27,280 nt of DNA, taken from a virus. Position numbers and translations under genes: made by a program. This document shows positions 1-27,280 of this stretch, piece by piece. Where the stretch lies: the IMG/VR virus record IMGVR_UViG_3300030035_000142, positions 1 to 27,280 of that record; one strand, given 5' to 3'. The notes below the pieces were generated by a model. That model had not been told where the DNA came from and ran no database searches. It worked only from the letters and a program-made list of their open reading frames with translations. Numbering within the stretch: the stretch's first letter is position 1; each line of letters starts with the position of its first letter.

Positions 1-1188
1 ATGGCAGGCATCATCAAACGCAACAACAAATGGGTGGCCGTCTTCCGCTCCCTGGACGGCAAAGAGCTTCGGAAAACCACCGGCATCGACGTGGTTCCCA
101 AGGCGCTTCTTCCGGGAGCCAATAAGAAATCAATCATGTCCCAGAATGAAGCCCGGGCGCGGCTGGTAGCCCAGGAGATGGAGAAAGAAGCCCGGTACGG
201 GGTTTTCGACCTGGACAAGGTGAAGGCCATTGCCGGGGACCAGGCCGGCGTGCTGAAAGCCACCATGAACGGCATGACGGTAACCCGGTTCCTCTTTGAC
301 TGGCTGGACGGGAGGAAAAACAAGAAGCGGGCCTATGAGCGGGACGGCATGGCCGTCCGCAGGCTTCTGGCGTTCCTGGGGGACCGGCGGAATATGCCGC
401 TGGCCGCCCTGAATAAAGGCATGGCGAAGGATTTTGTAGAAACGGAATTGGAGCGCGTTTCCGCCGGAACCGTCATCCGCTATGTGTCCACGCTGTCCAT
501 CGCGTTCAATGTCGCTGTAGACCGGGAGATCCTTTCCCGGAATCCGTTCCGGGGCGTCATGCCTTCCCGGGCGGACCACCAGGCGGAAAAGCAGCTGCGC
601 GGCGCGTTCACGATGGAGGAAGTGAACACCATCATTGAACGGTTCCCGGATGAATGGCCGGATCTGGTGCGGGTGTGCCTCTATACCGGAGGCCAGCGCC
701 TCGGAGACCTGGCGACGCTGAAATGGGACCAGATTGACCTGAAGAACTCCTTCCTGTTCATGACCACGCAGAAGAGCCGGCGCCGCATGAACAAGCCGAT
801 CATCCAGCCCTTGAAAGAGGTTCTGGAAAGGCGTCTGGTCAACCGGGTGAACGATTACGTGTTTCCCCTGGCCGCGCTTCGCCATGCCCATGCCGGAGGT
901 CGTTCGGACAAGCTTTCCACGGAGTTCACGACATTGTTGAAAACGTACGGGATCATCAGAGAGATGCCCGGGGAAATGAGAGGCGACCGGCACCGGCTTT
1001 CGGAAAAGAGCTTCCACAGCCTACGGGCGACCGCCGTGACCGTCCTGCGCCTGGCCGGGGTGTCCCCGGATTTGTGCCGTTTCATCGTCGGCCACGACTC
1101 CGAAGAGATTGAACGGGTTTATTTCCGCCCGGATTCGTCGGACGTTCAGGAGGCCATGAGCAAGATTGCCGTCGGCTTGGCCCGTTAG
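1..1188 (+). CDS. int: Tyrosine recombinase / phage integrase
   Basis: 395-aa ORF. N-terminal arm/SAM-like region (NNKWVAVFRSLDGKELRKTTG). Catalytic-domain signatures GQRLGDLATLKW (Arg), HSLRATAVT (HxxR) and VGHDSEEIERVYFRP (His...Tyr). Ends in TAG. Confidence 0.9.
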   Translation: MAGIIKRNNKWVAVFRSLDGKELRKTTGIDVVPKALLPGANKKSIMSQNEARARLVAQEMEKEARYGVFDLDKVKAIAGDQAGVLKATMNGMTVTRFLFDWLDGRKNKKRAYERDGMAVRRLLAFLGDRRNMPLAALNKGMAKDFVETELERVSAGTVIRYVSTLSIAFNVAVDREILSRNPFRGVMPSRADHQAEKQLRGAFTMEEVNTIIERFPDEWPDLVRVCLYTGGQRLGDLATLKWDQIDLKNSFLFMTTQKSRRRMNKPIIQPLKEVLERRLVNRVNDYVFPLAALRHAHAGGRSDKLSTEFTTLLKTYGIIREMPGEMRGDRHRLSEKSFHSLRATAVTVLRLAGVSPDLCRFIVGHDSEEIERVYFRPDSSDVQEAMSKIAVGLAR

Positions 1189-1200
1189 CCTTCCTTCCCT

Positions 1201-1241
1201 AAGACGATCATGTTGTTGACATCAACAAGATGATCCGTCTT
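1201..1241. terminator. Long imperfect hairpin between the convergent int and glycosyltransferase-like genes (putative terminator)
   Basis: AAGACGATCATGTTGTTGA-CA-TCAACAAGATGATCCGTCTT forms about 18 bp with one bulge and one mismatch. A pyrimidine/T-rich tail (CTTCCTTATTG) follows on the + strand. The stop codon of the minus-strand gene lies inside the hairpin. Confidence 0.4.
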
Positions 1242-1977
1242 CTTCCTTATTGAACCGGTAACGGTACAAGGCGTCCATGGCGCGGGCGCGCTCGGATTTG
1301 GGAATGTTCGTAGGGCGCGGGTTGCCGAAGGTGACCATCCAGAATTCGGCGTATTTTTTCGGCGTTACGGCGATGCTGAACCAGTTCCATGCCGTCCACT
1401 TCCCTTCACGGTAGAAGGGCGTCCACGGCTCATCAAGTCGGATCTTCTCCTGGGGAAAGAGCCCCTGGATGGTCCGGCAGATCGTCAGGTCTTCCGGCGC
1501 GAGCGGAGGGATGTCAGCCTCCATCAGTTCCTCAGCCGCCAGTCTGGCCGCCCGTCCGCTGATCGCGTAACACGGCCCATAGGCGGAGCGTTCGGACGGG
1601 TTCCGGGGGACCTGGTAGCCGGAGGCGTGCAACGCCAGCCCGTTGCTCTGCATGTCACGCACCCATCCCCCAGACAACAAGAGCGTGTCCGAGTCGATTT
1701 TGACGATGACGTCATCGTCCTCCGCTTCCCCGGCCAGCGTGGAAATGATGCCCCGGACGCATTCCGGTCCGCGCAGGTTGCCGCAGCGGGGGAAAGAGCT
1801 CCGGCGATACCGCGCCCCATACGCTACAAGAGCCCTCCTGGCCTCCGGGGGCACCGGGGCGGCGCTGTCGTCCACCACCGTGATGACGGCTTCAGGCAGG
1901 GCCGCCGCGGCGCATCGGACACAAACGAGGGCTTCCTCCGCGTCTCCGGCATAGGTGAATAGATAGATTCTGATCAT
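1222..1977 (-). CDS. GT-A fold glycosyltransferase-like protein (moron next to the integrase)
   Basis: I start at the internal ATG 1977 (MIRIYLFTYAGD...), 9 nt after the upstream gene's stop. The longer 341-aa form would overlap that gene and is Arg/Pro-rich. GT2-like N-terminus (ITVVDDSAAPV) and DXD-like KIDSDT. Confidence 0.45.
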   Translation of the reverse strand: MIRIYLFTYAGDAEEALVCVRCAAAALPEAVITVVDDSAAPVPPEARRALVAYGARYRRSSFPRCGNLRGPECVRGIISTLAGEAEDDDVIVKIDSDTLLLSGGWVRDMQSNGLALHASGYQVPRNPSERSAYGPCYAISGRAARLAAEELMEADIPPLAPEDLTICRTIQGLFPQEKIRLDEPWTPFYREGKWTAWNWFSIAVTPKKYAEFWMVTFGNPRPTNIPKSERARAMDALYRYRFNKEEDGSSC

Positions 1978-1985
1978 GGTGTTTG

Positions 1986-4130
1986 TTAAGCTGGTCCGTA
2001 GGGGTAGAAGGTGCCTCCGAAGACGGGTATCTGGATCATGCCCAGCGCGTACTGCGTCACCTGGTCGTCTTCGATGTCGGCTATCAGAAAGGAATAGTCG
2101 AAGTTGACACCCGGTTTTTCTTGGGCAAGCATGATAGGATAAACGGTCCCCGGTATGCCAGATACGTCCGCGCCCGTCAGTTTGGCGTCCTGGTCGAAGT
2201 GGACGTTGAGCCATACTTCCCCGCTGGTTTGGGGGATAGTCACCCACGAGGAACCGGAACCGCCCCCCTGCGGATATTTGCCGAGCAGCGAGCCGTTCAG
2301 ATAGAGCGCGCCGGGCTTCATCTGCGCCCCGGTGATGGCTCCCTCCGTATCTTTCTGCAAGCGCACCTGAAAGCCGTATTCCGGCGCGGGCGTGGATTCT
2401 CCCGTGGATTTGGTGATGTGCTGGCTGATGGTGGGGGATTCCGGCTTGGGGTCAAAGCCGTATTCCGTCGATTCCGGCGCCCCCTGCATGTTTTCCAGCG
2501 TGGAAGAAATGTTAGAAACGGAATTAATTTCATTGAGCGAAAGCAAATCTTCAACCCCAAGTTGATTTGGCGCGCCGTAGGACAGGGAAATCGCGTTGGT
2601 CTGCAGGTCGCGCGAAACGGTTTGAATCATGGTGTTGATGTTCTGCCACTCTGGGTTGCCTCCCAGCAGCGAGACGCGCCGGCCCATGTATTGCCGCGTC
2701 TGCGCTTCTCCCAGCGCGACAAAGGAAATAGAGCCGTCCCAGGGCAATTCCTGCATGGATTCCCATACCGTTTTGGCAATGTCCCCATAGGGCACTCCTT
2801 CCGACGGTTCCGGCGATTCCCCTTCTTCCGGGCCGTTGGAGGGCTGTTCCCCGTTGTAGATGCCGTCAATGGGGTAGCTCGCGTAGGGGCGGTCCATGGT
2901 GACCAGATCCACCGAGAATTCTTCCCAGAAGCAGGGCACGCCTTGCAGGGTCCCCACATTCTTGAATTTCTCCCTCCACTTGGCCGGGGCGCTTTCCGGG
3001 ATGGCAAGACGCTGCTTGACGGTGGCGTTGCACCATTGCGGGCGGATGGATTTGGTATGAATTTGCCCGTCCGTCAGTTCATAGCCTGTGGCGGCGGTGT
3101 TGTAGCCTCGCGGCTTGTCTTCCTCCGTTCCGTCCCAGGGCTTCCCGGTGATGGTCGGATCCTGGTCATAGACGGCGATTGCTCCTACATCTTTCATCCA
3201 CGGGAAATGATGTTTCCAGAAACTGTTGATCATGTCGTTCTGGTCAATCCTGGTCCCCGTCACTTTCATGCGCTGGTAAGACAGGCTGCCGGCCCTGGTG
3301 CCCTGCACCGGCTGCGGATCTTCTACCGGCTCCCCCGTAGAACTGTATTTGGAGTAGTAGAAGTCTACTGACGTTCGGTAAACAATGGAGTGCGGCAAGG
3401 TCGGGTCCCCGTCTTCCGGGTATTTGGACAGGTAGGAGACGCGGTAGCCGTTGCTGCCGGTGGTTTCCGCGACGATAGCCACGCAGGGCGGTACGAGGTC
3501 GCCCCGGGGGACCAGGGAAACATCCATAGACTTGACCGTCGCCGTCGGCTGCAAGGGAAGCGCGATGGGCGTCAGGGCGTCATAGTCCGTGATGATGAGC
3601 TTGGGGCGCGCGCCGCTGTAGTCGTAGTAGGAAACCATGCGGGGCGACCAGCGGCGGATGGATTGAAGGAGGCTGCTCAGCGTATCGCAGGAGGCGTTCC
3701 ACGGAATCAGCATCTTGTCGTCGCTGATACGCAGCTCGTAGTCCGCCGGGTGGTGTTTGGCGAGGTTCAGCACCCGGGAGAGTGCGGAGGCAATGCTTAT
3801 CTTGGGAATGATGCCGCCCCCTCCGCTGACTTTATTCCACATGGAAAAGACCGGCTTCCATTCGGAATCCAGCGCAAAGCAGTTGTCCAGCCAATACCAG
3901 GGATCGGAAAAGACGATTTTCCACGCACGGGAAGAGCCGCTGTAGGTCTTTTCGATGCTGGAAACGAGGCCGGAAAGAATGGTGTTCCCGTTTTGGGAGA
4001 TGGAGACAGTATCGAACTGTTGGAAGGGTAAGACCTCCCCCAGCGTTCGCACGGGATAAACCGCGGTGATGGCGGAGGAGGAAAAGCTTTGCTGGTCGTG
4101 GGTCAGGCTCGACGGCTTGAGGCCCAGCAA
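1986..4130 (-). CDS. Large distal tail protein (714 aa from TTG; possible AGG start at 4157)
   Basis: Long ORF directly downstream of the tape-measure region, with no recognisable enzymatic motif. The function call rests on position and size. The first canonical start is TTG 4130. The frame is open back to TAA 4181-4179 with an in-frame AGG at 4157-4155. Confidence 0.55.
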   Translation of the reverse strand: MLGLKPSSLTHDQQSFSSSAITAVYPVRTLGEVLPFQQFDTVSISQNGNTILSGLVSSIEKTYSGSSRAWKIVFSDPWYWLDNCFALDSEWKPVFSMWNKVSGGGGIIPKISIASALSRVLNLAKHHPADYELRISDDKMLIPWNASCDTLSSLLQSIRRWSPRMVSYYDYSGARPKLIITDYDALTPIALPLQPTATVKSMDVSLVPRGDLVPPCVAIVAETTGSNGYRVSYLSKYPEDGDPTLPHSIVYRTSVDFYYSKYSSTGEPVEDPQPVQGTRAGSLSYQRMKVTGTRIDQNDMINSFWKHHFPWMKDVGAIAVYDQDPTITGKPWDGTEEDKPRGYNTAATGYELTDGQIHTKSIRPQWCNATVKQRLAIPESAPAKWREKFKNVGTLQGVPCFWEEFSVDLVTMDRPYASYPIDGIYNGEQPSNGPEEGESPEPSEGVPYGDIAKTVWESMQELPWDGSISFVALGEAQTRQYMGRRVSLLGGNPEWQNINTMIQTVSRDLQTNAISLSYGAPNQLGVEDLLSLNEINSVSNISSTLENMQGAPESTEYGFDPKPESPTISQHITKSTGESTPAPEYGFQVRLQKDTEGAITGAQMKPGALYLNGSLLGKYPQGGGSGSSWVTIPQTSGEVWLNVHFDQDAKLTGADVSGIPGTVYPIMLAQEKPGVNFDYSFLIADIEDDQVTQYALGMIQIPVFGGTFYPYGPA

Positions 4131-4235
4131 GTCATTGATGGTGATGTCGTGGTTCCTGCTGCTTGTAAAATGGTTATGTTATGGCTTGATGTTACCGTAT
4201 CTTGCCTGGTTCGGCAATGCGTTTACCTGTCCTAG

Positions 4236-4643
4236 TTATTTATTTTTGCTTAATAGGACATAAAACGTATACCACATAATTCCACCAATTACCCCCCCGA
4301 CGATATAGCCTATTCCAGCCATAGATAAGCCTGATATAAAACTTGCTATTCCCATAATTGCTCCACCACCAACTGACAATGTTGCTAAGAATACGAGGAC
4401 TGTGGCAAGAGCAGAATGACTTTCTTTGCAAGTTGGAACCTTATTAGGGGAATGCATGATCCCACTATTTTCCCTCAATAATGAAGAAGAAAATAACAAT
4501 TCCGAAGCCTTGACCCATTTTTTTGTACCTTCTGCGCAAATTAACGTGTCGGGAGAAATTATGTTTCTCTCGACTAACCTTCTTAACTCGGTAAGAACAA
4601 TAGGTCCCTTCACAACATTTCCGGAAAAATAGTGATACCGCAT
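4236..4643 (-). CDS. GYF_2 (DUF4339)-like domain protein with a C-terminal transmembrane segment
   Basis: The N-terminus YHYFSGNVVKGPIVLTELRRLVERNIISPDTLICAEGTKKWVKASEL matches the GYF_2 pattern. The C-terminus is hydrophobic and Gly-rich (LATVLVFLATLSVGGGAIMGIASFISGLSMAGIGYIVGGVIGGIMWYTF). The gene lies in an AT-rich island. Confidence 0.6.
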   Translation of the reverse strand: MRYHYFSGNVVKGPIVLTELRRLVERNIISPDTLICAEGTKKWVKASELLFSSSLLRENSGIMHSPNKVPTCKESHSALATVLVFLATLSVGGGAIMGIASFISGLSMAGIGYIVGGVIGGIMWYTFYVLLSKNK

Positions 4644-4676
4644 AAATTTGGGAATTTACAATATCCTCATTTTTTT

Positions 4677-6524
4677 TCAATGCTTTCTTCTTCTTAAGCC
4701 CTCTATATTGTTTTTAGCTTGTTCTAAGTCTTTTTTCATTTGATCCAAACCGTTTTTTAGATTTTTTAGTTCTCCTGATTGAATGTTAATCAGTAATAGA
4801 GCTTCTTTCATGTTTCCGGAAAGTCCGTTCAATATAGATTGATTAGTAATGCCCTGTTGTCTTAAGGCGTCTCTAAACGCTATTCCAATTTGTTCATATT
4901 CTCGAGAATCTATTACTCCATCGGAAGCGGCTTTCTTCACCTGTCCACGTATAGCTTCAGATGCAGCTCTAACAAGTGCCTTTTGTTGGTCAGTGGCAGA
5001 TTTTCCAGCCTCCACTATAAACCTATCTACAGCCTCTGAAAAATACTCATTATTCTTTTTAAGTTCCTCTGTTTTCTTATCTATATCTTTTTTTCGCCCC
5101 TTAATTTCATTCTCGGCATCTTCTCTTTGTCTTTCTTCTCTAATGGATTTTCTCTCTTGCGCTTGAGCGGTCCTCCCTCGTTGTTCATCAACTGCCGCTT
5201 CCGATTCATTTTTCTTTTTTATATTAGAAAAGTTTCTCGTTGCCTTTTCTTCTTCATTTATAGCTTCTATTAGAGATTTTTCCGCCTCTTCATATTCTTT
5301 TTCAAGAGTTTCTATAGTTTTTGCATAAGATGCATAGGCATTACTATATCCACCTTCGCCAGAAGTTCCATTACCTAAAGAGAATCCGCTATCTTCAAGG
5401 GCAATATCACTCTTCTCTATGGCTTCTTCTGTGTTAAATATTTTATCTCTTCTATCTTCTGCGTTGATATAACCATATTTATCAAGCAAGGATGAAATTC
5501 TTCTATCAGATATATTTTTACCGCCAACAAATTGAGATACTGCATCATAAATATTTTTATCGCTAACTTGTTTATACCTAATAGCCCCTAAATTTACTTC
5601 TTTATCCCTTAAAGATATTAAATAATCGTATAAGTCATTTCTCAATGAATTAGTCTGTTCTTCTACAGAAACTTCTGCAGCTCGTCTCTCTTCCAGGGTC
5701 ATTATATCATCATTAATAGATGCGTTTTGCAAGGCGGCCTTAGCTTCTCTTTGTCTTCGTGCTGCATCTATTCTTTTATTTACTGCATCCGATACATCCA
5801 AACTTGCTGATTCTTCTATTTCTCCTCTTCTCCTTGCACGACTATCTAATTCAATTCCTTCCAACAAACGTGCTTTTCTTCGTTCTGCATCTGATCCTTC
5901 TCCTAATAGTCCATTTGCAAAATCTTCTTCTACCTTTAATCGGGCAATTTCTGCTTCATCGTCTTTGATTCCTGATTCTAAAGAAATCAATTCTTTACGA
6001 TAATCCAGAGAATATTTTAAGGCTTCTGATTCCAGCTTTCGATAATCAGCTATTTTCTTTGCACTATCTAAAGCTTCTCTTAAAATTTGCTCGTTTTGAT
6101 TTTGCCGCCATGTCTCTTCAACCTCTGCTTTTAATTTTCTAAATGCTTCTGCTTCCTCTTCAATCGCCTTAGCAAGCTCTTTGGATTTCGCTTCCGTGTT
6201 CCCCATCCAATCGTAAAGCTTCGCCCCGGCCAGAACGGCAAGCGACATCGCGCCGGCCAGACCTGCGCCGCCTCCGAAGCCCATCACCAGCCCCGGAATA
6301 TTGTTCATGATGCCCCGGATGCCGTACTGCAAGTCATCGAAGAAGTAGGCAGCCTGCAAGGCCCCCTGCCCCATGTTCTTCACGCTCCGGGTTGCCTGCT
6401 GGCTGTCTTTATCCAGCTGCTCCGTAGACTTGTTCAGGGAGTCAATTTTCTGTTTCGCTTCTTCCACGCCTTTTCCGTCCAGCGTGGACTTGAGCTTGAT
6501 TTCGATTTCTTTCTTGGTGGCCAT
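4677..6524 (-). CDS. Tape measure protein (compositionally chimeric)
   Basis: 615 aa. Gly-rich hydrophobic segment (GLVMGFGGGAGLAGAMSLAVLAGA) followed by a long K/E-rich coiled coil. It sits directly after a small chaperone-like ORF. The first ~110 codons are GC-rich and the rest is AT-rich. Confidence 0.7.
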   Translation of the reverse strand: MATKKEIEIKLKSTLDGKGVEEAKQKIDSLNKSTEQLDKDSQQATRSVKNMGQGALQAAYFFDDLQYGIRGIMNNIPGLVMGFGGGAGLAGAMSLAVLAGAKLYDWMGNTEAKSKELAKAIEEEAEAFRKLKAEVEETWRQNQNEQILREALDSAKKIADYRKLESEALKYSLDYRKELISLESGIKDDEAEIARLKVEEDFANGLLGEGSDAERRKARLLEGIELDSRARRRGEIEESASLDVSDAVNKRIDAARRQREAKAALQNASINDDIMTLEERRAAEVSVEEQTNSLRNDLYDYLISLRDKEVNLGAIRYKQVSDKNIYDAVSQFVGGKNISDRRISSLLDKYGYINAEDRRDKIFNTEEAIEKSDIALEDSGFSLGNGTSGEGGYSNAYASYAKTIETLEKEYEEAEKSLIEAINEEEKATRNFSNIKKKNESEAAVDEQRGRTAQAQERKSIREERQREDAENEIKGRKKDIDKKTEELKKNNEYFSEAVDRFIVEAGKSATDQQKALVRAASEAIRGQVKKAASDGVIDSREYEQIGIAFRDALRQQGITNQSILNGLSGNMKEALLLINIQSGELKNLKNGLDQMKKDLEQAKNNIEGLRRRKH

Positions 6525-6545
6525 GGTGGTCTGGATGGTAGGGTG

Positions 6546-6827
6546 TTATCGTTGAGCGCGGACTTCTTCGATGATGAAAGCGGGCAAATTCCCGGACGTG
6601 AGCGCCGTCCGGGATTCTTCCACGCGTTTCTGCAAGGATTCCAGAATCATCATATCGCGGATGATGATTCCGAAGGCATGGGAGGGATCGACGCCGGCAT
6701 CTTGGGAGGCAGTAAAGACGCTTTCCTTCAATTCCTGCACCGCCTGGTTCAGGTTCGGGTTCTTGCCGCACTCTTCGGCCAATTCGACGAAAAGCCGTTC
6801 TATTCCGTTTTGTTGTTGTTCGTTCAT
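6546..6827 (-). CDS. Small acidic protein, tail assembly chaperone-like by position
   Basis: 93-aa ORF with an ATG start, immediately upstream of the tape measure gene. The call is positional only. Confidence 0.4.
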   Translation of the reverse strand: MNEQQQNGIERLFVELAEECGKNPNLNQAVQELKESVFTASQDAGVDPSHAFGIIIRDMMILESLQKRVEESRTALTSGNLPAFIIEEVRAQR

Positions 6828-6841
6828 GATGGATTATGCTG

Positions 6842-8356
6842 TTAAGATGGGTATTCGGTGGAAGTGTAGCGGATGACGAGGGATAATCCGAACGTACGTC
6901 CGGGCGCCGTGGCTGCGGCGGGATAGGACTCGTCTCCGAGACCGTCAAATGACTGGGGGCTTTCCAGCATGGCATGCTGCTCATAGATGCCGTTCTGGTT
7001 TTCCACGACCAGCTGCCAGTCCGAGCGGATTTCCACGCCGGGAGAAAACGTCCATTTCACGTTTCCGCCCTCTCCGGTGGAAACCGCCTCGCTGCTGGTC
7101 GCTAGAAGAGAGGCAGACCCGTTTTCCACCCGGTAAAGCGTTAACGTGCCGGAATTGGAGCTGGTGGGGTTCGTCGTGATGATTTCCTGCAGCGTCAGTC
7201 CCTTTCCTTCGGGGTTGCCTTCCGGGAAGTCCGGATAAACGTCCGAGGGAATAAACCTCCATGAGGAATAACTCATCGGATTATCCGAGTATTCCCCTCC
7301 GGGCGGGGGAAGCTGATGATTTCGGGTGACCAGTCCTGCCCTCAATACGCGGATTGTCTGTTTTAAACCGGAATCCGCCTGTGTCGCGGAAACGACGACG
7401 GAGCCGGCCCCTCCTTCATTGGGCGCCGCGGTTAACGTGAAGGACCCGTTATTTCCGTTCGTGATATCGGAGATGACAACGGAAGAGCTGGGAGAATTGG
7501 GCGTCCAGTCAACGCTGACTGCCCCCGGGTCATAATAGGAAGTCACCTGGACCTGGTAGCTTCCGCCAGTAACGGGAACCTGTACCTGGGTTGGAGAAAG
7601 GCTGAATGAGAAAGTAGGAAGCGGCTGACGAAATTCAACCTCAACAGCCTGCCCGGTTCCGTCCTGAATGACCTGGAGCGACATGGTCCTGTCCTCGTCT
7701 CCTTCATTGGCGGAGACTGCCACCTTGAATGATCCGTTGTTCCCGTTGACCACATCGGAGACGGTCAACCCTTCGGAGACTTCGGCTATCTGCCACCCCT
7801 GCCCGACCGGACCCGGGGTAAACGAAGATTCCACGTTCACGGTATATTCACCCCCCTGGACGGGCACGTCAAAAGAAGCGGGTGTCACGGCAAAAACCCA
7901 GTTGGAATTGTCTGGTGTCCTGTCGGTGACGGTCATGGTCAGCGTGACCAGCAGGCACAGATAGCCGTCCTCTGGAGACGGAGGCGGGACGAAGTTTTCG
8001 GTTTCAAACTGGTAGCCGGTGATGACGGCGGCAAACCGCCATTGCGGCTGTTCGGCGAACTGCAGGTAGAGATAGCCGTTCTGGTTGCTGGCCAGCCACA
8101 GAGCCAGATTCTCCTGATAGGCAGCCATATCCTGAAAATCGACGAACCAGCGGTAAAACGCGATGGTGCGCTGCTCCACGGCACTCCCAAGCCCCTGCGC
8201 GAACGCCCTGGGGCCGTCCACCAGCGACGTTTCGAATGCCTCCATGGAACCGCCGAAGCGGGGCGGCTCCGGCGTATCGTCCCAGAGGTTGAGCAGCTGG
8301 ATCTGGTTGCCGGCGGCGGAAACGTAGCGGGCTGCGTAGGGGGCCTGGTAGGTCAT
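6842..8356 (-). CDS. Tail-associated protein with two tandem BACON/Ig-like beta-sandwich repeats
   Basis: 504 aa with an ATG start 6 nt after the amidase stop. Two ~90-aa repeats share the pattern ...P..v.VP..GG.Y.V.V.S...PG.....W........v.SD..NGNNGSF............ It occupies the slot usually held by the major tail protein (upstream of chaperone + TMP). Confidence 0.6.
   Translation of the reverse strand: MTYQAPYAARYVSAAGNQIQLLNLWDDTPEPPRFGGSMEAFETSLVDGPRAFAQGLGSAVEQRTIAFYRWFVDFQDMAAYQENLALWLASNQNGYLYLQFAEQPQWRFAAVITGYQFETENFVPPPSPEDGYLCLLVTLTMTVTDRTPDNSNWVFAVTPASFDVPVQGGEYTVNVESSFTPGPVGQGWQIAEVSEGLTVSDVVNGNNGSFKVAVSANEGDEDRTMSLQVIQDGTGQAVEVEFRQPLPTFSFSLSPTQVQVPVTGGSYQVQVTSYYDPGAVSVDWTPNSPSSSVVISDITNGNNGSFTLTAAPNEGGAGSVVVSATQADSGLKQTIRVLRAGLVTRNHQLPPPGGEYSDNPMSYSSWRFIPSDVYPDFPEGNPEGKGLTLQEIITTNPTSSNSGTLTLYRVENGSASLLATSSEAVSTGEGGNVKWTFSPGVEIRSDWQLVVENQNGIYEQHAMLESPQSFDGLGDESYPAAATAPGRTFGLSLVIRYTSTEYPS
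7340..7897 (-). repeat. Tandem duplicated Ig/BACON-like domain coding repeat (2 x ~90 codons)
   Basis: Repeat 1 runs FAVTPASFDVPVQGGEYTVNVESS...VVNGNNGSFKVAVSANEGDEDRTMSLQV. Repeat 2 runs FSLSPTQVQVPVTGGSYQVQVTSY...ITNGNNGSFTLTAAPNEGGAGSVVVSAT. Confidence 0.6.
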
Positions 8357-8362
8357 GGGCGG

Positions 8363-8893
8363 TTACTGGTTGAGGTAGTCTTTCACCCCTTCGGCAATGG
8401 CTTCGGCAATGCGTCCGGGATGGTCCTTCATCAGGGCGGCGTTTTCAGGATTGGTGATAAATCCGCATTCGCACAGCACCCACGGACAGCGGGTCCTTTT
8501 CAGGACGGCGAGGCCCGGACGCGACTGGACGGTATTGGCCCGGCCGGGAAGCAGGCGGGAAAGAGGTTCCGCAATGCACATGGCCAGCCTGCTGCCCTTG
8601 ACGCTGCCCGGGTAAAAACACACATGGGCCCCATGGGCCTGGGGATTGTCGGAAGCGTCGCAATGCAGTGAGATGCCGAAGTCATAGCCGCCTTCATTGG
8701 CGGCCTTGATGGTGGCGTTCAAATCCTGGGCATTGCTCATGCCCGGAAAGTCAATCACGTCCACCTTGGCCCCCAGCTGCCGCAGCATGGGGGCGAGGCA
8801 TTCGGCGATCGTCACGGCGACGGCGTGTTCTTCAAGACCGTTCCCGCGGGCTCCGGTGTTGTTGGCATGTCCAATATCAATGGCTATTTTCAT
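8363..8893 (-). CDS. N-acetylmuramoyl-L-alanine amidase (Amidase_3-type endolysin)
   Basis: MKIAIDIGHANNTGA...EH...SLHCDAS...AHGAHVCF...LCECGFITNPENA matches the Zn-amidase type 3 pattern (DxGHG.., SiHaNa, E.gFisN). Confidence 0.85.
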   Translation of the reverse strand: MKIAIDIGHANNTGARGNGLEEHAVAVTIAECLAPMLRQLGAKVDVIDFPGMSNAQDLNATIKAANEGGYDFGISLHCDASDNPQAHGAHVCFYPGSVKGSRLAMCIAEPLSRLLPGRANTVQSRPGLAVLKRTRCPWVLCECGFITNPENAALMKDHPGRIAEAIAEGVKDYLNQ

Positions 8894-8954
8894 GAATATT
8901 CTCCTTTAATGGTTGGTTGTTAATATGATTGAACTGGTAAGAAAAACTTTACTG

Positions 8955-10118
8955 TTAATTAAACCGTTGATGGACAAAGAGCTTTTCAATCGTTTTTTTT
9001 GCGTTATTATTTGCCGCAAAGTGGCACGTTTTCGCTTTCTCCCATATGGGAACGAAATCAGAAGGAGCTTTGTATTCTGAAATGAATACCGGAAAATCTC
9101 TCGTCCGGCACCACTCCCAAAAGCGATCATGGTTAAAAAGTCCGGACTTATATCTTTCCGTCCCCTCATAAGGAGGGTCGGCATAAACCACACTACCTTC
9201 CGGAATTGTTATTTCAGTATAATCTTTCCCGCTAATTGTTAATTTCTTATCCAAATAGACATCGCTTTCCAGGCTTTCCAATCTTTGCAGACGTTCCAAG
9301 CTTTCCAGGCTTTCCAGGCTTTCCAATCTTTCCAGGCGTTCCAGGCTTTGCAGATGTTGACCGTAATAATCAACGGGGTGCAAGGTTGGCAAAATCTCAC
9401 GCAGCTTTTCAAACTCTTCCCGTGTGGGGAATGCCCATTGGCTGGATCCAAAATAATGACCCGCCATTTGAGACCCCAAATGGCGGTTTACCTCCGCTTG
9501 AGTTTTCCCAGACGCTTTCAGCGCAGCGCGCAGCTCACCTCTGAGCCATTCTTCAATATTGTCAATCTGGTCCAAAATAGAAGACCTTTGTTCCTTCCTC
9601 CTTTTCAATTCAGCCCGTGCATCCCTTAAGCCCTGAATGAATTTTTTAAACCAGGCCAGACGGTCCTCTCTGTTTTCGGACATGATCATACGGAGCGCCG
9701 CCAACTTTACTGGCTCAAGGTCTGCGTTCCATAAATAACATTCACCGTGATTTCCAAATGACCATAAGAGGGCGACCGCCGCATCATGATCTTTCACGCG
9801 GTTGAACTCATCCCGATCAACAGCCCTCCGGTCACAATCTGTCAAACGCCCTGTTGCCGCACGAAAAAATAAATCAGGAAATTGCCGCTGAATATCATTG
9901 GCGATGACCCTGGGCCACTTCCCCGACCATAATGCCGCATGAGTCATGGCACACCCACCCGCGAAAAGATCAACAAATACCGGCCCTTCTGGTAAAATAT
10001 TCACCAGATCTGCGGCGATCTTATTTTTTGAGCCCATATAAGGCAATCCGAAACTGGCAGGTTTTTTTCTCGGAAGAGCGCATGGGGAGCTTAACCGTCT
10101 GGGATAAGAAGCAATCAC
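8955..10118 (-). CDS. N6-adenine DNA methyltransferase (Dam/D12-class-like) with an internal LES/LER repeat
   Basis: N-terminal LPYMGSKNKIA..., AdoMet motif VDLFAGGCAM and catalytic VYADPPY. The start is uncertain: GTG 10118 overlaps the upstream gene, and the ATG at codon 28 is an alternative. The gene is visibly more AT-rich than its flanks. Confidence 0.8.
   Translation of the reverse strand: MIASYPRRLSSPCALPRKKPASFGLPYMGSKNKIAADLVNILPEGPVFVDLFAGGCAMTHAALWSGKWPRVIANDIQRQFPDLFFRAATGRLTDCDRRAVDRDEFNRVKDHDAAVALLWSFGNHGECYLWNADLEPVKLAALRMIMSENREDRLAWFKKFIQGLRDARAELKRRKEQRSSILDQIDNIEEWLRGELRAALKASGKTQAEVNRHLGSQMAGHYFGSSQWAFPTREEFEKLREILPTLHPVDYYGQHLQSLERLERLESLESLESLERLQRLESLESDVYLDKKLTISGKDYTEITIPEGSVVYADPPYEGTERYKSGLFNHDRFWEWCRTRDFPVFISEYKAPSDFVPIWEKAKTCHFAANNNAKKTIEKLFVHQRFN
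9264..9353 (-). repeat. In-frame imperfect 9-nt tandem repeat array inside the Dam-like methyltransferase gene
   Basis: The + strand shows repeated GGCTTTCCA / AGCTTTCCA / ATCTTTCCA units. They encode LQSLERLERLESLESLESLERLQRLESLES. Confidence 0.85.
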
Positions 10119-10366
10119 CTTTCCAGTTTCCTTTCTATATTTTCTATTCTGACGGCAAGCAGCTGAATCGCCTTGGCCGTCTCGACCTGGGCCTGTGTCT
10201 GCATGGTCATCAGGTCACACAGCCGGTCATTATGGTGTCCCATGACATCCCCGATGTACCAGCAGGACGCGCCGCAAATGACCAGCGACAGCATGACGCA
10301 GGCCAACACGGGTGATGCCTTGGCAAAATCCATGAAACGCGCCGGCACTTCGGAGAGTTTGCACAT
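10115..10366 (-). CDS. Small membrane protein with a C-terminal coiled coil (i-spanin- or holin-accessory-like)
   Basis: 83 aa with an ATG start. Hydrophobic segment SPVLACVMLSLVICGASCWYI, then heptad-like QTQAQVETAKAIQLLAVRIENIERKLE. It lies next to the other small membrane protein and in the same gene block as the amidase. Confidence 0.4.
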   Translation of the reverse strand: MCKLSEVPARFMDFAKASPVLACVMLSLVICGASCWYIGDVMGHHNDRLCDLMTMQTQAQVETAKAIQLLAVRIENIERKLER

Positions 10367-10370
10367 GGTG

Positions 10371-10661
10371 TTACTTCTTGGAAGGAATTACCTGCACAAC
10401 GGGCGGAACGTCCGTTTCGGGTTGCGCCTGTGAATAGGAAATATGGCCCGGTTCCAGCACCAGGCAGGAGCCGTCCTTGCATACGACCGTCTTGTCCGGC
10501 GTTACGTCCACGGAATGGCCGCAGCCGGGTTGCGTCAGAATCCCCGCGGCAACCAAGGCCCCAATCACAGCTCCGGCAATGACTTTTGCCCAACTCTCTT
10601 TAATACCCCAACCGGTCAGGAGACCAGTCAGCCAACTCACTTTTTCTTTATTCGTACTCAT
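10371..10661 (-). CDS. Small single-pass membrane protein (holin/spanin candidate)
   Basis: I start at the internal ATG 10661 (MSTNKEKVSW...), 1 nt after the upstream gene's stop. One TM (WAKVIAGAVIGALVAAGIL) followed by QPGC. The longer 171-aa form is Arg/Trp-rich and overlaps the upstream gene. Confidence 0.4.
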   Translation of the reverse strand: MSTNKEKVSWLTGLLTGWGIKESWAKVIAGAVIGALVAAGILTQPGCGHSVDVTPDKTVVCKDGSCLVLEPGHISYSQAQPETDVPPVVQVIPSKK

Positions 10662-10662
10662 A

Positions 10663-11067
10663 TTATTTAATAGTGAAATGCTTGAAAAACGCCACCGCGG
10701 CGGGGGCGGTAATGACGAACTCCGGGTAGTCGCGGTCCGTAAAAATCCTGCGCCCGCCCTGTGGATTGACGGCTTCCACGGCCAGATACACCGCCTCCAC
10801 TCCCACAATGGGGTCATCCTCATTGACAGGATCCGGGTAATACCAATCCTGTGTTGCCCACACCTGGACGGCCTGCCAATCCTCACCCAATCCCACCAGC
10901 GCGGCCACTACGGCGGCCATGGCCGGGGTCTGGTTCGCCGGAATCTCGTCCTGCGTATAGCGGTCTATGCGGGTGTACCCTTCCTCGTCCTGGTAAATGG
11001 CCGCCAGGCCGAATTCATCCCATTGACCGGGTTTCGGGAACTGTATTTGTATCTCGGAATTATTCAT
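10663..11067 (-). CDS. Hypothetical acidic protein downstream of the fibre gene (fibre-assembly candidate by position only)
   Basis: 134-aa ORF. Its ATG overlaps the fibre stop (ATGA). No motif recognised. Confidence 0.45.
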
Positions 11068-13004
11068 GATTCTATCGGCACGTTAATATCTTCAAAAGCG
11101 GCGGTTGCCTCGGATTCAACGGCATTCGTTCCTATTGCGTTCAACCCGTAAAAGAGGGGGTTCACATTGCCCGGCTGGTAGTAGGCATATTCTCCGGGCC
11201 CCGCATAAACGGAAGCCGTGCCGCTGGTGGTGTTGATCACATCCGTCACCCACCTGGAAATGCCGACGCCGGTCTCAAAATTGGAGACGCCCCGGCAGGT
11301 GGCGATCTTGAACAGGTTGTTGGTCTGTGCCCCCGTGACCAGCAGCCAGAGGCCTCCCAGGTTTTCATAAACGCTGCTGTTGGCAACCGTCTGCTGCTGG
11401 TAAATAATCTTGCACACCGTCCACGGGACGGGCTCGTTTTGCGTCGCCGGGATAAAGCTGGTCGTCGTCTTGACCTGCCATCCATCGGCGGACGTCAGCG
11501 CATAAATTTCACGCACGCGCACCGTATAGCCGTTGCGCGCCGTATCGCGCACGTTGTCAAAGGTGATGTCCAGAATCTCCCCGGAATTAAATGCCAGGTC
11601 ATTGCCCGGAATAATCGTGTAGGAGTCGGTGGTAAGGTCTGTCCTGATTGTTTTCGCCCCCCGTCCGATGCCCATCGTTATCTTCGCCGCGGCCGTGGCC
11701 CGCCAGACAAATGAAAAGCCGGCCCAGGAAGAATAATTCCATTGGGAACTGGGGCCTTCAAAAGGGGCCTGAATAGTCGTGTGAGCGCCCGCGGAAATTC
11801 CTATGCGGGCCATCTGGTAGGGAACCGTTTTAGTCACCGTTGCCGTGCCGGTAGTTGTCAGCGTGTCCGTATTCAGGAAAGCCGCCGCCGTATAAGCATT
11901 GGCTGCGCCTCCCATGCCCGCGGCATACAGGCGGTTGACGCCGGATTCATTGGTCGGCGCTCCCACGGCCAGCGGGATGTTGACGCCTCCATTGGCGTTG
12001 ATGGCGCTTGAAAACGTGGATGTCCCCGCGCAGTTGAAGCTGGCGCCCTGGCTGATATTCAGGATTCCGGTCTCTACCATGAATGTCCCTCTCAGCCATC
12101 CGCCCGACCGAAGATCGACCGACTGGTAAAACCGGGTGATCCCGTAAATCTGGTTCAGCGTGCCGGCGCTTCCGCTGCCGTCCGGGTTGTTGACCACCAG
12201 AGGCCCGTTCACGGTAGCTGATTCGGCTGTCAGGGCTCCCCCGATATTCACATCGCCAACGTTGGATGTCAGAGTACCAGGATCTCCCTTTTCCCCTTGC
12301 GGCCCCTGGGGGCCTGCCGGACCTTCCGGCCCCTGGGGGCCCTCCGGGCCTTGAGGCCCCGCCGGTCCTGTATCTCCCTTCGGTCCCTGCTCCCCGGTTT
12401 CGCCCTGCGGCCCGCGTTCCCCGGTTTCGCCGCGTGGACCTTGCGGCCCTTCGGGTCCGGTTTCACCCCGTTCACCCTGCGGGCCTGACGGTCCCTGAGG
12501 ACCAACATCCCCGCGGGGAATCGTGAAATTGAGCAGATAGGATCCTGATTCAGTTCCCTTGACGGCTTCCGCGTTGGCGGGCGTCCCCGGTTCCCCGGTG
12601 GTGACCTGACCCACGGACAGATTAAAATTCTCGGCGTACTTTTTGGCCTGCTCCGCGTACCAGGCGGCGCTGGACGCGTTATCAAGCATGATTTGCACGC
12701 AGCCGCTTCCTTCCGGCAGCTGCACGACGACCGCGCCCGCCACGGCCTGCTGTTCGTCCGGCAAGTCCGGCGTCACCCGGCCCGAAGAAACAAAGCATCC
12801 GTAAAGGAACGGGCTTTCCTCGTTTCCGTCGTCCATGAAGACGTCATAGGACCACATGCCCGCAGGCACCGAAGCCCAGGAAATTACGCCATTGCCCTCG
12901 TCATCGCGTGAAAAGCCGAACTCCGTCACGCCCGTCTTGAGACGGACAGCGCCGCGCAGGGTGACGCCGCTCATATCGACGGGATCGCCCTGAAAATCCA
13001 CCAC
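11064..13004 (-). CDS. Collagen-like repeat tail fibre protein (646 aa from GTG; possible AGG start at 13070)
   Basis: About 26 uninterrupted G-X-Y triplets ([76 protein letters not shown]), flanked by a beta-rich N-domain and a ~400-aa C-terminal domain. Confidence 0.8.
12276..12512 (-). repeat. Collagen triple-helix (G-X-Y)n coding repeat
   Basis: Read directly from the translation of residues ~165-243 of the fibre ORF. Confidence 0.9.
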
Positions 13005-13072
13005 GCGGACGACCAGGGACTGGTTCAGCCCTGTGACGGTCCGGATATCGTATTTACCTGCCTGCTGCCTGG

Positions 13073-13106
13073 AAAAAAAGAGGATGCGGGGGAGCAGCGC
13101 TCCCCC
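13073..13106 (-). terminator. GC hairpin plus T7 run between the tube and fibre genes (weak intrinsic terminator or attenuator)
   Basis: Minus-strand GGGGGAGC-GCT-GCTCCCCC (8-bp perfect stem), then GCATCCTC and TTTTTTT. The 8-nt spacer between the stem and the U-run is atypical. Confidence 0.3.
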
Positions 13107-13118
13107 TGGTGAAACACG

Positions 13119-13730
13119 TCAGGAACCCGGCACCGGCGTCACGTCCTGCACATTGGAAGGCGTGAAATTGTAGTCGCCGCGGTAATCCATTTCGAACTCG
13201 AACTGGGGTGAAGCGATCGCCGTGGTGTGTTCGGGGTCCTGCAGGAGGCGCAAATCTCCGTGCGCCACGCCCGTCAAGTACACCGTCCCCACGTCGTTCT
13301 GATACCAGAAACGGATATGTCCGGAAATTTTATTATCCCCGCCATGGCCGACGGTGGTCGATTCCTCGCCGTTGGCGGGAGCCGCCCCCAGGGCAAACGC
13401 CAGCTGGAAGTATTCGGGCGACATATCCGGCGTGGTGAAAGTCATCCGCTTGCCGGTCGTCGTGTTCTTGCGCTGCTGCCGGTAGCCAAGATTGCCTCCG
13501 TAAAAGCGCGTCACTTCCCCCTCGACCTGCGTGGCAACGGACTGGAACGCGCCCAGCAGCCCGAAACTCACCCAAGGCGCTTCGGGCCCGGCTGTCGGAT
13601 CGGCCGGAGGATTGGCGGGAGGTTCGGGATATTGGCCGGGGCCGGTAACGTAAGAGGCTCCCTCGTCCTCGGTCACCTTGATGCCGTCGGGGAGGAAAAT
13701 AGCCAGAACGCCGGTAATCTGCGGCGTCAC
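13119..13730 (-). CDS. Putative major tail (tube) protein (203 aa from GTG; possible AGG start at 13769)
   Basis: The function call rests on size and position after the head-completion genes. The frame is open back to the upstream gene's TAA. AGG GCT ACT at 13769 would give MATTYDPIFTNRNV... Confidence 0.45.
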   Translation of the reverse strand: MTPQITGVLAIFLPDGIKVTEDEGASYVTGPGQYPEPPANPPADPTAGPEAPWVSFGLLGAFQSVATQVEGEVTRFYGGNLGYRQQRKNTTTGKRMTFTTPDMSPEYFQLAFALGAAPANGEESTTVGHGGDNKISGHIRFWYQNDVGTVYLTGVAHGDLRLLQDPEHTTAIASPQFEFEMDYRGDYNFTPSNVQDVTPVPGS

Positions 13731-13784
13731 GTTGCGGTTGGTAAAGATAGGATCGTATGTAGTAGCCCTGATGCTTGAAAAAAG

Positions 13785-13982
13785 TTAGTAGATAATGGCT
13801 GCCTTGCCGTCGGCTTCCAGTTTGTCGGCGAGTTCTTTCGTAACACGGATTTCCGCCCCTTTCAAGAACGTTGAACGCCCTATGTGGGTTTTCCTGGCAA
13901 GAAAACGGATTTTCGTGTTAATGACGGCGGCCTGCTCCGTCTTTTTGTCCGGTTCGGTATTGGCGGCAGTTGCTTTGCTCAT
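13785..13982 (-). CDS. Small hypothetical protein (65 aa)
   Basis: ATG start overlapping the upstream stop (ATGA). Lys/Ala-rich. Confidence 0.45.
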   Translation of the reverse strand: MSKATAANTEPDKKTEQAAVINTKIRFLARKTHIGRSTFLKGAEIRVTKELADKLEADGKAAIIY

Positions 13983-14245
13983 TTGATGTCAACAAGGTTG
14001 AGGGTTTGCAGAGCTTCCGCGACGGGCGCGGGAAGTTCCGGAGTATCGGTTTTCATGGAGAGGCTGATGACCAGCCCTCCGTCCAGTTCGGCGCGGGTGC
14101 GAATGACCCGCACGGCCTTCTTGTCAGTTGTTTTCTTCTTTTCGTCCGGTGCGGACGGCGTTTTGCCGGCGGTTTCGGAAGATTCGTCCGGCTTCGGGAC
14201 GTTCTTCCGCACGGCCTTCTTGTCAGTTGTTGATGCTTTGTTCAT
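13979..14245 (-). CDS. Small Lys-rich hypothetical protein (88 aa) with an internal duplication
   Basis: ATG start. TTDKKAVR occurs twice, encoded by an exact 24-nt direct repeat (14109-14132 and 14208-14231). Confidence 0.45.
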   Translation of the reverse strand: MNKASTTDKKAVRKNVPKPDESSETAGKTPSAPDEKKKTTDKKAVRVIRTRAELDGGLVISLSMKTDTPELPAPVAEALQTLNLVDIK

Positions 14246-14753
14246 AGAATTCTGGCTTGGTTCTCATGTTAATATTAACCGGGACACGGTAATCCACGGT
14301 CAAAACGTTCATTTGCCGCTTCTCGCCGTCGATGACGGCGGAAGAGGAAAAACGGCCTTTGATTTTCGGTTTCATCATCGCAGGCGCGGCAAAGGGGAAA
14401 GGGTTCCAGTTCCACAGGGCTTCTTCAATTTCGTCGCCTACCGCCCGCAGGTAGTAGTCGGGCGTCAGGCATTCCGGGGGGAACAGGGCCGCGTTGTGGT
14501 AGACGGCCGCAATGATGAAATACTGCCGCCACATGGTCGGCGCTTCCGTCTGCCCGTGCCCGTCCTGGTATTCGTCCGCGTCTCCCGGACACACCAGCAC
14601 CACGCCGTTGTTGCCCATCGCCGACATGATGATGTCATTGGCGGCGTACTGGGGGTCAAAGGGCCGCTCAAAGATATGGCAGTCCAATGTTCCGAGGCTC
14701 TGCAGGCGCTCAATGATGCGCCGGCACATGGTTTGGTCAAGGGAGGGGATCAT
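14223..14753 (-). CDS. Head-tail joining / tail completion-type hypothetical protein (176 aa)
   Basis: I start at ATG 14753 (MIPSLDQTMCRR...), which overlaps the upstream stop as ATGA. The longer 211-aa form is Arg/Pro-rich. Function is positional. Confidence 0.5.
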   Translation of the reverse strand: MIPSLDQTMCRRIIERLQSLGTLDCHIFERPFDPQYAANDIIMSAMGNNGVVLVCPGDADEYQDGHGQTEAPTMWRQYFIIAAVYHNAALFPPECLTPDYYLRAVGDEIEEALWNWNPFPFAAPAMMKPKIKGRFSSSAVIDGEKRQMNVLTVDYRVPVNINMRTKPEFYEQSINN

Positions 14754-15415
14754 GATTCGTTTCCGATGTTGGCGAGGTAGGTTTCCGCGGCGCGCTGCGC
14801 CATCCGGTCCAGCGTCGGGAGAATCCCCGGCGTGGGCGGGATTGTGACTTCGCGGCACAGCACGTAGAGGACGTCCCCGGTTCTGGCGCCTTTGCTGAAC
14901 AGCTTCCGGGCCGCTTTCTTTCCGGTGGACGACTGCGCCGTCTTGAGGATGAGGACTCCGGTCACATTGCCGTTGCGTCCTCCGTTTCTGGACGGGATGA
15001 ATTGTAAATCGTCTTTGCGGAACCCGGCGCTGTAAATGCTCCGGGCCCCTCCATGCCCGCGCGGGGCGTTGATGGTGGGAATCGCGAGGTTTTGGATCGG
15101 CTGTCCCGTGATTTCCGAGGTGCGCCCGGTGGGCCGGAGCGGGCCGCCCAGATAGCCCTGCGTGCCGATCCAGTGCAGGCCGATGCCGCGCCAGGCGATG
15201 GAGACGCTGACGCCCTCGGCGGTTTCTTCCATGGAGGTGGCGTCCGCCGCGCCATCGTAGTAGTCCTTGCCCTGCTGGCGCAGGGTTTCCTGAATAAGCA
15301 GGCTGAGGGCGACGCCCGCTTTGCGGATGGCTGTTTTGTGCCGGGCCGCGGACGGCTCCATCTCGGCAAACGCCCGGTCAATCGCGGCCTGGTCGATATG
15401 GACGGTTACAGCCAT
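14750..15415 (-). CDS. Virion morphogenesis / neck-type hypothetical protein (221 aa)
   Basis: The ATG start overlaps the end of the upstream gene by 10 nt (15406-15415). Function is positional (between the head and tail modules). Confidence 0.5.
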   Translation of the reverse strand: MAVTVHIDQAAIDRAFAEMEPSAARHKTAIRKAGVALSLLIQETLRQQGKDYYDGAADATSMEETAEGVSVSIAWRGIGLHWIGTQGYLGGPLRPTGRTSEITGQPIQNLAIPTINAPRGHGGARSIYSAGFRKDDLQFIPSRNGGRNGNVTGVLILKTAQSSTGKKAARKLFSKGARTGDVLYVLCREVTIPPTPGILPTLDRMAQRAAETYLANIGNES

Positions 15416-16542
15416 TTGACGGGCAAAACGTAAGGGGTAGGCAGTTCCACGCGGAGAGCTCCGGCGACGTCTTCCACTTTTTTGACGTGCCCGGAGGTAA
15501 GGCGCCAGGTGAATTCCCCCTCTTCCTTCCGGGAGACGGGGATGAACTGGCGGGACGACGCGGCAGCCACATCAGCGGGCCGGGCGAACCAGACGCCTTC
15601 CGGTTCGGAAAACAGGCGGTCCAGCAGGCGGTCCAGGTAGAGGGATGCCAGCGTTCCGGCCACCGCTCCCCCGGCTGCCGCCAGGCGGAAGGCCTGGGCC
15701 TGCCGCAAGGGGATCTCTTCCGGGAAATCCCCGGACAGGAGTTCCGCCAGTTCCGCGTCCGTGTAAGGCCGCGTGCCGTTCGGGTCGGTATAGACAAAGG
15801 TGGTATTGCCGTCGCTTTCGTTGCTGACGCGCAGGGCGTCTTTCAGGATGCCGCGTATCTTCTTCTTGTTGGCTTCCGTCACACCCTGGGCATTGCTTTC
15901 CAGTGTGGCGTTGAAGCTGGCCGGAGCGGGACGGACGCTGGAAACGTCCAGCCCGGCAGCGCGGGCTTCTTCGGCTCCGATGGGAGCAATGTTCATTCCG
16001 GACAAGTAATCAAAGGGAGGGTAAGGCGTGCCGAACCGCGACAGACGGATCCAGATATCGGAGGACGCCAGGGCATAGCCGACGGTCTCGCCCCGGATGA
16101 ATCCGGAGGATACCGCCTCCGTGGCTTCTTCTTCCAGCCCCGCTCTGGCCCGGTTCCAGCGTTCGGCCCAATAGCGCGGGTCTTCCCTGCCCTGGGAGCG
16201 GTAAAATTTGAAGGCGGCCGTGTCTTCATCCTGCGTCCAGTTGTACCAGTTCCGGTATCCGTGAGCCATGGCCGCGTTGGTTTCCATCACGACCTGGATG
16301 CGGACCCAGGAGGACAAATCCCGAATGCCTCCCTGACCCGTCGCCGGGGGACGGTAGCCCTGCTGGCGCAGGGTTTCGCGGATGGCCTGCTGCGCTTCCT
16401 CGTAGCTCAAGGCGCCGGATGCGACTTTCGCGGCCTTGTCCTCGAAATCGGACAGGATGACGCCGGGTTCCACGCCGGACACGAAAAAGGCGCGCTCGGC
16501 GTAGTCGTTGGCGATCATCTCTCTCTGGGCGGCGGTCATCAT
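15406..16542 (-). CDS. Mu gpF / SPP1 gp7-like minor head (morphogenesis) protein, divergent
   Basis: I start at ATG 16542 (MMTAAQREMI...), an ATGA overlap with the upstream gene. Segments RIQVVMETNAAMAHGYRNW and FGTPYPPFDY loosely resemble Phage_Mu_F motifs (rTN..a...G ; PP.h..C). Confidence 0.45.
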   Translation of the reverse strand: MMTAAQREMIANDYAERAFFVSGVEPGVILSDFEDKAAKVASGALSYEEAQQAIRETLRQQGYRPPATGQGGIRDLSSWVRIQVVMETNAAMAHGYRNWYNWTQDEDTAAFKFYRSQGREDPRYWAERWNRARAGLEEEATEAVSSGFIRGETVGYALASSDIWIRLSRFGTPYPPFDYLSGMNIAPIGAEEARAAGLDVSSVRPAPASFNATLESNAQGVTEANKKKIRGILKDALRVSNESDGNTTFVYTDPNGTRPYTDAELAELLSGDFPEEIPLRQAQAFRLAAAGGAVAGTLASLYLDRLLDRLFSEPEGVWFARPADVAAASSRQFIPVSRKEEGEFTWRLTSGHVKKVEDVAGALRVELPTPYVLPVKWL

Positions 16543-17015
16543 CGGTAGGTGCTTCGCATCGGGTTGAACCAGGGCCGGCGCGTGTAGCGCGGCATCATGT
16601 AGGCGGGGTCCGCGGGAGCGGATCCGTCCACGCTTTCGGGCAGCATGTCGCCCCGGGCATAGAGAGCCAGCATCGCGTCCGCCGATTCGGCGGCCTTCTG
16701 GCGCGTCTCGGTCAGGTTGAGCTGGTAGCGCAGGTAGAGCTGCCGGATAATCAGCGGCCATGCCAGGGACCGCATGCTTTGCGGAATGTCGTACATGCCG
16801 CTGTTTTGTAGGGATTGCCGCAGGGCGAGGTTGTTGGCCAGCGCCCCGCGGATGGTCATGCAGACATCGTTGACCGCCTCCATCATGACGTCCCGGTAGT
16901 CCAGGCTGCGCTGTTCCCCGGCGGTCACCAGGGCGTCGCGTTCGGCGGTGTTGAGGCCGAGCAGACGATCAGCTTCATCGGTGGAAATCGTGGACCACGC
17001 GGGAAAGGCGGACAT
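16539..17015 (-). CDS. Head-tail connector / adaptor-type protein (158 aa)
   Basis: ATG start 21 nt after the capsid gene's stop. Position is equivalent to Mu gp36/DUF1320-like adaptors. That resemblance is from memory only. Confidence 0.45.
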   Translation of the reverse strand: MSAFPAWSTISTDEADRLLGLNTAERDALVTAGEQRSLDYRDVMMEAVNDVCMTIRGALANNLALRQSLQNSGMYDIPQSMRSLAWPLIIRQLYLRYQLNLTETRQKAAESADAMLALYARGDMLPESVDGSAPADPAYMMPRYTRRPWFNPMRSTYR

Positions 17016-17036
17016 GATGGAGGCGGACGTTGGGGG

Positions 17037-17777
17037 TTAATCGGCGGAGGCCGTCGCGTCGATGCGGACGATGGCGCCGGGGTTGGTCAGCTTGGTCAGC
17101 GAGTAGACGCGGTTGGTGACGAGCGTCAAGGCCAGCGTCGGCTTGTATTCGGTGATGACTTCGCGGCGAAGCTGGCCGGAAAGACCGAAGGTTTTGACGG
17201 CGGAGGCGTCGAACTGCGTCGGGGAATCTTCCTTGTACAGGACATAGACTTCGTTTTCCATGATGGTTTTCGCGTCGCCGGAAGCGTCGCGGTACGGCAT
17301 GGAGGCGATGTAAATATCCCGGATGGGCCGGATCAGAGCCATGCGAAGCAGGTCTTCGTTGAACAGGCCGACGCTGTTGAAGGAAACCACCTGGCGCGCG
17401 AGCGTGTTGGAGCGAAGCAGCTGCCACGCGTTGATGCCGAAGACAATCGTGTTCGGCATGTGTCCGGTTGCGGCGTTGATGGACAGGATCGCCTGGTCCA
17501 GATCCGCCAACGGGTTTTTCTGCTGGTTGGCCCAGTCACCCATCCCGGAAGCGGCCGGAAGCTGGCTCATCAGAAGCTTGGCGCGTTCGTATTCGTACGA
17601 CGTCACAAACTGGGATTCGATGAGTTTGTATTCCGCCAGGGTGATGGCCTGCGCCTTTTCCCGGTTGACGCCCAGCAAGGCGTCAGGGATGGGCAGCGTC
17701 AAGCCGTAGCCCTGAAGGGTGTCGGTTTCGTTTCTTCCGCGCAGGACGGTCTGGCGGGGAGGTTCGCCCGGTCCCAC
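17037..17777 (-). CDS. Major capsid protein, lambda gpE-like (coordinates from the first canonical GTG; true N-terminus probably at AGG 17963)
   Basis: PLADLDQAILSINAATGHMPNTIVFGINAWQLLRSN parallels lambda gpE PTDDIEAYALNASGVVNIIVFDPKGWALFRSF. At 246 aa it is too short for this family. The frame is open for 72 more codons upstream, and these read like capsid N-terminus. Confidence 0.75.
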   Translation of the reverse strand: MGPGEPPRQTVLRGRNETDTLQGYGLTLPIPDALLGVNREKAQAITLAEYKLIESQFVTSYEYERAKLLMSQLPAASGMGDWANQQKNPLADLDQAILSINAATGHMPNTIVFGINAWQLLRSNTLARQVVSFNSVGLFNEDLLRMALIRPIRDIYIASMPYRDASGDAKTIMENEVYVLYKEDSPTQFDASAVKTFGLSGQLRREVITEYKPTLALTLVTNRVYSLTKLTNPGAIVRIDATASAD

Positions 17778-17997
17778 CTGGATGGGCTGGACGGTGAAGG
17801 CCGATTCCGTGTCCCAGACCTTGTACTGGAAATTCAGGTCATAGACCGGGACGATCGGAGCGATGCGGCTGATGATGGAGTTCTCTTCTGTGTTCCCGGA
17901 CCCCGCGGAATAGGAGGTCAGGACATCGGTGAACTGAACGGCGGAGCAAAATGGAGTAGCCCTTGTTCTTGGTCTTTCTGTTGGTTGGGGTTAATAG

Positions 17998-18429
17998 TTA
18001 GGCTGCGGCGACCTGGTAGGACGGGACGAAGCCGATTTCCACAAGGCCCTGTTCCCACTGGGCATGAATAACTCGGGCATAGACGGTGTCGCCGCTGACG
18101 GCGGCCTTCCATGTCCCGTTGGCCGTGATGGTGACGGGCGTTCCGGCGTTGATGGTTCCGGGCGTCTCGGATAGAGCCGCCTTGATCAGGCCGGCATACA
18201 TGCCGACGAGCGCGGCGACGCAGGTCCCCTTGTTGGGCTGTCCCTGCAGGACGACGCCGAGCAGCTGCGTCTGCGTAGGAATGGCGGACAATGGAGTCCC
18301 AACAAATTCGGGGATGTCAGGATTGGCGGTCAGCGCCACGACGGTTCCTTCCTGTCCGCACAGGTCAACGCCTTCCGGGGCGTTGAAATAGACGATGGCG
18401 CTTTTCTGTGTTACGTTGATTGATGGCAT
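17998..18429 (-). CDS. Head decoration / DUF2190-like protein
   Basis: 143 aa with an ATG start, beta-rich, located between the protease/scaffold and a gpE-like capsid gene, as in lambda D/E-type modules. The family call is from memory. Confidence 0.5.
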   Translation of the reverse strand: MPSINVTQKSAIVYFNAPEGVDLCGQEGTVVALTANPDIPEFVGTPLSAIPTQTQLLGVVLQGQPNKGTCVAALVGMYAGLIKAALSETPGTINAGTPVTITANGTWKAAVSGDTVYARVIHAQWEQGLVEIGFVPSYQVAAA

Positions 18430-18447
18430 TGGTTGATATAGGTTAAA

Positions 18448-19569
18448 TTATCGGTTGGCGGAGACGATGAAGCCTTCTTCGGTCGCTTTCTGGTAGGCGT
18501 CATAGCGCTTCATGCCGTCCTTGATCAGTTCGTTCACACGGTTGTTGAATCCTTCAATGGATTCCTTCTTGCGGAACGGATCAGGGGGATTCAGCGTCAC
18601 GCGGCGGTTCAGAGGCGTCCTTTGCGGAAGCTTCTTCTGCTCCGGCTGCTCCTGTTTCTGTGGGGCCGCCTGGCGGTTGAGCGCACGGATAAAGGCGTTC
18701 AGCGCGGCGGGGCTTTCCCGGAGAGAGTTTTTCAGCTCTTCCCGGCGTTCTTCCGTAAATTCCTCGCGTTCTTCCTCGTCCAGCGCGTTTTCGTACGTGC
18801 TGACGGCGTCGTCCACTTCGGCGTTCACGTGGTCTTTCTCGCGCTTTTCCAGCGAGAGCAGTTCATCAAGTCGTCCGAGGATCGCCCTGCTCATATCGTC
18901 GGTGCCGTCAAATTCGACATCCAGCTTGTCAAGCAGGGAATCGAACAGGGCCCGCTGGGCCTTGTCCATTTCCTTGGACGGATATTCTCTATCGTCGTTG
19001 TCCATATTGGTGTTCTGGGTTATTTCCCCCTCTTCGCGGGGCTTTTGTGGTTTGGTGTCGCCCCCGGCCTCGTCGGAGGCGGGGGAAGTCTGTCGGTTGA
19101 CCAGCGGCCGCTTTCCCTTGATGCGGGGTCGGTTGGTCAGGGCAAAGCCGGTCAGGCGCGACGGTCGGTAAACGCCGTCCGTAAAGGTCATGCCTTCGCC
19201 GTATTCCGTAGAAGATTGCGTATATTCTTTGTCCTCGAGCATCTTCAGGCCGCGGGGAGTCCATTCAATGAAGCCGTAGAGTTCCAGCGTACCGGAAGGG
19301 TCTCGGTAGGTGTCCAGCCTCTTGAGCCATCCGAGAGCCCGCGTATCGCGGGAAAGGTCGTGGCTCAGGTGGTCGCCGTCGATGAGCATGCCCGGCCCGT
19401 CAAAGGTGCGGGCGTTGAAGTCGTCCACCATGTCCCGGATCGCCTGCTCGTCGATGCGCAGCACGGCGGGTCCTTCACCGTAGTCGACGTCATGGTCTCC
19501 GCTTTTCTCGATGTGATACCAGCCGTTGGCGGGTCGGGACAGGTCATTGATTTGTTTCGTACTGATCAT
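18448..19569 (-). CDS. Mu gpI-like prohead protease / scaffold fusion
   Basis: The N-domain GDHLSHDLSRDTRALGWLKRLD...LELYGFIEWTPRGLKMLEDKEYTQSSTEY...RLTGFALTNRPRIKG matches the Mu-like prophage I protein pattern. The C-terminal half is an acidic coiled coil (scaffold-like). Confidence 0.7.
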   Translation of the reverse strand: MISTKQINDLSRPANGWYHIEKSGDHDVDYGEGPAVLRIDEQAIRDMVDDFNARTFDGPGMLIDGDHLSHDLSRDTRALGWLKRLDTYRDPSGTLELYGFIEWTPRGLKMLEDKEYTQSSTEYGEGMTFTDGVYRPSRLTGFALTNRPRIKGKRPLVNRQTSPASDEAGGDTKPQKPREEGEITQNTNMDNDDREYPSKEMDKAQRALFDSLLDKLDVEFDGTDDMSRAILGRLDELLSLEKREKDHVNAEVDDAVSTYENALDEEEREEFTEERREELKNSLRESPAALNAFIRALNRQAAPQKQEQPEQKKLPQRTPLNRRVTLNPPDPFRKKESIEGFNNRVNELIKDGMKRYDAYQKATEEGFIVSANR

Positions 19570-20680
19570 CGGTAAATCCTTTCATGAGTCCGGCGTAAAT
19601 CATTTGCTGAAGCTGCTCGTAGGCGTCGGGCGGAATGAGGGAGGCTCCCGACTCCCTGTTGACTGCCGCCGCCGTCGGCACAGGCTCCCTCGTGTCCTCG
19701 ATCGACATGCCGATCTTTTCTTCGATTTCGGTTTTCTCCGGACGGACGCCTCCGTCCGCAAGGGCGGCGATTTCCTCGGCCTTCTGCAATGGCGTCTGGA
19801 CGGTGTCAAAGGTGATGTGGAGGCGGGCCAGCGGTTCGCCGTCTCCCAATATAAGCGGGCTGATGGCGGTGTTGAACGCTTCCGCCACTTTGGAGCAGAC
19901 GGCGGATACCACCGCATTCCAGCTGTCCGTATGGGCGGACCCGGCCAGCGTGCCTGATCCTGATTCGTTCAGGACCGTCAGGGTTCCGGCCATCACAAAA
20001 CGCACCTGGTCCTTGTCGGCCATGTTGATGCGCGAGAGAAAATAGTTTTCGTTGATGTTGGACGCCTTGAGCGGTTCCGCCTTGCAGTCAGGAGGCAGCA
20101 CGATAGAGGCGCCTGATTTAAGCTGTTCGCAGGCCCGTTCCAGCGCGTCCATGACGGCGGGACTCGCGTCCTTGGGGGCGGTGATGATGACCGGGGCGCT
20201 TCCGTAGCGGTCCATGTGGTTGTCCCACGTGATTTTTGCGTGGTTGCGCTCAAAAGAAGCGCGGGCAGCCGGGAACAGGATGGGATACTGGTGTTCCATC
20301 ACGACGAGCGTTTCGTCTTCCACGCTTTCCCCGGTGTCGACGCCGATATAGCACTGTGGGTTGAACTGCCACTCGTTCAACACTCCCGGCCTCACCCAAT
20401 AGCGCTGTGGGATGAATTCAAAGCGGCGGCCCCAGGCGTCCTCAATGTATTGGAGGTGGGCGTAACCGTAGAACATGGCGGAGGCCAGCTGCCCAAAGGC
20501 CTGTTGAAGTCCGGTGACGGAGTGATAGAATTCTTCCAGCGCGTTCTGCTGACGCTGGGCTTCCGGGCTGTCGTCCGCGGCGTCAATCTTCCAGCCCTGC
20601 ATGGAGACGCTTTCAATGAGGCGGGAGTAGAGCATTCCCAGCAGCCCGTCCGAGTAGATGACCTCGTCCCAGATGAGCAT
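19544..20680 (-). CDS. Portal protein, Mu gp29 / DUF935-like (coordinates from the first ATG; true N-terminus probably at AGG 20908)
   Basis: 378 aa from the ATG is short for this family. The conserved block ...ADLQTLIDARNEARRGAFARQ|MLIWDEVIYSDGLLGMLYSRL spans the ATG. The frame is open upstream to within the tRNA gene and has no ATG/GTG/TTG. Confidence 0.8.
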   Translation of the reverse strand: MLIWDEVIYSDGLLGMLYSRLIESVSMQGWKIDAADDSPEAQRQQNALEEFYHSVTGLQQAFGQLASAMFYGYAHLQYIEDAWGRRFEFIPQRYWVRPGVLNEWQFNPQCYIGVDTGESVEDETLVVMEHQYPILFPAARASFERNHAKITWDNHMDRYGSAPVIITAPKDASPAVMDALERACEQLKSGASIVLPPDCKAEPLKASNINENYFLSRINMADKDQVRFVMAGTLTVLNESGSGTLAGSAHTDSWNAVVSAVCSKVAEAFNTAISPLILGDGEPLARLHITFDTVQTPLQKAEEIAALADGGVRPEKTEIEEKIGMSIEDTREPVPTAAAVNRESGASLIPPDAYEQLQQMIYAGLMKGFTDDQYETNQ

Positions 20681-20928
20681 TTGGCGGGCAAAGGCTCCCC
20701 GCCGCGCTTCGTTCCGGGCGTCAATCAGGGTTTGCAGGTCGGCTCCCTGTAACGGATCCCAATATTCGAACCATTGGGGCCTGCCTGGCTTGCGGCTTTG
20801 TTCCGTCAGGGCTCGCCGGGTGAGATCCGTTTCAAGTTCCTTGATTCTGGTCTCCTGTTGGGCGACCAGCTTCGGGGCGTTGAGGATATTTCTTAATGCG
20901 TTAAACCTGCGGCGAAAGAAAAAAATGG

Positions 20929-21002
20929 TGGTTGCAGGGGGGGGAATTGGACCCCCTACTCGGGCACAGGAAACCCGCGTGATAACGTTTCACCACCCTG
21001 CG
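20929..21002 (-). tRNA. tRNA, anticodon CCU (AGG-reading), with an initiator-like acceptor stem and a non-canonical D/T loop
   Basis: Manual cloverleaf: CGCAGGG UG GUGA-AACGUUA-UCAC G CGGGU-UUCCUGU-GCCCG AGUA GGGGG-UCCAAUU-CCCCC CCCUGCA A CCA. All stems pair (one U.G), U33 is present, position 37 is a purine and CCA is encoded. Position 1:72 is a C x A mismatch. Confidence 0.6.
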
Positions 21003-21018
21003 ATTGTTTACATATCGT

Positions 21019-21047
21019 CATATATTGATATATTGATATATTGTCAA
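21019..21047 (-). promoter_or_regulatory. Near-consensus sigma70-type promoter directly upstream of the tRNA
   Basis: The minus strand reads TTGACA (21047-21042), a 17-nt spacer, then TATATG (21024-21019), about 17 nt before tRNA position 1. It starts 2 nt after the terL stop codon. Confidence 0.4.
21021..21044. repeat. 3 x 8-nt tandem repeat TATATTGA / TATATTGA / TATATTGT
   Basis: Read directly from the + strand. It fills the spacer and -10 region of the putative tRNA promoter. Confidence 0.85.
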
Positions 21048-21049
21048 CC

Positions 21050-22357
21050 CTAATATCTCCCGTAAGCGCGTTTTGATGACACGGGCCGGGCGTACCAGGC
21101 TCCCAGCGTCCGGGCCAGTCCGCTGTGCCGGCGCGCGTGCCAGGCCATGACGAGGGCGTCGGCGCGGTCGGGAGAACGGACGCCCCGTTTCGCCATGTCT
21201 TCCTTGCTTTCGATTTTGACGCGGCCGATCGCGTCGGTTTGGAGCCGGGGCGCTACCAGCTGCTCAATCGTGTCCTCGTCAATGTCGAGGATGAGTTCCT
21301 TTTCTTCGATGGCTCGGGCCAGGGCCCGCCACGCCTGGGCGCGGAGGTTGACAAAGGCCTGCGTATCGTCTGCCGGGAAACCGCCCCGGTAGGAGTGCAC
21401 CGGGAAGCCCTCGGCGCGGAAGTCGTCAATGATGGGTAGTCCAAGGCCGTCTCCGTCCGCGTAAATGCGGTCGGCGGGGATGCCGAGTTCGGACGCCCTG
21501 CGGCGGAACCGTCCGCGCGCTCCTACGGTGTCCGGGTCCGACCAGTGGTCGGCGATGAAGAATCGGTTGCCCTGCCCGGCCGCGAAGACGTTTTCGTCGC
21601 CTCCGGCCGCGAAGTCGAAGCCGCCGCAGGTCTCCCCGGTGTCCAGAAAGGGAGGCGGGTTGTTGACCAGATCCATGAGGGCGCGCCGGGGAATGACGGA
21701 CTGACCGTCGAGGTCCGTGAATTCGCCGAGGATGGCGGAGCGGTAGAAGGAGGACTGCTCGCCGTATTCTTTTTTCAGGCGCTCGGCCTTGCCCGGGTCA
21801 TTGATCTCAATGTGGGGGCAATCCTCGTATTTGACGCGGATCTTGTAGTAGAGGGATGAATTTTTGTGGAAGCAGTCGTAGAAGGTGCCGGAATCGGCCC
21901 CAGGTGACGAGGTAATGAACGCGTGGAAGAGCGTGCAGCGGGAAACGGCGGTGAAGATGGAGTCCGGGATGGTTTTAGCCTCGTCGAGGACGTAAAAGAC
22001 GGGGTCCACGTCGGGCGAGATTTTCGGGTGCCATCCTTCCGCGCGGCCGGCGTTGTCGGTCGAGAAGCCCACGGCAAAGCCTCCCTCCGGCGTGCGAATC
22101 TCGGTTTTGTTGAATGTCCAGCCGTCAAAGAAAGGGTTGTCCATGTAGCGGCGGAGCGCGGGAAAGAGCTGCTTTTCCACCTGCATCCACGACGACGACG
22201 TAACCGGCACCTGACCCCGCGGGAAGCAGGTAAGGAAGTACAGGATGGCCGGAGCGATGCAGTTGCTCGTCTTGCCGGATCCGTTGGGAGCAACCAGAGC
22301 CACGCTTTTCCCTCCCAGGGTCAGCTTGCCGAGGGACAACGCCTTGATGGCTTCCAC
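21050..22357 (-). CDS. terL: Terminase large subunit (coordinates from the first canonical GTG; true N-terminus probably at AGG 22423)
   Basis: Walker A VAPNGSGKT, Walker B-like FYVLDEAK and a C-terminal nuclease-type acidic motif (SPDRADALVMA). The typical TerL N-terminal block FFLRHVLRLDPYPWQ lies upstream of the GTG. Confidence 0.9.
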   Translation of the reverse strand: MEAIKALSLGKLTLGGKSVALVAPNGSGKTSNCIAPAILYFLTCFPRGQVPVTSSSWMQVEKQLFPALRRYMDNPFFDGWTFNKTEIRTPEGGFAVGFSTDNAGRAEGWHPKISPDVDPVFYVLDEAKTIPDSIFTAVSRCTLFHAFITSSPGADSGTFYDCFHKNSSLYYKIRVKYEDCPHIEINDPGKAERLKKEYGEQSSFYRSAILGEFTDLDGQSVIPRRALMDLVNNPPPFLDTGETCGGFDFAAGGDENVFAAGQGNRFFIADHWSDPDTVGARGRFRRRASELGIPADRIYADGDGLGLPIIDDFRAEGFPVHSYRGGFPADDTQAFVNLRAQAWRALARAIEEKELILDIDEDTIEQLVAPRLQTDAIGRVKIESKEDMAKRGVRSPDRADALVMAWHARRHSGLARTLGAWYARPVSSKRAYGRY

Positions 22358-22429
22358 CTGCCAGGGATAGGGATCCAGGCGGAGGACATGGCGGAGGAAG
22401 AAGCTGACGGGGAGGCGTGTCCTGGTCTG

Positions 22430-22996
22430 TTAAGCGTGGAGTTTGCCGGCGATGGTTTCCAGCGCGGTTTTCTCGTCTTCCTGCAGCTGGGCCAGCTGCT
22501 CGGGGTCCAGGGTGATTTTCCGTTCCAGCGGCGCGCCGGGAACGCCGGCGACATCCTGACGGACCCGGTCGCCGAATTTTTCCGGCGCGAATCGGGCGGC
22601 GACTTTCAGCCGGGTTTCAATGGCGAGCTTCTTCGCGGCGACGGAGGCGGAGCCGCATTCCGGGTCCAAGGCGACTTTCGCGGCTTCGTCGGCCAGCTCC
22701 TGACAGGCGTCAATCATAGCTTCCGACTGCGCTTCCCGCGCGCGTTGAATGATTTTACAAAACTCTTCCCGCTCATGTCTCCATCTCCAGACAGTTAAAA
22801 CATCCGGCATGTGGTCATCGGAGCAGATGGATTTCATGGTTTCCCCGTTGGCAAGACGGGTGGCTATCTCGGCGGCCAGTTCCTCGGTGTAGAGGCTCGG
22901 CCGCCCCGGTTTTCTTTTGGTGGTAGGTTTCTTTTTCCTTCCGGGACGATAAGATTTTTTTAGTAGCGCGTCAAAACAAGATTTTTTCTCTTGCAT
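22430..22996 (-). CDS. terS: Terminase small subunit
   Basis: I start at ATG 22996 (MQEKKSCF...). GRPSLYTEELAAEIATRLANGETMKSICSDDHMPDVLTVWRWRHEREEFCKIIQRAREAQSEAM matches the widespread HTH-type TerS N-domain. The 270-aa long form is antisense to the neighbouring + gene and looks hydrophobic and junk-like. Confidence 0.7.
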   Translation of the reverse strand: MQEKKSCFDALLKKSYRPGRKKKPTTKRKPGRPSLYTEELAAEIATRLANGETMKSICSDDHMPDVLTVWRWRHEREEFCKIIQRAREAQSEAMIDACQELADEAAKVALDPECGSASVAAKKLAIETRLKVAARFAPEKFGDRVRQDVAGVPGAPLERKITLDPEQLAQLQEDEKTALETIAGKLHA

Positions 22997-23019
22997 CACT
23001 AAACATTGTTTAGTATATT
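22991..23019 (+). promoter_or_regulatory. Putative promoter of the plus-strand small-gene operon, with a palindromic operator in the spacer
   Basis: TTGCAT (22991-22996), a 17-nt spacer, then TATATT (23014-23019). The spacer contains the perfect 7-1-7 palindrome CTAAACA-T-TGTTTAG (22999-23013). The -10 overlaps a copy of the TATATTGA 8-mer seen at the tRNA promoter. Confidence 0.4.
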
Positions 23020-23089
23020 GATCTTGTTGATGGGAGGTAAGGGACCAACCGGAGACACAATCCAAAACCAAACCAGAAAGACTAAAACA

Positions 23090-23347
23090 ATGAACGCTGA
23101 TAAAACTTACAAAATCCGAGAAATATTCACCTTTCACCGCCATGAAATAGCTATTGCCGGAGAAGTGGTGAAAAACTATGACGAAGAAGGAAGAACCTAT
23201 AATTTTTATTGCCCGGTGCGGGAAGTCCACGGCGTAAGGCATGGATTTGTCAGCGGCAATGTTCCGGAAGAAGTAAAAGACTTTGTTGATGTGAGAGACA
23301 TCCTTGAAAAAGCGGAAGAATACGATGTGGTTGTAGATTGGGACTAA
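23090..23347 (+). CDS. Small acidic hypothetical protein (85 aa)
   Basis: I start at ATG 23090, preceded by the A-rich leader AACCAAACCAGAAAGACTAAAACA. The upstream TTG-initiated extension is hydrophobic and junk-like. AT-rich gene. Confidence 0.55.
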   Translation: MNADKTYKIREIFTFHRHEIAIAGEVVKNYDEEGRTYNFYCPVREVHGVRHGFVSGNVPEEVKDFVDVRDILEKAEEYDVVVDWD

Positions 23348-23376
23348 AATAAAACCAAATCAGAAAGAACAAGACA

Positions 23377-23745
23377 ATGACTAAAAACGAATTAACAGAA
23401 ATTCTCAAACTGCACGAAATGTGGCTGAACGAGGAAGAAGGCGGCGCTCAGGCCAAATTTGAAGACCTCGACCTCAGGGGGCTCGACTTTAGGGGTGCTA
23501 ACTTAATCAAGGCTGACTTTAAGGACGCCGACTGTTCCGGAGTTGATTTCACAGGGGCCGACTTGAGATGTGCCGATTTCACCGGGGCCAATCTAACCGG
23601 GACCGATTTCTCCGGGTGCAATCTGAAATGGGCCAATTTTTACAAGGCCAATCTAACCGGAGCCAGATTTAACGGGGCTATCCTGGAATGCGCCGACTTT
23701 AGATGGGCCCGCGGGATTGTCGATCTGACCGTAGGGAAAGCTTAA
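23377..23745 (+). CDS. Pentapeptide-repeat protein
   Basis: About 18 consecutive A(D/N)LXX-type pentapeptides (DLRGLDFRGANLIKADFKDADCSGVDFTGADLRCADFTGANLTGTDFSGCNLKWANFYKANLTGARFNGAILECADF). Confidence 0.85.
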   Translation: MTKNELTEILKLHEMWLNEEEGGAQAKFEDLDLRGLDFRGANLIKADFKDADCSGVDFTGADLRCADFTGANLTGTDFSGCNLKWANFYKANLTGARFNGAILECADFRWARGIVDLTVGKA

Positions 23746-23760
23746 ACACAAACCAAACAC

Positions 23761-24069
23761 ATGAAAAAATATATTATCCCTCAAAAGTTTAGAGATACGT
23801 CTTTATCAGATATCTCCTCTACCAAGTATGACCGCATCATTGAATTTCCGGAAGGTCACAAATTTGCGGTTGTCCTGGCTGCGTACTACATCAAAGATGT
23901 CAACGAAGAACCATGCTATTATACCTACCAAACACAAGACGAAGCGCTCAATGCAATAGCAAAATACTGGAATGATTATTGCTACGAAGTAATTGACGAC
24001 GAAGGTTATCAGCGTTGGGATATCATGAGATGTGGCCCTGTTGGGAGGCGATTTGAGCAAATCAAATAA
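23761..24069 (+). CDS. Small acidic hypothetical protein (102 aa)
   Basis: ATG with the A-rich leader AAACACAAACCAAACAC. No motif recognised. Confidence 0.55.
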   Translation: MKKYIIPQKFRDTSLSDISSTKYDRIIEFPEGHKFAVVLAAYYIKDVNEEPCYYTYQTQDEALNAIAKYWNDYCYEVIDDEGYQRWDIMRCGPVGRRFEQIK

Positions 24070-24083
24070 TCGGAAGCTCAAAT

Positions 24084-24284
24084 ATGAATCCTCAAGAATT
24101 TGTTGATTGGGTCCAGTCCAGATACCATTTGCGATCCAAAACTTCTGCGGTCAAAAAGGCTGCGCAGATGTTGCGGGTGACAGAAATGGCTGTATGGCAA
24201 TGGTTGGGCGGGTCCAGAAAAACGAGTCCGTCGATGGAGCTGTTGATGGAGCTAATCACCCGTCACGGATTGCCGGACGAATAG
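24084..24284 (+). CDS. Small HTH DNA-binding protein (Cro/YdaS/Aca-like)
   Basis: 66 aa. VKKAAQMLRVTEMAVWQWLGG fits a helix-turn-helix of the '..lgVs..avsqW..g' type. It is the last gene of the plus-strand operon. Confidence 0.55.
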   Translation: MNPQEFVDWVQSRYHLRSKTSAVKKAAQMLRVTEMAVWQWLGGSRKTSPSMELLMELITRHGLPDE

Positions 24285-24287
24285 ACC

Positions 24288-24321
24288 TATACGAGATTCC
24301 AGGGTATACGAGATTCCAGGG
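24288..24321. repeat. Exact 2 x 17-nt tandem repeat TATACGAGATTCCAGGG
   Basis: Read directly from the sequence. It fills nearly the whole 37-nt gap between the convergent stop codons at 24282-24284 (+) and 24322-24324 (-). Confidence 0.9.
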
Positions 24322-25062
24322 CTATTCCCGGGGATGGTAATTGATCTCGCGGTAGGATTTCCAATCACAGGTGATGATGGTGCCGCAAAGGTGGATGCGG
24401 GAAACAATGGCCGGCCCGAGTCGATCTTCAAGGGCGGCGGGGCTGTAGTTGGAGATGATGATGGTCGGTTTGCCGTTCTGGTGCCGATAATCAATGAGCC
24501 TTTCCAGCGCGGCGCCTGCAAAGTCCGTGTCCTTGACCTCGTGATACTCGTCCAGCACCAGAAGATACGGGGCCTTGTATCGCTTCATGACATCGGATTC
24601 CGAGCCGTTGCCGTTAAACGTCTCTCTCAAGTCCATCGTGTAATCATAGGCCTTGGTATAGAGAACTCGCCTCTTTCGCCTGTACATGAGGCGTCCAAGA
24701 AACGTGCTCAATACCGTTTTCCCGGTGCCGTATCGCCCGTTCAGTACAATGATACTCCCAGGCGTCAAAACGAGGCGGTAGGCATCACGCAGGGCTTTCT
24801 TCCATGGTTCCCCGGTTACTTCGTCAAGGCAATCAATAGCTCGGCGGGGAAAACCGCGGTCAATCAGGCCAAGGCGTTCGTATGCCGCTCGGCGTTCTTC
24901 TTCCCGCTGCTTTTCAGCATCCAGCGCTTCCGCTTCCAGCTCTTCAATGCTTCTTCCGTCGTCCTCGGCAAGCAGGGTGATAGATTCCAGGAGGCTTTCA
25001 AGATTAACTTCTTTCAGTCCTCCCTGGGGTTTAATGGGGTCGTCAATCTTTCCAGAGGTCAT
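24322..25062 (-). CDS. DnaC/IstB-like AAA+ helicase loader
   Basis: Walker A LNGRYGTGKT and Walker B YLLVLDEYHE. ATG 25062 is preferred because it limits the overlap with the upstream gene to 20 nt. ATG 25110 is possible. Confidence 0.75.
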   Translation of the reverse strand: MTSGKIDDPIKPQGGLKEVNLESLLESITLLAEDDGRSIEELEAEALDAEKQREEERRAAYERLGLIDRGFPRRAIDCLDEVTGEPWKKALRDAYRLVLTPGSIIVLNGRYGTGKTVLSTFLGRLMYRRKRRVLYTKAYDYTMDLRETFNGNGSESDVMKRYKAPYLLVLDEYHEVKDTDFAGAALERLIDYRHQNGKPTIIISNYSPAALEDRLGPAIVSRIHLCGTIITCDWKSYREINYHPRE

Positions 25063-25810
25063 CTCGTCTTGATGGTTTAGTCGTTGATTTTGTCGGGGAT
25101 TCCGCGGCATTGGCGGGTTTCAGCCCGGGCGGGTTCGCATTGTTCCGGGCCCAGGTGGCAGCGTATTGGCGAGCCATGGGCCGCCAGTCTGCCAGGGGGA
25201 CGCCGTGCCGGTTTCGCCATCCAACGGCGGACTGCTCGTTGAAAAACCGTTCCGCGCACCGGGTCAGCTCGTCTCCGATTGGGTGCAGAACCTGGGCGGC
25301 CATAAAACGGTCAACCTCGGAAACATCCTTCGGAAATTGGCAGACCTCGCGCCCGGTTGTAGTTGTAGTAGTAGTAGTATCTTCTCTTCTCTTCTCTGGT
25401 AACGGTTTTTGTAACGGTTCAAGCGTTACATTTTCGTTACATGTTTTTACAACTCGCTCATGATGAGCTTTTCTGCTATTCGCAACACGGCGGTTCGTAT
25501 TGGCCCTATTTTTGGCGGATTGGCCGTTGTGGCGGTCAAAATTGGGGATTGAAAGGAGGCCCTCGCGTCCATTCAACCAGCCAACTTTGACAAGCCCAGC
25601 GGCGAAGCCGGGGCAGAATACAAGACGGTCGAGAAACGAATTTGTAACGGTAATGGCGTTACCAGAAACGGATTGTTGATCAGCCCAAATCCAGAGGCGA
25701 AGCAGCTTGCCGACAACGGCATCCTGATCAATTCCAAGGATGCCGGCCAGCTTCACCACTTCGGGTTTGTCAGGTGTGGTGTGTTCAACCTTGATCCAGT
25801 CTCCGGCCAT
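25043..25810 (-). CDS. Phage replication organiser/initiator-like protein
   Basis: I start at ATG 25810 (MAGDWIKVEHTTPDKPEVVKLAGILGIDQDAVVGKLLRLWIWADQQS), a typical N-terminal winged-helix-type domain of phage replication proteins. It lies upstream of a DnaC-like loader and contains a T8 tract. Confidence 0.55.
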   Translation of the reverse strand: MAGDWIKVEHTTPDKPEVVKLAGILGIDQDAVVGKLLRLWIWADQQSVSGNAITVTNSFLDRLVFCPGFAAGLVKVGWLNGREGLLSIPNFDRHNGQSAKNRANTNRRVANSRKAHHERVVKTCNENVTLEPLQKPLPEKRREDTTTTTTTTGREVCQFPKDVSEVDRFMAAQVLHPIGDELTRCAERFFNEQSAVGWRNRHGVPLADWRPMARQYAATWARNNANPPGLKPANAAESPTKSTTKPSRRDDLWKD

Positions 25811-25815
25811 ATATA

Positions 25816-26340
25816 CTATATCCCTTCTTTCTCTTTTACTCCTTCGCCAAATGTGGGTGAGAGCTGTATTTTTCTGCCTTGAACAGTATTGATCTTTAAC
25901 GGTTTCTGGATGTATAGACACGCTGTCAAAAGGCTTATTTCTGCGGCGCGGTTTATATCAGGGAAGCGGCCGCTGGGTCGGATTTCCCGAACCCTTCCGC
26001 CAGGGAGAACATACAGTAATCCCCAAAGTCCCGGCACGTCATCAAAAGTGATGACTCCCGGCTCGCATATGTAATACCGATACATACCCATTCCTTTTTT
26101 AGGATGGATGCGGAACGGCTTTTTAAGGTCTGCCAAAAAGTCCGCTCGGCTGGTTTTTGCCTCCACAAGAACGCTCGCATATCCGCCAAACCCTATGGCG
26201 TCAGGCTGCTCGTTAGTAATAATGCAATTCGGTTCAGCGATCGCTACCCGGCAACGTTTAGTTCCCATAAGCCATCGTTCTGCTATTTCGCACAGTTCCC
26301 GGTGCGTCCGTGGAATTAAAGATGTTGGTTTGCGTGGCAT
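25816..26340 (-). CDS. PD-(D/E)XK-fold nuclease-like protein (MmcB-like)
   Basis: QPDAIGF...ASVLVEAKTSRADFLADLKK fits D...(E/D)xK with the SraDf..D..K pattern. ATG start 1 nt after the methyltransferase stop. Confidence 0.5.
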   Translation of the reverse strand: MPRKPTSLIPRTHRELCEIAERWLMGTKRCRVAIAEPNCIITNEQPDAIGFGGYASVLVEAKTSRADFLADLKKPFRIHPKKGMGMYRYYICEPGVITFDDVPGLWGLLYVLPGGRVREIRPSGRFPDINRAAEISLLTACLYIQKPLKINTVQGRKIQLSPTFGEGVKEKEGI

Positions 26341-26341
26341 A

Positions 26342-27280
26342 TCAAAAAAGCGTCAGTTGGGGGTTGTTTTTCATGATTCTGCCGAGCAGAACCCGGAATG
26401 CAGTTGCCGCCACAGCAGGTACTTGCCCATTGCCAAGGGCTTTAATGCGGTCCACTCTAGCGGCCACCCCATGAGCCACTCGACCCACGTCGGGTTCAGC
26501 TGACCACCATTCCCCGCAGTCATTTGTCTCCGCTCGTCCGGCGTGATAATTCCCTTGGTTTCCAGGTCTTTCATTTTCTGAAAACTCCCCGTCCCCCCGC
26601 ACATCCCCTTGGTGCGGGGTGTTGGAAACTGTGAAACCATAGTTATCAATTTCTTCCCTGTTGCCCGGTTGATTTCCTTGCCGCCGCAACTGGCGGTTGG
26701 AGTAGGAAACATCCGGACAAATTCGGACAATCCCTGTTGCCTGCTGTTTGGGCCACGTCTCTTGTGATCCGAGGCAAGGGGGCTTGGGAACATCTCTACG
26801 AACTCGTATGGATTGGGCGGCTTGTTGCCCTCCCGAAACTTCTTGCTCCGATTCTTCCCGGAAGCGGTTGGAGTTCCGATCCATACACCTCTTTTCAAAG
26901 AGGCTTTCCGGGAATTCGACCCTCCGTCGAGACCTTTCGTTGTCGCTGTTGGCCACATCATCCCCGGCATCCAGCCTGTTGTCGCTACATCCATCAGGCT
27001 CTTGGGTCCCCGTGAATGGCTCCCCTTGTTGGGGGCGTTGCAAGCCGTTGGCGTGGGGATCATGTGCAAGTATCCAGATGCGCTTTCTGACGTGCGGGGC
27101 TCCCACATCGTCCGCTCCCAGCACAAGCCATTCCGCATCGTACCCGATTTCGGCAAGATCACCGAGGACTCTGGCAAGTCCTCGTCCCACAAGCAAAGGT
27201 GAGTTTTCCAGGAATGCGAATTTCGGTCGTACCTCATTGATAATTCGGTGCATTTCCCGCCAGAGCCCGGAGCGGGCGCC
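26342..27280 (-). CDS. DNA cytosine-5 methyltransferase, 5' end outside the window (frame A; a second fully open frame overlaps it)
   Basis: Frame A carries LWREMHRIINEVRPKFAFLENSP (motif IV-VI region, ENV-like), GYDAEWLVLGADDVGAPHVRKRIWILA (motif VIII-like) and the C-terminal EPDVGRVAHGVAARVDRIKALGNGQVPAVA (motif X-like). It is open to the window edge. Confidence 0.7.
   Translation of the reverse strand, partial: GARSGLWREMHRIINEVRPKFAFLENSPLLVGRGLARVLGDLAEIGYDAEWLVLGADDVGAPHVRKRIWILAHDPHANGLQRPQQGEPFTGTQEPDGCSDNRLDAGDDVANSDNERSRRRVEFPESLFEKRCMDRNSNRFREESEQEVSGGQQAAQSIRVRRDVPKPPCLGSQETWPKQQATGIVRICPDVSYSNRQLRRQGNQPGNREEIDNYGFTVSNTPHQGDVRGDGEFSENERPGNQGNYHAGRAETNDCGEWWSAEPDVGRVAHGVAARVDRIKALGNGQVPAVAATAFRVLLGRIMKNNPQLTLF

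Follow-up and report, generated by a model that had tools for sequence, protein, structure and literature searches.

M.EcoHK31I of E. coli HK31, reportedly described by Lee, Kam and Shaw in 1995, is a C5-methyltransferase of two chains, both specified by a single DNA segment through two same-strand reading frames. As portrayed in PMC2836561 and PMC3404938, the alpha and beta chains are both required, beta is read in another frame from within the alpha gene, and it is beta that carries motif IX. It is so far the only case in which two chains from overlapping frames have been described as forming one enzyme. M.AquI, from Agmenellum quadruplicatum, is another C5-methyltransferase that is naturally made of two chains, the division falling in the variable region: alpha contains motifs I-VIII, and beta contains part of the variable region together with motifs IX-X (PMC3404938). 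That account presents two subunits and does not mention any second frame that traverses the coding region of alpha. In M.HhaI and M.HaeIII (PF00145), all motifs are found in a single frame. Two products can also be obtained from one DNA segment, on the same strand, by programmed frameshifting, as in dnaX and the transposases of IS3. Overprinting achieves the same in Rz/Rz1 of phage lambda, cited in PMC9409062 as overprinted genes.

Here we analyze a methyltransferase locus at the end of the window, by which we mean the whole 27,280-nucleotide stretch of virus record IMGVR_UViG_3300030035_000142. Our results indicate that this locus probably specifies one orphan phage-type C5-methyltransferase as two polypeptides, encoded in fully overlapping frames of the same strand. 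The comparison with M.EcoHK31I, made from its published descriptions, is the closest in kind: here too a second same-strand ORF lies in another frame inside an alpha-like gene. However, the beta ORF of M.EcoHK31I is short and nested within alpha, whereas the two frames of this family are co-extensive (375 and 377 codons, with starts 4 nt apart); and M.EcoHK31I is the partner of a restriction-modification system, whereas the present gene is an orphan within a phage replication module. A literature search found no publications on this methyltransferase family.

Two Frames Are Open at the End of the Window

The locus lies on the minus strand, has a GC content of 56.1% and corresponds to the 3′ end of a DNA cytosine-methyltransferase gene of a prophage. 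Two frames, referred to as A and B, are open from the window edge; the third minus-strand frame reaches a stop after 14 codons. The original prediction had claimed at least 300 open codons for each of the two, and they comprise 312 and 302; the coordinates and peptides that it cited were all correct on re-derivation (Table 1). The start of the frame A gene lies beyond the window edge. In the closest relative (L167, 95% nucleotide identity) the full frame A protein has 375 aa and starts with GTG, and frame B has 377 aa. Frame B of the window is 91% identical to its homologue P0001. The middle of frame A has the hydrophilic composition previously ascribed to it, and the repeated PTP modules attributed to frame B were likewise located, six in number. 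No DNA-level repeats were found among these six modules; in relatives their number ranges from 0 to 5 by a stricter pattern.

Table 1. Features of the methyltransferase locus, in window coordinates
Feature	Coordinates	Strand	Remarks
Frame A ORF (alpha-like chain)	26342..27280	-	C-terminal 312 codons and stop at 26342-26344
Frame B ORF (beta-like chain)	26371..27279	-	C-terminal 302 codons and stop at 26371-26373; offset +1 from A
Motif VI, FAFLENSP	27197-27220	-	Frame A
Motif VIII, GAPHVRKRIWILA	27065-27103	-	Frame A
RVDRIKALGNGQVPAVAATAFRVLLGRI, motif X and helix	26375-26458	-	Frame A
Linker, 190 aa, R/G/E/Q/N/D-rich, 'passenger'	26492-27061	-	Frame A; stop-free, not the selected frame
Six xPTPxA-type modules	27043-27063, 26938-26958, 26863-26883, 26773-26793, 26692-26712, 26611-26631	-	Frame B
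LNPTWVEWLMGWPLEWT, motif IX-like block	26449-26499	-	Frame B; frame A reading of the same bases is (A)EPDVGRVAHGVAARV
Frame B tail ALKPLAMGKYLLWRQLHSGFCSAES and stop	26371..26448	-	Passenger reading of the motif X nucleotides
G6 run (GCGGGGGGAC)	26593..26598	-	B-to-A change point in several database hybrid ORFs
CCCC run	27055..27058	-	A-to-B switch point
TTAAAG	26440..26445	-	B-to-A switch point; TTA AAG in B, ATT AAA G in A
Frame A selected: large domain, from just after motif IV to motif VIII	27062..27280	-	Wobble at A3
Frame B selected: variable region, with the six modules and the helical segment before the LNP motif	26500..27063	-	Wobble at B3
Probable dual-constraint zone: frame B WKTHLCLWDEDLPESSVILPKSGTMRNG...SGYLH over frame A motifs VI-VIII	27064..27210	-	Modest frame-B-specific conservation
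Second dual-constraint zone: motif IX-like block	26449..26499	-	Frame B synonymous choices restricted

The Methyltransferase Motifs Are Probably Divided Between the Frames

When the two translations were searched separately, frame A matched Pfam family PF00145 over aa 3-111 (E 6.5e-14; 52.5 bits, with a gathering score of 22) as well as phrog_363 (E 2e-34). Against NCBIfam TIGR00675 it scored 81.3, with a cut-off of 100.65, and its N-terminal half alone was matched. Frame B matched phrog_1008 (E 3.6e-21) but no Pfam or NCBIfam model. Both phrog families are labelled DNA methyltransferase, in keeping with the earlier statement that the two peptide styles each occur among annotated phage methyltransferases.

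The catalytic motifs belong to frame A. Motifs VI and VIII lie within the window (FLENSP, PHVRKRIW), and motifs I and IV, which lie outside it, are found in frame A of L167, P0058 and P0107 (LFAGAGGG, GGFPCQDIS). The N-terminal half of frame A aligns to residues 15-173 of M.HhaI and 2-165 of M.HaeIII, i.e., to motifs I-VIII. At the opposite end of the chain, what had been called a motif-X-like end is a genuine motif X: RIKALGNGQVPAVAATAF is selected with wobble at the third codon position of frame A (A3), and hhalign pairs it with KQFGNSVV in M.HhaI and KMIGNAVP in M.HaeIII. In holding motifs I-VIII and X, frame A resembles the alpha chain of M.EcoHK31I.

A motif IX under selection of its own was not found in frame A. 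The sole IX-like block, LNPTWVEWLMGWPLEW, is in frame B, and in none of 171 close homologues do motifs I, VIII, IX and X occur in one frame. The suggestion that the end of frame B resembles the GFP-type motif agrees with the block in both pattern and position, but the hhalign values that go with it are weak (E 0.06-0.4). The block itself is placed on M.HhaI 273-289, KLHPRECARVMGYPDSY, with E 0.09-0.38, and a composite that passes from B to A is collinear with motifs IX-X of M.HhaI (E 0.06), although in the composite these two motifs lie about 7 residues closer together than in that enzyme. Comparison of the family profiles with M.HhaI and M.HaeIII gives a correspondence for IX and X that is coherent, though not significant. 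From its pattern and position, the LNP block of frame B would thus represent motif IX. Neither frame B, nor the B-to-A composites, nor the C-terminus of frame B in L138 produced a PF00145 match to the C-terminal motifs, and phmmer searches against the PDB, with the composite or with pure frame A, aligned motifs I-VIII only. AlphaFold2 returned no confident fold for frame B alone (P0001, 73-sequence alignment, pLDDT 38); for the natural A-B fusion P0032, with a shallow composite alignment, the pLDDT was 43 and even the catalytic domain was unfolded. These outcomes are uninformative rather than negative.

A different arrangement is seen in the L138/P0176 subfamily. There, frame A extends no further than motif VIII, and the modules, the IX block and motif X all lie on the frame B chain, which is the same division as in M.AquI. 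The frame B part thus belongs to the methyltransferase. No relic LNP motif was found in the alternative frame of the motif X block of L138. The family of the window, unlike M.AquI, keeps motif X on the alpha-like chain.

Selection Alternates Between the Frames

Codon-position analysis reveals that protein-level selection passes from frame A (motifs I-VIII) to frame B (the PTP modules and LNPxWVEWLMGWPxGWT) and back to frame A (motif X). This succession is the canonical motif order of C5-methyltransferases. That is, the catalytic motifs and their order are those of M.HhaI and M.HaeIII when the frames are read as a composite (I-VIII, variable region, IX, X), but no single frame has them all.

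In the large domain, the family mismatch fractions at A1/A2/A3 are 0.154/0.083/0.306, and the differences between the window and its relatives number 30/16/51. In the variable region, the fractions at B3/B1/B2 are 0.52/0.29/0.31 and the corresponding differences 155/77/69; across the frame A linker the wobble is at B3, not at A3. B3 is also the wobble position of the motif IX-like block. In the motif X segment, from IGNGQVP onward, the wobble is again at A3 (family fractions 0.17/0.10/0.32; window versus relatives 3/3/22). The peak of variability there falls at B2, which is A3, and the residues of the frame B tail are thus free to change. Only one part of each frame is selected, and the remainder is a 'passenger' that is just stop-free. 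The N-terminal ~160 aa of frame B were considered as a conserved domain, but this was mostly rejected, as their identity is 42% versus 40% in the non-coding third frame, and their excess over the shuffle null is seen in the third frame too, except at alignment columns ~104-130. The frame B variable region, with its modules, is presumed to be the target-recognition region.

This distribution of selection bears on whether frame A alone might be a complete small methyltransferase, with frame B an overprinted protein of separate function, e.g., a regulator or an anti-defence factor. [quoted passage not shown] However, the region between VIII and X in frame A is unselected and consists of 40-220 aa of hydrophilic filler, so that frame A is left without a selected target-recognition domain and without motif IX, while the conserved block of frame B fits the pattern and position of the latter. 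In the L138/P0176 subfamily, moreover, motif X follows the LNP block on the frame B chain and frame A stops after motif VIII; and the alpha chain of M.EcoHK31I is, in the account of PMC2836561, inactive alone. We therefore regard a self-sufficient frame A as quite unlikely.

Both Frames Stay Open in Distant Relatives

Both frames are fully open in 128 of the 141 related loci, from many phyla, that were retrieved with frame B as query; the third frame of related loci contains about 17 stops. A search with frame A alone, run as a control for ascertainment bias of the frame B query, had the same outcome (64 of 67 loci). More than 90% of these diverse relatives have both frames open. The dual-frame layout occurs in loci of Salmonella, Acinetobacter, Pseudomonas, Actinobacteria and Verrucomicrobia; examples with two open frames include Salmonella phage S9-5 and Acinetobacter phage ABMM1; and the same architecture is present in complete phage genomes and in finished bacterial chromosomes of several phyla. 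At E <= 1e-10, the frame B product has matches in about 18,000 clusters (50% identity). The layout is kept in thousands of phage and bacterial genomes, and hundreds of lineages have both frames open.

That an off-frame of this length is unlikely to be open by chance, as originally argued, is borne out by two controls. Synonymous codons were shuffled within each of the 128 related genes; 4.7 stops are then expected in frame B and 9.2 in frame A, and only 0.6% and 0.02% of the shuffles, respectively, are fully open. The off-frames of flanking ORFs from the same loci (>=250 codons) contain 3.8-4.7 stops per 100 codons, and 3 of 450 are open. Considered one at a time, the two passenger segments are each stop-free in 119 of 119 genes. 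For the N-terminal block in frame B the shuffles predict 2.4 stops, and 6.5% of them are open; for the middle in frame A the figures are 3.6 stops and 7.8%.

These results dispose of an artefact, whether an indel introduced in sequencing or assembly, a pseudogene, or frames open by chance in GC-rich DNA; this explanation is already refuted, and we assign it a negligible probability. At 56% GC the window does contain many long spurious ORFs on both strands, and local homopolymers would suit a single indel (CCCC at 27055-27058, or a site between ACC and GC near 26450). Nevertheless, a single indel or homopolymer error, and with it the frameshifted gene considered earlier, is rejected by the presence of an identical layout in distant taxa, in finished genomes. 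The shuffles and the flanking-gene control exclude chance statistically, and both frames are under purifying selection.

No Universal Slippery Motif Marks the Switch Points

Programmed frameshifting that yields two isoforms had been put forward as a further possibility. Among the 128 loci no universal slippery motif is found at either switch point, and this mechanism is unsupported. At the B-to-A junction, 91 of 128 loci (71%) have TTAAAG and the others TTAAGG, TGCGCT, TTAGGG, etc.; TTAAAG was considered as a -1 slippery site, but it is not universal. The sequence of the A-to-B junction is not conserved among relatives, and the CCCC run was accordingly rejected as a +1 slippery or indel site. 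In a programmed-frameshift layout, the zero frame ends after the shift site and the other frame is closed upstream; here both are open throughout. In contrast to dnaX and IS3, there is no conserved slippery heptamer, and no zero-frame stop downstream of the switch. Openness of both passenger segments thus points away from frameshifting, whose product needs neither of them open; nor does frameshifting account for a frame B that is open from a conserved ATG of its own, or for a frame A that is open through the middle.

In its fullest form, such a mechanism would produce a single chain by two programmed shifts, a +1 shift into frame B after motif VIII and a -1 shift back into frame A after GWT, or else a one-shift A-B isoform, with the unshifted products as by-products. 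The A, B, A succession of selected information in canonical motif order would be explained, as would the collinearity of the B-to-A composite with M.HhaI, and the window has CCC-C at the first junction and TTA-AAG, the sequence most frequent among the loci, at the second. However, the first junction is unconserved, about 29% of loci are without A-AAG at the second, and neither frame ends past the putative shift sites. The conserved ATG of frame B, the openness of its first ~160 codons and that of the middle of frame A would all be left unexplained. In addition, both readings are selected in the dual-constraint zones described below, the first LWPTP module of frame B overlaps WIVA of frame A, and two sequential shifts would be very inefficient. 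A doubly shifted single chain is therefore unlikely in our assessment. TTAAAG by itself is a plausible -1 shift site, which counts against the synthesis of two separate polypeptides, and some frameshifting may occur in addition.

Lastly, we considered whether the gene might be built for indel switching, such that slippage at homopolymers, e.g., the G6 run, toggles A/B hybrids and thereby a phase-variable specificity or an on/off state. At least five database hybrids (P0004, P0008, P0046, P0057 and P0071) change from B to A at this run, right after ...GMCGG, while others change elsewhere, and the G6 run is present in the window. Yet these hybrids form clusters of 1-2 members, against 27-113 for intact frame B, which fits sequencing or assembly errors or rare mutants, and they were rejected as evidence of recoding for this reason. 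The hybrids lose motif IX or X, and the homopolymers, unlike the dual-frame layout, are unconserved outside the Akkermansia clade. Such switching appears very improbable.

Tandem Starts, Dual Constraint and a Probable Two-Chain Enzyme

The two frames begin at tandem start codons. In 121 of 128 loci the sequence is RTGAATG, with the ATG of frame B 4 nt past the start of frame A, behind a GGAGG Shine-Dalgarno. L138 has ATGTGG instead, in which the GTG start of frame A comes 2 nt after the ATG of frame B. In Firmicutes variants, the start of frame B is an internal AAGGAG-N8-ATG; those with internal alternative-frame starts (L062, L162) are comparable in this respect to M.EcoHK31I.

Two short zones appear to be constrained in both frames. 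In the first, which is a probable one, alignment columns 104-130 exceed the shuffle null in identity by +0.17 to +0.20 in frame B, relative to +0.12 to +0.14 in the third frame. One Gly codon of frame A is GGG in 40 of 40 diverse sequences, and hence a Gly is fixed in frame B. The second zone is the motif IX-like block, over which frame A keeps an Arg in 40/40, a Val in 35-37/40 and another Arg in 38/40 sequences. Over nucleotides 26459-26500 the frame A reading is AEPDVGRVAHGVAA, and in frame B these bases belong to the LNP motif. A frame A peptide highlighted in the original prediction, EPDVGRVAHGVAA, is largely the other reading of this frame B block, but it includes several residues that are under constraint in their own right. 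Because one chain can hold only one reading of each of these zones, dual constraint argues for two polypeptides.

Taken together, the open passengers, the tandem starts, the dual-constraint zones and the lack of a universal slippery motif argue for two polypeptides, and against both sequencing error and programmed frameshifting. Of the explanations initially listed, genuine dual coding is the one that is supported, by the open frames, by complementary purifying selection and by the two zones of dual constraint. We infer that both frames are translated, that the products form a heterodimer, and that the modules make up its target-recognition domain. In the proposed scheme, one Shine-Dalgarno would serve the tandem starts (RTG AAT GAG), i.e., the RTG of frame A and, 4 nt on, the ATG of frame B. 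Chain A (alpha-like) would comprise motifs I-VIII, an unselected hydrophilic linker, a pre-X block and motif X. Chain B (beta-like) would comprise an unselected leader, which is the other reading of the catalytic-domain DNA, the xPTPxA modules, presumably for target recognition, and the LNPxWVEWLMGWPxGW block. By analogy with M.EcoHK31I, for which this has been demonstrated by experiment, the two chains would assemble into the active enzyme. A translated leader of ~100 aa with no detectable selection would be costly, which counts against this scheme. The unselected leader has a parallel in the N-terminal part of the beta chain of M.EcoHK31I, which is dispensable, beta-delta-42 retaining activity. 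The two systems would differ in the location of target recognition, which is assigned to alpha in M.EcoHK31I, whereas here the region between VIII and IX is selected in frame B. The overlap also differs from that of Rz1, a short nested gene with an unrelated product, in that it extends over ~1.1 kb and would encode the halves of one enzyme.

Implications

On balance, we lean toward the view that this locus represents a very large, cross-phylum family of orphan C5-methyltransferases from phages and prophages that are obligate heterodimers, with co-extensive ORFs of 250-400 codons, tandem starts, an unselected 'passenger' half in each chain and specificity modules on the overprinted chain. If so, no other long same-strand dual-coding gene that is known from prokaryotes or their viruses would be as widespread, and one of its subunits is currently absent from curated annotation. 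RefSeq/PGAP annotation is confined to frame A, and in metagenomes gene callers mostly predict frame B alone, as a hypothetical protein; as a result of single-frame calling, each genome with this gene would have one subunit missing from its annotation. Predictions of specificity from the 'variable region' of frame A would read filler. The modules, variable in number (one to six) and located on the unannotated chain, probably set the methylation target, which bears on how these phages evade restriction.

The thousands of diverged same-strand overlaps of ~1 kb also provide natural material for studying how a sequence is shared by two frames, with selected, passenger and doubly constrained segments mapped. 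As scaffolds for targeted methylation, C5-methyltransferases that are split in nature are in demand (PMC2836561), and this family would offer many more of them.

Two overlapping open frames at the methyltransferase locus

The original prediction held that the methyltransferase gene, which lies on the minus strand and is cut by the window edge, contains two overlapping open frames. Translation of the window bore this out, and every peptide that had been quoted was found in its place. The third minus-strand frame is closed after 14 codons, at a GC content of 56%. PF00145 is confined to frame A residues 3-111, and a Pfam search with frame B of the window gave no match.

Features of the methyltransferase locus in the window
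Feature	Position	Strand	Frame	Description
Frame A	27280 (window edge) to TGA 26342-26344	minus	A	312 codons, stop-free
Frame B	27279 to stop 26371-26373	minus	B	+1 offset, 302 codons
Motif VI	27197-27220	minus	A	FAFLENSP
Motif VIII	27065-27103	minus	A	GAPHVRKRIWILA
Linker	between motifs VIII and X	minus	A	190 aa, R/G/E/Q/N/D-rich
Modules		minus	B	six xPTPxA modules
LNP block	26449-26499	minus	B	LNPTWVEWLMGWPLEWT
Motif X	26375-26458	minus	A	RVDRIKALGNGQVP...

Several very long antisense ORF pairs also occur elsewhere in the window (56% GC), e.g., 1983-3371 (+) versus 1986-4130 (-), of 462 versus 714 codons.

Distribution of the two-frame layout

The two-frame layout is not local to the window. 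A composite query retrieved two kinds of full-length protein in close relatives, plus a few rare hybrids: frame A-type proteins of 375 aa, labelled 'DNA cytosine methyltransferase [Akkermansia muciniphila]', and frame B-type proteins of 364-409 aa, with the N-terminus MSYIFSRALVE and without a Pfam domain. The closest relative, locus L167 (95% nucleotide identity), provides the 5' end absent from the window; its start region is AAAGGAGGGCGA-GTG-A-ATG-AGC, and its frames A and B encode 375 and 377 aa. In Salmonella phage S9-5 and Acinetobacter phage ABMM1, the annotated methyltransferase gene (244 and 304 aa, respectively) likewise has a fully open +1 frame, with the N-terminus MSWLFSQAL and the C-terminus ...LNPxWVEWxMGWPIGWTxLRPLxMDKFQxW. 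A search with a frame B profile gave 463 confirmed stretches among species-representative genomes, with matches spanning Pseudomonas, Acinetobacter, Akkermansia, Microbacterium, Planctomycetes, Saprospiraceae and Saccharibacteria, and more than 564 stretches in IMG/VR. When 1.84 billion cluster representatives were searched exhaustively, 33,616 matched at E <= 1e-3, 18,367 at <= 1e-10 and 4,222 at <= 1e-30. That both frames are open in such distant relatives leaves the suggestion of a single frameshifted gene, i.e., an indel, unsupported.

Loci L062 and L162 (an Oscillospiraceae MAG and an IMG/VR contig) are Firmicutes variants with frame B open at 2189-3094 and a divergent frame A (SLFSGIGG, ENVAGIV, GNAVVP); MGFP replaces MGWP. 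The family is therefore wider than the motif pattern that gathered the loci. Downstream of the gene, window positions 26200-26367 match the unannotated Akkermansia phage DTMo-2021a (CP084202.1) at 84% identity, which, together with the A. muciniphila names of frame A homologues, points to an Akkermansia (pro)phage as the probable origin of the window.

Openness of both frames

Of 154 loci, about 140 had no internal frame A stop across the frame B ORF; the third frame contained 9-32 stops. Among 141 genes with a recognisable motif I, 128 were fully dual; within-gene synonymous codon shuffling of these predicted 4.7 stops in frame B and 9.2 in frame A, with 0.6% and 0.02% of shuffles open, respectively. 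Passenger segments, i.e., those kept stop-free in a frame but lacking protein-level selection there, gave expectations of 2.4 stops (6.5% of shuffles open) for frame B over the catalytic domain and 3.6 stops (7.8% open) for frame A over the middle; none was observed in 119 of 119 genes in either case. In flanking ORFs at the same loci, off-frame stops numbered 3.8-4.7 per 100 codons, and just 3 off-frames out of 450 were open. Because the first loci had been ascertained by frame B, the locus search was repeated with a frame A-only query, which gave 67 full-length frame A genes with a mean of 17.4 stops in the third frame. In 64 of them no frame B stop preceded the last 12 codons, so that the stop-interrupted second frame named in the original prediction as a sign against it was not what these relatives displayed; of the three exceptions, L226 and L243 have their first frame B stop 13-17 codons from the end. 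The open two-frame pattern is highly non-random.

At a few loci, one frame carries one or two in-frame stops and is otherwise open: frame A at codon 163 (L054/L059), codon 180 (L085) and codons 64 and 257 (L086), and frame B at codon 137 (L200). Pseudogenes or sequencing errors could account for these loci, as could readthrough or recoding.

Selection alternates between the frames

In an N-terminal block of 156 ungapped codons from 40 sequences dereplicated at 80% nucleotide identity, entropies at frame A codon positions 1, 2 and 3 were 0.63, 0.42 and 1.28 bits, and pairwise identity was 72% in frame A, 42% in frame B and 40% in the non-coding third frame. Identity in frame B exceeded a shuffle null (0.42 versus 0.31), as did that of the third frame (0.40 versus 0.31); since the excess is the same, frame B identity here reflects residual relatedness, and its first ~100 residues are an unselected leader.

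Mismatch fractions by codon position (A1 = B3, A2 = B1, A3 = B2) in 81 gene pairs of 70-97% identity
Segment	A1	A2	A3	Selected frame
Motifs I-VIII	0.154	0.083	0.306	A
Between VIII and IX	0.52	0.29	0.31	B
LNP block	0.18	0.05	0.04	B
Motif X	0.17	0.10	0.32	A

The window compared with its own relatives follows the family pattern, with A1/A2/A3 mismatches of 30/16/51 in motifs I-VIII, 155/77/69 between VIII and IX, 7/2/2 in the LNP block and 3/3/22 in motif X. Per-nucleotide entropies place the move of the wobble position from B3 to A3 within about 5 codons past GWT. The selected information thus runs in A, then B, then A, which gives the canonical sequence of motifs I-VIII, variable region, IX and X.

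Two short stretches depart from this alternation. In columns 104-130, where frame B reads ...SWKT...LPKWGMxRNG across frame A motifs VI-VIII, the frame B excess is larger than that of the third frame, and all 40 sequences use GGG for one frame A Gly. In the LNP block, synonymous choice in frame B is limited in a way that preserves frame A residues: Val is encoded by GTC or GTA in 38 of 40 sequences, with GTG and GTT absent, and the frame A residue that follows is Arg in all 40; Thr is solely ACA or ACC, giving frame A Arg in 38 of 40; and 35 of 40 sequences use GGG for Gly, which gives frame A Val. These patterns argue that both stretches are selected, and by implication read, in both frames. 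With both frames open in relatives and selection in complementary segments, the dual coding originally offered as one option gains support.

Relation of frame B to the methyltransferase

In hhalign comparisons of family profiles with the verified M.HhaI and M.HaeIII sequences, QLNPxWVEWLMGWPxGW fell on M.HhaI 273-289, KLHPRECARVMGYPDSY, and the B-to-A composite was collinear through motif X, in both cases at non-significant E values of 0.06-0.4. Pfam and PDB sequence searches gave no alignment past motif VIII. Two AlphaFold2 models, with pLDDT of 38 and 43, were unusable, since the input alignments lacked the depth that even the catalytic domain would need.

Locus L138 (IMGVR_UViG_3300025687_000775, 361-1590) and 11 of 146 database representatives (e.g., P0176, P0178, P0258, P0280) carry the modules and LNP block on a frame B chain that continues, in a single frame, through a spacer of roughly 100-160 aa to ...PRV...RVDRLKAIGNGQVPAVAALAW (motif X); frame A of L138 ends shortly past motif VIII. 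The 'PRV..RVDRLKAIGNGQVP' block is encoded separately in this subfamily, whereas in the main family it and the LNP block overlap at the nucleotide level. The division of chains is that of M.AquI, described in PMC3404938 as alpha with motifs I-VIII and beta with IX-X.

Start sites, junctions and a proposed two-chain model

In 121 of 128 loci, the frame A start (RTG AAT GAG) is followed 4 nt later by the frame B ATG, which comes directly after a frame B TGA and downstream of GGAGG. L138 has ATGTGG, the frame A GTG being 2 nt downstream of the frame B ATG, and in the Firmicutes variants frame B starts ~50 codons into frame A with its own AAGGAG-N8-ATG. At the A-to-B junction, no sequence conservation was found among the loci; the first frame B (L/S)WPTP physically overlaps frame A WIVA. 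The B-to-A junction has TTAAAG in 91 of 128 loci, and TGCGCT, TTAAGG and others elsewhere. Neither junction has a universal slippery motif, and the programmed frameshifting proposed earlier thus finds no support.

We consider a two-chain mechanism the best explanation and a fairly probable one. Two polypeptides would arise from the tandem start codons: chain A with the large domain (I-VIII), a disordered linker, a pre-X block and motif X, and chain B with the unselected leader, the modules (presumably the TRD) and the motif IX-like block. The chains would then assemble into one enzyme. We infer translation of both frames, this assembly and the roles of the modules and LNP block from the patterns described here. 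The model would explain why both passenger segments are open, why the frame B ATG is conserved, why two zones are doubly constrained, and why slippery motifs are not universal. Double frameshifting into a single chain would fit the A-B-A order, but it fits nothing beyond that and is not supported. Hybrid ORFs are rare (P0004, P0008, P0022, P0032, P0042, P0046, P0047, P0057, P0069, P0071; clusters of 1-2 sequences) and, because both frames are open, are the expected outcome of any indel.

A G6 run lies at window positions 26593-26598 (minus strand, GCGGGGGGAC), and in at least 5 independent database ORFs (P0004, P0008, P0046, P0057, P0071) the B-to-A change falls exactly after ...GMCGG, at this run. 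Repeated errors in sequencing or assembly could account for this, or the run could be a genuine slippage hotspot; slippage, if real, could join the frame B modules to frame A motif X, bypassing the LNP block.

Genomic context, annotation and known systems

Gene neighbours include a replication initiator, a DnaC-like loader and a terminase. A 174-aa ORF (25816-26340, minus) begins 2 nt past the frame A stop (TGATATG); it matches phrog_631 (unknown function, E 1e-48) and gave no match in a Pfam search. The same position holds a Dam-like N6-methyltransferase (PF02086) in relatives L003-L006 and a PF13649 SAM-methyltransferase in others, fused in frame to the frame B ORF end in P0059 and P0089, so that the position after the two-frame gene is a variable 'second methyltransferase' slot. 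Elsewhere, a 646-aa ORF with collagen triple-helix repeats (11064-13004, minus; PF01391, E 1e-14) is presumably a tail-fibre-like protein of this Mu-like-portal prophage.

Annotation of the two-frame gene is inconsistent: PGAP annotates frame A alone, NCBIfam has no model for frame B, and PHROGs holds one 'DNA methyltransferase' family per frame (phrog_363 and phrog_1008). Our literature search found no description of the present family. In its proposed working, the family resembles M.EcoHK31I, a natural heterodimeric C5-methyltransferase whose beta chain, with motif IX, is encoded in another frame within the alpha gene; it is reported to need both chains, with ~42 N-terminal beta residues dispensable (PMC2836561; PMC3404938). 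Unlike M.EcoHK31I, the family has a full-length overlap with starts in tandem, selection on its variable region acts in the beta-like frame, and its gene is an orphan within a phage replication module. A two-chain C5-methyltransferase encoded in two frames is a known but obscure arrangement, remarkable here in how far the frames overlap and how widely it has spread.
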